From an uncultured Veillonellaceae bacterium (GTDB taxonomy: Bacteria; Bacillota; Negativicutes; JARBTT01), in contig CAWDTA010000005.1 in the NCBI GenBank assembly GCA_963805085.1, positions 416,001 to 480,000 on the forward strand: a stretch of DNA of 64,000 bases. The letters are read 5' to 3'. A program made the translations under genes and the position numbers. Positions 1-64,000 of this stretch are shown here, in pieces. The notes under the pieces were generated by a model. It did not search any database, was not told the origin of the DNA, and saw nothing but the letters and a program-made list of their open reading frames with translations. Within the stretch, counting starts at the first letter, position 1. Each line of letters opens with the position of its first letter.

Positions 1-84
1 AGGCATTTATTTTCATATACAGGTATATGGGGCTGGATTAAGTATCATGCAATGTGGAGTTAACTATATCTAACTATGAATTTT

Positions 85-393
85 CTATAGCAGTTGATTT
101 CTTTGATTTAATTGATCAATTTGTTTCTGTAGCTGCTTATTTTGTTCGATCAGCTCATTAATTTGTTTTTGTACTGCTGAAACTTGATGAGTACTGAGTA
201 AAAGTTGCTCGGCTACATTCGTTGATAATATTTGCCCAATTAGTGATAAAAAACTACTAAGGGTAACTTGTTCTTCAATTGTCAATTCTTGCTGTGTTAT
301 ATAGAAGCTAATCAAATAGCCTAGTAAAACAAATTCGTCTGGATTTAAATTGAAAAATAATGATTCTTCCAAAACGTTCACTCCATACAACAT
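85..393 (-). CDS. Hypothetical protein (DUF6774-like, C-terminal coiled coil)
   Basis: 102-aa ORF; NPDEFVLLG...EEQVTLSSFLSLIGQIL resembles small Firmicute hypothetical proteins; Q-rich heptad tail. Confidence 0.55.
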   Translation of the reverse strand: MLYGVNVLEESLFFNLNPDEFVLLGYLISFYITQQELTIEEQVTLSSFLSLIGQILSTNVAEQLLLSTHQVSAVQKQINELIEQNKQLQKQIDQLNQRNQLL

Positions 394-622
394 TCTCTTT
401 GTTTAGATTATGTTTTAATAAAAGCATCTATGAACATAAAATTTGTCCGACATTTTTCATACTGATAAAGTAAAAATAGTATGGTGAAGTCAGAGGAGGA
501 AATACTATAAATCATATGGGATTGAACAGTTTTGGGTGGAGACTTTTTTAAGTCAGAACTTCCCTAGTATTCTTCATAATGCCAAGCAGTGATTTCCATA
601 AAATTGTTTATAAATGAGAATT

Positions 623-661
623 CAAAAAGGCTAGATTGAATTTCTTCAATCTAGCCTTTTG
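623..661. terminator. Intrinsic terminator hairpin (bidirectional form)
   Basis: caaaaaggctagattgaa-ttt-cttcaatctagcctttttg inverted repeat downstream of the 696..1052 ORF. Confidence 0.75.
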
Positions 662-695
662 GGATCATATACGTAGTCTCCTGCAGCACTTATAT

Positions 696-1052
696 TCAGT
701 TCGATGATACTTTATTCGTGTTCGAAGTGGATGAGCTGCTGTTTGCTGCTTCTTCCTTGGCAGTCAGTTGTTGGATGATATTCTGAACTTTTCCGCTTGC
801 ATTATAATTTAAAACACTGTACAGTGAACCTGAAGACGAATCTGATGATGAATCGCCCATATAATCTGCAAGCGTAGCGTGACTCGATTGCAACATTGAT
901 ACATAAGTATCAAGATTACTACTCGTCAAATCGTCCGTTTTTGAAGAACTTACCGTGTTGCTTGAACTGCTATCCGAAGTGCTCGAATTCTTTGAGCTAT
1001 CTGATGATAATAAATTCAGAAGATTACTGGAAATATTGCTGATTGTTGACAT
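696..1052 (-). CDS. Ser/Thr-rich low-complexity hypothetical protein
   Basis: 118-aa ORF, very Ser-rich, followed by a terminator. Confidence 0.65.
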   Translation of the reverse strand: MSTISNISSNLLNLLSSDSSKNSSTSDSSSSNTVSSSKTDDLTSSNLDTYVSMLQSSHATLADYMGDSSSDSSSGSLYSVLNYNASGKVQNIIQQLTAKEEAANSSSSTSNTNKVSSN

Positions 1053-1142
1053 AATCCGACCTACTTTCCATTTTTATACTATCTAATTATATTATACTCT
1101 ACAGCATACTCCCATTCAAGACTATTTATATTTTTTTAAGAA

Positions 1143-1244
1143 TCAGTATTCTTAAATATGGCTATCCGTAAAGTTGTTGAATCTGATATTGTTGCTAAAA
1201 ATGTAGCTGATTTCATAGAAGGGCCAAAAGTTAAAAAAATCTAA
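1143..1244 (+). pseudogene. Possible tyrosine integrase fragment
   Basis: Reads SVFLNMAIRKVVESDIVAKNVADFIEGPKVKKI*, which resembles the end of the integrase core-binding domain. Confidence 0.4.
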
Positions 1245-1453
1245 AAAAGTTTTTATTCTAACAATGAAATACAATATCTAATGTACTTGCAAGGAGTTTT
1301 ACTAGTATTGAGATATAATATACTAGTAAAACTCTTTGTGGATCGTGAAATAGGTTAGGTTGCAGGGCGATTAGTAGACGAGATTTAAATGAGTGTTTTT
1401 AGGTATCCTAATAAAAATTGATCTTATAAAGAAAATTTGAGGAGTGGATGTAG

Positions 1454-2440
1454 ATGAAACTTGGAATCGCTGGTGCGGGAAATATTGTAGCGGAATTTTT
1501 ATCTTTTAAGGATGAAGTAGAAGGCCTTGAGCTTCAAGCAATTTATGCAAGAAATAATCGGGATGGAAAACTTGATAAACTTTGTAGTCAGTATCATATT
1601 GCGGAAAAATATACGAATTATGATGAAATGCTACGAAGCGATCAAATTGACACGGTCTATGTCGCGGTTGTCAACGATATCCATTATGAATTCTGTAAAA
1701 AGGCGTTGGAAGCTGGAAAGCATGCTATTTGCGAAAAACCGTTTACTGCAAATACGAAACAGCTTGAGGAGCTTTGCCAAATTGCAGAAGAAAAGCATTT
1801 GATGCTTCTTGAAGCAATTACAGTTATGTATATGCCATATTACCGGGAAATTCAGGAGCAAGTAGCTTTGCTCGGTAAAATAAAGATTGTGGAATGTAAT
1901 TATTCGCAGTATTCTAGCCGCTATGATGCTTTCAAACGTGGTGAAATCCTGCCAGCTTTTGATGTGAAACGCGCAGGTGGCGCATTGATGGATTTGAATA
2001 TTTATAATGTCCATTTTGTTACCGGTTTGTTTGGAAAGCCACAAGAGGTGCATTATTATGCCAATATTGAAAAGGAAATTGATGTGTCGGGCATGTTAAT
2101 TCTTACCTATCCATCTTTTCAGTGCGTATGCATTGGGGCCAAAGACTGTGCCGCTCCTGTAGTATCTAATATTCAAGGTGACGCTGGTTGTATTCACCTT
2201 GAGCAACCGACAAATGCTTGTACAGCATTTCAAAAAATTATAAATAAGCAAGCTGCTGAAAATTATGATTTTGATGAAAACAGACACCGGATGTACTACG
2301 AATTTGTCAAAATCACGGAGTTGATTGATGGTGAAAATTATCAAGAGGTAGGGAAACGCCTGGCACATAGCCGTATTGCATTGAATGTGTTAGTAGAAGC
2401 AAGAAAAAGTGCTGGGATTATCTTTTCTGGTGATGAATAA
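1454..2440 (+). CDS. Gfo/Idh/MocA family NAD(P)-dependent oxidoreductase
   Basis: GIAGAGNI Rossmann motif, CEKP motif, GGALMDLNIY. Confidence 0.92.
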   Translation: MKLGIAGAGNIVAEFLSFKDEVEGLELQAIYARNNRDGKLDKLCSQYHIAEKYTNYDEMLRSDQIDTVYVAVVNDIHYEFCKKALEAGKHAICEKPFTANTKQLEELCQIAEEKHLMLLEAITVMYMPYYREIQEQVALLGKIKIVECNYSQYSSRYDAFKRGEILPAFDVKRAGGALMDLNIYNVHFVTGLFGKPQEVHYYANIEKEIDVSGMLILTYPSFQCVCIGAKDCAAPVVSNIQGDAGCIHLEQPTNACTAFQKIINKQAAENYDFDENRHRMYYEFVKITELIDGENYQEVGKRLAHSRIALNVLVEARKSAGIIFSGDE

Positions 2441-2894
2441 GCGGTTGGGTGTATGTACCTAAAAAGGATATAGATGTGTAATCGTAAATTATCCATGTGT
2501 TCCTGCTAAAACCTATTTTTTCTACAATTTTTCTAAGAGAAATGATGCATTTGATATTTAACGGAAGTCTCAATTGATAAATGCTTCCGAAAGTTGTATA
2601 AATTTCATACAAATCCTCCGACTTTTTGAAGCGGGGGATTTTTTTCTGCAACACTAATTTAGGAGATACGTTAGCAATAAACGAAGTCGTTATTCCCGGA
2701 GAAAGCACATCGCTTCCTGATATTCTTTTATTTAATTGCTATAATGATAATTTTAAATTCAAAATATTATCATTATATAATCATAAAGTAATCAAAAATA
2801 TTAATAAATATCATAACAATATTGCAATGTTATTATCTAAATGTTATCATAGTCTAAGAATGTTATTACTTTTTAGGAAGAAGGTTGTATTACT

Positions 2895-4406
2895 ATGCAA
2901 GAAATAAAAAAATTGCAGTACTACGTAAACGGAGAATTCAAAACTTCTAAAACCGAAGTCTATTCGGATGCCTTTGATCCAAGTACCGGAGAAATCATTG
3001 CTAAAGTACCGCGTTGTACTCCGGAGGAAGTAACAGAAGCCATTGCTAGTGCGAAGGCTGCATATCCTGCCTGGTCAGCGACACCAGTAATAAAAAGGGT
3101 TCAAATATTGTATAAATTTCGTGAACTCTTAGTAGAGAACATGGAAGAACTTACACATTTAGTAGCATTAGAAAACGGAAAAGCTTGGAGCGAAGCTGAA
3201 GGCGATGTACTAAAGGCTAAAGAAGGAACAGAACAAGCATTGTCGGCACCTTCTTTAATGATGGGCGAAATCCTTTTGGATGCCTCCCAAAGCTATGACA
3301 CTGTATCTTATCGCGAACCGCTTGGTGTATTCGCTGGTATTATTCCTTTCAATTTTCCCGCAATGATTCCTATGGGGTGGATGACTCCAATCTGTATTGC
3401 TTGCGGTAATACGATTGTATTAAAAGCTGCGACTTTTACACCACAAACATGCATGCGTATCGCTGAATTGTATAAAGAAGCAGGCTTGCCTGATGGCGTT
3501 ATTAATATTGTCACGTGTTCTCGGCATGAGGCAGAAATTTTATTGACACATCCTGATGTTAAAGGTATCACCTTTGTAGGTTCTACCGAAGTTGGTATGC
3601 ACATTTATTCAACAGCTGCTGCTTCAGGAAAAAGAGTGCAGGCCTTATGTGAAGCAAAAAATCATGCATTGGTCTTAGAAGATGCGCCGATTGACCGAAC
3701 AGCCGCGGGAATTGTGAATGCCGCGTTCGGTTGCGCTGGTGAACGTTGTATGGCGTTACCTGTTGTGGTTGTGCAAGAAAGCATAGCTGATGCCTTGGTG
3801 AAAGCACTTATTGAACAAGCAAAAACGCTGACCATCGGACCAGCTTATGATAAAACAACAAAACTCGGACCTGTCATTAATGCCGCTCATAAAAAATCAG
3901 TTCTAAACTGGATTCAGCAGGGGATTGATGAAGGTGCTGATCTTGTTCTTGACGGAAGAAATGTTACCGTAAAAGGCTATGAAAAAGGTTTTTATGTTGG
4001 ACCTACTATCCTAGATAATGTGAAAGATAATATGAGTGTCGGAACAAAAGAAATTTTCGGACCTGTACTTTGTATTAAAAGAGTGAAAACGTTTGAAGAA
4101 GGACTTGCTATAATGAATGATAATCCTTATGCTAATGGCTCTGTAATCTTCACTCAAAATGGCCATTATGCTAGAGAATTCGTTCGTCATACCGATGGCG
4201 GCATGGTTGGCGTAAACGTTGGCATTCCTGTCCCAGTTGGAATGTTCCCGTTCAACGGACATAAAAAATCCTTCTTTGGTGATTTGCACTGCCTAGGAAA
4301 AGATGGGTATCGTTTTTATACGGAAAGGAAAGTTGTGACCACTCACTGGTTTGATGAGCATGAGAAAAAAGCAAAAACTGTTAGTACTTGGGATGGAACA
4401 ATTTGA
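2895..4406 (+). CDS. iolA: CoA-acylating (methyl)malonate-semialdehyde dehydrogenase
   Basis: ALDH fold: PFNFPAMIP, FVGST, AKNH, GERCMA catalytic Cys, EIFGPV, GVNVGIPVP. Confidence 0.9.
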   Translation: MQEIKKLQYYVNGEFKTSKTEVYSDAFDPSTGEIIAKVPRCTPEEVTEAIASAKAAYPAWSATPVIKRVQILYKFRELLVENMEELTHLVALENGKAWSEAEGDVLKAKEGTEQALSAPSLMMGEILLDASQSYDTVSYREPLGVFAGIIPFNFPAMIPMGWMTPICIACGNTIVLKAATFTPQTCMRIAELYKEAGLPDGVINIVTCSRHEAEILLTHPDVKGITFVGSTEVGMHIYSTAAASGKRVQALCEAKNHALVLEDAPIDRTAAGIVNAAFGCAGERCMALPVVVVQESIADALVKALIEQAKTLTIGPAYDKTTKLGPVINAAHKKSVLNWIQQGIDEGADLVLDGRNVTVKGYEKGFYVGPTILDNVKDNMSVGTKEIFGPVLCIKRVKTFEEGLAIMNDNPYANGSVIFTQNGHYAREFVRHTDGGMVGVNVGIPVPVGMFPFNGHKKSFFGDLHCLGKDGYRFYTERKVVTTHWFDEHEKKAKTVSTWDGTI

Positions 4407-4474
4407 TAAATAAATTAAGGCACACCACCTTATGCATCATTGAATTGCTCCAGTTAAATTAATAGCTGATGACG

Positions 4475-4522
4475 ATGGTCACAATAACATAATAAAATAT
4501 GTTATTGTGACCATTTTTTTTT
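4475..4522 (+). terminator. Intrinsic terminator after iolA/mmsA
   Basis: atggtcacaataacata-loop-tatgttattgtgaccat followed by a T tract. Confidence 0.8.
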
Positions 4523-4825
4523 ATTGTGTTTTAGAACAGAAAATTTAGATTATAATATAGATGAATATATTTTATAGAGACAAAGAGCATCTCTGCTCTT
4601 TGTGTTAAACGTAATAAGAAGGTTACCTTGGTATAAGCAATATAGGTGCAACAATAGGTAAATATATAATCTGAGCCGTTATAATAGCTGCGTCTTGTAA
4701 TGTAGAACAAAGAACTATACTAGTGGTTTTCATTATTATATTAAAAAGAACATTATTTATAGCTGACACATTTATGTGATTTGTTTTGAAGAATGTTCTT
4801 TCTTTTTGTAAGATTAGAAGATTTA

Positions 4826-5377
4826 TTAAAGATCCAATTGCTTGATAATACCGTTCGAAAAAGAATCTGACATGAGTAAAGCTTCTTTTTCAATTTGGTC
4901 AAATATAAGGATATCTTTTCTGTATTCTTTCTTTAAGTGGGCAACGGCTTCTTCTTTGGTTAACGCTAAGTGTTTGTACCACATAGATTGCATGGATTGT
5001 TTGGTCCAATTGGGATTAATATGATTTAGGAAACAGACGATTTCATCAGCATTGTGATACCAACGGGCTTCGGCATTTTCGGCTAATGATTGGTCATTAC
5101 TTTTGGCGGCGCTAATAAGTTCAGCTGCGATTAGTAGATGTTCTTTGATTAAATAACCAAATTCCATGGCATCTTGATTTTTATAATAACGTTTAAAAAG
5201 TTGGGCAAAATCTGACGCATTGCGTAATAAACGCTCATTGGTTTGTTTTAAATTTGGGAGATTATCAATAAGGCTTATTATGGTTAGCCTGGTCCAGTAT
5301 ACATGCTGTTCCCATAATAAACGGAAGTGATCTCTGGTAAAGAGCTTGGCACTATTAAAGCACAAACGTTCAGTCAT
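4826..5377 (-). CDS. Conserved helical Firmicute protein of unknown function (family often mislabelled 'acetylglutamate kinase')
   Basis: LWEQHVYWTRLTIIS, HLLIAAEL, WYHNADEI, INPNW motifs; no kinase motifs. Confidence 0.7.
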   Translation of the reverse strand: MTERLCFNSAKLFTRDHFRLLWEQHVYWTRLTIISLIDNLPNLKQTNERLLRNASDFAQLFKRYYKNQDAMEFGYLIKEHLLIAAELISAAKSNDQSLAENAEARWYHNADEIVCFLNHINPNWTKQSMQSMWYKHLALTKEEAVAHLKKEYRKDILIFDQIEKEALLMSDSFSNGIIKQLDL

Positions 5378-5763
5378 GGCTTCATCGCCTTTCGGGTTTT
5401 TATATTATAGTATGTAGTGTTGAAAATTTAGGAACTAAAGTGAAAAAAATAATTATTGTACTACAGATAGTTCGTAAAAAATCAATAGCACGCATGTTAT
5501 AGCTGAAAAACGAAAAAAGAAAATATGGATCAGAAAAAAAAGGTATTTTTAGTTTATGTTTGCACTTTATGGTAAAATACAATATTAAAAAGAAGGAATT
5601 TTTAGAAAAATGTATAATATTACAAATAACAACTTGGTTCAATAGTTTAATTAAGTTTAATTATTGATGTTGGTCGAATTTGGTTGGAATTATTTATATT
5701 TTTGTTAGTTATTCATGCTATTTTGTTATAGAATTATGATTATAGCTGAGATGGAGGAAAAAG

Positions 5764-7452
5764 ATGAGATTTACTATTGGTAAGCAGATATCAGCGACAT
5801 GTATATTGATTATTGCGATATTTATGATGATGAATTTGTATATGTACTATCGTATAACTGTGGTCGAGCATACTTATCAAATTTTACTTGAAGATTCTAC
5901 ACAGTTCACAAGTGCGGCAAAAGATATTCGTTCCCAATTATGGCTGCGTAACACGTACATACGTAATTACATATTAACTGGTGATGCTAAAGATCTAGAT
6001 CGCAGTAATGAAGTTAAAAAGTCAACCGAAGCACAGGTAAGTGAACTCGAAAATAAGATGAAATTTTCTAGCTCATCAAGAGAAATTGGGATTTTAAAGC
6101 TGGCATTAAACGAATATAGCAAAACCCTGGATCAAGGGGCGGAAGTTAGAAAAAAATTAGGAATAGAGGGAACTTTAAAGTTCCTCGCCGCTTCGGGAAA
6201 AAGAGCCGAAGGTATGGAAATTATTATTGATAATTTTACTGGATTTGTGAGTCAGCAGATTAGAGCGCAAATTGAAGAAACCAAGGCTCAGCAAAGTAGG
6301 GCAACTTTGATTGTTATCTTATGCAATATTGGGATTTTGTTCATTGCCATGGTGGCAGCAGTAATGTTAGCTCGTAAAATTTCACGACCAGTAACAGCAA
6401 TGGCAGCTACCGCTGAAAACGTTGCTGGCGGAGATTTGAGAAGTAGAGAAATAAAATATCATTTTAATGATGAAATTGGTGATATGTCAATTTCTATACA
6501 AAAAATGGTTGATGGCTTACGAGGTATGGTACAGCAAGTGATAGCGACAGCAACTCAAGTTGCTTCGGCGAGTAATCAATTAAATTTAGTATCTGAGCAA
6601 TCAGCTGAGGCGGCAGAAGAAGTTGCAAGAACAACGACGCAGTTAGCTAGTGGAGCGGTAGTACAAACAAATGAAATGAATCAAGTTGTCGATGAAGTGA
6701 GCGATATTGTTTTCAATATCAATCATGTGGCAAGTAATGCGGCTTCGTTATCTTTGCGGGCGACCAAAACCGCTGAGGTCGCTATTGTGGGGAAAACAGC
6801 CGTGACTAAGGTTGGCAATCAGATGCGAGTCATTAATAACTCGGTTAATCAATCCTCTCAGGGTATTAAGGAATTAGGCGAAAGTTCGCAACAGATTGGC
6901 AATATCGTTCAAGTCATCAGTAATATTGCGAGTCAAACCAATATGCTAGCACTGAATGCTGCAATTGAGGCGGCCAGAGCTGGCGAACACGGTCGTGGTT
7001 TTGCCGTCGTTGCTGATGAAGTAAAAAAGTTAGCTGATCAGTCTCAAATGGCTGCTCAAAATATTGCCAATATTGTAAAGACTATTCAATCAAAAATAAA
7101 TGATGTTGTTACGACGATGGAAAAGGGGAGCCAAGATGTTCAGCAGGGCACGGATGACATGTCCAGTACATTAGAACAATTTAATCATATTGCAACATTG
7201 ATCCAAGAACTTGAACAGCAGATCGGTGAAATCACTGTGGCAACCGCCAATGTATCTTCATCTGGGGATAAAGTATTGGTGTCTATCAGTAGTGTGAAAA
7301 AGATGGTTGAGGAAACGGTATCGGGAACACATACGATTTCTGCTGCTACCGAAGAACAGCTTGCTTCGATGGAAGAAATATCATCGTCAAGTAGCATTCT
7401 AGCAAAAAAGGCAAAAGAATTAGAAACAATGATGGCGCGATTTGAAATTTGA
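5764..7452 (+). CDS. Methyl-accepting chemotaxis protein (2 TM, helical sensor, HAMP)
   Basis: [34 protein letters not shown] signalling hairpin. Confidence 0.95.
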
Positions 7453-7483
7453 TTAAACATATAAAGTTTGCTGGAGGCATAAT

Positions 7484-8479
7484 ATGAATAAAACTAAATT
7501 GACGATTTTTTATGTTATGATTTTATCTTTGCTCGTAGTTTCAACTGGTTGTGGCTCGTTAAGTTTAAAGGATGACAAGCCTAAAGAAGTAATTTTAAAA
7601 GCTGCAGATGTTCATCCTGATAATTATCCTACTACAAAAAGTACAAAATATTTGGCCGAGTTATTAGAGGAGCGTAGTAATGGTCGGATAAAATTACAAC
7701 TTTATCCGGGTGGTCAACTTGGCGAAGGCAAAACTATTGACGATGCTATGGCAGAGGGCATCATTGATATAGATCGCGAAGGAATAGATCGATATAGTAA
7801 AGATATTAAGATGGTGCAAGCTTTCATGATGCCCTATATTTTCCGTGATTCCGCACATGAATGGAAAGTGCTTGAAGGTCCTATTGGTGATCGGTTAAAA
7901 GAAGAATTAAAAAATAATGATAAGATTGTTTTGGCTTTTTATGATTCTGGTATGCGAAGTTTTTATAGTAAGAAACCGATTCATACACCGGAAGATATGA
8001 AAGGAATGAAATTTAGAACTTTGTCTGGGGATGTTTTCAAAAATATGTTGGAAATCGTGAATGCCGAAGGAATGAATTTAGCTTATAATGATATTTATCC
8101 AGGCTTACAGATAGGAAAAATAGATGGAGCTGAAAATAATATACCAAGCTACTTAACGGCGAAACATTTTGAGATAGCGAAATACTATACCTTGGATGAG
8201 CATTTGGCAATACCAGAAATTTTGTTTATTAGTAAACAGGCTTGGGAGAAATTAAGTCCGGACGATCAAAAATTATTATTGGAATGCGGAACAGAAGCAG
8301 GCAAATATCAGCGTAAGTTATGGGCAGAATTTACCCAGGAAGGTACAGAAGAATTAAAGAGCCAAGGCGTAGAGTTTATCACTCCGGATAAAGCTGCATT
8401 TCGTAATGAAATGAATTCTTTATATCAAAAATATCCAGACAGTTTAACGCTGATCAAAGAAATACAGGCTGTAAATTAA
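7484..8479 (+). CDS. dctP: TRAP transporter substrate-binding lipoprotein (DctP family)
   Basis: Lipobox VSTGC; SNGRIKLQLYPGGQLG; DMKGMKFR with conserved Arg; IDGAENN. Confidence 0.9.
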   Translation: MNKTKLTIFYVMILSLLVVSTGCGSLSLKDDKPKEVILKAADVHPDNYPTTKSTKYLAELLEERSNGRIKLQLYPGGQLGEGKTIDDAMAEGIIDIDREGIDRYSKDIKMVQAFMMPYIFRDSAHEWKVLEGPIGDRLKEELKNNDKIVLAFYDSGMRSFYSKKPIHTPEDMKGMKFRTLSGDVFKNMLEIVNAEGMNLAYNDIYPGLQIGKIDGAENNIPSYLTAKHFEIAKYYTLDEHLAIPEILFISKQAWEKLSPDDQKLLLECGTEAGKYQRKLWAEFTQEGTEELKSQGVEFITPDKAAFRNEMNSLYQKYPDSLTLIKEIQAVN

Positions 8480-8507
8480 TCAAAATAAAGTGAGGTGGAT
8501 TTTTAAA

Positions 8508-9083
8508 GTGTTTCAAGATCTTGTAATGAAAAACCGTAGTTATAGACGTTTTTTTGAAGAAGAAAAAATTACACAGGAAACGTTACTTAATTTAGTAGAT
8601 TATGCCAGGGTGGTGCCATCTGGAGCGAATAAGCAGGCACTTCGCTATTATCTTGCGAATGAGAAAGAACATAATGAACAGATATTTCAAACGTTAGGCT
8701 GGGCGGGATATTTAAAAGATTGGCAGGGGCCAGTTGCTGGCGAAAGACCAGCCGCCTACATTATTTTACTGCAAGATAGCAGTTATAAGATGGCTGCTAG
8801 TTTTGATGCTGGTATCGTTGCACAGACGATATTGCTTGGTGCAACTGAAATAGGACTTGGAGGCTGCATGATTGGCAATATCCAGGCTGAAAAGTTAAAA
8901 CAAGTATTAAATCTTGCAGGAAATTTAGAGATTGTACTTGTCATTGCGCTTGGAAAACCAAAAGAATCAGTTGTGATTGAAACAATGAATGGCAACGAAA
9001 ATATCAAATACTGGCGCGATGAACAGCAGATCCATCACGTACCAAAACGGAGCTTACACGATATTATCGTAAGTTCAAAGTAA
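8508..9083 (+). CDS. Nitroreductase family protein
   Basis: NRSYRRF, PSGANKQ, GLGGCMIG; GTG start after a GAGGTG RBS. Confidence 0.9.
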   Translation: MFQDLVMKNRSYRRFFEEEKITQETLLNLVDYARVVPSGANKQALRYYLANEKEHNEQIFQTLGWAGYLKDWQGPVAGERPAAYIILLQDSSYKMAASFDAGIVAQTILLGATEIGLGGCMIGNIQAEKLKQVLNLAGNLEIVLVIALGKPKESVVIETMNGNENIKYWRDEQQIHHVPKRSLHDIIVSSK

Positions 9084-9148
9084 TCAAATTGAGATGAATA
9101 AAAAACAGAGATAACATTCCTTTTATTTAGGAAGTTATCTCTGTTTCA

Positions 9149-9427
9149 TTATAAGCCGTGTTTTACTCTATCGTGTTCTTCAGCGCGTTTGGCATTATTC
9201 CATCTATCTACGGTACCAACGAGATAGCCGGTAATGCGACGAATGCGGTCAAATTTAACTGGATCAAAATCATATTTCATCTCAACTTCATCGTTATCAA
9301 TTGTTAATTCTAAATTTTTCAATATTTGATTGGGATGATTCATTGTAATATATTCAATATAATTTAAAATCTCTTGTTTTTCAATTTCTCCATTGTGTAC
9401 GGTAACGTTTACATTACTGATGATCAT
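9149..9427 (-). CDS. Small protein with the NrdD C-terminal glycyl-radical motif
   Basis: Ends RIRRITGYLVGTVDRWNNAKRAEEHDRVKH; strong GGAGG RBS; shares a terminator at ~9101-9147. Confidence 0.85.
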   Translation of the reverse strand: MIISNVNVTVHNGEIEKQEILNYIEYITMNHPNQILKNLELTIDNDEVEMKYDFDPVKFDRIRRITGYLVGTVDRWNNAKRAEEHDRVKHGL

Positions 9428-9694
9428 AGCTTATTCCTCCAAAATGAATTTATTATTAATTTATAACCGTTATTAATTAATTCTATAGCTTATTTAAAAC
9501 TCCTGCTAATGATTTAAAATAAAGATGAATCATTTTATCTAAGGAACATAGGATGCTGCTCTTTTAGCAAAGCTAGTAAATAATTTTTGATTTTATGATA
9601 TAATGAATGGGCTAAATGTATAGGCTAGCTGTATAGGAAAACCTAGTTTAGATAAAATATAGCTTGAACTATCATCGTTTTAAGGAGATGTCAG

Positions 9695-10123
9695 ATGACT
9701 TTTTTTAATGATTTTAAAAAATTTGCTATGCGTGGCAATGTTTTAGATATGGCTGTTGGGGTTGTCATTGGAGCAGCGTTTGGAAAAATTATTTCTTCTT
9801 TCGTGTCTAATATTTTAATGCCACCATTAGGATTGTTGGTTGGTAGAATGGATTTTTCAAATCTTTTTATCAATCTTTCAGGTCAATCCGTACATACGTT
9901 AGCTGAAGCGCAAGCAGCTAATGTTCCAGTCATTGCGTATGGTTTATTTTTAAATGCTGTAATTGATTTTACTATTGTAGCATTCGCAATTTTCTTTTTG
10001 CTTAGACAAATAAATCGCTTTTGTCCGAAACCTGAACCTGAAGTTGAGCGGAAATGCCCATACTGTTTTTCCACCATTCATGAAAAAGCAACGAGATGTT
10101 CGCATTGTACATCGACACTTTAA
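9695..10123 (+). CDS. mscL: Large-conductance mechanosensitive channel with C-terminal zinc-ribbon-like tail
   Basis: FKKFAMRGNVLDMAVGVVIGAAFGKII; YGLFLNAVIDF; CPYC...CSHC. Confidence 0.95.
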   Translation: MTFFNDFKKFAMRGNVLDMAVGVVIGAAFGKIISSFVSNILMPPLGLLVGRMDFSNLFINLSGQSVHTLAEAQAANVPVIAYGLFLNAVIDFTIVAFAIFFLLRQINRFCPKPEPEVERKCPYCFSTIHEKATRCSHCTSTL

Positions 10124-10226
10124 CGGTGTCATCCTTATTACATAAAACGCTTACCCATTATGCGTGTTAAGCGATTTTATTTATAAATTTATAATTTCTA
10201 TAAAGAAAAGAGGTCAATATTTTATT

Positions 10227-11099
10227 ATGGATAGAAATGGTCAATGCTGGTGTGGTAGTGGTAAAAAATATAAAAAGTGTCATTTGAGTTTTGATGAAAA
10301 AATGGATAACATAAAACTAGATGAACTAAAAGGACATATATTACCACCACGCAGTATTATTAAAACACAAGCTGATATTGAAGGCATAAAAAAAAGTGCA
10401 AAGATTAATGATGCTGCTTTGGATTTAGTAGCTAGTCGCATCAAAGTTGGTATTGATACTGAAACATTAAATCAATTAGCACATGATTATATTGTGGAGC
10501 AGGGTGGGATTCCTGCTTGCTTAAATTATAGTGGTTATCCTAAGAGTATTTGTATTTCAATTAATCAGGTTGTGTGTCATGGCATCCCATCCAAAGATAC
10601 AATTTTAAAAGAAGGTGATATTGTTAATGTAGATATCACGACGATTTTAGATGGGTATTATGCAGATGCATCACGAATGTTTATGATTGGCAAAGTAAGT
10701 GAAGAGGCTGAAAAGCTTGTACGAGTAGCAAGAGAATGCATGGAAAAAGGTATCGCTGCGATTCAGCCATGGGGCTATCTAGGAGATATTGGTGCTGCGG
10801 TAGAGCACCATGCCCACGCAAATGGCTATTCTGTTGTAGTTGATTTGGGTGGGCATGGTGTCGGTAAGAAGTTTCATGAGGAACCATTTGTGCCACATGT
10901 AGGAAAACATGGCACGGGAATGTTATTGGTACCGGGTATGGTATTAACGGTGGAACCGATGATTAACATTGGCGGCTATGAAGTTTATACGGATAGTGAA
11001 GATGATTGGACTGTTTATACGGAAGATGATTCTTTATCGGCGCAATGGGAACATACGATCTTGATTACGGAAACAGGCGTTGAAATTTTAGCAAAATAA
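10227..11099 (+). CDS. map: Methionine aminopeptidase type I with N-terminal SEC-C motif
   Basis: CWCGSGKKYKKCH; CHGIP, DIVNVD, GHGVG, EPMIN, SAQWEHT. Confidence 0.95.
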   Translation: MDRNGQCWCGSGKKYKKCHLSFDEKMDNIKLDELKGHILPPRSIIKTQADIEGIKKSAKINDAALDLVASRIKVGIDTETLNQLAHDYIVEQGGIPACLNYSGYPKSICISINQVVCHGIPSKDTILKEGDIVNVDITTILDGYYADASRMFMIGKVSEEAEKLVRVARECMEKGIAAIQPWGYLGDIGAAVEHHAHANGYSVVVDLGGHGVGKKFHEEPFVPHVGKHGTGMLLVPGMVLTVEPMINIGGYEVYTDSEDDWTVYTEDDSLSAQWEHTILITETGVEILAK

Positions 11100-11113
11100 A
11101 TTGCAATAAGATA

Positions 11114-11157
11114 CCCAATACAAAAGCTTACTCTGCACAGGTAAGCTTTTGTATTGG
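11114..11157 (+). terminator. Intrinsic terminator of map
   Basis: ccaatacaaaagcttac-loop-gtaagcttttgtattgg. Confidence 0.8.
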
Positions 11158-11207
11158 ATATTTTTAAGATGAGATAGTTTGGTAAAAATAATTTGAAATA
11201 AATTATC

Positions 11208-11245
11208 TATTTGATATTGATTATCGATATCAAATATGTTATACT
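11208..11245 (+). promoter_or_regulatory. Fur box overlapping a sigma-A promoter (copy 1)
   Basis: GATATTGATTATCGATATC Fur-like palindrome; -35 TTGATT (11217), 17 bp spacer, extended -10 TGnTATACT (11240). Confidence 0.75.
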
Positions 11246-11251
11246 GTGTTC

Positions 11252-11330
11252 ATAGCTTTTCATAGAGGCTCTCCAAAATATAAAATACACAACAAAAAAA
11301 GCTTACTTATGCTCAGGTAAGCTTTTTTTG
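11252..11330 (+). ncRNA. Candidate Fur-regulated small RNA (~80 nt)
   Basis: Promoter with Fur box upstream, no sense ORF, own terminator (aaaaaaagcttac/gtaagcttttttt), contains UUUUCAU and CUCUCC. Confidence 0.55.
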
Positions 11331-11384
11331 TGCACTTTTTGCGGTGCGATAGCTTGGTATAAAATAATTTATAATAAAACATAT

Positions 11385-11421
11385 ATTTGATATTGATAAT
11401 CAATATCAAATTAGTTATAAT
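11385..11421 (+). promoter_or_regulatory. Fur box overlapping a sigma-A promoter (copy 2), driving DUF3793-flavodoxin
   Basis: GATATTGATAATCAATATC (17/19 to consensus); TTGATA (11393), 17 bp spacer, TATAAT (11416). Confidence 0.8.
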
Positions 11422-11470
11422 AAATTTAGTTTTGAATACAAATATAGTTATCGTTTAAGGGAGATGCTTT

Positions 11471-12040
11471 ATGAATGTAAATCAACGGTTCGAACAGCTA
11501 TTAGCTTTTCATTGTGCACCAACATTGGCAGGGATAAAATCAGCGAATCTGATAAGTTGCCAGAAAGATAAATTCGCTGATTTATTTTCTTTACTAAAAG
11601 AGTATGAATGTTGTTTAAATTGTAAAGATATTTTCTTTTCAGTTTTATCAAATACTACTAGATTTGTTGTGGTCTTGGTCTACAGGAAAACAAAGTTGGA
11701 AAAAGTCTTAAATCAGGCTGAGAGCCAAGGAATATTAAAAAAATTTGCTTATAGGCAAGGCGATAGTGTTGAAAAGCATCTTAATTATTTAAAAGTGCGT
11801 ATGGCTTTTACTAAGACATTTCCACATGAAATTGGTTTATTTCTAGGGTATCCAATAGAAGATGTTTTAGGATTTATTGAAAATAAGGGACAAAAATTTA
11901 AATTATGTGGTTATTGGAAAGTGTATTCTGACGAAGCGAAAGCAAGAAAAATGTTCGAAAGCTATACAAAATGCAGCAATGTTTTTTGCAAACACTTAAA
12001 CGAAGGGATTTCTATTAAAAAACTTTTAAAAGCTATTTAA
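11471..12040 (+). CDS. DUF3793 family protein
   Basis: HCAPTLAGIKSANL, FPHEIGLFLGYP, CGYWKVY. Confidence 0.9.
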   Translation: MNVNQRFEQLLAFHCAPTLAGIKSANLISCQKDKFADLFSLLKEYECCLNCKDIFFSVLSNTTRFVVVLVYRKTKLEKVLNQAESQGILKKFAYRQGDSVEKHLNYLKVRMAFTKTFPHEIGLFLGYPIEDVLGFIENKGQKFKLCGYWKVYSDEAKARKMFESYTKCSNVFCKHLNEGISIKKLLKAI

Positions 12041-12057
12041 AAAGAGGAGGAATAAAT

Positions 12058-12486
12058 GTGGATAAAATTGCAGTAATTTATTGGAGTGGATCTGGAAATA
12101 CAGAAAAGATGGCCAAAGCGATTGTAAAAGGTGTTAATCAGGCAGGGGAAGATGTAGATGTTTTTCAAGCCAGTGATTTTAGTGCTAAAGATATAAACGA
12201 ATATGAAAAAATTGCTTTTGGTTGTCCATCGATGGGCTGTGAAGTCTTAGAAGAAACTGAGTTTGAACCATTTTTTCAAGAAATTGAATCTGCCTTAAAA
12301 GAAAAGCAAGTCGCATTGTTTGGCTCTTATGGTTGGGGGGATGGTGAATGGATGCGTAATTGGCAGGAACGCGTTATTCAAGATGGGGCGAAGTTATTCG
12401 AAGAAGGGGTAATCATTAATGATAAGCCGGATCTTGCTGGAGAAGAAAAATGTACAGCTTTTGGTGAGAGGTTCGCAAACCAATAA
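12058..12486 (+). CDS. Short-chain flavodoxin
   Basis: YWSGSGNTEKMA, FGCPSMG, LFGSYGWG. Confidence 0.95.
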   Translation: MDKIAVIYWSGSGNTEKMAKAIVKGVNQAGEDVDVFQASDFSAKDINEYEKIAFGCPSMGCEVLEETEFEPFFQEIESALKEKQVALFGSYGWGDGEWMRNWQERVIQDGAKLFEEGVIINDKPDLAGEEKCTAFGERFANQ

Positions 12487-12539
12487 ATAAAGAGCCAAAC
12501 TGGTATGTAATATTTTTTACTACAAACCAGTTTGGCTTT

Positions 12540-12857
12540 TTAAGTTAAATCTCCGTGAATTGCAAGCCAGATACAAGGGGGATTGCTTGAAGTATATTCA
12601 ACTCGATGTTTTTGATGTGCCGGCAGCAGAAGAAAATCGCCAGCGATGAGCTTTTTAAATTTATCATATTCAAAGGTAAGGATTGCTTCTCCTTGTAGAA
12701 CGAATACCAATTCGTCTTGCGGTTGGTCGTAATAAAAATTGGTTGGCGATTTTTGTCCTGCTGAAATAATCCTTTCTACAGTTAGATTTTGATTTTCTAG
12801 GATTGTTTCAAACAGTTCTTCTTTGCTTAGCGTATTAGGCAATTGAAATAAATTCAT
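12540..12857 (-). CDS. Cupin domain protein
   Basis: ERIIS, YDQPQDELVFVLQGEA, PAHQKHRV. Confidence 0.85.
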   Translation of the reverse strand: MNLFQLPNTLSKEELFETILENQNLTVERIISAGQKSPTNFYYDQPQDELVFVLQGEAILTFEYDKFKKLIAGDFLLLPAHQKHRVEYTSSNPPCIWLAIHGDLT

Positions 12858-13034
12858 CGTAATTTCCTTTCAGTATATCAGTAATATAGATCATAAAAAG
12901 TTTAGTAGCTTGTCGAACAATGCTAGATGCTGTTGTTATAAATTCATAGTTTTGTGGTAATAATAGTGAAAAGAAAGAAAAACATTGTTGACAAAAAATA
13001 AAAAAACATATATACTATCTAAAGTAACGCAAGT

Positions 13035-13111
13035 GACTCTGTAGCTCAGCTGGATAGAGTGTTTGACTACGAATCAAAAGGTCGCAGGTTCGACTCCTGC
13101 CAGGGTCACCA
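13035..13111 (+). tRNA. tRNA-Arg(ACG)
   Basis: Cloverleaf, acceptor GACTCTG/CAGGGTC, anticodon ACG, encoded CCA. Confidence 0.97.
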
Positions 13112-13203
13112 TTTATTTTACTAAAAAAAATTGCTTTATACTAGATATTGATTTTGATAGAAATATCTGATAAAATGTCTAACATTGCCGGTATTATTTT
13201 TAT

Positions 13204-13280
13204 GGTGGCTGTGGTGAAGTGGTTAACACGCCGGATTGTGGCTCCGGTATTCGAGGGTTCGATCCCCTTCAGTCACCCCA
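13204..13280 (+). tRNA. tRNA-His(GTG)
   Basis: Cloverleaf with G-1, anticodon GTG, CCA. Confidence 0.97.
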
Positions 13281-13295
13281 CTAAAATTTTTATAT

Positions 13296-13371
13296 TGGGG
13301 CGTAGCCAAGTCGGTAAGGCACGGGACTTTGACTCCCGCATGCGTTGGTTCGAGTCCAGCCGCCCCAGCCA
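13296..13371 (+). tRNA. tRNA-Gln(TTG)
   Basis: TGGGGCG/CGCCCCA acceptor, anticodon TTG, CCA. Confidence 0.97.
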
Positions 13372-13378
13372 TATTTAT

Positions 13379-13454
13379 GATCCACTAGCTCAGTTGGTAG
13401 AGCACCTGACTTTTAATCAGGGTGTCCCGCGTTCGAGCCGCGGGTGGGTCACCA
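13379..13454 (+). tRNA. tRNA-Lys(TTT)
   Basis: Cloverleaf, anticodon TTT, CCA. Confidence 0.97.
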
Positions 13455-13566
13455 TTGAATTTAATGCTTTTCAGACATTTGTTTGGAAAGCTTTTTTGTT
13501 TTTAGCTATATGTAAAAATGAGTAATATAAATAAAAGTAGTCGGTTTAGTTTACTTTGGTAAAAAC

Positions 13567-13681
13567 TTGATTAATTAATATAATAATGTTAAAATTATTG
13601 TCGGTTACTCGTATTGGAGTCGAGTGAGGGCAATACTTAAGATGTAAGCTCTTTAAATTGTGATGATTTAAAGAGCTTTTT
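13567..13681 (+). promoter_or_regulatory. Promoter, structured leader and intrinsic terminator upstream of cbiK (candidate attenuator or sRNA)
   Basis: TTGATT-17-TAAAAT with extended TG; hairpin ttactcg/cgagtga; 13-bp terminator stem with U tract. Confidence 0.5.
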
Positions 13682-13791
13682 ATATGAAATAATATTTGAT
13701 AGCTGATCGTCATTAGGAGAAAGCAAGAGCTTTAATGTATTTTTAATGCAAAATTGAACCGATTTTTGTTAAGGGAGTGTGAAAGTAGATC

Positions 13792-14607
13792 ATGCCCAAT
13801 AAAAAAGCGATTATAGTAGTAAGTTTTGGTACAGCTAATGATGAAATCAGAGCCTTATGTATTGAAAGTGTCGAAAATAGAATTAAACGTAGCTTCCCTG
13901 AATATGAGGTAAAACGAGCATTTACTTCAAATTTTATTATTAAAAAACTAAGTGAACGGAATATATATATCGATACTTTACCCCAAGCACTAGAAAAGCT
14001 TAAAGCTGAAGGGGTTCAAGAAGTTATCATTCAATCGACACATTTAACGCCAGGGGAAGAATATGCGAATAAAGTCATTGCTGTAGCGGATGAGTATAAG
14101 GGTGCATTCAAAACGATAACGGTTGGTCGTCCTGTTCTAATGTTTGATGGCAGCGATCATACCACAGATGATTTTTCTATTGCGATACAAGCGATAAAAT
14201 CACAAATTCATTGCAATGAAGCGAATACAGAAGTTGTTTTTATGGGGCATGGTTCTCCTCATCAACATAATCCTGCATATGAACGATTGCAGAAAAAACT
14301 TGACGAAGCAGAAGAAAATATCACGATTGGTGTTCTTGAAGAAAGTGACTATCCTAACATAAAAGATGTTTTGGCTCGATTAGCAGGTAAACAGAATATA
14401 AAGAAGGTACTCTTGATGCCATTTTTATTAGTTGCAGGTAATCATGTTGTACATGACATGAATGGGGAGAAAGACAGTTCGTGGAAAAATACAATGACGA
14501 ATGCTGGCTATCTTGTTGATATTTATCTGCATGGATTAGGTGAAAATGTTGCCATGCAAGATATTTATGTGCAGCACATAAAAGATATCATTATAAACAA
14601 AACATAG
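13792..14607 (+). CDS. cbiK: Sirohydrochlorin cobaltochelatase, cytoplasmic paralogue
   Basis: VVSFGT, RAFTS, MGHG, LLVAGNH, GLGEN; no signal peptide. Confidence 0.9.
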   Translation: MPNKKAIIVVSFGTANDEIRALCIESVENRIKRSFPEYEVKRAFTSNFIIKKLSERNIYIDTLPQALEKLKAEGVQEVIIQSTHLTPGEEYANKVIAVADEYKGAFKTITVGRPVLMFDGSDHTTDDFSIAIQAIKSQIHCNEANTEVVFMGHGSPHQHNPAYERLQKKLDEAEENITIGVLEESDYPNIKDVLARLAGKQNIKKVLLMPFLLVAGNHVVHDMNGEKDSSWKNTMTNAGYLVDIYLHGLGENVAMQDIYVQHIKDIIINKT

Positions 14608-14870
14608 GTTATGATTGTATAATAAATATTTATATAGTTATTCGTAGTTTTCAATAGTTTGACAATTAGAATAACTATAGCAGTAAAGTTAGCTAACTAT
14701 GGCATTTTTATAGTAACAACAAATTGATTTGTGGCTGTATGCTTCTAAGGTGAGTGTTATTTATTTTAGGTCTAGTTATTTTTATAAGGTATATCTCTTA
14801 CGATGATCAATATTCATAGGATGATTATCGTGATTTTTCAGTAGTTATTAAATGATTTTGAGGTGGCAGA

Positions 14871-16832
14871 ATGTATAAAAGTCTTAAGACAAAACTTGTG
14901 GTATTATTTATTTTATTTGCATTCGTTCCGGTCGTTATTGGTACTGCATTGAATGCATATTTTAATGTTTTAGAGATGCGGCAAACAGCTTTAGCAGCAA
15001 ATAGTAATCTTACAAAAGAAATTTCCAATCAAATTAAGTCTTCGATGGATGACGCACAAGGGATCAATGAAGCATTAGCAGCAGCGCCAGCAGTGCGAGC
15101 AATGAATGCAGAGGCAATACAAGCTTTTATGATTGAAGTTCAGAAGAAAAATCCACAATTCGAATTGATCGCAGTACTAGATAAAAATGGCCAACAAATT
15201 GCGCGCACAAGCGGTAAAAATGGTGATCGTAGCGATCGTGATTATTTTAAAGAAGCAAAAAGTGGAAAAGTATGTTTTACTGATGCATATATTTCAGCAA
15301 CAACGAAAGCACTTTGCGTGACGATCTCCGCGCCAATTTTAGGCGCAGATGGCAGTATTGTTGGGGTAATCGCTTCAGATGTAAGCATGAAATCTTTGTG
15401 GGATATTACCGATGCAAATGTGATTGGTAAAACAGGGTACATTGATGTTGTTGATAATAAAGGGACAATTATTGCCCATCCTAATAAAGAAAAAGTATTA
15501 GCTAAAGAAAGTTTCAGTCAATATGAATATGTAAGCAAAGTCATTAACGGTCAAAATGGCTCGGTTGATGCAAACTCTACAATTGGTAATCAAAGCTTAA
15601 TTTCCTATGTGCCGGTTGAAAAATATAAGTGGGGTGTCATTGCTTATGAGCCAACCATGGAGGTCTATGCGCCTGTCATTAATAACGGTATCGTTATGGC
15701 TGTTATTGTGCTTTTATCTATTTTAATCAGTGGTTTTGTTGCCTTACGGTTAGCAAATAGTATTGTCAACCCAATTACAATGTTAATTGAGGGAGCGCAA
15801 AAGATATCCAAAGGCGATTTATCAAGTAAAATCAATGTGAATGGCGCTCTAGAAATCAATAAGCTTGCGCAAGAATTTAATCTTATGATTGATCATCTTC
15901 GCAGTTTAATTATGAAAACTACGGAAGCATCAGAAACTGTTTCAGCAGCATCACAGCAGCTTGCCGCATCGATTGATGCAGTAGGTCAAGCTACGCAGGA
16001 AGTTTCTGCGACAGTGCAGAAGGTAGCGGATGGGACGAATGAACAAGTTCGATTATCAGAGCATTCTGTTCAAGTGATTCATGGTATGATTGCGTACATT
16101 GAGAATGCCGCTAATGCCGCTGAAGGCGCAGTAAAAGTTACTGCTGATAGTAAGGAAACAGCCCATCAAGGCACGAAACAATCTGAAGATGCGATTGCTA
16201 GAATTGGTAATGTTCAGCAAGGGGTAAATGATAGTGCCGAAGTCATTAATCTTTTAGGAGAAAAATCAAGGCAAATTGGCAATATTATTGATGCCATTAC
16301 AGGTCTTGCTGGTCAGACCAATTTATTGGCCTTGAATGCCGCTATTGAGGCAGCTAGAGCTGGTGAGCATGGTCGTGGCTTTGCAGTAGTAGCTGAGGAA
16401 GTGGGGAAACTGGCTGAACAATCAGAACAGGCAGCCAGAGAAATTGCTGAAATTATCAGTTCTATTCGTCAAGAAACTTTAACGGCAGTGGAATCAATGA
16501 ATAAGGGAAGAAAAAATGTCGATGAAGGTGTCGTTGCAGTAGAAAAAGCAGGTGCTTCATTTCACGATATTTACAGCGCGATTACTGCGGCTAGTGAGCA
16601 GGTCAACAGTATTCTTGGCATTACCCATAAACAGAAGGAAAGTAGCTATAGTATGCAAGATTCTGTAGAAAAAATTGCTGATTTTGCCAAAGTAAATGCT
16701 GATGGAGCAGAAAAAGTAGCCGCTGCGAGTGAAGAACAAAACACAGCTGTTCAAGAAATTAAATCTGCTGCGGATGATTTGGCTAAAATGGCAGTTGAAT
16801 TAAGAATGGAAATAAGCAAGTTTTCAGTTTAA
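14871..16832 (+). CDS. Methyl-accepting chemotaxis protein with dCache sensor
   Basis: DRDYFKEA Cache motif, IIAHP, HAMP, MCP signalling motif. Confidence 0.95.
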
Positions 16833-17015
16833 TTTAAAGTACTTATGCGTGAATAAAATTTATTGTTCAATACTAGCTAAAGGTTATGAAATTTAGCTAG
16901 TATTGAACATTTTTGTATGTTATAGATGACCAATTGACAAGAACAAGAAGACGTGATAACATAACTCTTGAAATAAATGATTTTTATTTCACCATACAAA
17001 TAAATAATCATAATG

Positions 17016-17173
17016 AAACAGGTGCCCGTAAGGGCTTAATAGGGAAATCGGTTGAATGCCGGTGCGGTCCCGCCACTGTAATAGGGAGCAAATCCAAGGA
17101 ATACCACTGGAGAGTTTTACCTCTGGGAAGGTTTGGAGGAGCGATGATCTAAAGCCAGGAGAACTGCCTGTTA
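17016..17173 (+). ncRNA. Cobalamin riboswitch
   Basis: AGGTGC...AATAGGGAA...GCGGTCCCGCCACTGT...CCACTG...GGGAAGG...AGCCAGGAGAACTGCCT; terminator at ~17245-17281. Confidence 0.95.
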
Positions 17174-17322
17174 AAAAGTCACCGTTATGTACCTGCGAGC
17201 GATGGGGATGGGGATTTACATAGATATACATGTTAATATCTAAATAAGCCTTTTTTGCTATGCATAAAAGGCTTATTTTTTGTAGTGATATCTATAGAAT
17301 GAAAATAGTAGGAGGAAATTGG

Positions 17323-18216
17323 ATGAGATATGTAGTATGTAGTATTTTAATTGTTGTAGTTGCAATTTCGGCAATATTTATAACAGGGAATGCAAATGCT
17401 CATAAAAAAGCAATTGTAGTTGTTAGCTTTGGAACAACTTTTGATGATGCTAGAACAGAATGCATTGAAAGTGTTGAAAATAAAATCAAAGCAGCCTTCC
17501 CGGATTATGAAGTGCGTCGCGCTTTTACTTCAAGAATTGTTATAAAAAGATTAGATGAACGTGGTATTCATACGGATACATTAGAAGAAGTCTTGGACAA
17601 ATTGAAAACGGAAGGGTATACAGACATTGTTATCCAATCTACTCATCTGACCCCAGGAGAAGAGTATGATAAAAAAATTATTGCTCCTGTTAAAGAATAT
17701 GAGGCATCTTTCAAAAGTATAAAAATTGGTAGACCTATTTTAATGAATGATGGTTCAGATAAAACAACCGATGATTTTTCTGTAGCGATGAAAGCTTTAC
17801 AAACGCAACTCCCAGCATTAAAAGAAGGGCAAGAAGTTGTATTTATGGGACATGGCTCCCCACATCAACATAATCCAGCTTATCAAGCACTGCAAGAAAA
17901 ATTTGATGCAGCTGCATTACCTGTAACGATTGGTGTCGTTGAAGAGACCGATCATCCTAATTTCGAGGATGTAGTAGCTCGGTTAGCAGCAAAACAATCC
18001 GTAAAATCTATTATATTGATGCCACTTATGTTGGTTGCTGGTGAACATGCCAATAACGACATGGCTGGTAACCAAGATGATTCTTGGAAAAATTCATTAG
18101 AAAGTAAAGGGTATCAAGTGGATACTTATCTCCATGGGTTAGGTGAAAATAAAGCAATACAAGATGTTTATGTACAACATGTAAAAGACGCCATTGCGAG
18201 TAAGAGTGTAAAATAA
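17323..18216 (+). CDS. cbiK: Cobaltochelatase CbiK, exported paralogue with signal peptide
   Basis: Hydrophobic leader ending ANA, then a CbiK domain (MGHG, LMLVAGEHANND). Confidence 0.9.
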   Translation: MRYVVCSILIVVVAISAIFITGNANAHKKAIVVVSFGTTFDDARTECIESVENKIKAAFPDYEVRRAFTSRIVIKRLDERGIHTDTLEEVLDKLKTEGYTDIVIQSTHLTPGEEYDKKIIAPVKEYEASFKSIKIGRPILMNDGSDKTTDDFSVAMKALQTQLPALKEGQEVVFMGHGSPHQHNPAYQALQEKFDAAALPVTIGVVEETDHPNFEDVVARLAAKQSVKSIILMPLMLVAGEHANNDMAGNQDDSWKNSLESKGYQVDTYLHGLGENKAIQDVYVQHVKDAIASKSVK

Positions 18217-18457
18217 ATCATTAGAATTGAACGTTTCAATAAGAGTTGGAAATCATGCTTAAGGATTTTTACCTGTTAGTTTTCCTACAAAACGCAAAAA
18301 AGATAGAAAAATAACAGGTGAAATTGATTTTATATAGTATTTATAAGAAGTAATGAAACTATTACGTAGTTTGTTTATGCTCGGTGGCATGGCAAGAGTG
18401 ATACTGGCTGTTTTGCAGTAATTTAAATCATAGTTTTAAACAATTTAGGAGGAAATT

Positions 18458-19156
18458 ATGTCGGGTATATTTTATGGTATTGGTGTAGGTCCAGGAGATC
18501 CAGAATTATTAACATTGAAAGCAGTTAATGTGATACGCGAGGTCGATGTTATCATCGCACCTAAAACGGAAAAAAAAGAAGATAGTTTAGCTCTTTCTAT
18601 TGCTAGACCGTATCTAAAAGATAATGTAGAAATAGTGAAGCAGGTTTTTCCAATGGTTGTTAAGTTTGAACAATCCCCAGAAGCTTGGGAAAGTAATAAA
18701 AATGAAATTTTAGCACTTTTGCAAGCTGGCAAAAAAGTAGCGTTTTTAACCTTGGGTGATCCTATGTTTTATAGTACGTATATTTACGTGTTTAGATTAC
18801 TCGAAAACTGCGGTTATAAAATTGAAACAATTCCCGGTGTGCCAGCATTTTGCGCCATTGGCAGTAAATTGGGCTATCCGTTAGTAGAAGGTAACGATAT
18901 TTTAAGTATTATACCAGCAACAGCAACTGAGAAAAAAATCAAAGAAGTCATTGCTGTGACGGATAATGTTGTGATGATGAAAGTTTATAAAAATTTCCCG
19001 GAAATTGTCGATGTATTAACCGAGAATAAACTTACAGACAAAGCTGTTATGATTAGTAGATGTGGTTTGCCAGATGAAATAATCATTCGTGATTTAGAAC
19101 CTGCCAAGGAGCAGAAAGTAAATTATCTTTCCACGATCTTAGCACGTCGTAGATAG
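18458..19156 (+). CDS. cbiL: Cobalt-precorrin-2 C20-methyltransferase
   Basis: GIGVGPGDPELLTLKA, FLTLGDPMFYST, IPGV. Confidence 0.92.
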   Translation: MSGIFYGIGVGPGDPELLTLKAVNVIREVDVIIAPKTEKKEDSLALSIARPYLKDNVEIVKQVFPMVVKFEQSPEAWESNKNEILALLQAGKKVAFLTLGDPMFYSTYIYVFRLLENCGYKIETIPGVPAFCAIGSKLGYPLVEGNDILSIIPATATEKKIKEVIAVTDNVVMMKVYKNFPEIVDVLTENKLTDKAVMISRCGLPDEIIIRDLEPAKEQKVNYLSTILARRR

Positions 19157-19178
19157 TAATTTATCAGAGGAATACAAA

Positions 19179-20150
19179 ATGTTAAAATATAAAAATAAAA
19201 ATTTGTGTATGGCGATTGCACTTGTTAGCTGTTTTCTTATGGTAGTTGGTTGTTCTAAAGGTACAAAAGAAAATAGTTCAGTGGATATGCAGGGGTATCT
19301 TACGGTTACAGATGATTTAAATAGAACAGTAACTTTAGCGGAAAAGCCAGAGAGAATCATTGTTTTATCGCCCTCTTTTTTAGAACCATTGAACGCTGTA
19401 GGTGCGAAAATTATTGCTAGACCTAGTTCAAAAAATGCTGTGCCAGAGTTTGCACAAAACCTTGAAGATGTTGGAGCAGTCTATAATATTAATATCGAAA
19501 AGGTTATATCTCTTCAACCGGATTTAGTTATAGCCTATGAAGGTATGCATGACAAGTTTCTACCGATTCTAGAAACTAATAAAATTCCTGTCATTGTAAT
19601 AAAAATGAAAACCTATGAAGATGTGCTTGATAAAATTAAGTTGTTTGCTGATATTACTGGGGAAAAGCAAAAAGGTGAAGATCTAGCGAGATCGATGCGT
19701 GATAAAGTGCAAGCAGTTATCACGCATATGCCGAAAGATCATAAAAAAATAGCAATTCTTCATAGTACAGCGAAGAGTGTGACTGTAGAACTAGAGGGAA
19801 GCATTGCTGGGACAACGGCAAAAATGCTTGGTTTTGATAACATCGCTGCTAATAGTAAAGCCTTGGAAAAAGATCCAGATTCTACGCCTTATAGCTTAGA
19901 AAAACTGGTAGAAAGCGATCCAGATATCATTTTTGTTGTAACGATGGGGAGTATGGAAGAGATAAAAAAACGCATGATGGATGACGTTGAAAGTAATCCT
20001 GCTTGGAGTTCTTTAAATGCGATAAAAAATAAAAAAGTATACTTTTTGCCGCAAGAATTATTTTTATTAAATCCGGGACTGAAATATCCTGAAGCAATAG
20101 AAAACATGGCAAATTTGGTATATCCAGAGGTATTTGATCATGCAAAATGA
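19179..20150 (+). CDS. ABC substrate-binding lipoprotein (BtuF/FepB type)
   Basis: Lipobox VVGC; TVTDDLNRTV, PERII, NIEKVISLQPDLV. Confidence 0.9.
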   Translation: MLKYKNKNLCMAIALVSCFLMVVGCSKGTKENSSVDMQGYLTVTDDLNRTVTLAEKPERIIVLSPSFLEPLNAVGAKIIARPSSKNAVPEFAQNLEDVGAVYNINIEKVISLQPDLVIAYEGMHDKFLPILETNKIPVIVIKMKTYEDVLDKIKLFADITGEKQKGEDLARSMRDKVQAVITHMPKDHKKIAILHSTAKSVTVELEGSIAGTTAKMLGFDNIAANSKALEKDPDSTPYSLEKLVESDPDIIFVVTMGSMEEIKKRMMDDVESNPAWSSLNAIKNKKVYFLPQELFLLNPGLKYPEAIENMANLVYPEVFDHAK

Positions 20151-21168
20151 TATAGTCGTTCATGAAAATAAAAATAGCAAATTTGGCATGAATATGGGGA
20201 GATGGCGAATACTAGTTTTAATAGTATTTGCCATTTTGGCAATTTTAGGCTGTGGTGTTAGTTTATTAAAAGGGTCGGTGAATATTAGTTATACTGAAAT
20301 TTGGCAGATTTTAATTGAAAATGGAACAAGTGCTAAAGATCAAATCATTTTAAATATCCGTTTGCCACGCACGTTGGTTGCTGCTTTCGTAGGAATGAAT
20401 TTATCTCTGTCTGGGGCGATTTTGCAGGCAGTAATGAAAAATCCTTTAGCTGATCCGCATATTATTGGCATTTCTTCTGGTGCTGGTTTGGCTGGTGTCA
20501 TTATTATGATTTTATATCCGGCGATGGAATATTTGATTACTCCTGTGGCTTTCTTGGGGGCTATGGGAGCGGCAATTTGTATTTATATTTTAGCTTGGAA
20601 AGGTGGAATTCGCCCTGTTCGGATTATTTTAGCTGGGGTTGCAGTTTCAGCTTTTCTCGGTTCAGGGATTTCGTCACTAATGATTTTTTATAGTGATCGT
20701 GTGCATGGCGCACTCATGTGGATGGTTGGTGGGCTTGCAGCACGTAGCTGGCCACATGTTGATATTATTTTACCTTATGCCGCGATTGGGATGCTACTGG
20801 CTTTTTTGGGGGCGAAACATTTGAATATTTTGCAACTGGGGGACGAAATCGCTAGAGGTCTAGGTTTGCATGTTGAAATGACCCGTATTGCAATGACAGG
20901 TGTTGCGGCATTATTAGCGGCGAGTGCTGTTAGTGTTGTCGGGTTACTGGGGTTTGTGGGGCTTATTGTGCCACATGCTGCCCGTCTTATGATTGGATCC
21001 GATTATCGTTTTTTATTGCCTGCTTCGGCGCTTTTGGGAGTTGCAGTTGTTACTTTTAGCGATACTTTTGCACGAATTGTATTTTCACCGATTGAGTTGC
21101 CAGTAGGGGTTATTATGGCCTTTTTTGGAGCGCCATTCTTTCTCTTCTTGTTAAGGAGGGAACTATAA
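20140..21168 (+). CDS. FecCD/BtuC-type ABC permease
   Basis: IRLPR, NPLADPHIIGISSGA, GFVGLIVPH, ELPVG. Confidence 0.93.
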   Translation: MQNDIVVHENKNSKFGMNMGRWRILVLIVFAILAILGCGVSLLKGSVNISYTEIWQILIENGTSAKDQIILNIRLPRTLVAAFVGMNLSLSGAILQAVMKNPLADPHIIGISSGAGLAGVIIMILYPAMEYLITPVAFLGAMGAAICIYILAWKGGIRPVRIILAGVAVSAFLGSGISSLMIFYSDRVHGALMWMVGGLAARSWPHVDIILPYAAIGMLLAFLGAKHLNILQLGDEIARGLGLHVEMTRIAMTGVAALLAASAVSVVGLLGFVGLIVPHAARLMIGSDYRFLLPASALLGVAVVTFSDTFARIVFSPIELPVGVIMAFFGAPFFLFLLRREL

Positions 21169-21956
21169 TGGGTGTTATTAGAGCAAAAAATATAACGATT
21201 ACGTTAAATCATAAAGAAATACTAAAAGATATCAGTATTTCTATTCTTGAAGGTCAATGTACGGTTATTCTCGGTCCGAACGGCTCGGGAAAAAGTACTT
21301 TATTAAAGGCTTTAGCTGGCTTGTTAAAATGCAACGTAGGTACGATTTATTTTGATGAGCAAGAACTTCAGCGTATATCAAAACATCAATTAGCAAAGCA
21401 AATGGCAATCTTACCGCAGGGGGCGGAAGCACCGAAGGATCTAACGGTTGGTGATTTGGTTGACTACGGACGTTTTCCTCATCGTAAATGGTGGAGCAGT
21501 GCTCCAAAAGATGACAAAGAATGTGTCCTTTGGGCGCTAAAGCAAACGGGAATGGAGCAATTCAAGAATCGTTTGGTTAGCACCTTATCTGGAGGAGAGC
21601 GCCAACGCGCTTGGATTGCGATGGCACTGGCGCAAAAACCAAAAGTTTTATTATTAGATGAACCTACCACTTATTTAGATATTGCGCATCAGTTAGAGGT
21701 CATGAATATCGTATCGCGGCTAAATCGTGATAGTGGTATTTCAGTGGTGATGGTGCTGCACGATATTAATCATGCCATGCAGTTTGCCGATGAAATTGTC
21801 ATTTTAAAAGATGGGGAAATCTTTGCAAAAGGCGAACCAGAAAAAGTGATTACAGTTGATCTATTAGAAAAAGTATTTGGCGTAAGTGCAGATGTTTTTA
21901 TCAATCGTGAGGGTAGAACGGTACTAGTGCCAACGACTTATTCAAAGCCAGAATAA
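21168..21956 (+). CDS. ABC ATPase (FecE/BtuD type)
   Basis: GPNGSGKST, LSGGERQR, LLLDEPT, HDIN. Confidence 0.95.
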   Translation: MGVIRAKNITITLNHKEILKDISISILEGQCTVILGPNGSGKSTLLKALAGLLKCNVGTIYFDEQELQRISKHQLAKQMAILPQGAEAPKDLTVGDLVDYGRFPHRKWWSSAPKDDKECVLWALKQTGMEQFKNRLVSTLSGGERQRAWIAMALAQKPKVLLLDEPTTYLDIAHQLEVMNIVSRLNRDSGISVVMVLHDINHAMQFADEIVILKDGEIFAKGEPEKVITVDLLEKVFGVSADVFINREGRTVLVPTTYSKPE

Positions 21957-22045
21957 ACTAAGGAGTTATTGCGCAATAAAGCAATAGCTCCTTAGTTTAT
22001 TTCTACTATTATATGAAGTCTATAGGGAAGAAAGTTAATACAATT

Positions 22046-22141
22046 TTTGAAAATCATTATCATTTATCTTGACAAAAAAGATTATGTATTATATTATAAA
22101 TCCATAATAATGATTATGATTTTCATTATCATTATTATGGA
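22046..22141 (+). promoter_or_regulatory. Fur boxes flanking the feo promoter
   Basis: TGAAAATCATTATC upstream of TTGACA; long palindrome tccataataatgat...atcattattatgga (22101-22141). Confidence 0.85.
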
Positions 22142-22175
22142 TTTATAATTTATGAGTATGATTGGAGGAACAGAG

Positions 22176-22397
22176 ATGACATTAAATGATGTGAAACCAG
22201 GTACTACTGTGAGAATAGAAGGACTGGAAAATTCAAATATAAAATCTCGTCTTATGAGTATGGGGTTAATTAAGGGAACGTCAGTAAAAGTATTGCGCTC
22301 AGCGCCGATGGGGGATCCAATGGCTATATCGGTACGTTCGTATAATTTAGCAGTACGTGTAGCAGATGCAAAAAAAATTGCGGTGAGTGCAATATAA
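22176..22397 (+). CDS. feoA: Ferrous iron transport protein A
   Basis: RLMSMGLIKG, APMGDP. Confidence 0.95.
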   Translation: MTLNDVKPGTTVRIEGLENSNIKSRLMSMGLIKGTSVKVLRSAPMGDPMAISVRSYNLAVRVADAKKIAVSAI

Positions 22398-22417
22398 TTT
22401 TGAGGAGTTGATGGATA

Positions 22418-24307
22418 ATGGCAACACTTTCTGTGGCGTTAACAGGTAACCCGAATACAGGGAAAACAACAATATTTAATGCTTTAACAGGGGCGAGACA
22501 AAAAATTGGTAACTGGCCAGGGGTAACTGTAGATAAAAAAGTTGGTTATATAAATCACAATGACCGTGCGATTTCCGTGATTGATTTACCAGGTACTTAT
22601 AGTATTAATGCGCGCTCTGCTGAAGAGCAAATCGTAATTGATTATTTATTGAATGAAAAACCAGAAGTAGTGGTAAATGTATTAGATGCTTCCAATTTAG
22701 AACGTAACTTATTTTTAACGTTGCAATTACTTGAATATGGGATTCCAGTTATTCTTGATTTGAATATGATGGATGATGCCCAAAAACGTGGATTAAAGAT
22801 TAACGTCAAAGAATTAGAAGATCAGGTTGGAATGCCAGTGGTAGAAACCATTGCAAAAGATGGTAAAAGCATAAAAAAATTAATGGATGTTTTTACTGAG
22901 AAAACATTAGAGAATTATAGAGTAAGCCCTTTGATTGAAGCACACATTGCAAAAACCAAAGAAATAAATAATAGTAGTAGTAGTAAAGAAGAGATAGAAG
23001 AAGAAGTGATTACACTTCGGTATGCACTTATTGATAGTATTGTGGCAAAAGTTGTGAAAAGAAGTGGCGCGAGTACTTCTCTAACTGAAAAGATTGATCA
23101 TGTTTTTGCCAATGGATTTTTAGCTTTACCAATTATTTTAGCAATCATTTATGGTGTTTTTGAAATTACATTTACTTGGATAGGACAGCCAATGGCGGAT
23201 TTTATTAAGGATTTCATTGGTGATACTTTAACCCCTTGGGCTGCTGATGCATTGGCATCTTTAGAGGTTGCGGATTGGCTACAATCGTTGATTGTCGATG
23301 GAGTTATTCCTGGCGTTGGCGGTATATTGACTTTTGTGCCACTCATTTTCACCTTGTTTTTCTGCCTAAGCTTCTTGGATGGTACAGGGTATATGGCACG
23401 TGTTGCGTTTATAATGGATCCTGTTATGCGTCGTACCGGTCTTACAGGTAAAGGGGTAATGCCTCTTATTATGGGCTTTGGCTGCGCGGTTCCAGCGATT
23501 ATGGGAGCAAGGGCGTTGGACTCTGAAAAGGATAGAAGAATCGCAATGCTCGTTACTCCGTTCTTGACTTGCGGGGCAAAGCTTCCTGTTATGGCATTGT
23601 TTGCGGCTTTATTTTTCCCAGATGATGCAACGAATGTGGTGTTTTCTATTTATGTTGCTGGTGTTATTGTGGCGATTGTTATGGCGAAAGTTCTTAATTC
23701 TACTACTTTTAAAAGTGAGGAAAGCACTTTCTTATTAGAATTACCAACGTATAGATTTCCTGATATGAAAACAGTTTTTTTCGAAACTTGGGATAAGGGA
23801 AAAGGTTTTTTAGTCAAAGCTGGTACTATTATTTTTGCGATGTCGATCGTTATTTGGTTCTTGAGTAATTACAATTTCAGTGGGCAAGTTGAAATGGAAG
23901 AAAGCTTCTTAGCATCGATTGGTGCAGTTGTAGCGAATATATTTACGTTCCATGGTTTTGCTACTTGGGAGGCAGGTGCGGCTGTTATTACGGGTATTTT
24001 GGCGAAAGAAGCAATCGTATCTACGATGGGGGTTCTATATGGGGTTGCAGACATCGCGGATGACGCAGCGCAAGCGGCACAGCAAATGCAATCAACTATT
24101 GGTGCTTCATTTTCAGCACTTTCCGCGTACGCTTTTATGATCTTTATCGCATTGTATACGCCATGTATGACTGCGCTTGGGACGATTAAAAAAGAATTTT
24201 CCTCTTGGAAATGGACTTTGTTTTCTGCAAGTTATACCTTTGTTGTTGCATGGGTAGTCTCACTCGTGGTGTATCAAGTTGGTAAATTATTAGGGTTTGG
24301 TGCTTGA
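22418..24307 (+). CDS. feoB: Ferrous iron transport protein B
   Basis: GNPNTGKT, GNWPGVTV, DLPG, GFGCAVPA, YTPC. Confidence 0.97.
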   Translation: MATLSVALTGNPNTGKTTIFNALTGARQKIGNWPGVTVDKKVGYINHNDRAISVIDLPGTYSINARSAEEQIVIDYLLNEKPEVVVNVLDASNLERNLFLTLQLLEYGIPVILDLNMMDDAQKRGLKINVKELEDQVGMPVVETIAKDGKSIKKLMDVFTEKTLENYRVSPLIEAHIAKTKEINNSSSSKEEIEEEVITLRYALIDSIVAKVVKRSGASTSLTEKIDHVFANGFLALPIILAIIYGVFEITFTWIGQPMADFIKDFIGDTLTPWAADALASLEVADWLQSLIVDGVIPGVGGILTFVPLIFTLFFCLSFLDGTGYMARVAFIMDPVMRRTGLTGKGVMPLIMGFGCAVPAIMGARALDSEKDRRIAMLVTPFLTCGAKLPVMALFAALFFPDDATNVVFSIYVAGVIVAIVMAKVLNSTTFKSEESTFLLELPTYRFPDMKTVFFETWDKGKGFLVKAGTIIFAMSIVIWFLSNYNFSGQVEMEESFLASIGAVVANIFTFHGFATWEAGAAVITGILAKEAIVSTMGVLYGVADIADDAAQAAQQMQSTIGASFSALSAYAFMIFIALYTPCMTALGTIKKEFSSWKWTLFSASYTFVVAWVVSLVVYQVGKLLGFGA

Positions 24308-24402
24308 GTAACACAATTTAAATAAAACTAATTTTTTTATGGGAGGAACAGCATAAAAAAATTAGTTTTTCGAATATGGATGGCGTAAAGGAGAGGTTTA
24401 TT

Positions 24403-24576
24403 ATGACGACAGGCTTTATTTCAACAGTGGTTATTGCCATTGTGATTGGTTTTGTTTTTATGTTAGGAATGAGAAAAATCATTAGAAAATTTACGAAGGG
24501 CGAAAGCGATTGTTGCTCTACAGGAGGCGGTTGTGGTGGTTGCAGCGGTCAGTGTTCAGCAAAAGTAAAAAGTTAA
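24403..24576 (+). CDS. FeoB-associated Cys-rich membrane protein
   Basis: Single TM helix then CCSTGGGCGGCSGQC. Confidence 0.85.
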   Translation: MTTGFISTVVIAIVIGFVFMLGMRKIIRKFTKGESDCCSTGGGCGGCSGQCSAKVKS

Positions 24577-24616
24577 AAATATTTCTATATAGAAACTTTC
24601 TAGTAAAGGTGAAGTT

Positions 24617-25207
24617 ATGAATGATTTACTTTTGTCAGGAGATTTACATGAGATCGTAGATGCCTTTAGTACGACGTTAGATGCTAAAAGTACGTACACT
24701 TGTGGACACTCAGAAAGAGTTGCCGAAATATCTTTAGCAATGGCAAAGGTGTTAATTTTGCCCGAAAGTGAGCAAATGCGAATCCATATTGGTGCGCATC
24801 TCCACGATATTGGTAAAATCGGTATTCCTGATTGTATTTTAAACAAACCAGGAAAATTAAATGATATCGAATATGAAATGATGAAGACTCACCCTACGAT
24901 TGGTTATCATATTGTGAGTAAAATAAGAGTGTTAAAACCAATGGCCGATATTGTTCGGCATCATCACGAGCGTATTGATGGAAAAGGTTATCCAGATGGA
25001 TTAAAGGGTGACGAAATTTCCTTAGCTTCGCGAATTGTTGCGATTGCAGATACGTTTGATGCGATGACAAGTCAGCGAGCATATCGTAAAAAGCTAAGCA
25101 TAGCTGAGGCGATTGCAGAGCTAAAGCGTCATCAAGGCACGCAATTCGATGTGGCTATTATTGACGTTGTTATTGATAATAAAATATTGGAGAAGTTTGA
25201 TTTTTGA
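24617..25207 (+). CDS. Stand-alone HD-GYP phosphodiesterase
   Basis: HSERV, LHDIGK, HHHERIDGKGYPDG, RAYR. Confidence 0.92.
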   Translation: MNDLLLSGDLHEIVDAFSTTLDAKSTYTCGHSERVAEISLAMAKVLILPESEQMRIHIGAHLHDIGKIGIPDCILNKPGKLNDIEYEMMKTHPTIGYHIVSKIRVLKPMADIVRHHHERIDGKGYPDGLKGDEISLASRIVAIADTFDAMTSQRAYRKKLSIAEAIAELKRHQGTQFDVAIIDVVIDNKILEKFDF

Positions 25208-25351
25208 TTAGAAAACTATTACAAAATATGTGTGATAGTTTTCTTTTGTTTATCAAACTGAAAAGTGTATTTGTGAAAGGAAAGCATTTATCGTAGAAAC
25301 AATCTGTTATATAATAAATAAAGTAAAAAATCAGAGTTAGGAGATTCTTAT

Positions 25352-25903
25352 ATGAAGAAATGGTTAATAGTTTATTCAAGTAATACTGGCAATACAAGAC
25401 AAGTGGCAGCAGCGATAGGGGAAGAGTTAGCCGACAAAGCGGTTATAAAAGACATAAAAGAAAAGCCTAGTATCGATGAATTTGATGTCATCGTGATTGG
25501 CTTTTGGGTAACCCGAGGAGCCCCGGACCCTTTCTCAAAAGAGTTTTTAGCAAGTGTCAAACATAAGCAAGTTGTTTTATTTCAAACATTAGGCGCAGAT
25601 CCTATTAGTGAACATGCGGTTACTAGCTTAGCAAAAGCAGCTTACTTAGTAGGGGAAGGTTGTAATATTCTGGGTACTTTTTCTTGCCGTGGAAAAATCA
25701 ATCCAGCGTTACTTGAAAAACGTAGAAATTTGCCGGTAGATAACCCGCATCATCATAGTGAAGCTAATTTGAAACGTTGGGAGGCTGCTGCATCGCATCC
25801 TGATAGTGCGGACTTAGACCGGGCACGGGTTTTTATTGATAATATGCAACGTAAATTGGTTATGTTAGAAAATATAATAAGCGTTAATAAATACCTTCTG
25901 TAA
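25352..25903 (+). CDS. Flavodoxin family protein
   Basis: YSSNTGNTRQVA, GFW, HPDSADL. Confidence 0.85.
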   Translation: MKKWLIVYSSNTGNTRQVAAAIGEELADKAVIKDIKEKPSIDEFDVIVIGFWVTRGAPDPFSKEFLASVKHKQVVLFQTLGADPISEHAVTSLAKAAYLVGEGCNILGTFSCRGKINPALLEKRRNLPVDNPHHHSEANLKRWEAAASHPDSADLDRARVFIDNMQRKLVMLENIISVNKYLL

Positions 25904-25973
25904 GTATATTGACAATATTGAATAGTAATGATAATATGAATAAAATATATATTTTGTTTAAAATTGCATAAGA

Positions 25974-26133
25974 AGAGTTAGGTGTCCTTGAAGGACTTAA
26001 TAGGGAAGTTTGGTGAAATGCCAACGCGGTCCCGCCACTGTAATAGGGAGCGATTCCAATATATGCCACTGAACAACTGTTTCGGGAAGGTTTGGAGGAG
26101 CGATGACCTAGAGCCAGGAGAACTGCCTAATTG
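25974..26133 (+). ncRNA. Cobalamin riboswitch
   Basis: AGGTGT...AATAGGGAA...GCGGTCCCGCCACTGT...GCCACTG...GGGAAGG...GAGCCAGGAGAACTGCCT. Confidence 0.95.
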
Positions 26134-26578
26134 ACGATCACCGTTTGACCTGCGAGCGATGGGAAGGGGATTAATAGAGTAATCTATTTTTCTCGACTAT
26201 TTTTAAATTGTCGAGATTTTTATTTTAGATTGATTTATTATAGCTAATTAGCCTCTTTTTACGTTACGTAGAAAGGGCTTTTATTATTTCGTCGAAAAGT
26301 TTTTCCTGCTTTTTAGCTTTTGCAGGGAAATATTGCTCATATAGTTTAGTTGCCTTGTTGCGTTTTTTGCGTAACTTATGTTCCTACGCTCATAGGAACA
26401 TATTTTTTCAATCAACAGTCAAATCGGCTGTTATGATAGATAGTCTTGGACGTTGCCATGCAACGTCCAAGACTATTGATTTTTATGATTGTAAAAGCAA
26501 CATTCATGGTAAGTGAAAATTTTCCTTTCTATTCTCTTCGTTATATAATAAAATTAGAAATTATGTCTTGCAATAGAG

Positions 26579-27427
26579 GTGAATAAAGTGATTGAAATCC
26601 AAACCTTAGTAAAAAAATTTGGCAAACGAACTGCTGTAAATGGGCTAAATTTAGAAATAGAACAAGGTGAAATCTTTGGCCTGCTTGGTCCAAATGGTGC
26701 GGGAAAAACGACAACAATTCGCATGTTAACAATGTTAACGAAGCCAACATCCGGTGATATCCTGATTAATGGCCTTCATATTGGGCGGGATGACGAAAAA
26801 ATCAAAGCCTTGATTGGTGTTGTTCCGCAACATATTAATTTAGATCAAGATTTGACGGTTGGTGAAAATCTTGAATTGCATGGTCGTCTACATCATATGT
26901 CTGAAAGTCAACGCAAGACGCGTACGATGGAATTACTAGATTATGTAGAGCTAACTGAACGTGTTCATGATCGTGTACAATCCTTATCGGGTGGGATGAA
27001 ACGTAGACTTTTAATCGCTCGGGCTTTGATGCACCAGCCGAAAATCTTATTGTTAGATGAACCTACGGTTGCCCTTGATCCACAAGTCAGAAGGCGATTG
27101 TGGGATTTGATTCGCCGGATGCATAACGATCATATTACGGTACTGCTTACGACGCATTATATTGAAGAAGCTGAAAATCTTTGTAATCGTGTGGCTATTA
27201 TGGAAAAGGGGAAGCTGATTGCTCTCGATACACCGGTTAGTCTATGCCAACACGTTGGTGCTTATGTGGTGGAATGGGAAGGGGATACTGGGCGTAAATA
27301 CAACTTTTTTACAGCGCGAGAACAAGCTGCAGACTTTGCTGGTACACTTGATGCCACAACAATGATTCGCCATTCAAATTTAGAAGACGTTTTTGTAGAG
27401 TTGACAGGAAGAAAGGTGATCGATTGA
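26579..27427 (+). CDS. ABC exporter ATPase (DrrA/NodI-like)
   Basis: GPNGAGKTT, LSGGMKRR, DEPT, TTHYIEEA. Confidence 0.92.
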   Translation: MNKVIEIQTLVKKFGKRTAVNGLNLEIEQGEIFGLLGPNGAGKTTTIRMLTMLTKPTSGDILINGLHIGRDDEKIKALIGVVPQHINLDQDLTVGENLELHGRLHHMSESQRKTRTMELLDYVELTERVHDRVQSLSGGMKRRLLIARALMHQPKILLLDEPTVALDPQVRRRLWDLIRRMHNDHITVLLTTHYIEEAENLCNRVAIMEKGKLIALDTPVSLCQHVGAYVVEWEGDTGRKYNFFTAREQAADFAGTLDATTMIRHSNLEDVFVELTGRKVID

Positions 27428-28173
27428 TGCTTTACGATATTATGACAGTATTTTGGCGGGATTGGTTGGTATTGAAACGGCGGTTGGGTAAATTTTTGTT
27501 AAGTCGTATGGTGGCACCTATGCTATATTTGGTTGCTTTTGGCTGGGGGTTAGGTAGGAGTATTCCGGCGACAACAACTGGCGGAAGCTATCTGGATTTT
27601 CTCGTTCCGGGGATTTTGGCATTAAATTCGATGAATATTAGTTTTAATAGTGTTGGACCGTCTTTGCATACCGCTCGCATGTATCATAAAAGTTTAGAAG
27701 AATATCTAGTGGCACCTATTAAGCCCTTGGCATTTATTATTGGTAAAATTGCGGCAGGTACCCTGCGAGGAATACTATCTTCGCTAATTATTGTCGTTAT
27801 GGCCTATGCTTTTGGTGCCAATTTTCACATCAATATTCTTTTTGTTAGTGTAGTAGCGATTAATTGTATTATTTTTTCGGCACTCGGTTTTATTACAGCG
27901 ATGATGATAAGTTCGCATGAAGATATGGGGAGTGTCAATACGTACTTGTTATTACCGATGTCGTTTCTCTGTGGAACTTTTTTTTCACCTGATAAGTTAC
28001 CAATGATTTTTAAGGTCGTTATCGAAGTATTACCACTTACCCATACGAGCACATTGCTGCGAAGCATTGGCACCGGCAATGAAGTTTCGTTAGTTTCATT
28101 GGTTGTTTTACTTATATATGTAGTTGTATTGATTGGAATTTGTATCTGGACGATGCATAGAGTGTGTAAATAA
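27424..28173 (+). CDS. ABC-2 type exporter permease
   Basis: YLDFLVPGI, LCGTFF, LPLTH; multiple TM helices. Confidence 0.9.
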   Translation: MMLYDIMTVFWRDWLVLKRRLGKFLLSRMVAPMLYLVAFGWGLGRSIPATTTGGSYLDFLVPGILALNSMNISFNSVGPSLHTARMYHKSLEEYLVAPIKPLAFIIGKIAAGTLRGILSSLIIVVMAYAFGANFHINILFVSVVAINCIIFSALGFITAMMISSHEDMGSVNTYLLLPMSFLCGTFFSPDKLPMIFKVVIEVLPLTHTSTLLRSIGTGNEVSLVSLVVLLIYVVVLIGICIWTMHRVCK

Positions 28174-28317
28174 GTAATGAGGATTTCTTTTAATATGCAT
28201 TTTGCGTATTGCGCAGCAGTAGTATAATGGCAAATCGTATAGTAATAAAATATTTGACAACGTAATAGTATTGTGATATTATATATAAGTAAGTTAACGA
28301 ACTAGTTAACACTACAT

Positions 28318-28400
28318 GCGGGTGTGGCGGAATTGGCAGACGCACCAGACTTAGGATCTGGCGGGTAACCGTGGGGGTTCAAGTCCCTTCACCCGCACCA
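28318..28400 (+). tRNA. tRNA-Leu(TAG)
   Basis: GCGGGTG/CACCCGC acceptor, anticodon TAG, variable arm, CCA. Confidence 0.97.
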
Positions 28401-28672
28401 TTTGATGATATGACCTCTGTAGAAAGTTGCAGAGGTTTTTTGTATGCAAATATAATGAATTATTATTTTATAATTGTATCATGTCGTTATTGAGAAGTTT
28501 AGCATGTACCAAATTCTAAAAATAGATAGAAATTTATTCTATGCACATATATCACTAATTAGGATTTTATTGAGTTTACAGGATAAATATAGTACAATTA
28601 AATGGCGAATATTAAAAAAAATGCTAAAAACAGTAAAATTTGTAACAAAAAAGAAGAGGAGCGTCATCTGCT

Positions 28673-30388
28673 ATGAATTTTTTGAACAATATCAAGGTCG
28701 GTTTCAAAATAGGCATTTTAGTTTTAACTGCGTTGATAGTAGTAGCTATTGTTGGTGGAATAGGATATTTGTATTTGCAAAAAAGCAATGTTAGTATGAG
28801 TGTAATGTATGAAGAGCGATTGATTCCAGTAAGACTGATTAACGAAGTTAGGGCATCTGTAGCAATGACAAATTCAGCGATTTTAGAATTAATGATTACC
28901 ACGGATGATAATAAAAATAAAGAACTTGAAAAATTTATAGAGGATAACTCAAAACGATCAAATGACGTATTTGCCAAGCTTGAAAAAGTTAATTTAGATG
29001 ATAAAGGAAAAACCATATTTGCAAAGGTACAAACCATTAAAGATAAGTACCGGAATGAACGTAAATCTGTTATTGCTTTAGCTGATCAAAATAAAAATGA
29101 AGAAGCATATCATCTTTATAGCGCTAAAGTACAGCCGTTAGCTGCTGAATATATAGCAAATTTACAAGAGCTATCTATATATTATTCTGAAATATCAGAA
29201 AAAATGGAGAATGATAATGAGATTGCGGCTAGTCAAGCGAATAAAATTATATTGGGGATAATTTTATTTGCTGTTATCATTTTAGGGATAAGTGGAGTAT
29301 ATATTAATAAAACCATAGCCAACCCATTACATATGATGGTGAATGTTTGCAAAGAAATGGCAAATGGTGATTTTAGAGATAAACCACGGAGAGTGCTTAG
29401 AAAAGACGAAATTGGTGAAGTGGCAGATGCTTTGGCTAATATGCGAGATAGTCTTCGTGGTTTAATGAAGCATGTGAATGTTTCTGTGGAACAATTGGCA
29501 GCGTCGTCAGAAGAATTGACTGCTAGTGCAGATCAATCAGCAGAGGCAGCTACTCAAGTGGCTATATCTATTACCGATGTGGCAAAAGGTGCTGAAGAAC
29601 AGTTGCAAGCAGCGAATCACACGTCCTCAGCGGTAGAGCAAATATCCGCAAGTATTCAGCAGATTTCGGCTAATGCGAATGAAGTAGCTGGACAAGCGAT
29701 GCAGGCGGAAGAACAAGCAACTAAAGGGAATCAATCCGTTGGTAAAGCTGTTGCACAGATGAAATCAATTGAAGAAACGGTAGTTTCTTCCGCGCAGGTC
29801 GTAAAGAAATTGGGGGAACGTTCCAAAGAAATTGGACAAATTGTTGATACGATTTCTGGCATTGCTGGACAGACCAATTTACTTGCTCTCAATGCTGCAA
29901 TTGAAGCAGCCCGTGCTGGTGAACAAGGACGTGGCTTTGCCGTTGTTGCTGAAGAAGTTCGTAAATTAGCTGAACAATCACAAGATGCAGCGAAACAAAT
30001 CGCGAGCTTAATTGGTGAAATACAGGGTGAAACAGAAAAAGCAGTAGCTGCGATGGACGATGGTACGCGTGAAGTCAAGATCGGTGCCGAAGTTGTGAAT
30101 GAATCAGGTCTGGCTTTCCAAGATATTGCCACTAGAGTCAATCATGTAACTGGTCAAGTAAAAGAAATATCTCAAGCAATAGATCATATGGCGGAAGGTA
30201 GTCAAAAAATTTTTGCATCGGTTCAAAGGATCGATCAGTTGAGCAAAAATGCTTCAAGTGAATCACAATCGGTATCAGCAGCAACCGAAGAACAGTCTGC
30301 ATCTATGGAAGAAATTGCTTCAGCTAGTCAATCGTTAGCTAAATTGGCGATGGATCTCCGCTCTGAGGTTGGCAAATTTAACATTTAA
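28673..30388 (+). CDS. Methyl-accepting chemotaxis protein (4HB sensor)
   Basis: MYEERLIP 4HB_MCP motif, HAMP, MCP signalling motif. Confidence 0.95.
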   Translation: MNFLNNIKVGFKIGILVLTALIVVAIVGGIGYLYLQKSNVSMSVMYEERLIPVRLINEVRASVAMTNSAILELMITTDDNKNKELEKFIEDNSKRSNDVFAKLEKVNLDDKGKTIFAKVQTIKDKYRNERKSVIALADQNKNEEAYHLYSAKVQPLAAEYIANLQELSIYYSEISEKMENDNEIAASQANKIILGIILFAVIILGISGVYINKTIANPLHMMVNVCKEMANGDFRDKPRRVLRKDEIGEVADALANMRDSLRGLMKHVNVSVEQLAASSEELTASADQSAEAATQVAISITDVAKGAEEQLQAANHTSSAVEQISASIQQISANANEVAGQAMQAEEQATKGNQSVGKAVAQMKSIEETVVSSAQVVKKLGERSKEIGQIVDTISGIAGQTNLLALNAAIEAARAGEQGRGFAVVAEEVRKLAEQSQDAAKQIASLIGEIQGETEKAVAAMDDGTREVKIGAEVVNESGLAFQDIATRVNHVTGQVKEISQAIDHMAEGSQKIFASVQRIDQLSKNASSESQSVSAATEEQSASMEEIASASQSLAKLAMDLRSEVGKFNI

Positions 30389-30609
30389 ACGAAAATAAGA
30401 ATGATATATGTTGGTTTTTAGTGTATAAAGTGCTCTTACTAGTAAAATTTTTACTAGTAAGAGCTTTTTTTATCTATGTTTGTTATAAAAACTAAAGTCA
30501 TCTTTTGCAAAAAAAGCAAGAGATGACTTTAGTTTTTATTTCGTATTAATATCAATGTTACGTGGTTTCCATTTTAAAATAATTTTGACTTTTCTGCTTG
30601 TTTGGTTAA

Positions 30610-30969
30610 TCAATAGCTATCGTTTTTCCATGGTGGACAATTGTCATTATCTGATATCAATATTTCAATAGCCCGCCGTTTGTTAGGGGAGAGTTTGTTT
30701 AGCTTAATTAGAAATTGTAAATCTTCATCGGAAATATATATACTATTATAGATTGATTTTGTAAGTGGTTGCTGTTGACCACCAATGAGCCAATCTGTGC
30801 TCACTTCATATAAATCAGCCAATACTTTAAGAGTATAAGGATCTGGTGAGCTAATATTATTTTCATAATTGGATAGAGTTTTATTATTAATTCCTGTCCG
30901 CTCTTTTACTTGAATCTGTGATAGTTTAGACTGTTCTCTTATTTGCCGTAAACGATCTCCTAATTTCAA
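30610..30969 (-). CDS. XRE family HTH regulator
   Basis: LGDRLRQIRE, TLSNYENN, LADLYEVSTDWL. Confidence 0.9.
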   Translation of the reverse strand: MKLGDRLRQIREQSKLSQIQVKERTGINNKTLSNYENNISSPDPYTLKVLADLYEVSTDWLIGGQQQPLTKSIYNSIYISDEDLQFLIKLNKLSPNKRRAIEILISDNDNCPPWKNDSY

Positions 30970-31189
30970 TGTATTTCACCTCCGTTCATTCTATGATACA
31001 AAAAAATGATGTAAAAAGATTTTTATTCCAAGAATAATAGAAAAATGTATTGACTTCCCAATAAACAGGAACTATAATCAAACTACATTTGATTAACGCT
31101 ATCCTTTAAAAAATGATATGTTCATTTGCAATACTTAAAAATCATTGGTTTTGTCGTAATTTTAGCAATATTTATAAGGAGAGATAATT

Positions 31190-32242
31190 ATGAGTAAATA
31201 TCAGAAAAACAATGTAGGTACTAACGTAGATCTAGATCACATTACTTTAACCGATGTCATTAATATGGATTTTCTTCAACGCTTTCAAGATGATTTTGCA
31301 AAGGGCGTGGGCGTGGCAAGTGTAACGGTTGATCCTGATGGAAAGCCTCTTACAAATCCTAGCAGCTATACTCGTTTTTGCATGGATTATACGCATTCAA
31401 CGGAGTGCGGTGATAAACGTTGCGCTGAATCACATCATAAAGGTGGCGAAGAAGCCGTACGGACAGGTAAACCAATAGTATATGAATGTCATGCTGGTCT
31501 TATTGATTTTGCAGCACCAATCATGCTTGAAGGGCGACATCTTGGAACGATTCTTGGTGGACAAGTTCTTACAGGCGTACCAGAGGAAGAAAAATATCGT
31601 AAAATTGCTGGGGAAATCGGTGTTGACGAAGACGGCTTTGTTGAAGCTGTAAAAGAAATAAGTCAATTGTCTAAGGAAAGAATCGAAGCTGCAGCGAATG
31701 TGCTATATATTGTTGCCAATAACATGTCAAAAGCTGCTTATCAAAAATTAAAATTACAAACCTCATCGGAAACACTAAGTGATGGAATTAGTCAAATATC
31801 GGCGACGATGGAAGAATTGGCGGCTTCTGCATCCACAGTGAGTCATACGCAAACTAGCTTAAATAATGAAATTAAAAATGTGAATGAAGTAACGGGAAAA
31901 ATTGACGAAGTAATGGAGTTCATTAAAGATATTGCTGATGAAACTAGATTGTTAGGCTTAAATGCAGCGATTGAAGCAGCAAGAGCAGGGGAAGCAGGCT
32001 TAGGTTTTGGAGTTGTAGCACAGGAGATTAGAAAACTTTCTGATGACTCGAAACAAACCGTTGGTAAAATCAAAGAACTTACGACGATTATTAAAACGTC
32101 TGTAGATAAAACAGTCGTTATGGGGAATGAAACAACAGAAACTATTGAGCAGCAAGCAGCTGCAATAGAAGAGGTGACTGCTAGTGTGGAAGAAATTAAC
32201 AGCCTGACTGATCAACTAAATATTTTAGCAACAGAAGAATAA
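31190..32242 (+). CDS. Soluble chemoreceptor with PocR sensor domain
   Basis: RFC...C...[14 protein letters not shown]...GGQV, then [14 protein letters not shown]; no TM helix. Confidence 0.92.
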
Positions 32243-32266
32243 TAGCTATAAGAGGAGGGATTTGTT

Positions 32267-32737
32267 TTGGCTAGTATACAATTGGTTGTATTTGCGTTAG
32301 ATAATCAAGAATATGGCATTGATGTTTTAGCGGTAAATGGTATTTTACGATCGAAAAAATTTAAAATTCAGTTACTGCCGGGAACGCCAAAAGAAATAGA
32401 GGGCATCATTAATTTGCGCGGACAGATTAAGTACTTGTATAATTTGAGAAATAAATTTCATTTAATGGACGTAGAAATGTCCGATGAAAGCAAGTTTGTC
32501 ATGTTGAATGTCCACGATTCTATAGCGGGGTTAATGGTGGATGAAGTTACCGATATCGTTAAAATGGATGATGGAGATTTAGAGCAGACACCAGATTCGA
32601 TCAGTGGTTTTACAAATCATTATATTAAAGGAATCGGTAAAGTGGACGAGCGTTTGATTATTATCCTGGATCCAGAAAAAATTTTGTCTAAGGAAGATTT
32701 TGAGGGTCTTAAAATTACGGAAAATGAAGCTGTTTAG
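32267..32737 (+). CDS. cheW: Chemotaxis coupling protein CheW
   Basis: QLVVF, YGIDV, GIINLRG, GLMVDEV. Confidence 0.92.
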   Translation: MASIQLVVFALDNQEYGIDVLAVNGILRSKKFKIQLLPGTPKEIEGIINLRGQIKYLYNLRNKFHLMDVEMSDESKFVMLNVHDSIAGLMVDEVTDIVKMDDGDLEQTPDSISGFTNHYIKGIGKVDERLIIILDPEKILSKEDFEGLKITENEAV

Positions 32738-32855
32738 TTAAAATAAGCATTAAAAAGCCTATGAATTTCAATTCAATTTGAAGTTCATAGGCTTTTTATA
32801 TTTGAGTAGTTTTACTGTTACGATATTTCTATGGTTGATTCATTTAAGTTGATGG

Positions 32856-33701
32856 TTATGGAATATAAATTAATCCAGATAAAAATGTAATACCTTCGTT
32901 ATTTAGATAGCTTTTCAAGTTTTGTAAAGAAGTAAATAATTGTGTGAATTTTAAACGTAACCAGAAGCGAGCAAAGGTATGCGAATTTCCGCCAAAGATA
33001 GGAATTCGATTTAAATAATAGGCTGTAGAACTTGTCGTATCTCGTCCAAGATTAATCGTAAAAGCTCCGCGATAACCAGCGTCTTTTGTTGCATCGATAA
33101 CTCTTTGATCATATTTACCACAAGGATAAGCCAGATATTCAACCTTTTTACCAAGTCGCCATTCTAACCCCTCTTTTGATTTTGTTAATTGCTTACGCAG
33201 ATCATTATCATCAGAAACATTGGTCAGCGTAACATGACTTAATGTATGACTTTCAAAAGAAAACCCCTTGCTAGACATCTCTTTTATTTGATCCCATGTT
33301 AGATAACGATCATAGGTATTCACAAAATCAGATATTACGAATATTGTAGCTGTAAAATTGTATTTTTGTAAAATAGGATAAGCCACCAGATAGTTATCTT
33401 TGTAGCCATCATCAAAAGTTATCAAAATAGGTTTTGATGGGAGCTCTTTTCCGGACTCCAGATAATCTGCTAGTTGATCTGGAGTAATTGCCGAATAACC
33501 TTCCTTTGACAAATATTTTATTTGTGCTTCAAACTCGCTGGCGCTAAGCGTTAGCGGATTGTGGGCGACATCGTTAATTTGGTGATAATTTAAAACTGGT
33601 ACTCCTTGAAAGTAAGTTAAGGCAATATAAATTCCCGACAAAAGAAAAACAAATGCAGCGGCTACTCCCAATGTAAAAATTTTTTTCGTAAACAAATGCA
33701 A
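32856..33701 (-). CDS. Polysaccharide deacetylase (IcaB/PgaB-like)
   Basis: VLNYH, ITFDDGY, SHTLSH, AYPCG. Confidence 0.92.
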   Translation of the reverse strand: MHLFTKKIFTLGVAAAFVFLLSGIYIALTYFQGVPVLNYHQINDVAHNPLTLSASEFEAQIKYLSKEGYSAITPDQLADYLESGKELPSKPILITFDDGYKDNYLVAYPILQKYNFTATIFVISDFVNTYDRYLTWDQIKEMSSKGFSFESHTLSHVTLTNVSDDNDLRKQLTKSKEGLEWRLGKKVEYLAYPCGKYDQRVIDATKDAGYRGAFTINLGRDTTSSTAYYLNRIPIFGGNSHTFARFWLRLKFTQLFTSLQNLKSYLNNEGITFLSGLIYIP

Positions 33702-34049
33702 AAAGAATACACTCCTTTCAAGGTCTAAGGGTAGATCTAATTAAGATAATAACGGATGCATTTATTTTATTGGATTGATTTTGAGTCGAAAAACGTCTCG
33801 TGTAAAATATGGATGCTTGTTATCATAGTTTAGATAAGATTTGTATTCTATTATATCAAATATATGAAAAGCAAGCTACTTTTTCTATATATTTGATACG
33901 AACAGATAAAGGAAAATGTGTATAGATGCGTTATTATTATGTATGTCTTGCAGGATTTTTGTATTTTAAGGATAATTAAGATACAAATAGATCATTCTAG
34001 TTATAAAACAAGATTGAAGTATGTTAAGAAGATAAGGATTGATAATTAA

Positions 34050-34736
34050 ATGAATCAAAATCAAGCAAAAAATCGTGTCGTGTTATTTGCAATATTTATA
34101 ATTATTATTTTGCTAATTTATTGGCTAAAACCGGAATCACTGCATAAGGTTATTCAATTGCTTCTCGCAGGTGATCTGGAGGCCAGTATTGAGTATATTC
34201 GCTCTTATGGTCCTTATGCAGCCTTAGTAAGCTTCGTCATAGTCGTATTTATTAATGCAGTTGCTGTTTTACCCAATATTTTTATTTTAGCAGCAAATGG
34301 TATTATTTTTGGGATAGTAGAAGGGACTATGATATCCTGGTTAGCAGAAACTGTCGGTGTAGTGATCAGCTTTGCTTTCATGCGTTATTTTTTTCAAGAT
34401 TATGCCCATCGTGTGATTGTGCGCAGTAATTCATTGCAAAAAGTAAATGATTTTAGTGGCAAAAAAGGTTTTCAGATTATGGCAATCGCCCGCAGTATTC
34501 CTTTTGTTCCTTCTGGGCTGATTACAGCCTTGGGCGCACTCAGCGACATTAGTATGAAAGATTATATTTTGGCGACTTTGATTGGTAAGTTACCATCGGC
34601 ATTAATTGAAGTTACGCTCGGACATGATTTGGCGTCCTATCATGAAAACTCAATGCGATTGACTGTGGTTATCTTAATTTCTGTAGCTGCCTATGGCGGT
34701 TATTTATGGTATAAGAAAAAGAAAGATCCAGTTTAA
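34050..34736 (+). CDS. TVP38/TMEM64 (VTT/DedA superfamily) membrane protein
   Basis: ANGIIFG, ARSIPFVP, ATLIGKLP. Confidence 0.88.
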   Translation: MNQNQAKNRVVLFAIFIIIILLIYWLKPESLHKVIQLLLAGDLEASIEYIRSYGPYAALVSFVIVVFINAVAVLPNIFILAANGIIFGIVEGTMISWLAETVGVVISFAFMRYFFQDYAHRVIVRSNSLQKVNDFSGKKGFQIMAIARSIPFVPSGLITALGALSDISMKDYILATLIGKLPSALIEVTLGHDLASYHENSMRLTVVILISVAAYGGYLWYKKKKDPV

Positions 34737-34784
34737 TGTAAAGCTGTTTCTAGTAAATTGAAAAATATAGAAAAATATGATTTT

Positions 34785-35684
34785 TTAAGATTCTGTAATC
34801 ATACCACCATTGACGTGAAGAACTTGACCGGATACATAGTTAGAATCTGAACTAGCTAGATATACGTAGGCAGGTGCTAGTTCAAAGGGTTGGCCAGCGC
34901 GTTTCATGGTAGCATTGTTCCCGAAACCAGTTATTTTTTTCATTGAAAAAGAAGCGGGAATCAGTGGAGTCCAAATAGGACCAGGAGCAACTGCATTTAC
35001 ACGGATTTGTTTTGATGCTAGCGACAATGATAATGAACGGGTAAAGCTGACGATGGCACCTTTTGTCGCTGAATAATCAATTAAATCTTTGCTTCCATTA
35101 TAAGCGGTTATCGAAGTAGTATTTATGATAGAACCATTTTTCGGCAGATAGGGCAATGTGGATTTTGTTAAATAAAAGAATGGATAAATATTGGTTCGGA
35201 ACGTACGATCAAGTTGGTCAGCATTGATATCAAGAATAGAAGTTTTAGGAAATTGAACGGCGTGATTGTTGACCAATATATCAATATGCCCAAACGTTTG
35301 TATTACTTTGTTAACAATTTTATCAGAGTGAGCTTCCTCACATAGATCTCCTGGGAGTAGCAGGCATTTGCCCCCCAGTTCATTGATTCTCGCTTGGGTC
35401 TCTTTGGCATCACGATGTTCGTTGAGATAGGAGATGACAATATAAGCTCCTTCTTTGGCAAAAGCATAGGCAATTGCACGCCCGATGCCGCTGTCACCAC
35501 CTGTAATTAAAGCCACTTTGTCACGTAATTTGCTACTGCCTCGGTAGTCTTTATTTTCGGATATTGGGCGAGGTGTCATGTTATATTCTATTCCTGGCTG
35601 GCAGAGTTGCTGTTGTGATGGAAAGGCAATTTTTGTTTTACTAGATTGTATTTTTGTACCAAAGTTTGAGTATTTAGGATACAT
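34785..35684 (-). CDS. SDR oxidoreductase (YhdF/YdaD-like)
   Basis: TGGDSGIG, YSATK, VAPGPIWTPLIP, GQVLHVNGG. Confidence 0.92.
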   Translation of the reverse strand: MYPKYSNFGTKIQSSKTKIAFPSQQQLCQPGIEYNMTPRPISENKDYRGSSKLRDKVALITGGDSGIGRAIAYAFAKEGAYIVISYLNEHRDAKETQARINELGGKCLLLPGDLCEEAHSDKIVNKVIQTFGHIDILVNNHAVQFPKTSILDINADQLDRTFRTNIYPFFYLTKSTLPYLPKNGSIINTTSITAYNGSKDLIDYSATKGAIVSFTRSLSLSLASKQIRVNAVAPGPIWTPLIPASFSMKKITGFGNNATMKRAGQPFELAPAYVYLASSDSNYVSGQVLHVNGGMITES

Positions 35685-35863
35685 ATTTGTGATCACTCCA
35701 TTCAATTAATTTTTTTATGATGTAGTATTACTGGACATAGTATATCCAGTTTGTAAAATTGTTTACATGAGTATGACAACAGCAAAATCAAAAAAAATTG
35801 CCAATATAAATATAAAACAAAAAATCCAAAGCCATTAAGGTTTCGGATTTTTTCTGGTTTTAT

Positions 35864-37732
35864 TTATTTTAGCCCAAGGCGTTTTAATTTACGCCACAGC
35901 GTCGAGCGACTTATGCCCAGTATTTTTGCGGCTTCAGCATATTTTCCTTTCGTTAAGGTAAGAGCTTGTTTGATTTCCTCTAATTCATTGGGGATTAGTT
36001 GAGTCGGAATGGTGCAATCATCTGAATCTTCAAGCATGAGATTGATAATGGATGCATCAATAATTTCACGTTTGTGAATTGCTATCACTCGTTCGATAAT
36101 GTTTTTCAGTTCACGTATATTACCAGGCCAGGTATAATTCGTAAGTGCTTTTGTGGCGGATGAGGCTAGCTTTAAATGGTTTTTTATTATACCTGAATGC
36201 TCTCTTAAGAAAAAATCAGCTAATAATTTAATGTCTTTTTTTCGCTCGCGCAGAGGCGGAATTTTAAGTTGTAGGACATTTAGACGATAATATAAATCTG
36301 CTCGAAATTTATTTTCGTTTATGAGAGTCTTTAAATTTTTATTTGTAGCAGCAATAACACGAACGTCAATATGGATAATTCGATCGCTGCCTAAACGCAT
36401 AACATTTCTTTCTTGTAAAATGCGTAAAAGTTTGCTTTGCATAACATAGTCCATTTCGGCAATTTCATCTAGAAAAATTGTTCCACCGTGGGCTACTTCA
36501 AATAATCCTGGTTTTCCTTTAGGATTTGCTCCGGTAAAGGCTCCACCTACATAACCGAAAAGTTCGCTTTCGAGTATTTGGGCGGGGAGAGCAGCGCAGC
36601 GCAGTTAATCGCTACAAATGGTCCTTGATGGCTATTGCTATAGCTATGGATGCTTTGGGAAAATATCTCTTTACCGGTGCCTGTTCCGCCAACAATTAAA
36701 ATATTTGAATTTGTTAAGGCAAATTGCTTCGCTATTTCTATTATCTGTTTCATTTCTATAGTCGTATTCTCGATGTCTTTGAAAGAAAAATTTGCAATAT
36801 GTCCAGAAGCATAAATTCGGCGTCTTACCCGAGCCTCCATTTGTTGAATTTGGGTTGCGTCTTGAAAGGTGACAACAGCACCAACGGTTTTGCTATTGAC
36901 GATGATAGCTATTTTATTGCATAAAACATCAACTTCATTTATTTTTAGAATTTGCCCTAAGTCATCAATTCCTGATTGTATTACTTGCTCAAGATTAAGG
37001 TTAGGCCAAACTTTGGTTATTTTTTTACCAGTAGACTCAATGGCATTCATACCTGTAATACGTTCTGCTATGGGGTTGAAAAAAGTAATGCAATAATTGC
37101 TGTCAACTGAAATGATTCCTTCATAGGCGTAATCAAGGACAGCTCGAAAAAGACTGGTTTTTGCTTTTTCTAAGTTGCGTGCATGAGCAATTCGTTTTGC
37201 TTCTTGCGCCGCTTGTAAGATACCTTCGACACCACTATTCATAAGTTCAAATGGGTAGTGGTGTTTTTGTGCTGCTTTTTTCGTAATGAATCCGCCGATA
37301 ACGACATTTACGCCATCGCAGAAAGCCTTTGCTACTTGAGCTTCGGCTTCACTCTCATCATTTATGGGATAGGGTCTGATATCGACATCGAGAATTGTAT
37401 TCAAACAGTCAATTCCCTGAAGCATTGAAGGGAAAGAAACAGCTCCGATAGAACGGCCGTGTAATTTTGCTTTCTCAACAGTTCGAATAATATCAAAACC
37501 AGTAATAGGAACCTCAACCACAGTAACAGGAAAATTAGATTTTTTTATAGCTAGTGCAGTGCCACCTCTAGTAATGATAATTTCAGTTCCATTTGCGACG
37601 AGTGCAGATACCATTCGTAATCCTTCACTGAGTAATCCTTGCTCCATGTTTATCATCATGGCAACCTTTAAACGTTGCACGGGCAATTTTCAGCATACTG
37701 GAATGGGGAGCTAGAAATGTTATTTGGGACAT
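35864..37732 (-). pseudogene. PrpR-like sigma54/Fis-type regulator (PrpR_N-PAS-AAA-HTH) with two frameshifts
   Basis: RBS and ATG at 37732 (MSQITFLAP); frameshift at ~37650; 5-nt duplication at ~36595 between INCAA and LPAQILESELFGY...GAFTGA. Confidence 0.85.
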
Positions 37733-37793
37733 ATTTTGACCTCCTTGTGCAACGAATTGAAACGTTATATATGTGTAATTATAGAGTTTTTTT

Positions 37794-38368
37794 GTTGAAA
37801 CTGCAATTGAATATTTAAAAGAAAAAGTGACGCGCCCTTATGAAATATATCATACTGATCCAGGCTATCAGTATGGTTCCGAACATACCTTTGATGTATC
37901 AGAATTTCAACCGCAATTAGCTGCACCGTATAGTGTAGATAATGTGAAAGAGATTACTGATTTTATTGGCAGAAAAGTTGACCAAGCATATTTAGGTTCC
38001 TGTACTGGCGGGCGTGTGCCAGATTTGACGGTAGCTGCTAAAATATTAGCTGGTAAAAAAATCAATCCTGATACAAGATTTATAGTGGTTCCAGCATCGC
38101 AGGCGGTTTTCCTTGAATCCATGAAACTTGGTTATATACAAACACTTGTTGAGGCTGGTGCTACTTTCGTTACTCCAGGCTGTGCGTGTTGCTTAGGTAC
38201 GCATGAGGGGATGATTGCTGAAGGTGAAACTTGCATTTCCTCAACCAATCGGAATTTTCCTGGGCGTATGGGACATAGAAAAGGAAAATTTTTCTTGGAT
38301 CACCAGCCGCAGTGGCTGCTGCAGCGTTAGAAGGGAAAATTGTTGATCCTTCTAAATATATTGACTAA
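37794..38368 (+). pseudogene. Isopropylmalate/homoaconitate-type dehydratase large subunit, 5'-truncated and frameshifted
   Basis: GSCTGGR, PGCACCLG, STNRNFPGRMG; 1-nt frameshift at ~38289, then LGSPAAVAAAALEGKIVDP*; N-terminal part missing. Confidence 0.85.
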
Positions 38369-38382
38369 GGAGTTGTTGTATT

Positions 38383-38889
38383 ATGGAAAAAATGGTTAAT
38401 GGCAAAGCTTTTATTTTTGGTAAAAATGTTGATACTGATCAAATATATCCTGGGCGGTTTGTAGAATTTACTGATGTAGAAGATGTAGCAAAACACGCTA
38501 TGGAAGGTGCCGATTTAAATTTAGTTAAAGAATTTAAAAAAGGTGATATTATTGTTGCTTCCACCAATTTTGGCTGTGGTTCCAGTAGAGAACATGCAGC
38601 AATTACTTTAAAAGCAATTGGTATTGGGGCTATTTTGGCGGAGTCTTTTGGACGAATTTTTTATCGGAATGCGATAAATTTAGGAATACCAGCAATTGTT
38701 TGTCCTGATATAAGTAGTAATGTAAAAAAAGGTGATGTGTTAAGCAGTGATATAATGTCAGGGCAGGTTACTAATAAAACAACGGGCAAAACTATGCAAG
38801 CACAACCTCTTTCTGAATATATGTTTAATATTCTTGCTAGTGGTGGGATAAAACCTATGATCAAAAAAGAGATGGAGCGCAAAGGTTAA
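38383..38889 (+). CDS. LeuD/HacB/DmdB-type dehydratase small subunit
   Basis: NVDTDQI, NFGCGSSREHA, FGRIFYRNAINLG. Confidence 0.9.
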   Translation: MEKMVNGKAFIFGKNVDTDQIYPGRFVEFTDVEDVAKHAMEGADLNLVKEFKKGDIIVASTNFGCGSSREHAAITLKAIGIGAILAESFGRIFYRNAINLGIPAIVCPDISSNVKKGDVLSSDIMSGQVTNKTTGKTMQAQPLSEYMFNILASGGIKPMIKKEMERKG

Positions 38890-38966
38890 TAAAGTAATAT
38901 CCTAAGTGCATATTAAAAATACAAAAGGCAAGGCGTCAGAATTTCTGAGCCTTGCCTTTTAGTGTT

Positions 38967-40658
38967 TTATATTCTAAAACTAATCGTAGCTTCCTGTAAG
39001 TCTTGTGCCATCTTTGCTAACACTTGACTGGAAGAAGCTATTTCTTCTATTGATGCGGACTGTTCTTCCGTTGCCGCTGAAACGTTTTGAGTTTGCCCTG
39101 AAGCGTCTTTACTTATTTTTTCAATGGATTGTGCTGATGAAACGATTTGCTCACTATCACTAGCAATTTCCTGAATTGAGGAGGAAATTTCCTTTACTTG
39201 ATCAGATACATGACTGATCAGTGTTACAATTTCTTTAAACGTTTGTCCAGCAGTATTGACAACTTCTGCGCCAATTTTAACCTCGCGTGTTCCTTCTTGC
39301 ATAGAGACTACAGCTTTGTCGGTTTCACCTTGTATTTCGCCAATCAGCGTAGCAATTTGTTTCGCTGCATCTTGCGACTGTTCTGCAAGTTTACGTACTT
39401 CTTCTGCTACTACAGCAAAGCCACGACCTTGTTCGCCAGCGCGGGCGGCTTCAATTGCAGCGTTTAATGCTAACAAATTTGTCTGTCCAGCAATGCCCGA
39501 AATAGTATCGACAATTTGACCGATTTCTTTAGAACGTTCACCAAGTTTTGCAACGACGTTAGCCGAATTGCTAACCGTCTTTTCAATGCTAATCATCTGA
39601 CTAATGGCTGTATCGACTGATTGCCCACCTGCTTGAGCTGAAGTTGCCGTCTTATCTGACATTTCGGCAACACCATTGGCATTTATAGCAACCTGTTGGA
39701 TGTTAGTGGACATTTTCTCAATTATTGCTGAGGTATCATTGATCGCATTTACTTGCAATTCTGCGCCATGGGCTACCTCAGTTATGGCAATTGCCACTTG
39801 ATTGGTCGCTTGGGCAGATTGTTCAGCAGTAGCGGTAAGTTCCTCCGAAGAAGCGGCAACTTGCTGAGAATTCTCTTGAATACGGCAAATCAACTCTTTC
39901 AAATTTTGCGTCATAGTGACAAAGGATTTTTCTAAGTCGCCGATTTCATCTTGTCTACTAATGACTATATTTTGTTTTAAGTTACCACTCGCAATACCTT
40001 GCGCTATCGTAACCAAAGAATTGACTGGTCTGGAAATTGATCTTGCACTGAAGAAGCCAATAATGATACCAATAATTGCACTCAAAATGCCAATAAGAAT
40101 GGCTATTGATTGAGTATGTTCTGCTGTTTCCATCGCTTTTGCAAATGATTCATTAACTTGCTTTTCTCTAAGAGCACTATATTCATCACCTTTTTTCATT
40201 AAAGCTTGTCCAATGGGAGCAAGTTCGGTGCTCATAACCTGTATCGCTTCCTGTTCTTTACCTGCTTTTTTTAGTGGCATTACCTTCTTTTCAGCAATGT
40301 CACTATATTTATCATCGAGAACTTTCATTTCGTTAACTAGCTTGCGTCCTTCTACAGTAGTTGCTTGGTCAAGTAGTTCCTGTTCTAATTTAGCATTTTC
40401 ATTGTTTGCTTTCTGGTATTCACTGATGAATTTGTCATTTCCCGTTAGTAAGTATCCGCTTAAATCAGCTACCTGCTCTGTGGCGTTTCGGCTCACGACA
40501 TTTGTTTTTAATAATAAAGGGATACTTCTTTGCTGAATAATTTTGCTTGAATCAACAACCTGCGAAATGTTGTAAACAGTATAAGTAGTACCAATCGCGC
40601 AAACGCCAACAACAATAAGAAAAAATGCGATCGTTCTTGTCATAAGATTAGATTTCAT
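38967..40658 (-). CDS. Methyl-accepting chemotaxis protein
   Basis: 2 TM helices, [38 protein letters not shown]. Confidence 0.95.
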
Positions 40659-40797
40659 TTGTATCTCTCCTTTGAGTGTAACTAATTTTTGTTATTAGAA
40701 TAATTAAAATGTATCTTTTTAAGCCTCCTTACATTAATTTTCCTCAATTGAGTAAAGTTTCTAGTAAATTAATCATAAATATTATAATATTTACATT

Positions 40798-41022
40798 ATG
40801 ATTGAAAAAAAATTTGGACAAGTATTAAAAAACTTAAGAATAGAAAAAGAGCTTAGCCAGGAAGAGTTTGCCTTTAAGATGGGGCTGCATCGTACTTATG
40901 TTAGCCAACTGGAAAGGGGATTAAAAAGTCCTTCATTACGAACAATAGTGAAAATATGTAATGAACTAGATATCACATTGGTACAATTTATGGAACAGTT
41001 GGAGCAGAACAAGTACTACTAA
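40798..41022 (+). CDS. Small XRE family HTH protein
   Basis: LSQEEFA, HRTYVSQLERG, SPSLRT. Confidence 0.85.
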   Translation: MIEKKFGQVLKNLRIEKELSQEEFAFKMGLHRTYVSQLERGLKSPSLRTIVKICNELDITLVQFMEQLEQNKYY

Positions 41023-41182
41023 GTTTTTTTACCAATATAGATTAATCTAAATAATAATTTTCATTTTTGAATACTATAGTATTCATAATATCTTATAATA
41101 TGACAAAAATCAACCAACGCTAGAAATATTAGCTAGGTTAATCACGGTTGAAAAGTAGTTTTATCATTGAACGAAAACTTGG

Positions 41183-41387
41183 CTATATTTTAAAATCAAT
41201 TGTAACTTCCTGTGAATCTGTGCCATTTTTACTAACGCTTAACTGGAAGAAGTTATCTCTTCTATGGATGCGGATTGTATTTCGGCTACCACTGAAACGA
41301 TTTGTTCTCTATCACTAGCAATTTCCTGAACTGAGGAGGAAATTTCCTTTACTTGATCAGAGATACGACGGATTAGAGTTACAGTTT
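41183..41387 (-). pseudogene. Decayed copy of the 3' end of the neighbouring MCP gene
   Basis: Colinear similarity to ~38967-39230 with indels and a 60-nt internal deletion. Confidence 0.8.
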
Positions 41388-41516
41388 AGCAATCTTTTCA
41401 GGTAAAATTCATTTTATTTGATGAGAGTGTGCTATAATATATAAATGTGTCAAAATTTTAATTTTTAAGATGAAAATCATAATTTATATGATTTTTATAG
41501 ATGGAGATAGTGCAGT

Positions 41517-42443
41517 ATGAGAGAATATATTGATTTAGGAAAAAGAATTTATCATCATAGAGACGCTAGTGATTTTGGTGTGCAAAGACTGGTTGTTTTC
41601 ATTGCTCGTGCTATGATTCATAAAAAACAGATCAATGGATTGATAAAATTTTTCTCCGAAAATCCTACGTTAGAAAATATCGCGGCGGAAAATCCGATTA
41701 TATTTGAACAACTAACGAGACATGTTTTTTATCATCAATCTACAATTCAAGAAAGATTATCATTAATAAAGCAACATTTTATTATTTCCTCTACATGGTT
41801 TCGCCAAGATTATTTGAATGATATCTATAATGATGGTTTTCTTCGGTTGTGGGAAGAAGATTATGGTGATGATAAACTTTGTATCAACCTTAATTTTAAA
41901 TATATGGATAGAAAAGAAGGTCTTATGAGTATTGAGCTTGTTTGGGGCGAACAACGAATTTACCATATTACTTTTTGGTTTGATCAAAATGATGATAAAG
42001 AAGTAACACTGAGGATAGGAGCATTACAAGGCATATTAGGTGGAGCAAGCACTATTCATGATCTAACGAAACACTTTTTTGCCTATAGACCTAAAAATTT
42101 AATTTTATATGCATTAAGAACAGTTGCTTGCACTCTAGGAATAAATAAAATTTATGCGGTTTCTAATGAAGGGTTTTTCACTAATACACATGTACGCTTG
42201 GATAAAAAATTAAAAACATCATTAGATGAATTCTGGCAAGAAACAGGTGGAAGTTTATGTGAAGATCATAGATTTTTTGAATTGCCTATTGCCGAAACAC
42301 GTAAAAGTATAGAAGAAGTTAAATCACAGAAACGAAACTTATATCGAAAAAGATATGCCGCTCTTGATGAAATCGAAAAAAGTATTAAATATAATTTAAA
42401 TTCATATTTAAAAGTTAAAAACAACGTAACATCGGTAAGATAG
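41517..42443 (+). CDS. VirK/YbjX (DUF535) family protein
   Basis: RKEG, IGALQG, YRPKNL, LDEFWQE, KSQKRNLYRKRY. Confidence 0.9.
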   Translation: MREYIDLGKRIYHHRDASDFGVQRLVVFIARAMIHKKQINGLIKFFSENPTLENIAAENPIIFEQLTRHVFYHQSTIQERLSLIKQHFIISSTWFRQDYLNDIYNDGFLRLWEEDYGDDKLCINLNFKYMDRKEGLMSIELVWGEQRIYHITFWFDQNDDKEVTLRIGALQGILGGASTIHDLTKHFFAYRPKNLILYALRTVACTLGINKIYAVSNEGFFTNTHVRLDKKLKTSLDEFWQETGGSLCEDHRFFELPIAETRKSIEEVKSQKRNLYRKRYAALDEIEKSIKYNLNSYLKVKNNVTSVR

Positions 42444-42690
42444 TTTCGAAGTTTTTTCTCAAACTTAATTTTATGCTATTCTACTAAAAATAAGACTTAA
42501 TTATAGTGCTAGACTTGGAAAGATATACTATAGATGAATTTCATCTATAGTATATAAAAATAACTGATAAAAAAAGGTATGCTACTTTAGCATTTTGTTA
42601 AAGTAGCATACCTTTTTTGTTTAAGCAGTTAATAGGTTTATTTTATTGATAGATATATTTAATTGAACTATTGAAGTGCAATTAGTAAAC

Positions 42691-43566
42691 TTAAGGAGCT
42701 TTGCTAAACATGTCTATAAAATGTCGTGCCGATGTTGATAGAGTATGATCTCGCATCCAAATAAGAGCGGTAGGCGTAGTTCTTATAGGCGGGTCGATAA
42801 TTTCCTTACATATAAGAGTATTGTCGGGCATAAGGTCTGTCGTAGATTTTGGTATGATAGCTATGCCAAAACCCGCATTTGCCCATGCCAACATGGAGCG
42901 AATGTCGCTATGTTGGCAACGAATACTTGGCTCTATACCGACTTGCTGATAATATTCCAAGATGGTTTTATGTTTGCGGTGTATGATTAGAGGTTTATCA
43001 GCGAGTTCTACTAAGCGTACGTGGTTTGTTGGAATGATATTTTTCAGGTCGGGACCCAAAGCGGCTACCAGTGGTTCGTCAAACAAACGTATTGTAGCAT
43101 ATGCTCTTAAATCGGAAGGAAATCGCGATATGGCGATTTCTACTTCTCTGTTGATCAAAAGCTCCTCGATTTTATTTGATTCACCCCCGCAGAGTTGAAC
43201 GTTGATTTTTGGATAATGTTTGCGAAAACCGCAAATTTGATCGAGTAGAAAAGGGGTATCCCAAGTTGATGAAATTCCAACAGATAATGTTTCTTGCGTC
43301 ATTTTAGTCGAATCTTTTAGTTCTGTTACAGTTTGGTCGACCAATGCTAGTATTTGCTCTGCTCGGTTACGTAATGTCTGTCCAGCGTCGGTCAACTTAA
43401 TTTTGTGGTGGTTGTTCCGTTCTATTAACTTGACCCCGAGTTCGGTTTCAAGCAGTTTAAGTTGCTGGCTGAGTGGCGGTTGAGCCATATGCAAACGTTT
43501 AGCTGCTTTGGTTATTTGCCCCTCTTCAGCAACTGCTAAGAAGTATTGAAGTTTCCTGATATCCAT
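42691..43566 (-). CDS. LysR family regulator
   Basis: ITKAAKRLHMAQPPLSQQLKLLE. Confidence 0.95.
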   Translation of the reverse strand: MDIRKLQYFLAVAEEGQITKAAKRLHMAQPPLSQQLKLLETELGVKLIERNNHHKIKLTDAGQTLRNRAEQILALVDQTVTELKDSTKMTQETLSVGISSTWDTPFLLDQICGFRKHYPKINVQLCGGESNKIEELLINREVEIAISRFPSDLRAYATIRLFDEPLVAALGPDLKNIIPTNHVRLVELADKPLIIHRKHKTILEYYQQVGIEPSIRCQHSDIRSMLAWANAGFGIAIIPKSTTDLMPDNTLICKEIIDPPIRTTPTALIWMRDHTLSTSARHFIDMFSKAP

Positions 43567-43751
43567 AAAACCAGCACTCCTCTTGCTATATCATACTTTT
43601 ATCATATAAAAGTAAAGACGTTATTAATATTATACATATTTAAGTACTTTTGCTACAATTATAACATAGTAATCCCAATAAAACCTATCGAAATACTAGG
43701 AGAATGGAGAGATTTAAATGCTGTGACTGTTTTGATAAATGAAAAACTAGG

Positions 43752-43830
43752 ATACGAGATAGTCTGGAGCATTAGATGCAGCTGCTCTCGCGGATTTATG
43801 TCGGACAAAAAATTACAAGGAGATGATTAA
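43752..43830 (+). pseudogene. Probable remnant of the 3' end of an Rrf2 (IscR/CymR) gene
   Basis: Across frameshifts reads IRDSL / ALDAAALADLCR / KKLQGDD*, abutting the nifS RBS. Confidence 0.5.
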
Positions 43831-43832
43831 CT

Positions 43833-45041
43833 TTGCAAAAAATTTATTTTGATCATTCTGCGACAACACCTGTTGACGGTGAAGTTGCTAAGTTAATATT
43901 GGAATATATGACGGATAAATTCGGTAATCCGTCCAGTGTTCACTGCTTTGGCCGTGAAGTAGCAAAAGCAGTTGAAAAAGCCAGAACACAAGTAGCTGGT
44001 TTAATCGGTGCCAATGCTAATGAAATATTTTTTACCGATGGTGGAACCGAGGCTGATAACTGGGCTATCAAAGGGATTGCCAGCGCCAATCGGAAAAAAG
44101 GTAATCATATCATTACTACCACTATTGAGCATCATGCTATATTGCACACTTGTGAGTATTTGGAAAAGTGGGGATTCGAAATTACTTATTTACCTGTTGA
44201 TGAATACGCCAGAGTAAGTATTGAAGATATAAAAAACGCAATTACTGATAAAACTATTTTGATAAGTGTGATGTTTGCCAATAATGAAGTTGGTACTCTT
44301 CAACCAATAAAGGAAATTGGCCAGTTAGCTCGTCAAAATAATATATATTTCCATACGGATGCAGTCCCGGCAGTTGGCAATTTTCCCGTTGATGTTAATG
44401 AATACAATATAGATTTATTGACGCTGTCAGGACATAAATTTCATGGACCCCAAGGCATAGGAGCATTATATATTCGTCGGGGTGTTAGAATTGAGGCTTT
44501 GCACCATGGGGGGGCACAAGAAAGAAAAATGCGTGCTGGAACAGAAAATGTTCCCGGTATAGTTGGGTTGGGAAAAGCCGCTGAAATAGCCAGAAGAGAT
44601 TTGGAAAAGAAAATTACTCATGTTCAGGTTTTGAGAGATAAATTGATTAAAGGTATTCAAGAGAAAATTTCTGATATTAAGCTAAACGGGCATCCGGAGA
44701 TGCGTTTACCTGGAAATGTTAATTTTTGTTTCTCATATGTTGAAGGTGAATCATTGCTGTTAAATCTTGATATTAAAGGGATCGCTGCATCTACTGGTTC
44801 AGCCTGCGCATCTGGGTCGCTTGATCCATCGCATGTTCTTTTAGCTATGGGTTTAAGCCATGAAGTAGCTCAGGGATCATTAAGAATTACATTAGGTCGT
44901 GCTAATACGGAAGCAGATATAAATTATTGTTTGGAAGTGCTACCGGAAATTGTTGGACGACTGCGTAGCATGTCACCGCTGAGTGCTTTTAGTAAAATCA
45001 GCGAATCCAATTCGTGCAACTGTTGCAGCCATGATAAATGA
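43833..45041 (+). CDS. nifS: Cysteine desulfurase (NifS/IscS type)
   Basis: YFDHSATTP, SGHKFHGP, STGSACASG. Confidence 0.95.
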   Translation: MQKIYFDHSATTPVDGEVAKLILEYMTDKFGNPSSVHCFGREVAKAVEKARTQVAGLIGANANEIFFTDGGTEADNWAIKGIASANRKKGNHIITTTIEHHAILHTCEYLEKWGFEITYLPVDEYARVSIEDIKNAITDKTILISVMFANNEVGTLQPIKEIGQLARQNNIYFHTDAVPAVGNFPVDVNEYNIDLLTLSGHKFHGPQGIGALYIRRGVRIEALHHGGAQERKMRAGTENVPGIVGLGKAAEIARRDLEKKITHVQVLRDKLIKGIQEKISDIKLNGHPEMRLPGNVNFCFSYVEGESLLLNLDIKGIAASTGSACASGSLDPSHVLLAMGLSHEVAQGSLRITLGRANTEADINYCLEVLPEIVGRLRSMSPLSAFSKISESNSCNCCSHDK

Positions 45042-45061
45042 AATGAAGGGAGAAACTATGT

Positions 45062-45436
45062 ATGTTGTATTCCGATAAAGTAATGGATCACTTTGCCAAT
45101 CCTCGCAATGTTGGTGAGATAGAAGACGCTGATGGGGTCGGAGAAGTTGGCAATCCTCAATGTGGCGATATTATGAGGTTTTATTTGAAGGTAGAAGATG
45201 GCATTATTCAAGATGCTAAATTTAAGACTTTTGGCTGTGGAGCTGCTATAGCTACCAGTAGTATGGTAACTGAAATGGTTAAGGGAAAAACGTTGTCTGA
45301 AGCTCGAAATATTTCTAATGAAGCAGTAGCAGAAGCATTGGATGGCTTACCACCGATTAAGATGCACTGCTCTAATTTAGCGGCGGATGCTTTGCATGAA
45401 GCGATTAAAAACTATACGCAAAAAAACAACGCTTAA
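45062..45436 (+). CDS. nifU: Fe-S scaffold protein (NifU-N/IscU)
   Basis: NPRNVG, NPQCGD, FGCGAAIA, LPPIKMHCS. Confidence 0.95.
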   Translation: MLYSDKVMDHFANPRNVGEIEDADGVGEVGNPQCGDIMRFYLKVEDGIIQDAKFKTFGCGAAIATSSMVTEMVKGKTLSEARNISNEAVAEALDGLPPIKMHCSNLAADALHEAIKNYTQKNNA

Positions 45437-45935
45437 TATAATTATCGAACTTAAGTAGTTATGGAAGTAGATGATTAGATAAAACAAAGTTTAGATTAAC
45501 TTGAATATGCTGACCTAGCCTTTTTATTCTTGGATATACTTATATTCAAAAACAAAAAGCATTCGATTAGGGGCATAACTATTCAAATCTTATATGAGAC
45601 TAATATTTAAAAATTATAAATTTGCTTGCAGATCACTAGTGATGGAATATATTATATTGAAAATGTATATTTGCATAAACGAATGAGTTCATTCATGTAA
45701 AATCAAAAAAACTTAGTGTGAGTAAACCTAATTTTGCTAGCATAAATCAAGGAATTTCAGTCATCTTAGACGAATTTTATAAATGATACAATTCAAACTC
45801 CTACCAAATTTTATATTTAATTTGGCAGGAGTTTTGTAATTTAATGGGAATTATATAAATTGGAAGAATGCATACATAGAGAATAGATTAGTGGAATTAT
45901 CTACGTGATTATTTAATAAAGAGGGGGAAATAAAC

Positions 45936-47384
45936 ATGCGGTCTATTCAAAAACTAATTCGAATAGAAACAGTGATGGCTACCTGTAACGAGAATGCAAG
46001 AGAAACAGAAGTGGCTAAGGATGAAATTGATATTTCTAACCTAGAAGAATGTATTGAAGATGTTAGAAAAGCGGTACTCTCTAATCTTCAAGCTCCAGAG
46101 GATCCAACTGATTATGACCAGTTAAGAGGCAGACTAGAAGCCGTAAAAGAAAAGTTTCCAGCTCGTTATATCAAAGCAGTAGTAGAGCCATTTATTCAAA
46201 TACTAGGGAAACTAGGTCGGCGAGGCTTTATAGGAATACTTTTGCGAGATCGCGAACGAAACAATATTGCAAGATTAATGCTAGATATTGCCCAGGCCAT
46301 TCTACAAAAAGGAGAAGGATACAACTCCTTAGCTACAGATGGATTTCAAGAAGTAGTTAGTGACCTGTATGATGGTTTTTTAAGTGCAGAAGGTAGAGCT
46401 GGGGTAAATCCACCTGATTTAAGTGTAATTCCTGCTCTTGTAAAATGGGGTGCTCCTGAGAATGGGCCATATACGTGGCCGATAGATGCAACCTCCAATT
46501 TTGGATTAGAAGTTGCCATTGTAAGTGTACCACCAATCCATGCGACTAATGGTCTTTTGGCTTGGTCGAGTATCCCACATGAAGTCTGCGGGCATGATAT
46601 TATTCATGCTGACATTGGTTTGAGGGAACAATTAATCGAGGCTGTAAAAAATGCGTTAATTGAAAAAAGCATTGGGGATGGCTTGCCTGAATATTGGTCT
46701 TCTCGAATTGATGAAACTGCGTCAGATGTTATGGGGATTCTTAATTTAGGACCTGCGGCAGCAATTGGGGTCATCGGATATTTTCGTGGGATGAATGCAG
46801 CGTATACTGGAGAAGCAAAGTTAAGAAATAATGGTCCAGCGAAAGATCCACATCCTGCTGATATTCTTAGGGGATATTTAGGAGCGTATGCAACAGGACT
46901 CCTTGCGTTTGATCAAGCGGGAGACTGGGAGAAGATCATCGAAGCCGAAACGGAGAAAGATTTGTCATCAATTAAACTAGAAGGAAATGATATTGATACA
47001 GACATTGCAAAAACATCGGCAAGAATTGTTGCCAATACGATTATGAAAACAAAACTTAAATGTCTAGAAAATCATAGTTTGGATCAAATTCGTAATTGGG
47101 GAAATGTAGATGAGTTTATCTCAAAATTTCTCCGCACATTACTAAAAACTAACAACCCTTTGACCGAAGAATATAGATCAGGTTTTTATGCTGCCCATGT
47201 GGTCGCCGCTGCAGTTATCGAATCGCTTTCTAAAGATGCAGATATTGACATTATTTTTAATAGAATGGTTGCTTTGTTGAAAATAATGCACGATACCAAT
47301 CCTGCTTGGGGTCCTTTGTTTGTAAATCACTCTGGAGATATTGCTAGGCATATGATTTATTACCCAACCGGATCAGACAAGTAA
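45936..47384 (+). CDS. Unknown protein with zincin-like motifs
   Basis: 482-aa ORF with RBS; HEVCGH, DETASD, DPHP. Confidence 0.75.
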   Translation: MRSIQKLIRIETVMATCNENARETEVAKDEIDISNLEECIEDVRKAVLSNLQAPEDPTDYDQLRGRLEAVKEKFPARYIKAVVEPFIQILGKLGRRGFIGILLRDRERNNIARLMLDIAQAILQKGEGYNSLATDGFQEVVSDLYDGFLSAEGRAGVNPPDLSVIPALVKWGAPENGPYTWPIDATSNFGLEVAIVSVPPIHATNGLLAWSSIPHEVCGHDIIHADIGLREQLIEAVKNALIEKSIGDGLPEYWSSRIDETASDVMGILNLGPAAAIGVIGYFRGMNAAYTGEAKLRNNGPAKDPHPADILRGYLGAYATGLLAFDQAGDWEKIIEAETEKDLSSIKLEGNDIDTDIAKTSARIVANTIMKTKLKCLENHSLDQIRNWGNVDEFISKFLRTLLKTNNPLTEEYRSGFYAAHVVAAAVIESLSKDADIDIIFNRMVALLKIMHDTNPAWGPLFVNHSGDIARHMIYYPTGSDK

Positions 47385-47431
47385 TAAGATAATAAATAGT
47401 ATTAATTGTCTGGCGAAAGGAGCTTTCTGAG

Positions 47432-50230
47432 ATGGGGGGCAGTATCAGCCAAAATTTTGAGGATTACTACAGTAAAAAACGTGACAGACTTTTGCATACG
47501 AAAGAACGGCAAAGGTTAGAAGCGTATACAAATTATTTAAATAATATTGAGGATAAAGAGCAAAAAGATTGGCGAAAATGGGGCTGCTATTTAAGTGAGC
47601 GTCAATGGGGAACGGTCAGGGAAAATTATAATATTGTAGATTTGTCTTGGGGAGATGGCGGTCAACCCGCCACATTTCCAAGAGAGCAAGCTTTACATCG
47701 TACTTATCGATGGGGCGAAGATGGTATTGCTGGTATTTCAGATGATCATCAGTTTCTATGTTTTGCTTTGACCTTGTGGAATGGCGAAGACCCTTGCCTC
47801 AAAGAGCGTTTATATGGTTTGACCAATGGGGAGGGCAATCATGGGGAAGATGTCAAGGAATACTATTTCTACCTTGATAATACGCCTACCCATTCTTATA
47901 TGAAATATCTGTATAAATACCCTTATACTTATCCATATGATGAACTATACAACCAGAGAAATAGCATGAATCCTTATGAATTTGAACTTGTTAACACTGG
48001 CGCTTTTTCCGAAAATCGTTATTTTGATGTAACCGTTGAATATGCTAAAAATGATGTCGAAGATATTTGCATTAAGATTACTGCAACAAATTGTGGGGCA
48101 GAGCAGAAGACGCTACACCTATTTCCAACAGTGTGGTTTAGAAATACATGGTCCTTTAGGAATAGCATTTATGAAAAAACTTTGACTTATACTGATGAAA
48201 ATGACGGTGGCATTAAAATAGAGCAAAAAGATACTGTAAGCGACACAATTGTATCGCAAATGTGGCTGTATACGCAGGGAGATATGAAAGATGTTTTGTT
48301 TACAGAAAATGAGACCGATAAGCAAGCGGCTTTTAGAACTTCAAATGACGGTCGGAACTATTTAAAGAATGGTATCAATCATTACATTTTTGGTAAATAT
48401 AAAGATAAAAAAAATGATGTTGAATTGGCGCAGCTTATTAATCCCAGAAAACAGGGGACTAAAGCAGCTGTTCATTATGAACTGGATCTACATCCGGAGG
48501 AGTCAAAAACCGTATGCTTACGACTTGCCAACGTAGAGTTGAATCAACCCTTTGCTCAGTTTCATTTTATATTTGACAGTCGCATGAAAGAAGCTGATGA
48601 TTTTTATGATGCGATATGTCCATACAATAGGAACGGCGATGAGGAAGAAAAAGAGTTATATAATATTCAGCGTCAAGCTTTTTCAGGAATGCTTTGGAAT
48701 AAACAATTCTATTATTTTGTGGTTGATGAATGGCTGAAAGGTGATCCTAGACAACCGCCTCCGTCAGAGGAGCATAAAAATGATGCTAAGCTGCACGACT
48801 GGCGGCATTTATACTGTAAAGATATCTTATTAATGCCTGATAAGTGGGAATACCCCTGGTTTGCTTCATGGGATCTGGCGTTTCATGCTGTTACGATCGC
48901 TATTATTGATCCTGAATTTGCCAAACAACAGCTTTTGTTAGTGGTGATGGAATGGTATATGCATCCGAATGGTCAGATTCCAGCCTATGAGTGGAATTTT
49001 AATAATATCAATCCACCTGTACATGCTTGGGCGGCACTAAGTGTATATCAACAGGAAAAATTAATTTACGGCAAAGCAGATCAGCAATTTTTGGAACGTG
49101 TCTTTGATAAATTAAATATGAATTTTACGCACTGGGTCAATAAAGAAGACTCTGAAGGGAATAATCTCTTCACGGGCGGATTCTTAGGCCTTGATAATAT
49201 TCGTATTATGGAGTGTGATCCAGAAGGAGCGCCGCTCGAACAGGCAGATGCAACTGCTTGGATGGCCATGTTTTGCCTTAATATGATGAAGATTGCAAAG
49301 GAATTGAAAAAGGATGATGTTGAACGAAAATACCTGCAACACTTTATTTATATTTGTGATGCAATGAATCATATTGGCGATGATGGCTTATGGGATGAAG
49401 ATGCTGGTTTTTTCTTTGATAGTACTAAAAAATATGGTCGTTTACCGATTTATTCTGCAGTAGGTTTGATTCCATTATTTGTGATCCAAGGAGTATACAC
49501 TACTATTACAGAAATCGATTATTCTGAGTCCTTTTACAAATTCAATGGTACTTTACGCTGGTTTATAAAAAATCGACCTGATCTCATGAAAGAAAATTTC
49601 CATTTTAATATTGAAAATTCTTATGGGATAGAAGAGAATGGCAATACTATTTTGGAAGGCTTCATTTCTATGGTAAGTAAAGAACAACTTCGCAGAATCT
49701 TGGAAAAAGTATTGGATAGCAATAAATTTTTAAGTGAATTTGGTATTCGTTCTCTTTCTAAAGATACCAACTATATTTGGTATGGAAAGAATATCTGCTA
49801 TGAGCCTGCTGAGTCAAACAAAGTAAAACTAATGGGGGGGAACTCAAACTGGCGTGGTCCGATATGGTTTCCGATCAATTATTTACTTATTGAATCTTTA
49901 CGAAAGTTCTATTGCTATTTAGGTGATGATTATAAAGTAAATTATACTGCGATACATGAGCAAAAGAACTTAAAAGAAGTTTGTGATGATCTGTCAGATC
50001 GTCTCATCAATATTTTTCGTAAAGATATCACTGGAAAACGACCGATCTATGGAGGACAAGAGTTGTTTTCTAGAACGGGGTGGGCTGATTTTATCCTGTT
50101 CTATGAATATTTTCATGGAGATAGCGGAGCAGGACTTGGGGCTAGTCACCAGACAGGCTGGACTGGGCTTATCGCGAATATTATCCAAACTAGAGGTGCT
50201 GAGAGCGTCGGATCGAAGAAAAAAATATAA
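47432..50230 (+). CDS. MGH1-like glycoside hydrolase (GH63-related)
   Basis: LSERQWGTVRE, MPDKWEYPWFASWDLAF, GGFLGLDNI, NSNWRGPIW, GLGASHQTGWT. Confidence 0.9.
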   Translation: MGGSISQNFEDYYSKKRDRLLHTKERQRLEAYTNYLNNIEDKEQKDWRKWGCYLSERQWGTVRENYNIVDLSWGDGGQPATFPREQALHRTYRWGEDGIAGISDDHQFLCFALTLWNGEDPCLKERLYGLTNGEGNHGEDVKEYYFYLDNTPTHSYMKYLYKYPYTYPYDELYNQRNSMNPYEFELVNTGAFSENRYFDVTVEYAKNDVEDICIKITATNCGAEQKTLHLFPTVWFRNTWSFRNSIYEKTLTYTDENDGGIKIEQKDTVSDTIVSQMWLYTQGDMKDVLFTENETDKQAAFRTSNDGRNYLKNGINHYIFGKYKDKKNDVELAQLINPRKQGTKAAVHYELDLHPEESKTVCLRLANVELNQPFAQFHFIFDSRMKEADDFYDAICPYNRNGDEEEKELYNIQRQAFSGMLWNKQFYYFVVDEWLKGDPRQPPPSEEHKNDAKLHDWRHLYCKDILLMPDKWEYPWFASWDLAFHAVTIAIIDPEFAKQQLLLVVMEWYMHPNGQIPAYEWNFNNINPPVHAWAALSVYQQEKLIYGKADQQFLERVFDKLNMNFTHWVNKEDSEGNNLFTGGFLGLDNIRIMECDPEGAPLEQADATAWMAMFCLNMMKIAKELKKDDVERKYLQHFIYICDAMNHIGDDGLWDEDAGFFFDSTKKYGRLPIYSAVGLIPLFVIQGVYTTITEIDYSESFYKFNGTLRWFIKNRPDLMKENFHFNIENSYGIEENGNTILEGFISMVSKEQLRRILEKVLDSNKFLSEFGIRSLSKDTNYIWYGKNICYEPAESNKVKLMGGNSNWRGPIWFPINYLLIESLRKFYCYLGDDYKVNYTAIHEQKNLKEVCDDLSDRLINIFRKDITGKRPIYGGQELFSRTGWADFILFYEYFHGDSGAGLGASHQTGWTGLIANIIQTRGAESVGSKKKI

Positions 50231-50358
50231 TTTACTTGCAAAAATAGGTAGAAATGATATTATAGTAATAACAGTTATCCATACATAATCAATTTCTAGA
50301 TGATTATAAAATATGGAAATTATGTTATATTTAAACATTACAAAGGAGATGGTTAGTC

Positions 50359-50871
50359 ATGATTAATAAAAGAATGCAAGATGCAATCAATGAACAAATT
50401 AAGTTTGAAATTTATTCTGCTAATTTGTATTTATCCATGTCTGCCTATATTGAAGGAAAAAATTTAAAGGGAATTGCACATTGGTTGAGAGTTCAGTATG
50501 AGGAAGAAACTTTTCATGCTTTAAAGCTATATGATTATTTGAAAAATCGTGAAGGCCAAGTAATTTTACAGAGTATTGGTGCACCGCCAAGTGAATTTGG
50601 TACACCGCTAGAAACTTTCCAGAAGGTTCTAGAACATGAACAGCATGTTACCGCAGCGATCAACAATCTTTATAAAGTGGCAATAGAAGAGAATGACTTT
50701 GCGGCACAAATTTTCTTGCAATGGTATGTCAATGAGCAGATGGAAGAAGAGGCTAATGCTTCAGATGTCATCGGTAAAATGAAGCTAATTGGTGATCGAG
50801 GTGTGGATCTTTTGTATTTGGATACTGAACTTGCTACAAGAGTTTTTGTGCCACCGGCAGCAACTGTATAA
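50359..50871 (+). CDS. ftnA: Non-haem ferritin
   Basis: EIYSANLYLSM, QYEEETFHA, HEQHVT, LQWYVNEQMEEE. Confidence 0.93.
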   Translation: MINKRMQDAINEQIKFEIYSANLYLSMSAYIEGKNLKGIAHWLRVQYEEETFHALKLYDYLKNREGQVILQSIGAPPSEFGTPLETFQKVLEHEQHVTAAINNLYKVAIEENDFAAQIFLQWYVNEQMEEEANASDVIGKMKLIGDRGVDLLYLDTELATRVFVPPAATV

Positions 50872-51038
50872 GATAAATATAAATGTTCTTGGAAACGATA
50901 GTTTAGCAATATAGATTTAAGTATAAAAAGGTATCGGTGTAATGCTGATACCTTTTTTATTTTCATTCGCCGTATAGAAAATAAAAAGCTCCTACTATCG
51001 GAAGTTTAATCCAATAGTAGGAGCTTGAGTTCTTTATA

Positions 51039-51374
51039 TTACCATTTTTCCTTGCCAATATGATTTTCAATTTCAGCTTTACAAAGTTGTTTAATGATAT
51101 AACCTTTATCAACAGCCTTCTGAAAAGCACTGACACAACCTGGATCAAGATCTAAATCGATCCCTTCATTCGCTAAATAGATAACCTTATCAATCAAGGT
51201 TATGATTTCCATATGGATGTCATTGGTTACTTCTGATTGATAAATTTTGTCGGCACTTTCTTCCGGCAATTCTTTAAATTTTTCATGGGGTTGTCCACAT
51301 TTAGGACAAACATCGGGAGCATTTTCTCCTTCATAAACGAAGTTACATACACTACATTTAAATAGTTTTTCCAT
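51039..51374 (-). CDS. Rubredoxin-like domain protein
   Basis: CSVC...CPKC plus helical tail (DLDPGC, KAEIENH...KW). Confidence 0.85.
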   Translation of the reverse strand: MEKLFKCSVCNFVYEGENAPDVCPKCGQPHEKFKELPEESADKIYQSEVTNDIHMEIITLIDKVIYLANEGIDLDLDPGCVSAFQKAVDKGYIIKQLCKAEIENHIGKEKW

Positions 51375-51528
51375 AAATAACAGCTCCTTTTTTATAATTA
51401 CCGCTAATGTTATTTCGTATAACATTATAATTTACAAATACGCCAAGAAATATATATTTCCTGCAAGAAAATATAAAATTTTACCATAATCATATATTAA
51501 GTTTGTGTAAATTTGTTAGGAAATATTC

Positions 51529-52587
51529 TTACAACCATTGTTTCTTTCTAAAAAATCTAATCATACCTAATACAATGATTAGCATAATAAACAGAATGGC
51601 TGGGTAACCATAATCCCAATCTAGCTCTGGCATATTTTTAAAGTTCATTCCTTCTAAGCCTGCCAAAAAAGTTAAAGGGATAAAAATTGTAGAAATAATC
51701 GTTAGTACCTTCATGACTTCATTCATACGGTTGCTGACGCTAGATAAATAGATATCCATCAGACCACTGACCATTTCACGATAAGTTTCCACTGTATCAA
51801 TAACTTGTATCGCATGATCATATACATCACGAATATAAAGGTGTGTCTCTGCTTGGAAAATCTCAGAATCCCCTCGCCCGAGACTATTGATGACTTCACG
51901 TAATGGCCATACGGCCTTACGAATAAATAAGAGGTCGGTGCGTAAGCCTTGAATTTTATGAATATGGTTTGGATTAGCGTCTAGCATAACACTTTCTTCT
52001 AAAAGTTCGATCTGCTCACCAATATGTTCTAATGCAATAAAATAATTATCAACAATCATATCAATGAGTGCATAACCAAGATAATCAGCCCCCGTTTTGC
52101 GGATTTTTCCTTTTCCAGCCCTTAAACGATTGCGAACCGGCTCAAAAACATTGAAATTGTTTTCTAGAAAAGAAATAACATAGTTTTTGCCAATAATCAA
52201 AGAAATCTGTTCAATTAATAATTCATCTTCTTGAATTCGAATGTTTTTCATGATTAAAAATAAATATTCCCCATAGTCTTCAAGTTTAGGACGATGCGTA
52301 GTATTGAGCATGTCTTCTAATACCAGATTGTGAATATTAAATAGTTTACCAATTTTATCTAAAGTTTCTATCTGGCTGGCACCGACAATGTCAATCCAGG
52401 TAATTGTATCTTCTCGTTTGAATGGCACTAACTCTTCTAGTCGATGAATATCATTTTCATAAAATCCGTCGGAGCTAAAATCAATAATTCGAATTTTGGT
52501 TTCAACGGATGGGTCAAAACCATATCTTACTAAACTTCCGGGTGGTAAACCGGCTTTTTTTGTTGAATGCCGAGTGTGTTTTTTCAT
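51529..52587 (-). CDS. corA: Mg/Co transporter CorA
   Basis: KAGLPPG, HRPKLE, GMNF, MPEL. Confidence 0.95.
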   Translation of the reverse strand: MKKHTRHSTKKAGLPPGSLVRYGFDPSVETKIRIIDFSSDGFYENDIHRLEELVPFKREDTITWIDIVGASQIETLDKIGKLFNIHNLVLEDMLNTTHRPKLEDYGEYLFLIMKNIRIQEDELLIEQISLIIGKNYVISFLENNFNVFEPVRNRLRAGKGKIRKTGADYLGYALIDMIVDNYFIALEHIGEQIELLEESVMLDANPNHIHKIQGLRTDLLFIRKAVWPLREVINSLGRGDSEIFQAETHLYIRDVYDHAIQVIDTVETYREMVSGLMDIYLSSVSNRMNEVMKVLTIISTIFIPLTFLAGLEGMNFKNMPELDWDYGYPAILFIMLIIVLGMIRFFRKKQWL

Positions 52588-52785
52588 ATCATTGCCTCGT
52601 TTCTAGAATCACAGTTGAGCGTTAGTCAATTGGTGGATATTGACTCATATGTAACATTATAAGCAATATATAATGTGATGGAAAGTATTTTAAAAAGCTC
52701 CAGTCAAATTAAAAATATTTGACTGGAGCTTTATTTTTGTTTTTACAAAGATTCGTCAAAAGTAACAATAAGCATTGTCAAACAA

Positions 52786-53097
52786 TTAATGTCTTTTATC
52801 GTGTTGACTAAAGCATTCTCGACAATATACTGGTCGGTCACCACTAGGACGGAATGGAACTTCCGTTTCTTTACCGCAAGCTGAACATGTCACTGTATGC
52901 ATTTCACGCTGAGGACGGTCATTGCCTCGACTATATCCACCACTTCTATCATTACTTTGTTTTCGTGCAGCTCTACAGCTTGGGCAACGTCCAGGTTCAT
53001 TGGTGAAGCCCTTTTCAGCGAAAAAATCCTGCTCAGATGCACTAAAAGTAAATGGGGTGTTACAATCGCGACAAGTTAGTTCTTTGTCTTGACTCAT
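52786..53097 (-). CDS. Double zinc-ribbon protein (CxxC-x17-CxxC family)
   Basis: CRDC...EQDFFAEKGF..EPGRCPSC; CSAC..VPFRP...PVYCREC; AGGAGG RBS. Confidence 0.9.
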   Translation of the reverse strand: MSQDKELTCRDCNTPFTFSASEQDFFAEKGFTNEPGRCPSCRAARKQSNDRSGGYSRGNDRPQREMHTVTCSACGKETEVPFRPSGDRPVYCRECFSQHDKRH

Positions 53098-53278
53098 AAT
53101 AGATACCTCCTGTGAATTGTTAAATGATATTTTTGTAATATTAAATTTTCTCACTAGATATCATTTGCAAAATAAATGATAAAATACCTTGAAGATAATG
53201 ACAGTACCAATGACACCATGAAAGCTGTAGCGGGCAAAATGCTCAGTTTTCATGGTGTTACACTTAAGGCTCTTAATT

Positions 53279-53458
53279 TTATTTATACTGAGGATTGGTT
53301 TGATTTTTTTCTCGGTATTTGGCTTGCTGTTGTCGTTGCTTTGCAAGTTTTGCATTATCAATAGGTTGAATCTTATCACCAAAACTATCCATCAATAACT
53401 TTTCAACTTCTTGTGGTGTTAACGTGTAATTTTTTGCTTCCTTCCAATCTTGTCCCAT
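53279..53458 (-). CDS. Small hypothetical protein (59 aa), absent from the ORF track
   Basis: GAAGGGA RBS then MGQDWKEAKNYTLTPQEVEKLLMDSFG...QYK*. Confidence 0.6.
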   Translation of the reverse strand: MGQDWKEAKNYTLTPQEVEKLLMDSFGDKIQPIDNAKLAKQRQQQAKYREKNQTNPQYK

Positions 53459-53599
53459 GGTACCATCCCTTCTAAAATGAGTTGTTTCTTCTTAAACAAC
53501 GCCAATGTTAAGTCAACTATTTTCTAATATGCCCATTATAAAACTTTTTATAGTAATTAAATGTTTAGAATCAATATTGATTGCTATGGGGCAATACAT

Positions 53600-54292
53600 T
53601 TACAAATTAAGAGCATAACTTAGAAAATTATTTATCAAATGAATAAAGATACAAGGCCATAATGAATTTGATTTTTTTAATATATATCCCAGGAGTAATC
53701 CAAAGCAAAAAATAAAGTTTATACTACCTATCACATTATAATGTGAAAAATAACCAAGACTAAACCACTTAGGAAAGTGTATGAATACAAATACTAAAGA
53801 ACTAAGAGCATTTGCTTTTCTAAAGATCATTACATTTGCTAGCTTTTGCAAAAGTATGCCTCGAAATATAATTTCGTCCATAAATGCTGCTAAAATAATT
53901 GCATCAATCCATATAGAGATAGATAAAAGCGGATTGAAATTTATATAGCTTAAAAGTTGATATTGCGTATTTAAAGAGAGAATGATTAGAAAAACAATAG
54001 AGATTATTATATAGTTCATTCCCGACGTTATATTACTATCTAGCTTTAAAAATTTTACAATGTTAACTTTTTCATAATAGGCTAAATAAAAATATGCAGG
54101 TAATGTCATCAATAATAGTTTATCAAGGCCTAGGTGAAATAGCTTATAAAAAAAAGGATCATTATTTTTAAAATAGAAATCTAGATAGAATATATAGATT
54201 GACCAGAGTATAAAAATAAAAAGAATGAATGTGATTAGAGACAGGATATTTTTATTTTTGCTATCAAACATAGAGAATAGTGATTTTTTCAT
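53600..54292 (-). CDS. CPBP (Abi/CAAX) intramembrane protease
   Basis: DEIIFRG, FVFIH, HLINN. Confidence 0.88.
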   Translation of the reverse strand: MKKSLFSMFDSKNKNILSLITFILFIFILWSIYIFYLDFYFKNNDPFFYKLFHLGLDKLLLMTLPAYFYLAYYEKVNIVKFLKLDSNITSGMNYIIISIVFLIILSLNTQYQLLSYINFNPLLSISIWIDAIILAAFMDEIIFRGILLQKLANVMIFRKANALSSLVFVFIHFPKWFSLGYFSHYNVIGSINFIFCFGLLLGYILKKSNSLWPCIFIHLINNFLSYALNL

Positions 54293-54828
54293 AGCTAAAA
54301 TCTCCTCCTAAAAATCTCTAAACAAAATAAAGGAAAGCAAATCATTAGCTTTAAGCATTTATAATATTTTTTACTCTTACTATGTGGATATTTTGGGATT
54401 GCGATTGTATATAAAGAAGTTACAAAAAAATGAACACTTAAATATAGTGGTCATTTTTATCGGTATTATTCGTATTCATTCCATACGATGATTGCTATTT
54501 GAAATGAGCAATTACTATTTATAAATTAATTCATTATATTAAAATTCAAGATCTGCTTTACTTAGGATAGCGTACTTTTAGTTTTATCATGTCTAATTTG
54601 AGATAATAGACGCTCGGTTGGTAATATGTATAGAATAGCTAGGCATATTTATTGGGCGATTGAAAAGAAAGTAAAAGTATCTGTCTGAAAAATCTTTGAT
54701 AGTAATCGTAGCATAGAATACTAGGTAATGCAATCTTGCTATAGTTTATTCAATCATTTCTACTCTAGTTAGAACTTTAATTAGAATGAATTGACAAATA
54801 TATAGTTGTATGATACAAATTAATATAG

Positions 54829-55299
54829 GTGATGGGAGTGAAAGATATAGTTAGTGAAGAAGAAAAATACAATCGTTGTGTAGAAGATATTGGTGAATTA
54901 CTGCAAAAGGCGGTGCGAACTTTTCAAATTTTTGAGAGGGGCCAGATTAAGGTACATGGCTTTACCAGCTCTCAATGCTATATAGTACTGGAAATATATA
55001 AACACGAGACGCTTTCAATTAATGAAATTAGTGAAAAGATGCATCTTGAGATTAGTACTATTACTAGAATTATGAACAATTTAGTTCGGGATGGGTTTAT
55101 TCTTCGTAAAAAATCTAGCTACGATAAAAGAGTTGTAGAGGCTGTTCTTACGGAAAGTGGTAAAAAAGCTGCTTTCAAATTGCAAAAAAGCATTGCAAAT
55201 TATTATAAAGATGTCATTTCAAACTTGCCACGTGGTCATGTTCGTGAAGTGATGAGTGCAGTAGAACTACTTGTAACCGCTTTAGAAAAAGCTAAGTAG
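54829..55299 (+). CDS. MarR family regulator
   Basis: STITRIMNNLVRDG, DKRV, LTESG. Confidence 0.92.
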   Translation: MMGVKDIVSEEEKYNRCVEDIGELLQKAVRTFQIFERGQIKVHGFTSSQCYIVLEIYKHETLSINEISEKMHLEISTITRIMNNLVRDGFILRKKSSYDKRVVEAVLTESGKKAAFKLQKSIANYYKDVISNLPRGHVREVMSAVELLVTALEKAK

Positions 55300-55425
55300 T
55301 AAAGAGTTAGATAGTTCTTGTTCCTTACATTATATTTGTATAATACAAATATAATGTAAGGAATAGGTAAAGATAATAGTGAAGTGTCTAAAAAAAATGA
55401 ATTAAAATGGAAAGAGGTATTTGGT

Positions 55426-56667
55426 ATGCGAGAAAATTTTATTCAACAGCTATTCGCGGATCGTATTGGTGGAAGTAATTTCGGGAATGACGCAGTGCTA
55501 TATAAATTTGAAAAAATAAAAAGAGCTAAAAGAGAGGCGTGTAAGCACAATCCAAAAGTGAAATTGATTGATCTTGGAGTGGGCGAACCAGACTGGATGG
55601 CAGAGAATGAAGTTATAGAAATTTTATACAGTGAAGCGAAGCTGAAAGAAAATAGAGGATATACCGATAATGGTATGCAAGAGTTTAAGAATGCCGCTAT
55701 CCATTATATGGAAAAGGTTTATCAGGTGCATAATCTTAACTCAGCTAATGAAGTGAATCATGGAATTGGTTCAAAATCGATTTTGGCGCTGTTACCGCTG
55801 GCTTTTATTAATCCTGGTGATATTACGATTATGACTGTACCTGGATATCCTATTATGGGGACTATGACGGAATCATTGGGTGGAGAGGTAGTTAGTTTAC
55901 CACTATTAGTTGAAAATAATTATTTGCCTGATTTAAATTCTTTGACAACAGAACAACGCCATAGAGCTAAATTATTGTATATTAACTATCCTAACAATCC
56001 AACTGGAGCTACAGCGACGAAAGCATTTTTTGAAAAAGTCGTAGAGTTTGCCAGAGCAAACAAGATCATCGTCGTATCAGATGCTGCTTATGCAGCACTT
56101 ACCTTTGATGGAGAACGCCCGCTTAGCTTTTTATCTATTGAAGGCGCAAGAGATGTTGGGATCGAAGTTCATTCGTTATCCAAAGCTTTCAATATGACAG
56201 GCTGGAGACTGGCATTTGTTTGTGGCAATGAATTAGTAATCAAAGGTTTTGCAACAGTAAAAGATGACAATGATTCTGGTCAGTTTGCTGCCATTCAAAA
56301 GGCTGGAATTTATTGTTTGCAGCATCCTGAAATAACGGAAAAAACAGCTTTAAAATATTCCCGTCGCCATACTTTGCTGGTAAATGCACTAAAGCATATT
56401 GGTTTTTCAGTTACTAAACCTAAAGCATCATTTTATTTGTATGTTGCTATTCCTAAGAGTACTAAAAATGGAAGGCATTTTATATCGGCAGAAGATTTTT
56501 CGGATTTTTTAATTAGAGAAAAATTAATTTCTACTGTTCCATGGGATGATGCGGGGGCATATATTAGAATTTCTGTTACTTTTGAAGCAAAAGATGAAGC
56601 AGAAGAAGAAAAGATCATTGGCGAAATAGTGCGTCGTTTAGATGAAGTTGGCTTCGTTTTTGAATAA
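55426..56667 (+). CDS. dapL: LL-diaminopimelate aminotransferase-like PLP enzyme
   Basis: YKFEKIKRAK, NYPNNPTG, DAAY, SLSKAFNMTGWR. Confidence 0.8.
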   Translation: MRENFIQQLFADRIGGSNFGNDAVLYKFEKIKRAKREACKHNPKVKLIDLGVGEPDWMAENEVIEILYSEAKLKENRGYTDNGMQEFKNAAIHYMEKVYQVHNLNSANEVNHGIGSKSILALLPLAFINPGDITIMTVPGYPIMGTMTESLGGEVVSLPLLVENNYLPDLNSLTTEQRHRAKLLYINYPNNPTGATATKAFFEKVVEFARANKIIVVSDAAYAALTFDGERPLSFLSIEGARDVGIEVHSLSKAFNMTGWRLAFVCGNELVIKGFATVKDDNDSGQFAAIQKAGIYCLQHPEITEKTALKYSRRHTLLVNALKHIGFSVTKPKASFYLYVAIPKSTKNGRHFISAEDFSDFLIREKLISTVPWDDAGAYIRISVTFEAKDEAEEEKIIGEIVRRLDEVGFVFE

Positions 56668-56753
56668 GTGAATGAACAACCATTTATTTATAATGCAAGA
56701 AATTTATTGATTAATTCTTCTAAATCTAAAAAAATGTGGGGATAAGATAAATT

Positions 56754-58013
56754 ATGAATACTTTAAAAAAAATATTTTTGTTTAATAATGATAACTACTA
56801 TATTCAGAATCAAAACTTACTTTCTATTTGTGAACAATTTGAAACACCTTTCTATTTATATGATTTAAATTTGGTCTTGCAGCAATATAAAAGTTTATAT
56901 AATTATATAGACTGGCCTAAATTGAAGATATATTATGCGATGAAGGCAAACTACAATGTTGATATCTTGAAGATGCTTAGGAATAACAATGCATATTTAG
57001 ATACAGTGAGTCCAACTGAGGTTTTATTGGCCTTGAAACTCGGATATAAGAAAGATCATATTTTATTTACAGCTAATAATATGACTGAGGCTGAAATGCA
57101 TTTAATTAAAAAACATAATATTTTATTTAATATAGACTCTATTTCATGTCTAGAAAAGTATGCTAAAGAGTATCCTGAAACTGAAATTTGTTTGCGGTTT
57201 AACTCTGATGTAATTGCTGGTGAAAATGAAAAAGTACAAACTGGAGGTGATCTTACTAAATTTGGTATATTGCTTAAAGATGTATCGATAGTAAATAAAA
57301 TTATAAACCATTATAATTTAAAGGTTATTGGCTTACATGAACACACTGGTAGTGGAATATCTGAAACAGAAAAAGTATACCAGGGAATGAAAAATTTATT
57401 AAGTATCGCTACAAGAGAAAACTTTCCTCATTTACGCTTTATTGATTTCGGTGGAGGTTTTAAAGTCCCATATCATCCAGAGGAGCCGATCGTTAATTAT
57501 AATGAATTTGGAAATAAAATAACACGTATTTTTTCGGAGTATTGTAAAAACTACGGAGATGATTTATATATGTATTTTGAGCCTGGAAAATACACTGTAG
57601 CAGAAGCTGGGTCCTTAATCATGAAGGTTAATACGATAAAAAATAATAAGGGGCGCCTAATAGTAGGTACCGATTCAGGTTTTCCACAGTTCATAAGGCC
57701 AGTTTTTTATGGAGCTTACCATCATATTTTAAATATAAGTAATCCGCTAGGCTGCTTGAAACAATATGATATTTGTGGAAATACATGTGAAACAGGGGAT
57801 TGTTTTGCAAATGAGCGTATGCTTCCAGAAATTCGCGAAGGCGATTATTTGGCAATATTAAATGCAGGGGCTTATTGCTTCGCAATGGCTTCAATCTATA
57901 ATTTGAGACCACTGCCAGCTGAAATTGTTATTTTCGACAATCAACTTAAACAGTCACGTGCTAAAATGACCTCTGAGGAATTAGCCAATCAAGTACTTGC
58001 CGAATATAAATAA
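56754..58013 (+). CDS. lysA: Diaminopimelate decarboxylase
   Basis: YAMKAN, KFG, HTGS, DFGGG, EPGKY, CETGD, AGAY. Confidence 0.88.
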   Translation: MNTLKKIFLFNNDNYYIQNQNLLSICEQFETPFYLYDLNLVLQQYKSLYNYIDWPKLKIYYAMKANYNVDILKMLRNNNAYLDTVSPTEVLLALKLGYKKDHILFTANNMTEAEMHLIKKHNILFNIDSISCLEKYAKEYPETEICLRFNSDVIAGENEKVQTGGDLTKFGILLKDVSIVNKIINHYNLKVIGLHEHTGSGISETEKVYQGMKNLLSIATRENFPHLRFIDFGGGFKVPYHPEEPIVNYNEFGNKITRIFSEYCKNYGDDLYMYFEPGKYTVAEAGSLIMKVNTIKNNKGRLIVGTDSGFPQFIRPVFYGAYHHILNISNPLGCLKQYDICGNTCETGDCFANERMLPEIREGDYLAILNAGAYCFAMASIYNLRPLPAEIVIFDNQLKQSRAKMTSEELANQVLAEYK

Positions 58014-58247
58014 TTTCACAAATAAAAGCTAGTCTAATTCTATAATTTAGAATTATAATGGCGTACACTTGGAAATAAAGTTTTGCTAAATTATGTATTA
58101 ATCTGGCAGGAACTTTATTTTTTATAAGGAAATAAACATTGATATAAAGATGTGATATAAAAATATTAGAAAAGAAATATCTTGGTGAAAATTGGTATTT
58201 GGTTATGGATTTAGTTGCAATTAAAAAACAAGAGGGAATGATAAATT

Positions 58248-58784
58248 ATGGAACAGATACAAATACGTAGAAGTATCAGAAAATATCTTAATAAACCAAT
58301 AGTAGATGAAAAAATAATGCAATTAATTGAGAGTGCAAGACTTGCACCATCAGGAAGTAATACCCAACCATGGCGATTTATCATTGTAAAATCAGAATGG
58401 ATGAGGAAAAAAATAGCAGAAACAGCCAATGATCAAAAATGGATGCTATCAGCGCCGGTTTTTATTGTTTGTGTTGCAGATAGCAGTGCAAGGATGAATA
58501 CAGATCCGCAGCTCAAGTTGGATGAGAATAGTCCGCAAGAAGCTGTTAAGCAAATGATAAGAGATACCTCCATTGCTATTGAACATATGATATTAGAAGC
58601 TACAAGTTTAGGTTTAGGAGCCTGTTGGGTTAGCTGGTTTACGCAAAATCAGATCAGACCAATTTTAAGTATTCCGCCTGATAAATATGTAGTTAGTATT
58701 GTTACTCTTGGTTATGCAGACGAGAAGCCAACAGCTAGGCCACGAAAAGAAATTGAAGAAATTGTTCGTTATGAGCATTGGTAA
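58248..58784 (+). CDS. Nitroreductase family protein
   Basis: RRSIRKY, APSGSNTQPW, GLGACW. Confidence 0.92.
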   Translation: MEQIQIRRSIRKYLNKPIVDEKIMQLIESARLAPSGSNTQPWRFIIVKSEWMRKKIAETANDQKWMLSAPVFIVCVADSSARMNTDPQLKLDENSPQEAVKQMIRDTSIAIEHMILEATSLGLGACWVSWFTQNQIRPILSIPPDKYVVSIVTLGYADEKPTARPRKEIEEIVRYEHW

Positions 58785-58935
58785 AAAAGGCAAAGTTTGA
58801 AGCAGTTTAGCGAATTGAAAAAATCGTTGTGTAATGACTGGCTGTTATTTAGATTATGATGCTTACCTAAACATATAAGGTTGATAGCAATAAATATGTT
58901 GTAATAAGAAATTACTCTAATGGAGGTTTTAAGTT

Positions 58936-59874
58936 ATGCGCAAAGGATTTTTATTTACCTTGCTTTTTTTTGTTTGTTTCTCAGCAAATGTATTCGCGGA
59001 AAGCTGGAAAGTTCTGCCTGATGGGATTTGTGCAAAGTATGCTGCCCAAGAGTTTGAAAAAATAGCTCCTTCACCTGGTGTGAATTGGCTGAACTATAAC
59101 TATGATTGGATTTTACAGGCACAGCAATCTGGATGGGTCGTGAAGACGACAGTTCGCGATGTTATGGTTGGCGCTATTGTAGAATGGCAAGGGCTTGACC
59201 GAAATGGAGGGCATGTTGCTATCGTAAGGCAAGTGTTATCGGATCGTATTATTGTAGAGGAAAATAACGTAGGTAAGGTAACGGGAAGTAATGACTATAC
59301 ATTTGGCGGTTATCATTATAAAAGCGAGGTAACGGATGGCTGGGGTAAAACAACAATAAGAGCAATTAAATATGAGGATATGCTCAAAATGGATACGAGA
59401 AAATTCATGGGGTATATATGGCCAGTGCGTCAAAGTGATTATGATAAAGAACCGGGGAAATATCAAATTTCTTCTGCTGATCAAATGAATATTAAGGAAC
59501 CTTTATATAAAGGGTTTAAAGAATTTTGGGGCCCGGTTTATATGTTGAAAGAATTTGATAAAATAGCTCCAGCCCCGGGGGTAAATTGGCAAGGAAATGT
59601 GAAAAAATGGATTAAGAATGCACAGGCAACTGGTTGGGTAACAAAAACTGATCCTAGTGAAGCTAAAATAGGTGCATTAGTCATTAGATTTAATCCTACC
59701 AGTAATTTAATTAAAGCTGGTATTATTCGTGATATTAAAAATAATATGATAACAGTTGATGAACGTAAAAATGATCTATATCCATTTACAGAGGTGCTGC
59801 TCATTAATGATTTAAAAGAAATAGATAAAGATGGATATCAGTTTCTAGGATACATTTTGCCAGTGAGGCAATAA
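58936..59874 (+). CDS. Secreted protein with tandem CHAP-like domains
   Basis: Signal peptide; domain 1 has ICAKYA, GHVA, EENN; the internal repeat EFxKIAPxPGVNW...IxPVRQ occurs twice. Confidence 0.75.
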   Translation: MRKGFLFTLLFFVCFSANVFAESWKVLPDGICAKYAAQEFEKIAPSPGVNWLNYNYDWILQAQQSGWVVKTTVRDVMVGAIVEWQGLDRNGGHVAIVRQVLSDRIIVEENNVGKVTGSNDYTFGGYHYKSEVTDGWGKTTIRAIKYEDMLKMDTRKFMGYIWPVRQSDYDKEPGKYQISSADQMNIKEPLYKGFKEFWGPVYMLKEFDKIAPAPGVNWQGNVKKWIKNAQATGWVTKTDPSEAKIGALVIRFNPTSNLIKAGIIRDIKNNMITVDERKNDLYPFTEVLLINDLKEIDKDGYQFLGYILPVRQ

Positions 59875-59964
59875 AAATCTATAAAAAATCCTGCTATATG
59901 CATTGCATGGTAGCAGGATTTTTTTCCTCGTTAACGGATTTTTATAAAAAAGAAGCATAGTGCT

Positions 59965-60141
59965 TTAATCTTCGATTTTTAATAGTTTAATCGCCTTTTC
60001 TAAATTGCTTTCTAGTTTTTTAAAGCGTTCCGCTAGGGGGAGTTCACCTTTTTGGCGATAGATAATTTCACTTGCCTGAATGGTAATTCTCAATTTTTCT
60101 AGCTCATTTCGCTTTTTTTCAACCTCTTTAAATAAGTGCAA
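59965..60141 (-). CDS. Small helical hypothetical protein (58 aa), absent from the ORF track
   Basis: AGGGGG RBS, TTG start, MHLFKEVEKKRNELEKLRITIQASE...KIED*. Confidence 0.55.
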   Translation of the reverse strand: MHLFKEVEKKRNELEKLRITIQASEIIYRQKGELPLAERFKKLESNLEKAIKLLKIED

Positions 60142-60569
60142 AGTAATACCCCCTTTTGCTTACTGATTTATAGTGGTTATGATTAGAGCTTTATTTCAAT
60201 AATTTACGCGTCAAGTAGATAGCAAAAATACATTTTAGATAAATTTGGCGTATTTTATATAGTAAAAATATAGCCAAATAAGTTTTGTAATACAATTATA
60301 AGTATATCAATTATTATGTTCTAATATATCATTTATAATCATTTTTCTGATAAATTCGTATTTAATGTAGAATGATTTAATCTCACTATGACTCATATTT
60401 TTTGATAATACGTGGCTGATCATCCAATATGTATCAGTTGTGCCTAAAATAAAAATAATAAAATTTTCTATCCGCTATTCTGACATTTAATGTTACCCCT
60501 TTTTATTTTTTTCAACAAACGAAATAACGCCAATCTAGTGGTAGATTGACGTCAAGTTCGATTTGTAGG

Positions 60570-60659
60570 TGAAATCGGCAACTTGGCAGTCATAGATATC
60601 TATCCTTAGACCCATAGCTTTGCGTCCCTATCTTTCAATAAGTTTGCTGAAATATTTCC
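60570..60659 (-). ncRNA. Cyclic-dinucleotide riboswitch class I (GEMM-I)
   Basis: Minus strand: GCAAACTTATT-GAAA-GATAGGGACGCAAAGCTATGGGTCTAA...ATGACTGCCAAGTTGCCGA; hairpin follows at ~60526-60551. Confidence 0.9.
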
Positions 60660-61075
60660 ATTGTAATTTATTGTTGTTTATTATAAAAAATATATTAACT
60701 TGTATTAGCTTATAGCTAGATAAGGTAAAAGTCAAGAAAAAATAGGACTATTGTCACGAAAAAGGACTTGGAAATCTTACAACATAAGGTCAACGGTAAT
60801 TTAACTATTTTAGAGTATGAACTATGAATTTAAAGACATTCAAGAGATATACAAAGGTTTGATTAGATAAAGTCGCTCAATTATTAATATCTTGTACTTG
60901 ATTATCTATGTGCATTCTAATATTTTTGTCTTAATTTAGATGAAAAATGTTTTATATATACTTATAAGCATTTTTGTTATATATTGAAAAATACTGCCAA
61001 ATAAAGCTATAATGAATGAATAGCTAGTCTTCGTTCTAACATTTGTTTTTACAAAATGATAGGGAGTGGTGGGGG

Positions 61076-63082
61076 ATGAAAAGGATTTTTGATATAAGAT
61101 TTAGCAATTTTGGTATTAAGACAAAACTGATTTCATCAATGGTAGTACTTACTTTGTTGGCAATTGTGGCTACTTTAGTACCAGCACTTTATCTTTTAAC
61201 AGAATATAATAATGAGATTACAACTGAACAAGTAAATGAAAGTATGAAGGGACTTACCACAACTCTTGAAGATTACAAGGAGAACGCGTTGAATTTTGGC
61301 GCGGTTATGGCTAGTAATCCAAATGTGATAAAAGCGATAAAAAATAAAGATGCAGATGCGATTTTAAATGATGTTGCCCCGCTCCTTAAAAAGGCTAAAA
61401 TCGATTTTGCCACAATTACGGACGAAACTGGTAAGGTTATTGTCCGTACTCATGAAACGACAAAAGGCGATAGTGTAGTAAAACAGGACAACGTTAAAAA
61501 CGCGCTTAAAGGTAATGCCTTCAGTGCGATTGAGTCTGGAACGGCGGTCAAATTTTCTGCGCGAGCAGGAACTCCAGTGAAAGACGAACAAGGTAAGATT
61601 GTTGGTGTTATTTCAGCGGGATACTATATCAGTAATGACACCGTGGTAGATAAAGTAAAAGAGAGTTTTGGTACCGATGTAACTTTGTTTTTAGGCGATA
61701 CTCGTGTGGCTACAACGATTATGAAAGATGGACAACGCGTATTAAATACTAAATTAAATGAAAAAATTGCGGCAAAGGTACTCAATGAAGGACAAAATTA
61801 TGTTGGTAAAGCAGATATACTAGGAACGCAGTATATTACTAGTTACAAACCATTGATTGGCCCAGAAAACAAACCTATTGGAGCTTTGTTTGTTGGTAAA
61901 AACATGGAATTTGTTGCGATTGCGCAAAATAAAATTGCCACGATCGTCGGGGGCATTTCTCTGGTGGTGATGTTGATTATTGTAGTTATTGCTACGATTA
62001 TTTCTAATAAAATAACGAATCCGATTCGAAATTTAGTAACAGCTATGGGATGGGTTGCTAGTGGCGATTTAAGTAAATCAGTTGAGGTAACTGCAAAAGA
62101 TGAAATCGGAGCATTGGCAATAGGATATAATACCATGATTGAACAACTAAAAGAACTAATTGATAATGTTAATTCGTCCGCTCAAACATTAACTATCGCA
62201 TCAAGAGCGCTCATGGAAAGTGGGGAGCAATCAGCACAAGCAGTTAATCAAGTAGCAACGACTATATCTGATTTGGCTCGAGGTTCGGAGCAACAACGTT
62301 CAGCAGTAGAGCAAACCTCTACTGTGATTGGCCAAATTGCCGAAGGTATCCAACAAGTGGCGGCTAGTGCAAATCATGTTGCTTCGATGACCAATAAAAC
62401 GATTACTACATCAAAAGAAGGTAGTAAAGCTGTTGAAAGTGCAATTTTTCAAATGAATACTATAGAAATAACAGTTGTCAATTCAGCTGAAGTGGTTGCT
62501 AAACTCGGTGAAAGATCGAAGAAGATTAGTAGTATTGTGGATACCATTTCGGGAATTGCCGGTCAGACGAATCTCCTTGCTTTAAATGCTGCCATTGAAG
62601 CAGCTAGAGCTGGCGAACAAGGGCGAGGTTTTGCTGTAGTTGCTGAAGAGGTAAGGAAACTTGCTGAACAATCCCAAGAGGCCGCAAAAAACGTTGCGAA
62701 TTTAATTGGTGAAATTCAAAGTGACACGAGTGAAGCGGTTCTTGCGATGAATGATGGTACGCGTGAAGTTAAATCTGGGGCAGAAGTCGTCACCTCAGCG
62801 GGGAAATCCTTTAACGATATAGCAGAATCTATTATGGAAGTAGCGGATCAAGTGGCGCATATATCTTCTGCGAGTCAGCAGATGGCAAGTGGTAGTCAAC
62901 AAATGGTAAGTTCAATTGATCGTATTAATAAAGTAAGTACAGAAGCCGCATGTCAGACTAAAAATGTTTCTGTAGTTATTGAAAAACAGTCCGAATCTAT
63001 GGAAGAAATCGCTGTGTCCAGCCAAGAATTGACGAAGATGGCAGAAGATCTCACCAATAACGTCAACAAATTTAAAATATAA
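61076..63082 (+). CDS. Methyl-accepting chemotaxis protein with Cache-type sensor
   Basis: DVTLFLGDTRVATTI Cache_3-like segment, HAMP, MCP signalling motif. Confidence 0.95.
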   Translation: MKRIFDIRFSNFGIKTKLISSMVVLTLLAIVATLVPALYLLTEYNNEITTEQVNESMKGLTTTLEDYKENALNFGAVMASNPNVIKAIKNKDADAILNDVAPLLKKAKIDFATITDETGKVIVRTHETTKGDSVVKQDNVKNALKGNAFSAIESGTAVKFSARAGTPVKDEQGKIVGVISAGYYISNDTVVDKVKESFGTDVTLFLGDTRVATTIMKDGQRVLNTKLNEKIAAKVLNEGQNYVGKADILGTQYITSYKPLIGPENKPIGALFVGKNMEFVAIAQNKIATIVGGISLVVMLIIVVIATIISNKITNPIRNLVTAMGWVASGDLSKSVEVTAKDEIGALAIGYNTMIEQLKELIDNVNSSAQTLTIASRALMESGEQSAQAVNQVATTISDLARGSEQQRSAVEQTSTVIGQIAEGIQQVAASANHVASMTNKTITTSKEGSKAVESAIFQMNTIEITVVNSAEVVAKLGERSKKISSIVDTISGIAGQTNLLALNAAIEAARAGEQGRGFAVVAEEVRKLAEQSQEAAKNVANLIGEIQSDTSEAVLAMNDGTREVKSGAEVVTSAGKSFNDIAESIMEVADQVAHISSASQQMASGSQQMVSSIDRINKVSTEAACQTKNVSVVIEKQSESMEEIAVSSQELTKMAEDLTNNVNKFKI

Positions 63083-63282
63083 AATTGCACGACTTAAAAA
63101 CTTCTGCACAATTACTAGCAGAAGTTTATCTGCTAGCATTTATCTGCTAGCATTTAATAGTAAAAAAGAGGTTAAGATTCATTTATTGAGCGTATCTTGA
63201 GCAGGATAGCAAATGAAATTTAACGAAATAAACTAATATAAATTATTAAGTAAAATTACTTAGATATAAGGAGTTGATTTTG

Positions 63283-64000
63283 ATGAGAAATAAATTCCAC
63301 GCATATTTTCACATAACAGATGAAACTAGTATAAAAGCTCGAGAGTTTCTTAAATATATAGGTCCGGGGATATTGATTACGGTGGGGTTTATTGATCCAG
63401 GTAATTGGGCTTCTAATATGGCAGCTGGTGCTGAGTATGGCTACCAATTACTATGGATGGTTACTTTATCGACGATTATGTTGATCATCTTGCAACATAA
63501 TGTAGCGCATTTGGGCATTGTGAGTGGTCTGTGCTTGTCGGAAGCGGCTACTATTTACCTAAAGCCATGGATATCTCGTACTGTTTTATTCTCAGCAGTA
63601 GCTGCATCGGTGGCAACTGCTTTGGCGGAGATTTTGGGCGGGGCAATTGCGATTTCTATTTTATTTCATATTCCAATAAAAATAGCTTCTATATTGACAT
63701 CTGTCTTGTGCGGATGGCTATTATGGTCCAATTCTTATAAAAAATTAGAAAAAGTCATAATTGGTTTTGTATCACTCATTGGGCTCTCTTTTTTAGCTGA
63801 ACTTAGCTTGGTTCAAATAGACTGGCAACAAGCTGCAGTGGGGTGGGTAGTACCTGTTTTACCAGAAAATTCATTACCGATTGTGATGAGTGTATTAGGG
63901 GCTGTTGTTATGCCACATAATTTATTTTTACATTCTGAAATTATTCAAAGTCGCCAGTGGAATTTAGAGGATGAAAAGGTAATAAAAAAACAATTAAACT
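63283..64000 (+). CDS. Nramp family divalent metal transporter (runs off the window end)
   Basis: KYIGPGILITVGFIDPGNW, GAVVMPHNLFLHS. Confidence 0.9.
   Translation, partial: MRNKFHAYFHITDETSIKAREFLKYIGPGILITVGFIDPGNWASNMAAGAEYGYQLLWMVTLSTIMLIILQHNVAHLGIVSGLCLSEAATIYLKPWISRTVLFSAVAASVATALAEILGGAIAISILFHIPIKIASILTSVLCGWLLWSNSYKKLEKVIIGFVSLIGLSFLAELSLVQIDWQQAAVGWVVPVLPENSLPIVMSVLGAVVMPHNLFLHSEIIQSRQWNLEDEKVIKKQLN

Follow-up and report, generated by a model that had tools for sequence, protein, structure and literature searches.

Small proteins bearing the NrdD glycyl-radical loop: a candidate spare part for class III ribonucleotide reductase in Bacillota

The 92-residue protein P0001, encoded in the 64 kb window (i.e. 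the whole 64,000-nucleotide stretch of DNA analysed here), joins a copy of the glycyl-radical loop of NrdD to a family-specific N-terminal domain. On the combined evidence of sequence, gene order, loop loss in NrdD, selection, matches to the NrdR box and a structural model, we consider it probable (about 0.82) that P0001 provides class III ribonucleotide reductase (RNR) with its glycyl-radical loop in trans. For the family as a whole we favour, with less assurance, the view that it represents the first spare-part system of a glycyl-radical enzyme beyond the formate lyases, and that under its influence class III RNR has more than once become a two-chain enzyme, with a large, oxygen-insensitive, 'pre-cleaved' catalytic body and a small disposable radical cartridge. 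The features concerned, in window coordinates, are as follows.

9149..9427, minus strand: P0001, stand-alone NrdD glycyl-radical loop carrier, 92 aa (ORF list, translation)
9257..9427, minus strand: beta-alpha-beta-beta domain, residues 1-57, Cys-free, family-specific, predicted docking domain (AlphaFold2, conservation, interface model)
9158..9265, minus strand: NrdD-type glycyl-radical loop and C-terminal helix, residues 55-90 (Pfam NRDD, 8P23, L026 NrdD)
9227..9229, minus strand: codon of Gly67, predicted radical glycine (alignment with Prevotella copri NrdD Gly711)
9435..9440, minus strand: ribosome-binding site GGAGGA of P0001 (sequence; 7 nt before the ATG)
about 9102..9147, no strand assigned: strong hairpin between P0001 and the convergent nitroreductase gene (-23.4 kcal/mol, z -6.6)

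The initial annotation had assigned the last ~35 residues of P0001 to the NrdD C-terminus, radical glycine included, and the comparisons made here bear this out. Residues 56-90 correspond to the C-terminal 31 positions of the Pfam NRDD model (532-562 of 562, E 2e-8), residues 58-90 match the P. copri NrdD of structure 8P23 (E 5.6e-9), and residues 55-90 are identical at 29 of 36 positions to a full Clostridia NrdD (L026), with no convincing alignment for the rest. In P. copri NrdD, according to the available text of PMC11226230, the radical resides on Gly711 and is followed by Tyr712; the alignment with 8P23 thus identifies Gly67 of P0001, in a loop that reads RITGYL, as the counterpart of Gly711. 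NrdD was the sole strong match, and Pfam, NCBIfam, PHROGs and PDB sequence scans gave no match to the PFL or GrcA families at E up to 0.1. P0001 scores 56.8 bits against the NCBIfam NrdD cut-off of 736 and, with 92 residues and no cysteine, lacks the ten-stranded barrel and finger-loop Cys of NrdD.

Conservation of the loop was assessed in two sets of sequences. The motif RRITGY is present in all of the 120 top homologues, which were chosen by similarity, and CxxC precedes the loop in none of them; together with the absence of any cysteine from the translation of 9149-9427 (minus strand, ATG start), this agrees with the earlier description of a Cys-free N-terminal part without a Zn ribbon. The second, tail-independent set came from a profile of the N-terminal domain alone, which recovered 421 representatives at E 0.001, of which the best 150 were inspected. 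Sixty-five of these carry the Gly motif, 10 carry part of it and 75 have none, the last mostly looking truncated or frameshifted by eye; where the tail helix is in frame (51 of the 150), 43 keep R[IV]TG[YF], 4 are degenerate in frame and 4 have internal deletions. A wider pool of small-protein candidates (50-161 aa), in which 7999 of the 8000 scored pass E 0.001, may mix family members with NrdD fragments. In many small proteins and NrdDs (e.g. L002, L015, L020, L004) the C-terminus is rich in Cys (CC, CxC); such tails come after the helix in 31 of the 120 top homologues, persist in most loop-less NrdDs (see below), and possibly have a redox or metal role.

AlphaFold2 predicts a compact structure for residues 1-57 (mean pLDDT 95.9; 77.7 for the whole protein). 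Glu19 and Tyr52 are invariant and Tyr23 is at least 90% conserved among 78 homologues, and the equivalents of all three sit in the modelled interface of the homologous pair described below. Foldseek searches against the PDB (with the whole model) and BFVD returned nothing at E up to 0.001, and the Atlas gave no usable non-NRDD match. In VIA-align the N-terminal domain came closest to the ToxR periplasmic domain, with Z 6.0 and an rmsd of 2.5 over 57 residues, followed by HPF-like folds at Z about 4; these scores fall within the range of common arrangements, i.e. the predicted domain has no clear structural relative, and novelty of fold is not implied. No full NrdD occurs among the best 150 of the 421 N-domain matches, and nine candidates among longer proteins yielded no fused form of the domain, the latter being weak evidence.

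The genome scan gave at least 532 confirmed candidates, of which the best 80 loci, clustered by kinship, are considered here; 78 are labelled Bacillota and two have no phylum. Together with P0001 these make 81 copies, all of 89-100 aa and all with their own start and ribosome-binding site. Relatives are automatically annotated as 'anaerobic ribonucleoside-triphosphate reductase' or 'hypothetical protein'. The closest named relative among the loci listed is L001, from a Massilibacillus MAG (Negativicutes), which is 97% identical to P0001 and syntenic; the pair gives dN 0.016 and dS 0.267, from which we conclude that P0001 is neither a chance ORF nor a decayed fragment. As dN was far below dS in all nine stand-alone small-gene pairs tested, the sequences indicate a large Bacillota family under purifying selection. 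Two of 16 phage matches span the whole protein, both on unverified, unannotated contigs without nrdD or nrdG, and of 53 plasmid matches the 30 listed belong, in nearly every case that carries an annotation, to the tails of full NrdDs. An intact copy is fused behind another domain in P0284 (236 aa), P0340, P0365 and P0382 have long acidic tails, and Atlas cluster rank 3 is half viral among its few labelled members; these are hints of mobile-element carriage.

P0001 had been described as a monocistronic gene with its own strong ribosome-binding site and with no nrdD or nrdG nearby, and each part of that description holds. Upstream, mscL (9695, plus strand) is divergent; downstream, the nitroreductase gene (ending at 9083, plus strand) is convergent; GGAGGA at 9435-9440 stands 7 nt from the ATG; and a tblastn search of the entire window with NrdD, NrdG and NrdR found the P0001 ORF alone. 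None of 200 shuffled sequences was as stable as the hairpin at about 9102-9147, which is likely to be a terminator shared by the nitroreductase gene and P0001; a simple terminator scan made no call there. A promoter scan found 10 sites against a mean of 4.6 and was uninformative.

Most of the best 80 loci resemble P0001 in gene context, 48 being stand-alone, whilst seven have the small gene with nrdG only and 25 have nrdD upstream of it. All 25 have nrdG downstream, and in 24 nrdD and the small gene are directly adjacent, those of L060 lying 346 nt apart; in Clostridia operons nrdR follows nrdG. The identities of representative NrdD, NrdG and NrdR proteins were taken from NCBIfam. Eight of the 25 NrdDs are full-length, the complete enzyme and a further loop thus being specified by neighbouring genes. 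In the other 17 the ITGY...RVKH loop and the helix are missing, and the Zn-site motif is retained with a short tail. The finger-loop MGCR is retained in 16 of these 17 loop-less NrdDs, the remaining one being cut by a contig end (L012, which shares its bin with L034); 15 also have HxHD and the NxN flap, the exceptions being this fragment and a frameshifted copy (L039, with nrdD in two frames). Sixteen of the loop-less loci are Selenomonadaceae-type, including the isolate Anaerovibrio slackiae (L037), and one is from a Clostridium MAG; every Selenomonadaceae-type locus with an adjacent nrdD (16 of 16) has the loop-less form. The loop-less nrdDs are themselves under purifying selection (e.g. dN 0.088, dS 1.48).

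Between the stop codon of a loop-less nrdD and the ATG of the small gene lie 16-68 nt, in all three frames. Programmed frameshifting or read-through, considered as a means of joining the two products, was rejected, since the gaps fall in all three frames and the small genes have their own starts. In the eight full-length loci, the loop DNA of nrdD and of the small gene is closer within a locus (0.94) than between loci (0.87), and in L026 both share the private variant VRDRTKH, which suggests gene conversion or shared selection.

The initial annotation had offered a repair subunit and a split-NrdD subunit as alternatives. Both layouts are found in the family, with full-length NrdD present in 8 and loop-less NrdD in 17 of the best 80 of 532 loci; each part of the proposal therefore stands at family level, but as states of one system and not as alternatives.

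Further arrangements were seen in this set. Five Selenomonas/Mitsuokella-type loci (L029, L050, L066 and L078, at ~8500-10900, and L068, at 2700-4900) have the small gene and nrdG and no nrdD; in four of them the small gene directly follows an MscS-like gene, where relatives have a loop-less nrdD, and nrdD is lost or moved. The SAM synthetase gene metK lies near stand-alone copies in 14 loci (L008, L016, L017, L023, L024, L027, L028, L061, L064, L072, L074, L075, L079 and one more); NrdG consumes SAM, yet shared ancestry may account for this proximity. The small protein of L030, titled Anaerotignum, groups with Anaerovibrio copies, possibly reflecting a mislabelled or mixed bin, or transfer.

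Upstream regions were scored for NrdR boxes using a 14-mer consensus, the key positions of which agree with the available text of PMC13584703, and a match was defined as at least 13 of 14 positions. Such matches precede 26 of the 47 stand-alone copies with enough upstream DNA and none of 313 control upstream regions, although many of these loci are close kin and all were drawn from the 80 best of 532. With the box-pair pattern published in PMC12051234 (available text), matches are found for 16 of the 47 stand-alone copies against 4 of 313 controls, for 5 of the 7 loci with the small gene and nrdG, and for only 6 of 21 nrdD operons. To judge by these matches, NrdR control of the homologues points to co-regulation with RNR, not to induction by oxygen. 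Neither P0001 nor L001 has an NrdR box upstream (best 10 of 14), so P0001 may be controlled differently.

These observations bear on the role of P0001 itself, which, within the same trans-supply mechanism, could serve a split NrdD, encoded at another place in the genome, as its obligate second subunit. The consistently loop-less state of the Selenomonadaceae-type loci with adjacent nrdD argues for an obligate subunit, as does the fact that the closest listed relative of P0001 is also a Negativicutes MAG. On the other hand, P0001 is unlinked to nrdD and nrdG and has no NrdR-box match, which would be odd for a subunit needed in fixed ratio, and in the small-protein tree it falls outside the Selenomonadaceae clade, apart from the split-type copies. 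That tree is too poorly resolved to infer the NrdD type of P0001. We regard the obligate role as a real but lesser possibility, a spare-part role being somewhat more likely for P0001.

Loss of the loop is not confined to the operons above. The loop is absent from 106 of the 120 best matches to a loop-less NrdD C-terminal region, a count biased by the loop-less query, and these matches have several different tails; several loop-less NrdDs stop right at the loop (e.g. ...GFERIRRISC...). A tree of the NrdD core, cut after the Zn site, was built from 59 sequences, i.e. 23 from the loci (L012 and L039 being omitted as partial), 33 hand-picked from the 120 matches and three outgroups. To account for the loop-less state, the quick tree needs 5 changes, all 5 forced by supported branches, and the careful tree 6, with 4 so forced; the careful tree has a very long phage branch inside the ingroup. 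A single loop-less clade is rejected (p-AU 3e-6), and the sequences thus indicate that loop loss in NrdD arose at least four to five times. The small gene adjoins two of the five loop-less tree groups, gene context having covered those two groups. An assembly artefact was considered as the cause of loop loss and rejected, the cultured isolate A. slackiae showing it and the same tails recurring in many protein clusters. A genome that encodes a loop-less NrdD may also have a full-length nrdD at another site.

The loop-less tails run 17-30 residues past the CPxCG Zn site, and the radical glycine of full-length NrdDs lies 18-22 residues past it, so that these genes encode roughly the product of oxygen cleavage. 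Three of the tails end in an R-I-x-C-G-like stretch with a glycine near the expected distance, and 8 of 17 contain no glycine at all. Both loop-less NrdDs that were scanned exceed the NCBIfam cut-offs as ordinary NrdD, and annotation consequently hides them. The full-length NrdDs P0203-P0206, P0211, P0213, P0220 and P0240 have a precomputed PF01228 (Gly_radical) assignment beside NRDD.

A complex with a truncated NrdD, as suggested in the initial annotation, was modelled for the homologous A. slackiae pair (L037), using residues 95-761 of the cognate loop-less NrdD, its small protein (52% identical to P0001) and Zn. The small protein is predicted to dock with a score of 0.72, the best of three controls scoring 0.00; the mark that this score reaches was also reached by 116 of 157 solved pairs and by 2 of 215 mismatched pairs. 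Runs share at least 89% of contacts, with partner pLDDT of at least 81. On the NrdD side the modelled interface includes residues 454-456 (GCR, finger loop), the NxN flap, residues 712-718 and, in the tail that is left, residues 734-750; the small protein contributes the Gly loop and the conserved Glu20, Tyr24 and Tyr53. The best-defined contacts are predicted between NrdD 714-717 and Phe60/Glu61 of the small protein, and between the leftover NrdD tail 738-744 and residues 51-56 of the N-terminal domain. The loop contacts of the model may reflect recall from intact NrdD structures; no solved template was found for those of the N-terminal domain.

In the mechanism we propose, NrdG and SAM would place the radical on Gly67 of the small protein, and its FxRIRRITGY strand would stand in for the loop of NrdD, next to the strand that precedes the Zn site. 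The docked loop would bring the glycine to the finger-loop Cys (MGCR) of NrdD, and the N-terminal domain would grip the short NrdD segment that runs from the Zn site to the point of cleavage. The small protein has no need of a Zn site, as that of NrdD is retained. When full-length NrdD is present, the small protein would most likely be a spare part, used after oxygen has cut NrdD at the glycine, and with a loop-less NrdD, in the two lineages of known gene context, it is likely to be an obligate, replaceable radical subunit. We lean towards the view that this module evolved for oxygen repair.

An unlikely alternative is that the radical is supplied in trans for reasons other than oxygen repair, for example to activate the second protomer, which normally lacks a radical, or to increase the radical content; full-length NrdD would then use the small protein without being cleaved. 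The control of homologues is of NrdR type and not of oxygen-stress type, as this alternative would have it, and the available text of PMC12662201 describes the glycyl-radical domain as mobile and the radical content as typically under two per dimer. Against this, the loop-less NrdDs, in the length of their tails, mimic the cleavage product, and in the model the N-terminal domain binds the leftover NrdD segment.

That P0001 is an NrdG decoy, as also put forward in the initial annotation, or an inhibitor, titrating the activase or blocking the NrdD active site, now appears improbable. The small protein does have the activase's substrate loop, and the four copies with a degenerate loop motif (P0274, P0316, P0320, P0336) could be non-radical competitors. 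The reading nevertheless fits poorly, because the loop-less NrdDs are conserved yet have no radical glycine of their own; 17 of them are encoded beside the small gene and nrdG, and R[IV]TG[YF] is kept in most tail-independent matches with an in-frame helix. The four degenerate copies retain the N-terminal domain and tail helix, the glycine being replaced by Asp in two, and are possible inactive or regulatory paralogues. Finally, the notion that P0001 is a functionless leftover or mis-called nrdD fragment, to which the annotation of relatives only as reductase or 'hypothetical protein' might lend colour, is barely credible given the uniform length and own start of all copies and an N-terminal domain matching no full NrdD among the 150 best representatives, and is already contradicted by the selection data.

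The closest known parallel is that of the autonomous glycyl radical cofactors (IPR011140) GrcA/YfiD of E. coli and Y06I of phage T4, which, like P0001, are small stand-alone proteins whose C-terminal half copies a radical loop and whose N-terminal half is foreign to the enzyme. YfiD/GrcA repairs cleaved PFL, and the available text of PMC8683613 proposes the YfiD N-terminus and PFL residues 696-733 as a recognition pair, the N-terminal half helping binding and the segment before the cut acting as recognition element; a parallel contact is predicted in the A. slackiae model. The differences are nevertheless considerable. GrcA/YfiD copies the PFL loop RVSGY, and P0001 the NrdD loop RITGYL (PF13597); YfiD has a disordered N-terminal half, whereas that of P0001 is predicted to be folded (pLDDT 95.9); the small-gene family, unlike GrcA/YfiD, is linked to nrdD, nrdG and nrdR; and its NrdD partner repeatedly lacks its own loop, which the available texts do not report for PFL. 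By this analogy the P0001 family is GrcA-like in logic but is not a GrcA, having another parent enzyme, another N-terminal half and an RNR-linked context.

With NrdD itself, P0001 shares the Gly loop, the Tyr that follows, a conserved Arg and the C-terminal helix, but it has no Zn site, barrel or ATP cone, and is a separate gene with an added 57-residue domain. Split class II RNR (NrdJa/NrdJb; bioRxiv 10.1101/2022.04.23.489257, available text) likewise places a C-terminal functional domain on a second chain. NrdJa/NrdJb is, however, class II and B12-dependent, and NrdJb has IscU-like and zinc-finger domains and no radical site; in the P0001 family the detached part bears the radical residue and coexists also with full-length enzyme.

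A 2026 review (PMC13450708, available text) names formate lyases as the only glycyl-radical enzymes with identified spare parts and leaves undetermined whether further ones occur, and a 2021 paper (PMC8683613, available text) raises the same question of spare parts beyond formate lyases. The radical domain at the NrdD C-terminus or oxygen cleavage is described, and split enzymes only outside class III, in the available texts of PMC9669993, bioRxiv 10.1101/2022.04.23.489257, PMC12662201 and PMC12288474. Full-text literature searches listed no paper on an NrdD spare part or a loop-less NrdD; subscription papers and supplements lay largely outside their scope, and an earlier mention is possible.

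The family offers a concrete candidate spare part for an enzyme essential to anaerobes of the gut and rumen (Ruminococcus, Selenomonadaceae, Clostridia), and the loop-less NrdDs would be natural mimics of the oxygen-cleaved enzyme. If the proposal is true, a cell would need to remake about 90 residues after oxygen exposure instead of about 750. Confirmation would be relevant to the resumption of DNA synthesis in strict anaerobes that have been exposed to oxygen, would show how a repair factor can turn into an obligate subunit, and would suggest a way to make oxygen-sensitive radical enzymes repairable for biocatalysis.

Two other genes of the window merit mention. The mscL product (9695-10123, plus strand) has a C-terminal zinc-ribbon-like Cys motif, with a weak DZR match (E 0.0065) below the cut-off. 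At 35864-37686 (minus strand) a sigma-54-type activator is apparently split between two overlapping ORFs (36547-37686 and 35864-36454), for which a frameshift may be responsible.

Follow-up and report, generated by a model that had tools for sequence, protein, structure and literature searches.

A predicted Fur-controlled, probably iron-sparing small RNA family in Massilibacillus and Selenomonas-type Negativicutes

The region between map and the DUF3793-flavodoxin operon

The window analysed here is a stretch of 64,000 nt from an uncultured Veillonellaceae bacterium (genome G000, contig CAWDTA010000005.1), and all coordinates are positions within it. The locus of interest, at about 11208-11331, lies between the map gene and an adjoining low-iron operon, separate from it, that encodes a DUF3793 protein and a flavodoxin (Table 1). 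A sigma-70-type promoter with a TG-extended -10, whose -35 sits inside a Fur-type palindrome, would direct transcription of an RNA made up of a short 5' hairpin, a conserved single strand and a Rho-independent terminator. The promoter, Fur-like box, ~80 nt and terminator given in a preliminary description of this DNA all lie where it placed them. Its statement that the unit lacks a sense open reading frame is correct inside the transcript; a 24-codon GTG frame without a Shine-Dalgarno sequence does open at 11246, a few nucleotides before the RNA is predicted to start (~11252).

Table 1 Features of the candidate sRNA locus and its neighbours (window positions).
Feature	Position	Strand	Basis
map gene (Peptidase_M24)	10164-11099		Pfam
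map terminator	11085-11159 (stem 11115-11157)	+	Terminator scan
Fur-type operator, 29-nt palindrome over the sRNA -35	~11208-11237	strandless	Inverted repeat I8
sRNA promoter, TTGATT-17-TATACT, TG-extended -10	11217-11245	+	Promoter scan
sRNA transcript, ~80 nt, both ends predicted	11252-11331	+	Conservation, covariance models, fold
5' hairpin P1, AGCUUUU/AGAGGCU, loop CAU	11254-11270	+	Fold prediction
Predicted target-binding region: CUCUCC (11269-11274), A/U-rich stretch, ACAC	11266-11290	+	Invariant core, predicted duplexes
sRNA intrinsic terminator, 17 pairs then TTTTT, loop UGCUCA	11292-11331	+	Terminator scan
Second Fur-type operator, perfect 13-nt arms	11385-11411	+	Inverted repeat I9; TGATAATCAATATCA, 1 mismatch
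DUF3793-flavodoxin promoter, TTGATA-17-TATAAT, 11/12 matches	to 11421 (with operator, 11385-11421)	+	Promoter scan
DUF3793 gene	11471-12040	+	Pfam PF12672, 4.3e-57
Flavodoxin gene	12058-12486	+	Pfam PF00258, 1.5e-20

The two arms of the sRNA operator (11208-11221 and 11223-11236) are 93% complementary and form a 7-1-7 box, TGATATTGATTATCG, with 2 mismatches; read directly, the GATATTGATTATCGATATC that it contains agrees at 15 of 19 positions with the classical Fur box. This operator also pairs with the second one as an inverted repeat (I2, 97%), and the promoter of the DUF3793-flavodoxin operon is a paralogue of the sRNA promoter, the direct repeat between them (D1) being 85% identical over 59 nt. 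Together with repeats D3 and D10, which join the map and sRNA terminators at a spacing of 175-176 nt, D1 forms a 176-bp direct repeat of terminator, spacer and operator/promoter with the DUF3793-flavodoxin promoter region, an arrangement overlooked by the preliminary description. The map terminator itself weakly matches our covariance model R1 (32.8 bits, E 0.0057) and is not recovered by model R2 at E <= 0.001. In relatives, a full second copy of the sRNA occupies the corresponding position, and the map terminator resembles a decayed remnant, the 3' half, of an upstream copy that once stood there.

Taken alone, pattern scans of the locus do not rise above chance, with 10 promoter-like sites against 7.1 +/- 2.6 in shuffled sequence and 2 terminator-like sites against 0.7 +/- 0.9; the real support for an sRNA gene is comparative. 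Contigs from two RNA runs, the only ones found (one study; 5-6% of words), compared with positions 10900-12500, cover only 11546-12113, which corresponds to a relative's DUF3793 gene and flavodoxin start and is uninformative on the sRNA either way. Elsewhere in the window, boxes of the sRNA-operator type precede feoA-feoB, and another lies before a putative TonB-dependent receptor gene that was assigned by eye.

Conservation, structure and distribution of the RNA

Five close copies of the RNA, one in G000 and two each in the related genomes G001 and G004, share an invariant core of 38 nt (11253-11290). Between G000 and G004, third codon positions are identical at a rate of 0.61 in map and 0.53 in the DUF3793 gene, and at 0.57 per site the chance of a 38/38 match would be 0.57^38 = 5e-10; an invariant core beside flanking genes that are only 53-61% identical at these positions supports a real gene. 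Conservation in the five copies runs from the predicted +1 to the terminator, with the 7 nt between the -10 and the +1 being variable. The TGnTAnnnT of the promoter is retained in 5/5 copies, and the conserved 5' end follows this motif at a fixed distance in 68 non-redundant relatives.

Structurally, the RNA has a predicted folding energy of -24.1 kcal/mol (z = -4.69), a value that none of 200 shuffles reached. Of 107 unique variants, 95 are predicted to form the closing pairs of hairpin P1, 90.9% of whose cells pair and 2 of whose 7 pairs have changed on both sides. In relatives, variable hairpins are inserted in its loop, and the paralogues with such inserts would yield RNAs of 75-135 nt. 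Changes in the terminator are compensatory already within the five close copies. An alignment of 20 sequences has 89.3% of cells paired against 71.4% in shuffles (0/500 as high), and 13 of the 15 terminator pairs in this alignment have changed on both sides across families. The terminator hairpin is retained in 97 of the 107 variants with 62 distinct 5' arms, and 67 of these 97 hairpins keep a UGCUC-type loop.

The predicted target-binding region is single-stranded in the fold from 11271 onward. Its conserved form is CUCUCC-(U)AAAAUAUA-AUACAC, written CUCUCC-AAAAUAUAAAAUACAC at the G000 locus and CUCUCC-UAAAAUAUAAUACAC in Selenomonadaceae. By direct reading, AUAGCUUUUCAUAGAGGCUCUCC is the reverse complement of GGAGAG-N5-AUGAAAAGCUAU, as the preliminary description had observed in proposing a seed directed against both the Shine-Dalgarno sequence and the start codon. 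That proposal fared unevenly: CUCUCC lies single-stranded in the invariant core, but the anti-AUG half is unconserved, its CAU being the P1 loop that Selenomonadaceae replace with CGUU or with a whole inserted hairpin. Nor is the seed C-rich in the sense of IsrR or FsrA, since it comprises CUCUCC, a long A/U-rich stretch and ACAC.

Taxonomically, model R2 matches 20 of 151 genomes of the class, namely the window genome, the single genomes of families f1 and f4 and 17 of 22 in family f12, and finds no match in the 126 genomes of 26 other families (0/126). Models R1 and R2 score the G000 locus at 103 and 86 bits, respectively. Weak R1 matches in families f17, f6 and f27 vanish with R2 and are regarded as spurious. 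The exact 22-mer of the seed occurs in 112 stretches from Selenomonas, Centipeda, Mitsuokella, Quinella and 'Selenomonadaceae' records. G000 carries one intact copy and the relic; G001 and G004 carry two copies each, head-to-tail, every one with its own Fur-type operator and terminator; and the Selenomonadaceae copies, 1-4 per genome, are mostly dispersed. Judged by these matches, the RNA has been kept in Massilibacillus and in most bacteria of the Selenomonas family, rumen and oral species among them, and conservation of its predicted body is strong over three families.

Searches against Rfam 15 placed the RNA in no existing family. For positions 10000-13000 of the window (E <= 10) no family, RyhB, PrrF, FsrA and RsaE/RoxS included, reaches its gathering score; the best match, Thr_leader, is confined to the terminator hairpin and scores 29.1 bits where 55 would be needed, and the loci of 15 relatives (E <= 1) give only sub-threshold leader- and terminator-like matches.

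Of 108 copies, 88 have a 7-1-7 box with <=3 mismatches in the 160 nt that precede them, compared with 15 of 1080 control windows taken from these loci (p 1e-96), with the proviso that related genomes are not independent and such counts therefore overstate significance. The box is poor in the other 20 copies, and two copies have none at all. Among candidate regulators, G000 encodes one Fur-like protein (C5:545055) and one PerR-like paralogue (C2:25775), the latter just reaching the NCBIfam cut-off (180.2 bits against 180). The RNA chaperone Hfq was found in 5/5 relatives tested and was not found in the G000 genome, which is 83% complete.

Predicted targets

Among 3677 translation-initiation regions of G000 ranked by duplex energy with the sRNA, numbers 1, 2, 3 and 6 lead Fe-S or haem enzyme operons, and in the duplexes predicted with the leaders of frdA, fumA, glt and cydA it is the target-binding region that pairs. 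Of the predicted targets, the one best conserved is the leader of an operon for class-I (4Fe-4S) fumarase, cytochrome b and fumarate reductase, in which the fumA UTR measures ~39 nt from the predicted promoter. Its fumA leaders reach -18.8 kcal/mol or better in 3/3 close genomes and 13/18 Selenomonadaceae, a generic Selenomonadaceae seed rather than the genome's own sRNA having been used for 15 genomes. Complementarity is weak in the remaining 5/18 (three genomes of genus g50, G117 and G142), and with the same seed the 12 fumA leaders of 11 sRNA-negative genomes are all weaker than -15. Other predicted targets in G000 are a TAT-exported fumarate-reductase-like operon, a glutamate-synthase-like operon and cydA; these frdA-TAT, glt and cydA sites are retained in G001 and G004 and mostly lacking in Selenomonadaceae, being absent from G012 and G093, with cydA partly retained in G075. 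For Selenomonadaceae, the predictions comprise rubrerythrins, an Fe-S carrier ATPase, radical-SAM enzymes, ThiC, a sulfite/nitrite-reductase-like protein and a 2Fe-2S ferredoxin.

Duplex energies as such are not exceptional: when the anti-Shine-Dalgarno part was kept and only the 20-nt tail was shuffled, 9 of 25 randomised versions did at least as well as the real optimum of -25.2, and duplex energy was dropped as a statistic for that reason. The complement of a 12-nt seed, ATATTTTAGGAG, occurs at 16 non-self sites across five Selenomonadaceae genomes, about four times the mean of 3.9 for an A/T 7-mer followed by AGGAG (496/128), and a permuted control has 1. Fifteen of the 16 lie at ribosome-binding sites, and 11 of these 15 (7 of 10 families) belong to iron proteins, compared with 0 of 24 AU-rich control sites carrying AAGGAGG (Fisher, 8e-7 by site and 2.8e-5 by family). 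Rubrerythrins account for four of the 11. Pairing beyond the selected 12-mer separates the two groups as well, the 11 iron sites lying between -20.4 and -25.8 and the other four between -16.7 and -19.5.

The exact 11-mer complement has 9 matches in G000, of which the 4 next to an ORF of >=60 aa are too few to test; one of them is iron-like by eye (reverse rubrerythrin). For K = 11 words, 14 of 227 sites fall in the 2.2% translation-initiation zone, a count that we do not use as evidence. The pattern GTGTATTTNATAT matches five times genome-wide, at -31/-32 of cydA, glt and frdA, in the sRNA itself and once inside a coding region, and, having been picked after its matches were seen, serves as illustration only.

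Probable iron sparing, competing explanations and known sRNAs

We posit, with a probability of about 0.68, that the locus yields an independently transcribed, Fur-controlled RNA of ~80 nt that pairs with the leaders of iron-protein mRNAs and spares iron. With iron present, Fur on the operator would keep the sRNA promoter shut, and with iron absent the RNA would be made; its single strand would then pair with the 5' leaders of iron-sulfur, haem and di-iron protein mRNAs, over a stretch that opens ~30 nt before the start codon and takes in the Shine-Dalgarno sequence, thereby blocking ribosome binding and saving iron. The architecture, conservation and distribution of the sequence, along with the enrichment of boxes and of target sites, are supported directly by the comparisons above; transcription, control by Fur, pairing and repression are what we infer from them. 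The preliminary description had seen here an undescribed, trans-acting Negativicute sRNA with a Fur box and a terminator, and the conserved body, the boxes and the heterogeneous downstream genes bear this out; its proposal of iron sparing through an anti-Shine-Dalgarno seed agrees, as far as computation goes, with the iron-protein sites.

A different role for a genuine Fur-family-controlled sRNA, such as a PerR-governed peroxide response in which it tunes rubrerythrins and respiratory enzymes, or binding of a protein at the UGCUCA loop, strikes us as improbable but worth weighing. G000 does have the PerR-like paralogue, rubrerythrins, which supply four of the iron-protein sites, are typical peroxide-stress genes too, the UGCUC loop persists despite 62 different stems, and Hfq is present in every relative tested. 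Fur boxes read TGA...TCA and PerR boxes TTA...TAA, however, and by this consensus the sRNA operators are of the Fur kind. Matching boxes stand before feoAB in the window, the paralogous neighbouring promoter drives a flavodoxin operon, and the predicted targets extend beyond peroxide defence to fumarase, fumarate reductase, ThiC, radical-SAM enzymes, an Fe-S carrier and a sulfite-reductase-like protein, all of which speak against a PerR role.

It is very unlikely that the element is a cis-acting leader or attenuator of the DUF3793-flavodoxin operon, terminating early unless a signal allows read-through, even though it lies directly upstream of a low-iron operon on the same strand and its nearest sub-threshold Rfam matches are attenuator leaders (Thr_leader). 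Those matches are restricted to the terminator hairpin, a complete second operator and promoter separate the terminator from the operon, and no anti-terminator alternative is evident. A cis leader would also be expected to keep a conserved same-strand gene downstream; the 100 downstream neighbours of Selenomonadaceae copies fall into 105 Pfam families, the commonest seen in 6/100, 53 of them sharing the strand of the sRNA and 47 lying on the other, and this heterogeneity argues against a cis leader.

We give next to no credence to the minus-strand mini-ORF of 18 codons, MKSYEHSITYLISIINIK, which does exist and which the preliminary description had held out as a possible translated unit. It stands behind GGAGAG-N5-ATG, a good Shine-Dalgarno sequence at good spacing, and its frame stays open for 18-22 codons in 4/5 close copies, but in one G001 copy it stops after MKSYF, the part beyond MKSY varies freely, its codons coming from the variable discriminator and the promoter/operator palindrome, and the Selenomonadaceae complement, read directly, has no ATG, GTG or TTG after GGAGAG. 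The only candidate promoter upstream on the minus strand is a 9/12 match at 11399-11371. Equally hard to credit is a functionless by-product of tandem duplication of a terminator-plus-promoter unit, to which the 176-bp direct repeat and a copy number that varies between close relatives (one for G000, two for G001 and for G004) might point, given that the transcribed part lies outside the DUF3793-promoter repeat and is nevertheless the most conserved segment (38/38), and that >100 records from another family have the sRNA too, at unlinked loci.

If the RNA is an iron-sparing regulator, we predict above all that the fumarase/fumarate-reductase operon is shut through an RNA when iron is limiting, which would tie iron supply to the formation of succinate and propionate in the rumen. 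More tentatively, and with more doubt than confidence, we can imagine a master post-transcriptional iron switch of Selenomonas-type Negativicutes, in which release of Fur would shut the fumarase/fumarate-reductase branch (succinate, propionate) together with Fe-S, radical-SAM and di-iron proteins, flavodoxin would simultaneously substitute for ferredoxin, and the inserted 5' hairpins of the 1-4 paralogues and the UGCUCA loop would offer distinct inputs or a protein partner. In that case the end-products of fermentation in rumen and oral communities would be set directly by iron supply.

Full-text literature searches found no description of an iron-homeostasis riboregulator for Negativicutes, and Rfam 15 has no model for this RNA, which is easily recognised, offers a concrete, testable regulon and makes a good candidate for a new Rfam family. 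We regard it as a new, apparently Fur-controlled and probably iron-sparing family that joins a known class of such sRNAs, with whose members it shares, at the sequence level, a predicted promoter overlapped by a Fur box, a short unit with its own terminator and without a conserved ORF, and a predicted single strand complementary to iron-protein initiation regions.

RyhB of Enterobacteria (Rfam RF00057) is similar in its Fur-box promoter, length of ~80-90 nt, own terminator and repression of Fe-S enzyme mRNAs, the last predicted here; RyhB targets include fumarase A and succinate dehydrogenase/fumarate reductase-type operons. The RyhB model nonetheless has no match in the region at E <= 10 or, at E <= 1, in the loci of the 15 relatives; pairing here would use an anti-Shine-Dalgarno CUCUCC with an A/U-rich tract, and the hosts are diderm Bacillota, not Proteobacteria. 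FsrA of Bacillus subtilis has targets that include glutamate synthase and succinate dehydrogenase. It is described as a Fur-repressed Bacillota sRNA that binds the Shine-Dalgarno sequences of Fe-S enzyme mRNAs through a C-rich motif and needs the chaperone functions of FbpA, FbpB and FbpC (PMC9410917). The present RNA lacks homology to it, and only its CUCUCC is C-containing; the A/U-rich and ACAC extension would supply the specificity. PrrF1 and PrrF2, the Fur-controlled iron-sparing sRNAs of Pseudomonas aeruginosa, are described from a tandem prrF1,F2 locus (PMC7948967), which the head-to-tail copies of G001 and G004 resemble, each with a Fur-type operator and terminator; there is again no homology, G000 has one intact copy and a relic, and Selenomonadaceae copies are mostly dispersed. 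For IsrR of Staphylococcus, the published account gives two Fur boxes at the promoter, conservation of gene and boxes throughout the genus, predicted and demonstrated targets that are iron-containing enzymes, and a translational block independent of Hfq (PMC9410917). Our candidate is alike in the Fur box at its promoter, the conservation of that box with the gene and its (predicted) iron-enzyme targets, and differs in having a single short 5' hairpin and a single linear seed and in occurring beside Hfq in 5/5 relatives. It would represent another independent invention of the solution embodied by RyhB, PrrF, FsrA and IsrR, built on a different seed, an anti-Shine-Dalgarno motif joined to a long A/U-rich tract.

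Locus architecture and Fur-type operators

The candidate sRNA (predicted transcript 11252-11331, plus strand, ~80 nt) lies between map and a DUF3793-flavodoxin gene pair. A 176-bp direct repeat is made up of terminator, spacer and operator/promoter, so that the sRNA promoter is a paralogue of the flavodoxin-operon promoter. In the predicted fold of an 87-nt stretch (-24.1 kcal/mol, z -4.69), a weak 5' hairpin (11254-11270) is followed by a single-stranded segment and then by the terminator. Promoter and terminator pattern scans of the region gave counts not above chance, and an Rfam search of the sRNA region returned no match above threshold.

Features of the sRNA and feo loci, in window positions
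Feature	Position	Remarks
map (Peptidase_M24)	10164-11099	Pfam
map terminator	11115-11157	downstream of map
29-nt palindrome (operator)	11209-11237	overlaps -35 of sRNA promoter
sRNA promoter, TTGATT-17-TATACT	11217-11245	TG-extended -10
A/U-rich stretch, ~40 nt		between sRNA promoter and sRNA terminator
sRNA terminator	11292-11331	17 pairs
Second palindrome	11385-11411	nearly identical to first; ahead of DUF3793 gene
Promoter TTGATA-17-TATAAT		after second palindrome, upstream of DUF3793 and flavodoxin genes
DUF3793 gene	11471-12040	
Flavodoxin gene	12058-12486	
Three overlapping Fur-type 7-1-7 boxes	22048-22131	TGAAAATCATTATCA, TGATTATGATTTTCA, TGATTTTCATTATCA
feoA (73 aa)-feoB (629 aa)	22176-24307	downstream of the three boxes

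Against the classical Fur box, the DUF3793 operator (GATATTGATAATCAATATC by direct reading) matches at 17 of 19 positions and the sRNA operator at 15 of 19. Among relatives, a 7-1-7 Fur motif (at most three mismatches, within 160 nt upstream of the copy) precedes 88 of 108 Selenomonadaceae copies versus 15 of 1080 control windows drawn from these loci; there the box covers the -35 and is followed by TGnTATAnT and, 7 nt further, by the conserved 5' end AGGCUUUCG. This motif and the overlap of the palindrome with the -35 bear out the Fur-like box that the preliminary description had placed over the promoter. The boxes ahead of feoA-feoB mark a second, putatively Fur-controlled locus within the window. 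The window's own genome encodes two Fur-family proteins, one nearest to Fur and under the equivalog cut-off, the other meeting the PerR cut-off. Another pair of Fur-type boxes in this genome flanks a putative TonB-dependent receptor gene (identified by eye). Separately, two soil metatranscriptome runs of a single study (X1 and X2) contain contigs with ~95-96% identity to the DUF3793 gene (window 11546-12113), and the DUF3793 sequence of a relative thus occurs in RNA libraries.

Conservation, distribution and structure of the RNA

In a same-genus genome (G001, its locus identical to a Massilibacillus sp. record) and a genome of another family (G004), two head-to-tail sRNA copies stand between map and DUF3793, each with its own operator, promoter and terminator. 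Across these four copies and that of the window, the 38 nt from the predicted +1 are identical (5/5), the 7 nt separating the -10 from +1 vary, and two compensatory changes occur in the stem of the terminator. Third-codon-position identity of the flanking genes between the window's genome and G004 is only 0.61 and 0.53, and the probability of neutral retention of 38/38 identical positions is ~5e-10. The map terminator region (11085-11159), 175-176 nt upstream of the sRNA terminator, is similar to the sRNA's 3' half, with a common stem core AAAGCUUAC/GUAAGCUUU and a weak match (E 0.0057) to R1, a covariance model built from the five close copies. Since a full second copy occupies this position in G001 and G004, one copy in the window's genome has apparently lost its promoter and seed, while its terminator was retained for map.

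Of 22 genomes from one further family, the Selenomonadaceae, 18 also give R1 matches; these align with the same core and have a 5' hairpin before it and, after it, a terminator with a stem that varies between genomes. An exact 22-mer of the core occurs in 112 stretches of a species-representative collection, and the 80 matches listed belong to Selenomonas, Centipeda, Mitsuokella, Quinella, Selenomonadaceae/Selenomonadales, one 'Veillonellaceae bacterium' MAG or unnamed bacteria. A broader model, R2, finds one to four copies per genome in 20 of 151 sampled genomes of the class (family f1, 1/1 plus the window's own genome; f4, 1/1; Selenomonadaceae, 17/22) and none in the 126 genomes of the other 26 families.

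Among 107 unique variants, 97 retain the terminator hairpin, with 62 different 5' arms, and 95 the closing pairs of the 5' hairpin. When 20 sequences are aligned by fitting to the model, 89.3% of cells pair versus 71.4% in shuffles (0/500 reach the real value), and 13 of 15 terminator pairs show both-sided changes; because such an alignment leans towards structure, the covariation favours, rather than proves, a transcribed and terminated RNA on this strand. On these comparative grounds, the sRNA is a conserved gene.

Some copies differ in setting. A Mitsuokella multacida record annotated as a plasmid (98 kb) holds one copy with a Fur-type box (L113, 1892-1913), and genome G069 has two copies ~1 kb apart on its smaller contig (C2:33867 and C2:34868). 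Two loci (L096 and L139) share core and terminator downstream of unrelated, GC-richer sequence, in which the Fur box is absent (7 mismatches) and the promoter not recognisable; these may be 3'-UTR-embedded or recombined versions.

The genes lying closest downstream of 100 Selenomonadaceae copies span 105 Pfam families, the commonest in just 6 of 100, with 47 genes on the opposite strand. The minus-strand mini-ORF, proposed as an alternative translated unit, is open in four close copies, but it reads MKSYF-stop in the fifth and is without a start codon in Selenomonadaceae. The sole sense frame (GTG at 11246) begins upstream of the predicted +1, in agreement with the description of an RNA without a sense ORF. 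Judged by these comparisons, the sRNA is neither a leader nor a peptide gene.

Within the RNA, GCUCUCC, an A/U-rich run and UACACA are invariant in all lineages, the run being AAAAUAUAAAA in Massilibacillus, UAAAAUAUAA in most Selenomonadaceae and AAUAUAAUAUA in one low-GC genus. Of the anti-SD/anti-AUG seed first described, the anti-SD part stands, whereas the CAU of the 'anti-AUG' part forms the loop of this 5' hairpin, where relatives have CGUU or inserted hairpins 20-60 nt long. Many Selenomonadaceae paralogues carry such an extra hairpin (e.g. loci L017, L019, L027, L037, L058 and L081); several distinct types recur across species, which raises the possibility of paralogue classes with different stabilities or partners. 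The terminator loop is (C)UGCUC(A) in 67 and GUGGAG in 16 of 97 hairpins from relatives' loci (L017-L145; 62 different stems), and a loop conserved while its stem covaries suggests a second site of contact, with RNA or protein.

Predicted target sites

The seed complement of Selenomonadaceae, a 12-nt query fixed before the outcome was seen, has 25 matches in five genomes: nine are sRNA genes, and 15 of the other 16 lie at ribosome-binding sites. Eleven of these 15 precede iron proteins, namely two rubrerythrins, two reverse rubrerythrins, two NUBPL-type Fe-S carrier ATPases, a DUF362-Fer4 protein, a radical-SAM enzyme, a thioredoxin-like 2Fe-2S ferredoxin, ThiC and a NIR_SIR-Fer4 protein; the other four precede TauE, two Glyoxalase_4 proteins and an FAD-dependent protein. 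Among 24 ORFs from 30 control sites (six A/T, then AAGGAGG), which include one NuoA-type subunit, none has an iron, Fe-S or haem domain (Fisher's test, 8e-7 by site and 2.8e-5 by distinct family). Pairing beyond the selected 12 nt scores -20.4 to -25.8 at the iron sites versus -16.7 to -19.5 at the others, and by direct reading reaches 18/19 nt in reverse-rubrerythrin and radical-SAM leaders. The 12-mer itself is modestly over-represented (16 versus a mean of 3.9 per A/T 7-mer).

In the window's own genome, duplexes with sRNA nt 14-43 were screened over 3677 crudely called initiation regions (ORFs of at least 80 aa with an SD-like motif). Notable among the ranked candidates, by Pfam, are a TAT-signal FrdA-like flavoprotein followed by a 2Fe-2S/4Fe-4S and a CCG subunit (rank 1, -25.2 kcal/mol); class-I fumarate hydratase alpha, then beta and a cytochrome-b subunit (rank 2, -24.5); the gene that opens a glutamate-synthase-like operon with Fer4 domains (rank 3, -23.4); cydA (rank 6, -21.3); and a nitrogenase-type oxidoreductase (rank 17, -19.9). 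Rank 4 is a putative formate-THF ligase (identified by eye), and several further ranks are unannotated genes. Because 9 of 25 tail shuffles retaining the anti-SD match or beat the real optimum, the energies alone carry no weight, and the notable point is the identity of the top-ranked genes. In G004 and G012, another sampled genome, an FrdA paralogue lies immediately downstream of the fumarate hydratase/cytochrome-b genes.

Paired with each lineage's own seed, the fumA leader scores -24.4 to -24.5 in the window's genome, G001 and G004. Among 18 Selenomonadaceae, 13 give -18.8 to -24.9 and five give -13.1 to -14.8; with the same seed, all 12 leaders from 11 sRNA-less genomes score -9.3 to -14.7. 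The background in the window's genome has a mean of -10.3 (sd 3.0). The leader differs by lineage, UAUAUUUUGGGAGGG versus UAUAUUUAUAGGAGGG, a difference that by direct reading tracks the additional U in the Selenomonadaceae seed and leaves one A bulged, and the site falls within a ~39-nt UTR predicted from a TG-extended promoter. The sites at frdA-TAT, glt and cydA are retained in G001 and G004 and mostly absent in Selenomonadaceae.

Outside the window, a putative reverse rubrerythrin (by eye, N-terminus MSKFICSICGY...; G000:C1:177588-178130, minus strand) has the 11-nt complement of the seed, without mismatch, at its ribosome-binding site, and a Fur/PerR-like box (2 mismatches) lies ~220 nt upstream of the gene. 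Two other genomes (G046 and G126) have Pfam-confirmed reverse rubrerythrins with the corresponding complement.

Proposed mechanism and known iron-responsive sRNAs

Starting from the architecture, the conservation and the enrichment of boxes and target sites, we infer every functional step of the following mechanism. When iron is scarce, Fur would leave the operator and the sRNA would accumulate; its single strand would then pair with iron-protein mRNA leaders, from ~-32 to the SD, and block initiation, while the adjacent Fur-controlled flavodoxin operon and feoAB would be switched on in parallel. Hfq genes are present in 5/5 relatives tested; none was found in the window's own genome (83% complete). 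Full-text searches of the open literature turned up neither a description of the sRNA nor any Fur-controlled sRNA in these bacteria.

Mechanistically, the sRNA would work like RyhB, PrrF, FsrA and IsrR, although it is homologous to none of them. IsrR has two Fur boxes and three C-rich regions, and FsrA has a C-rich anti-SD motif and requires the chaperone functions of FbpA, FbpB and FbpC (PMC9410917). The tandem copies in G001 and G004 resemble prrF1,F2 (PMC7948967).
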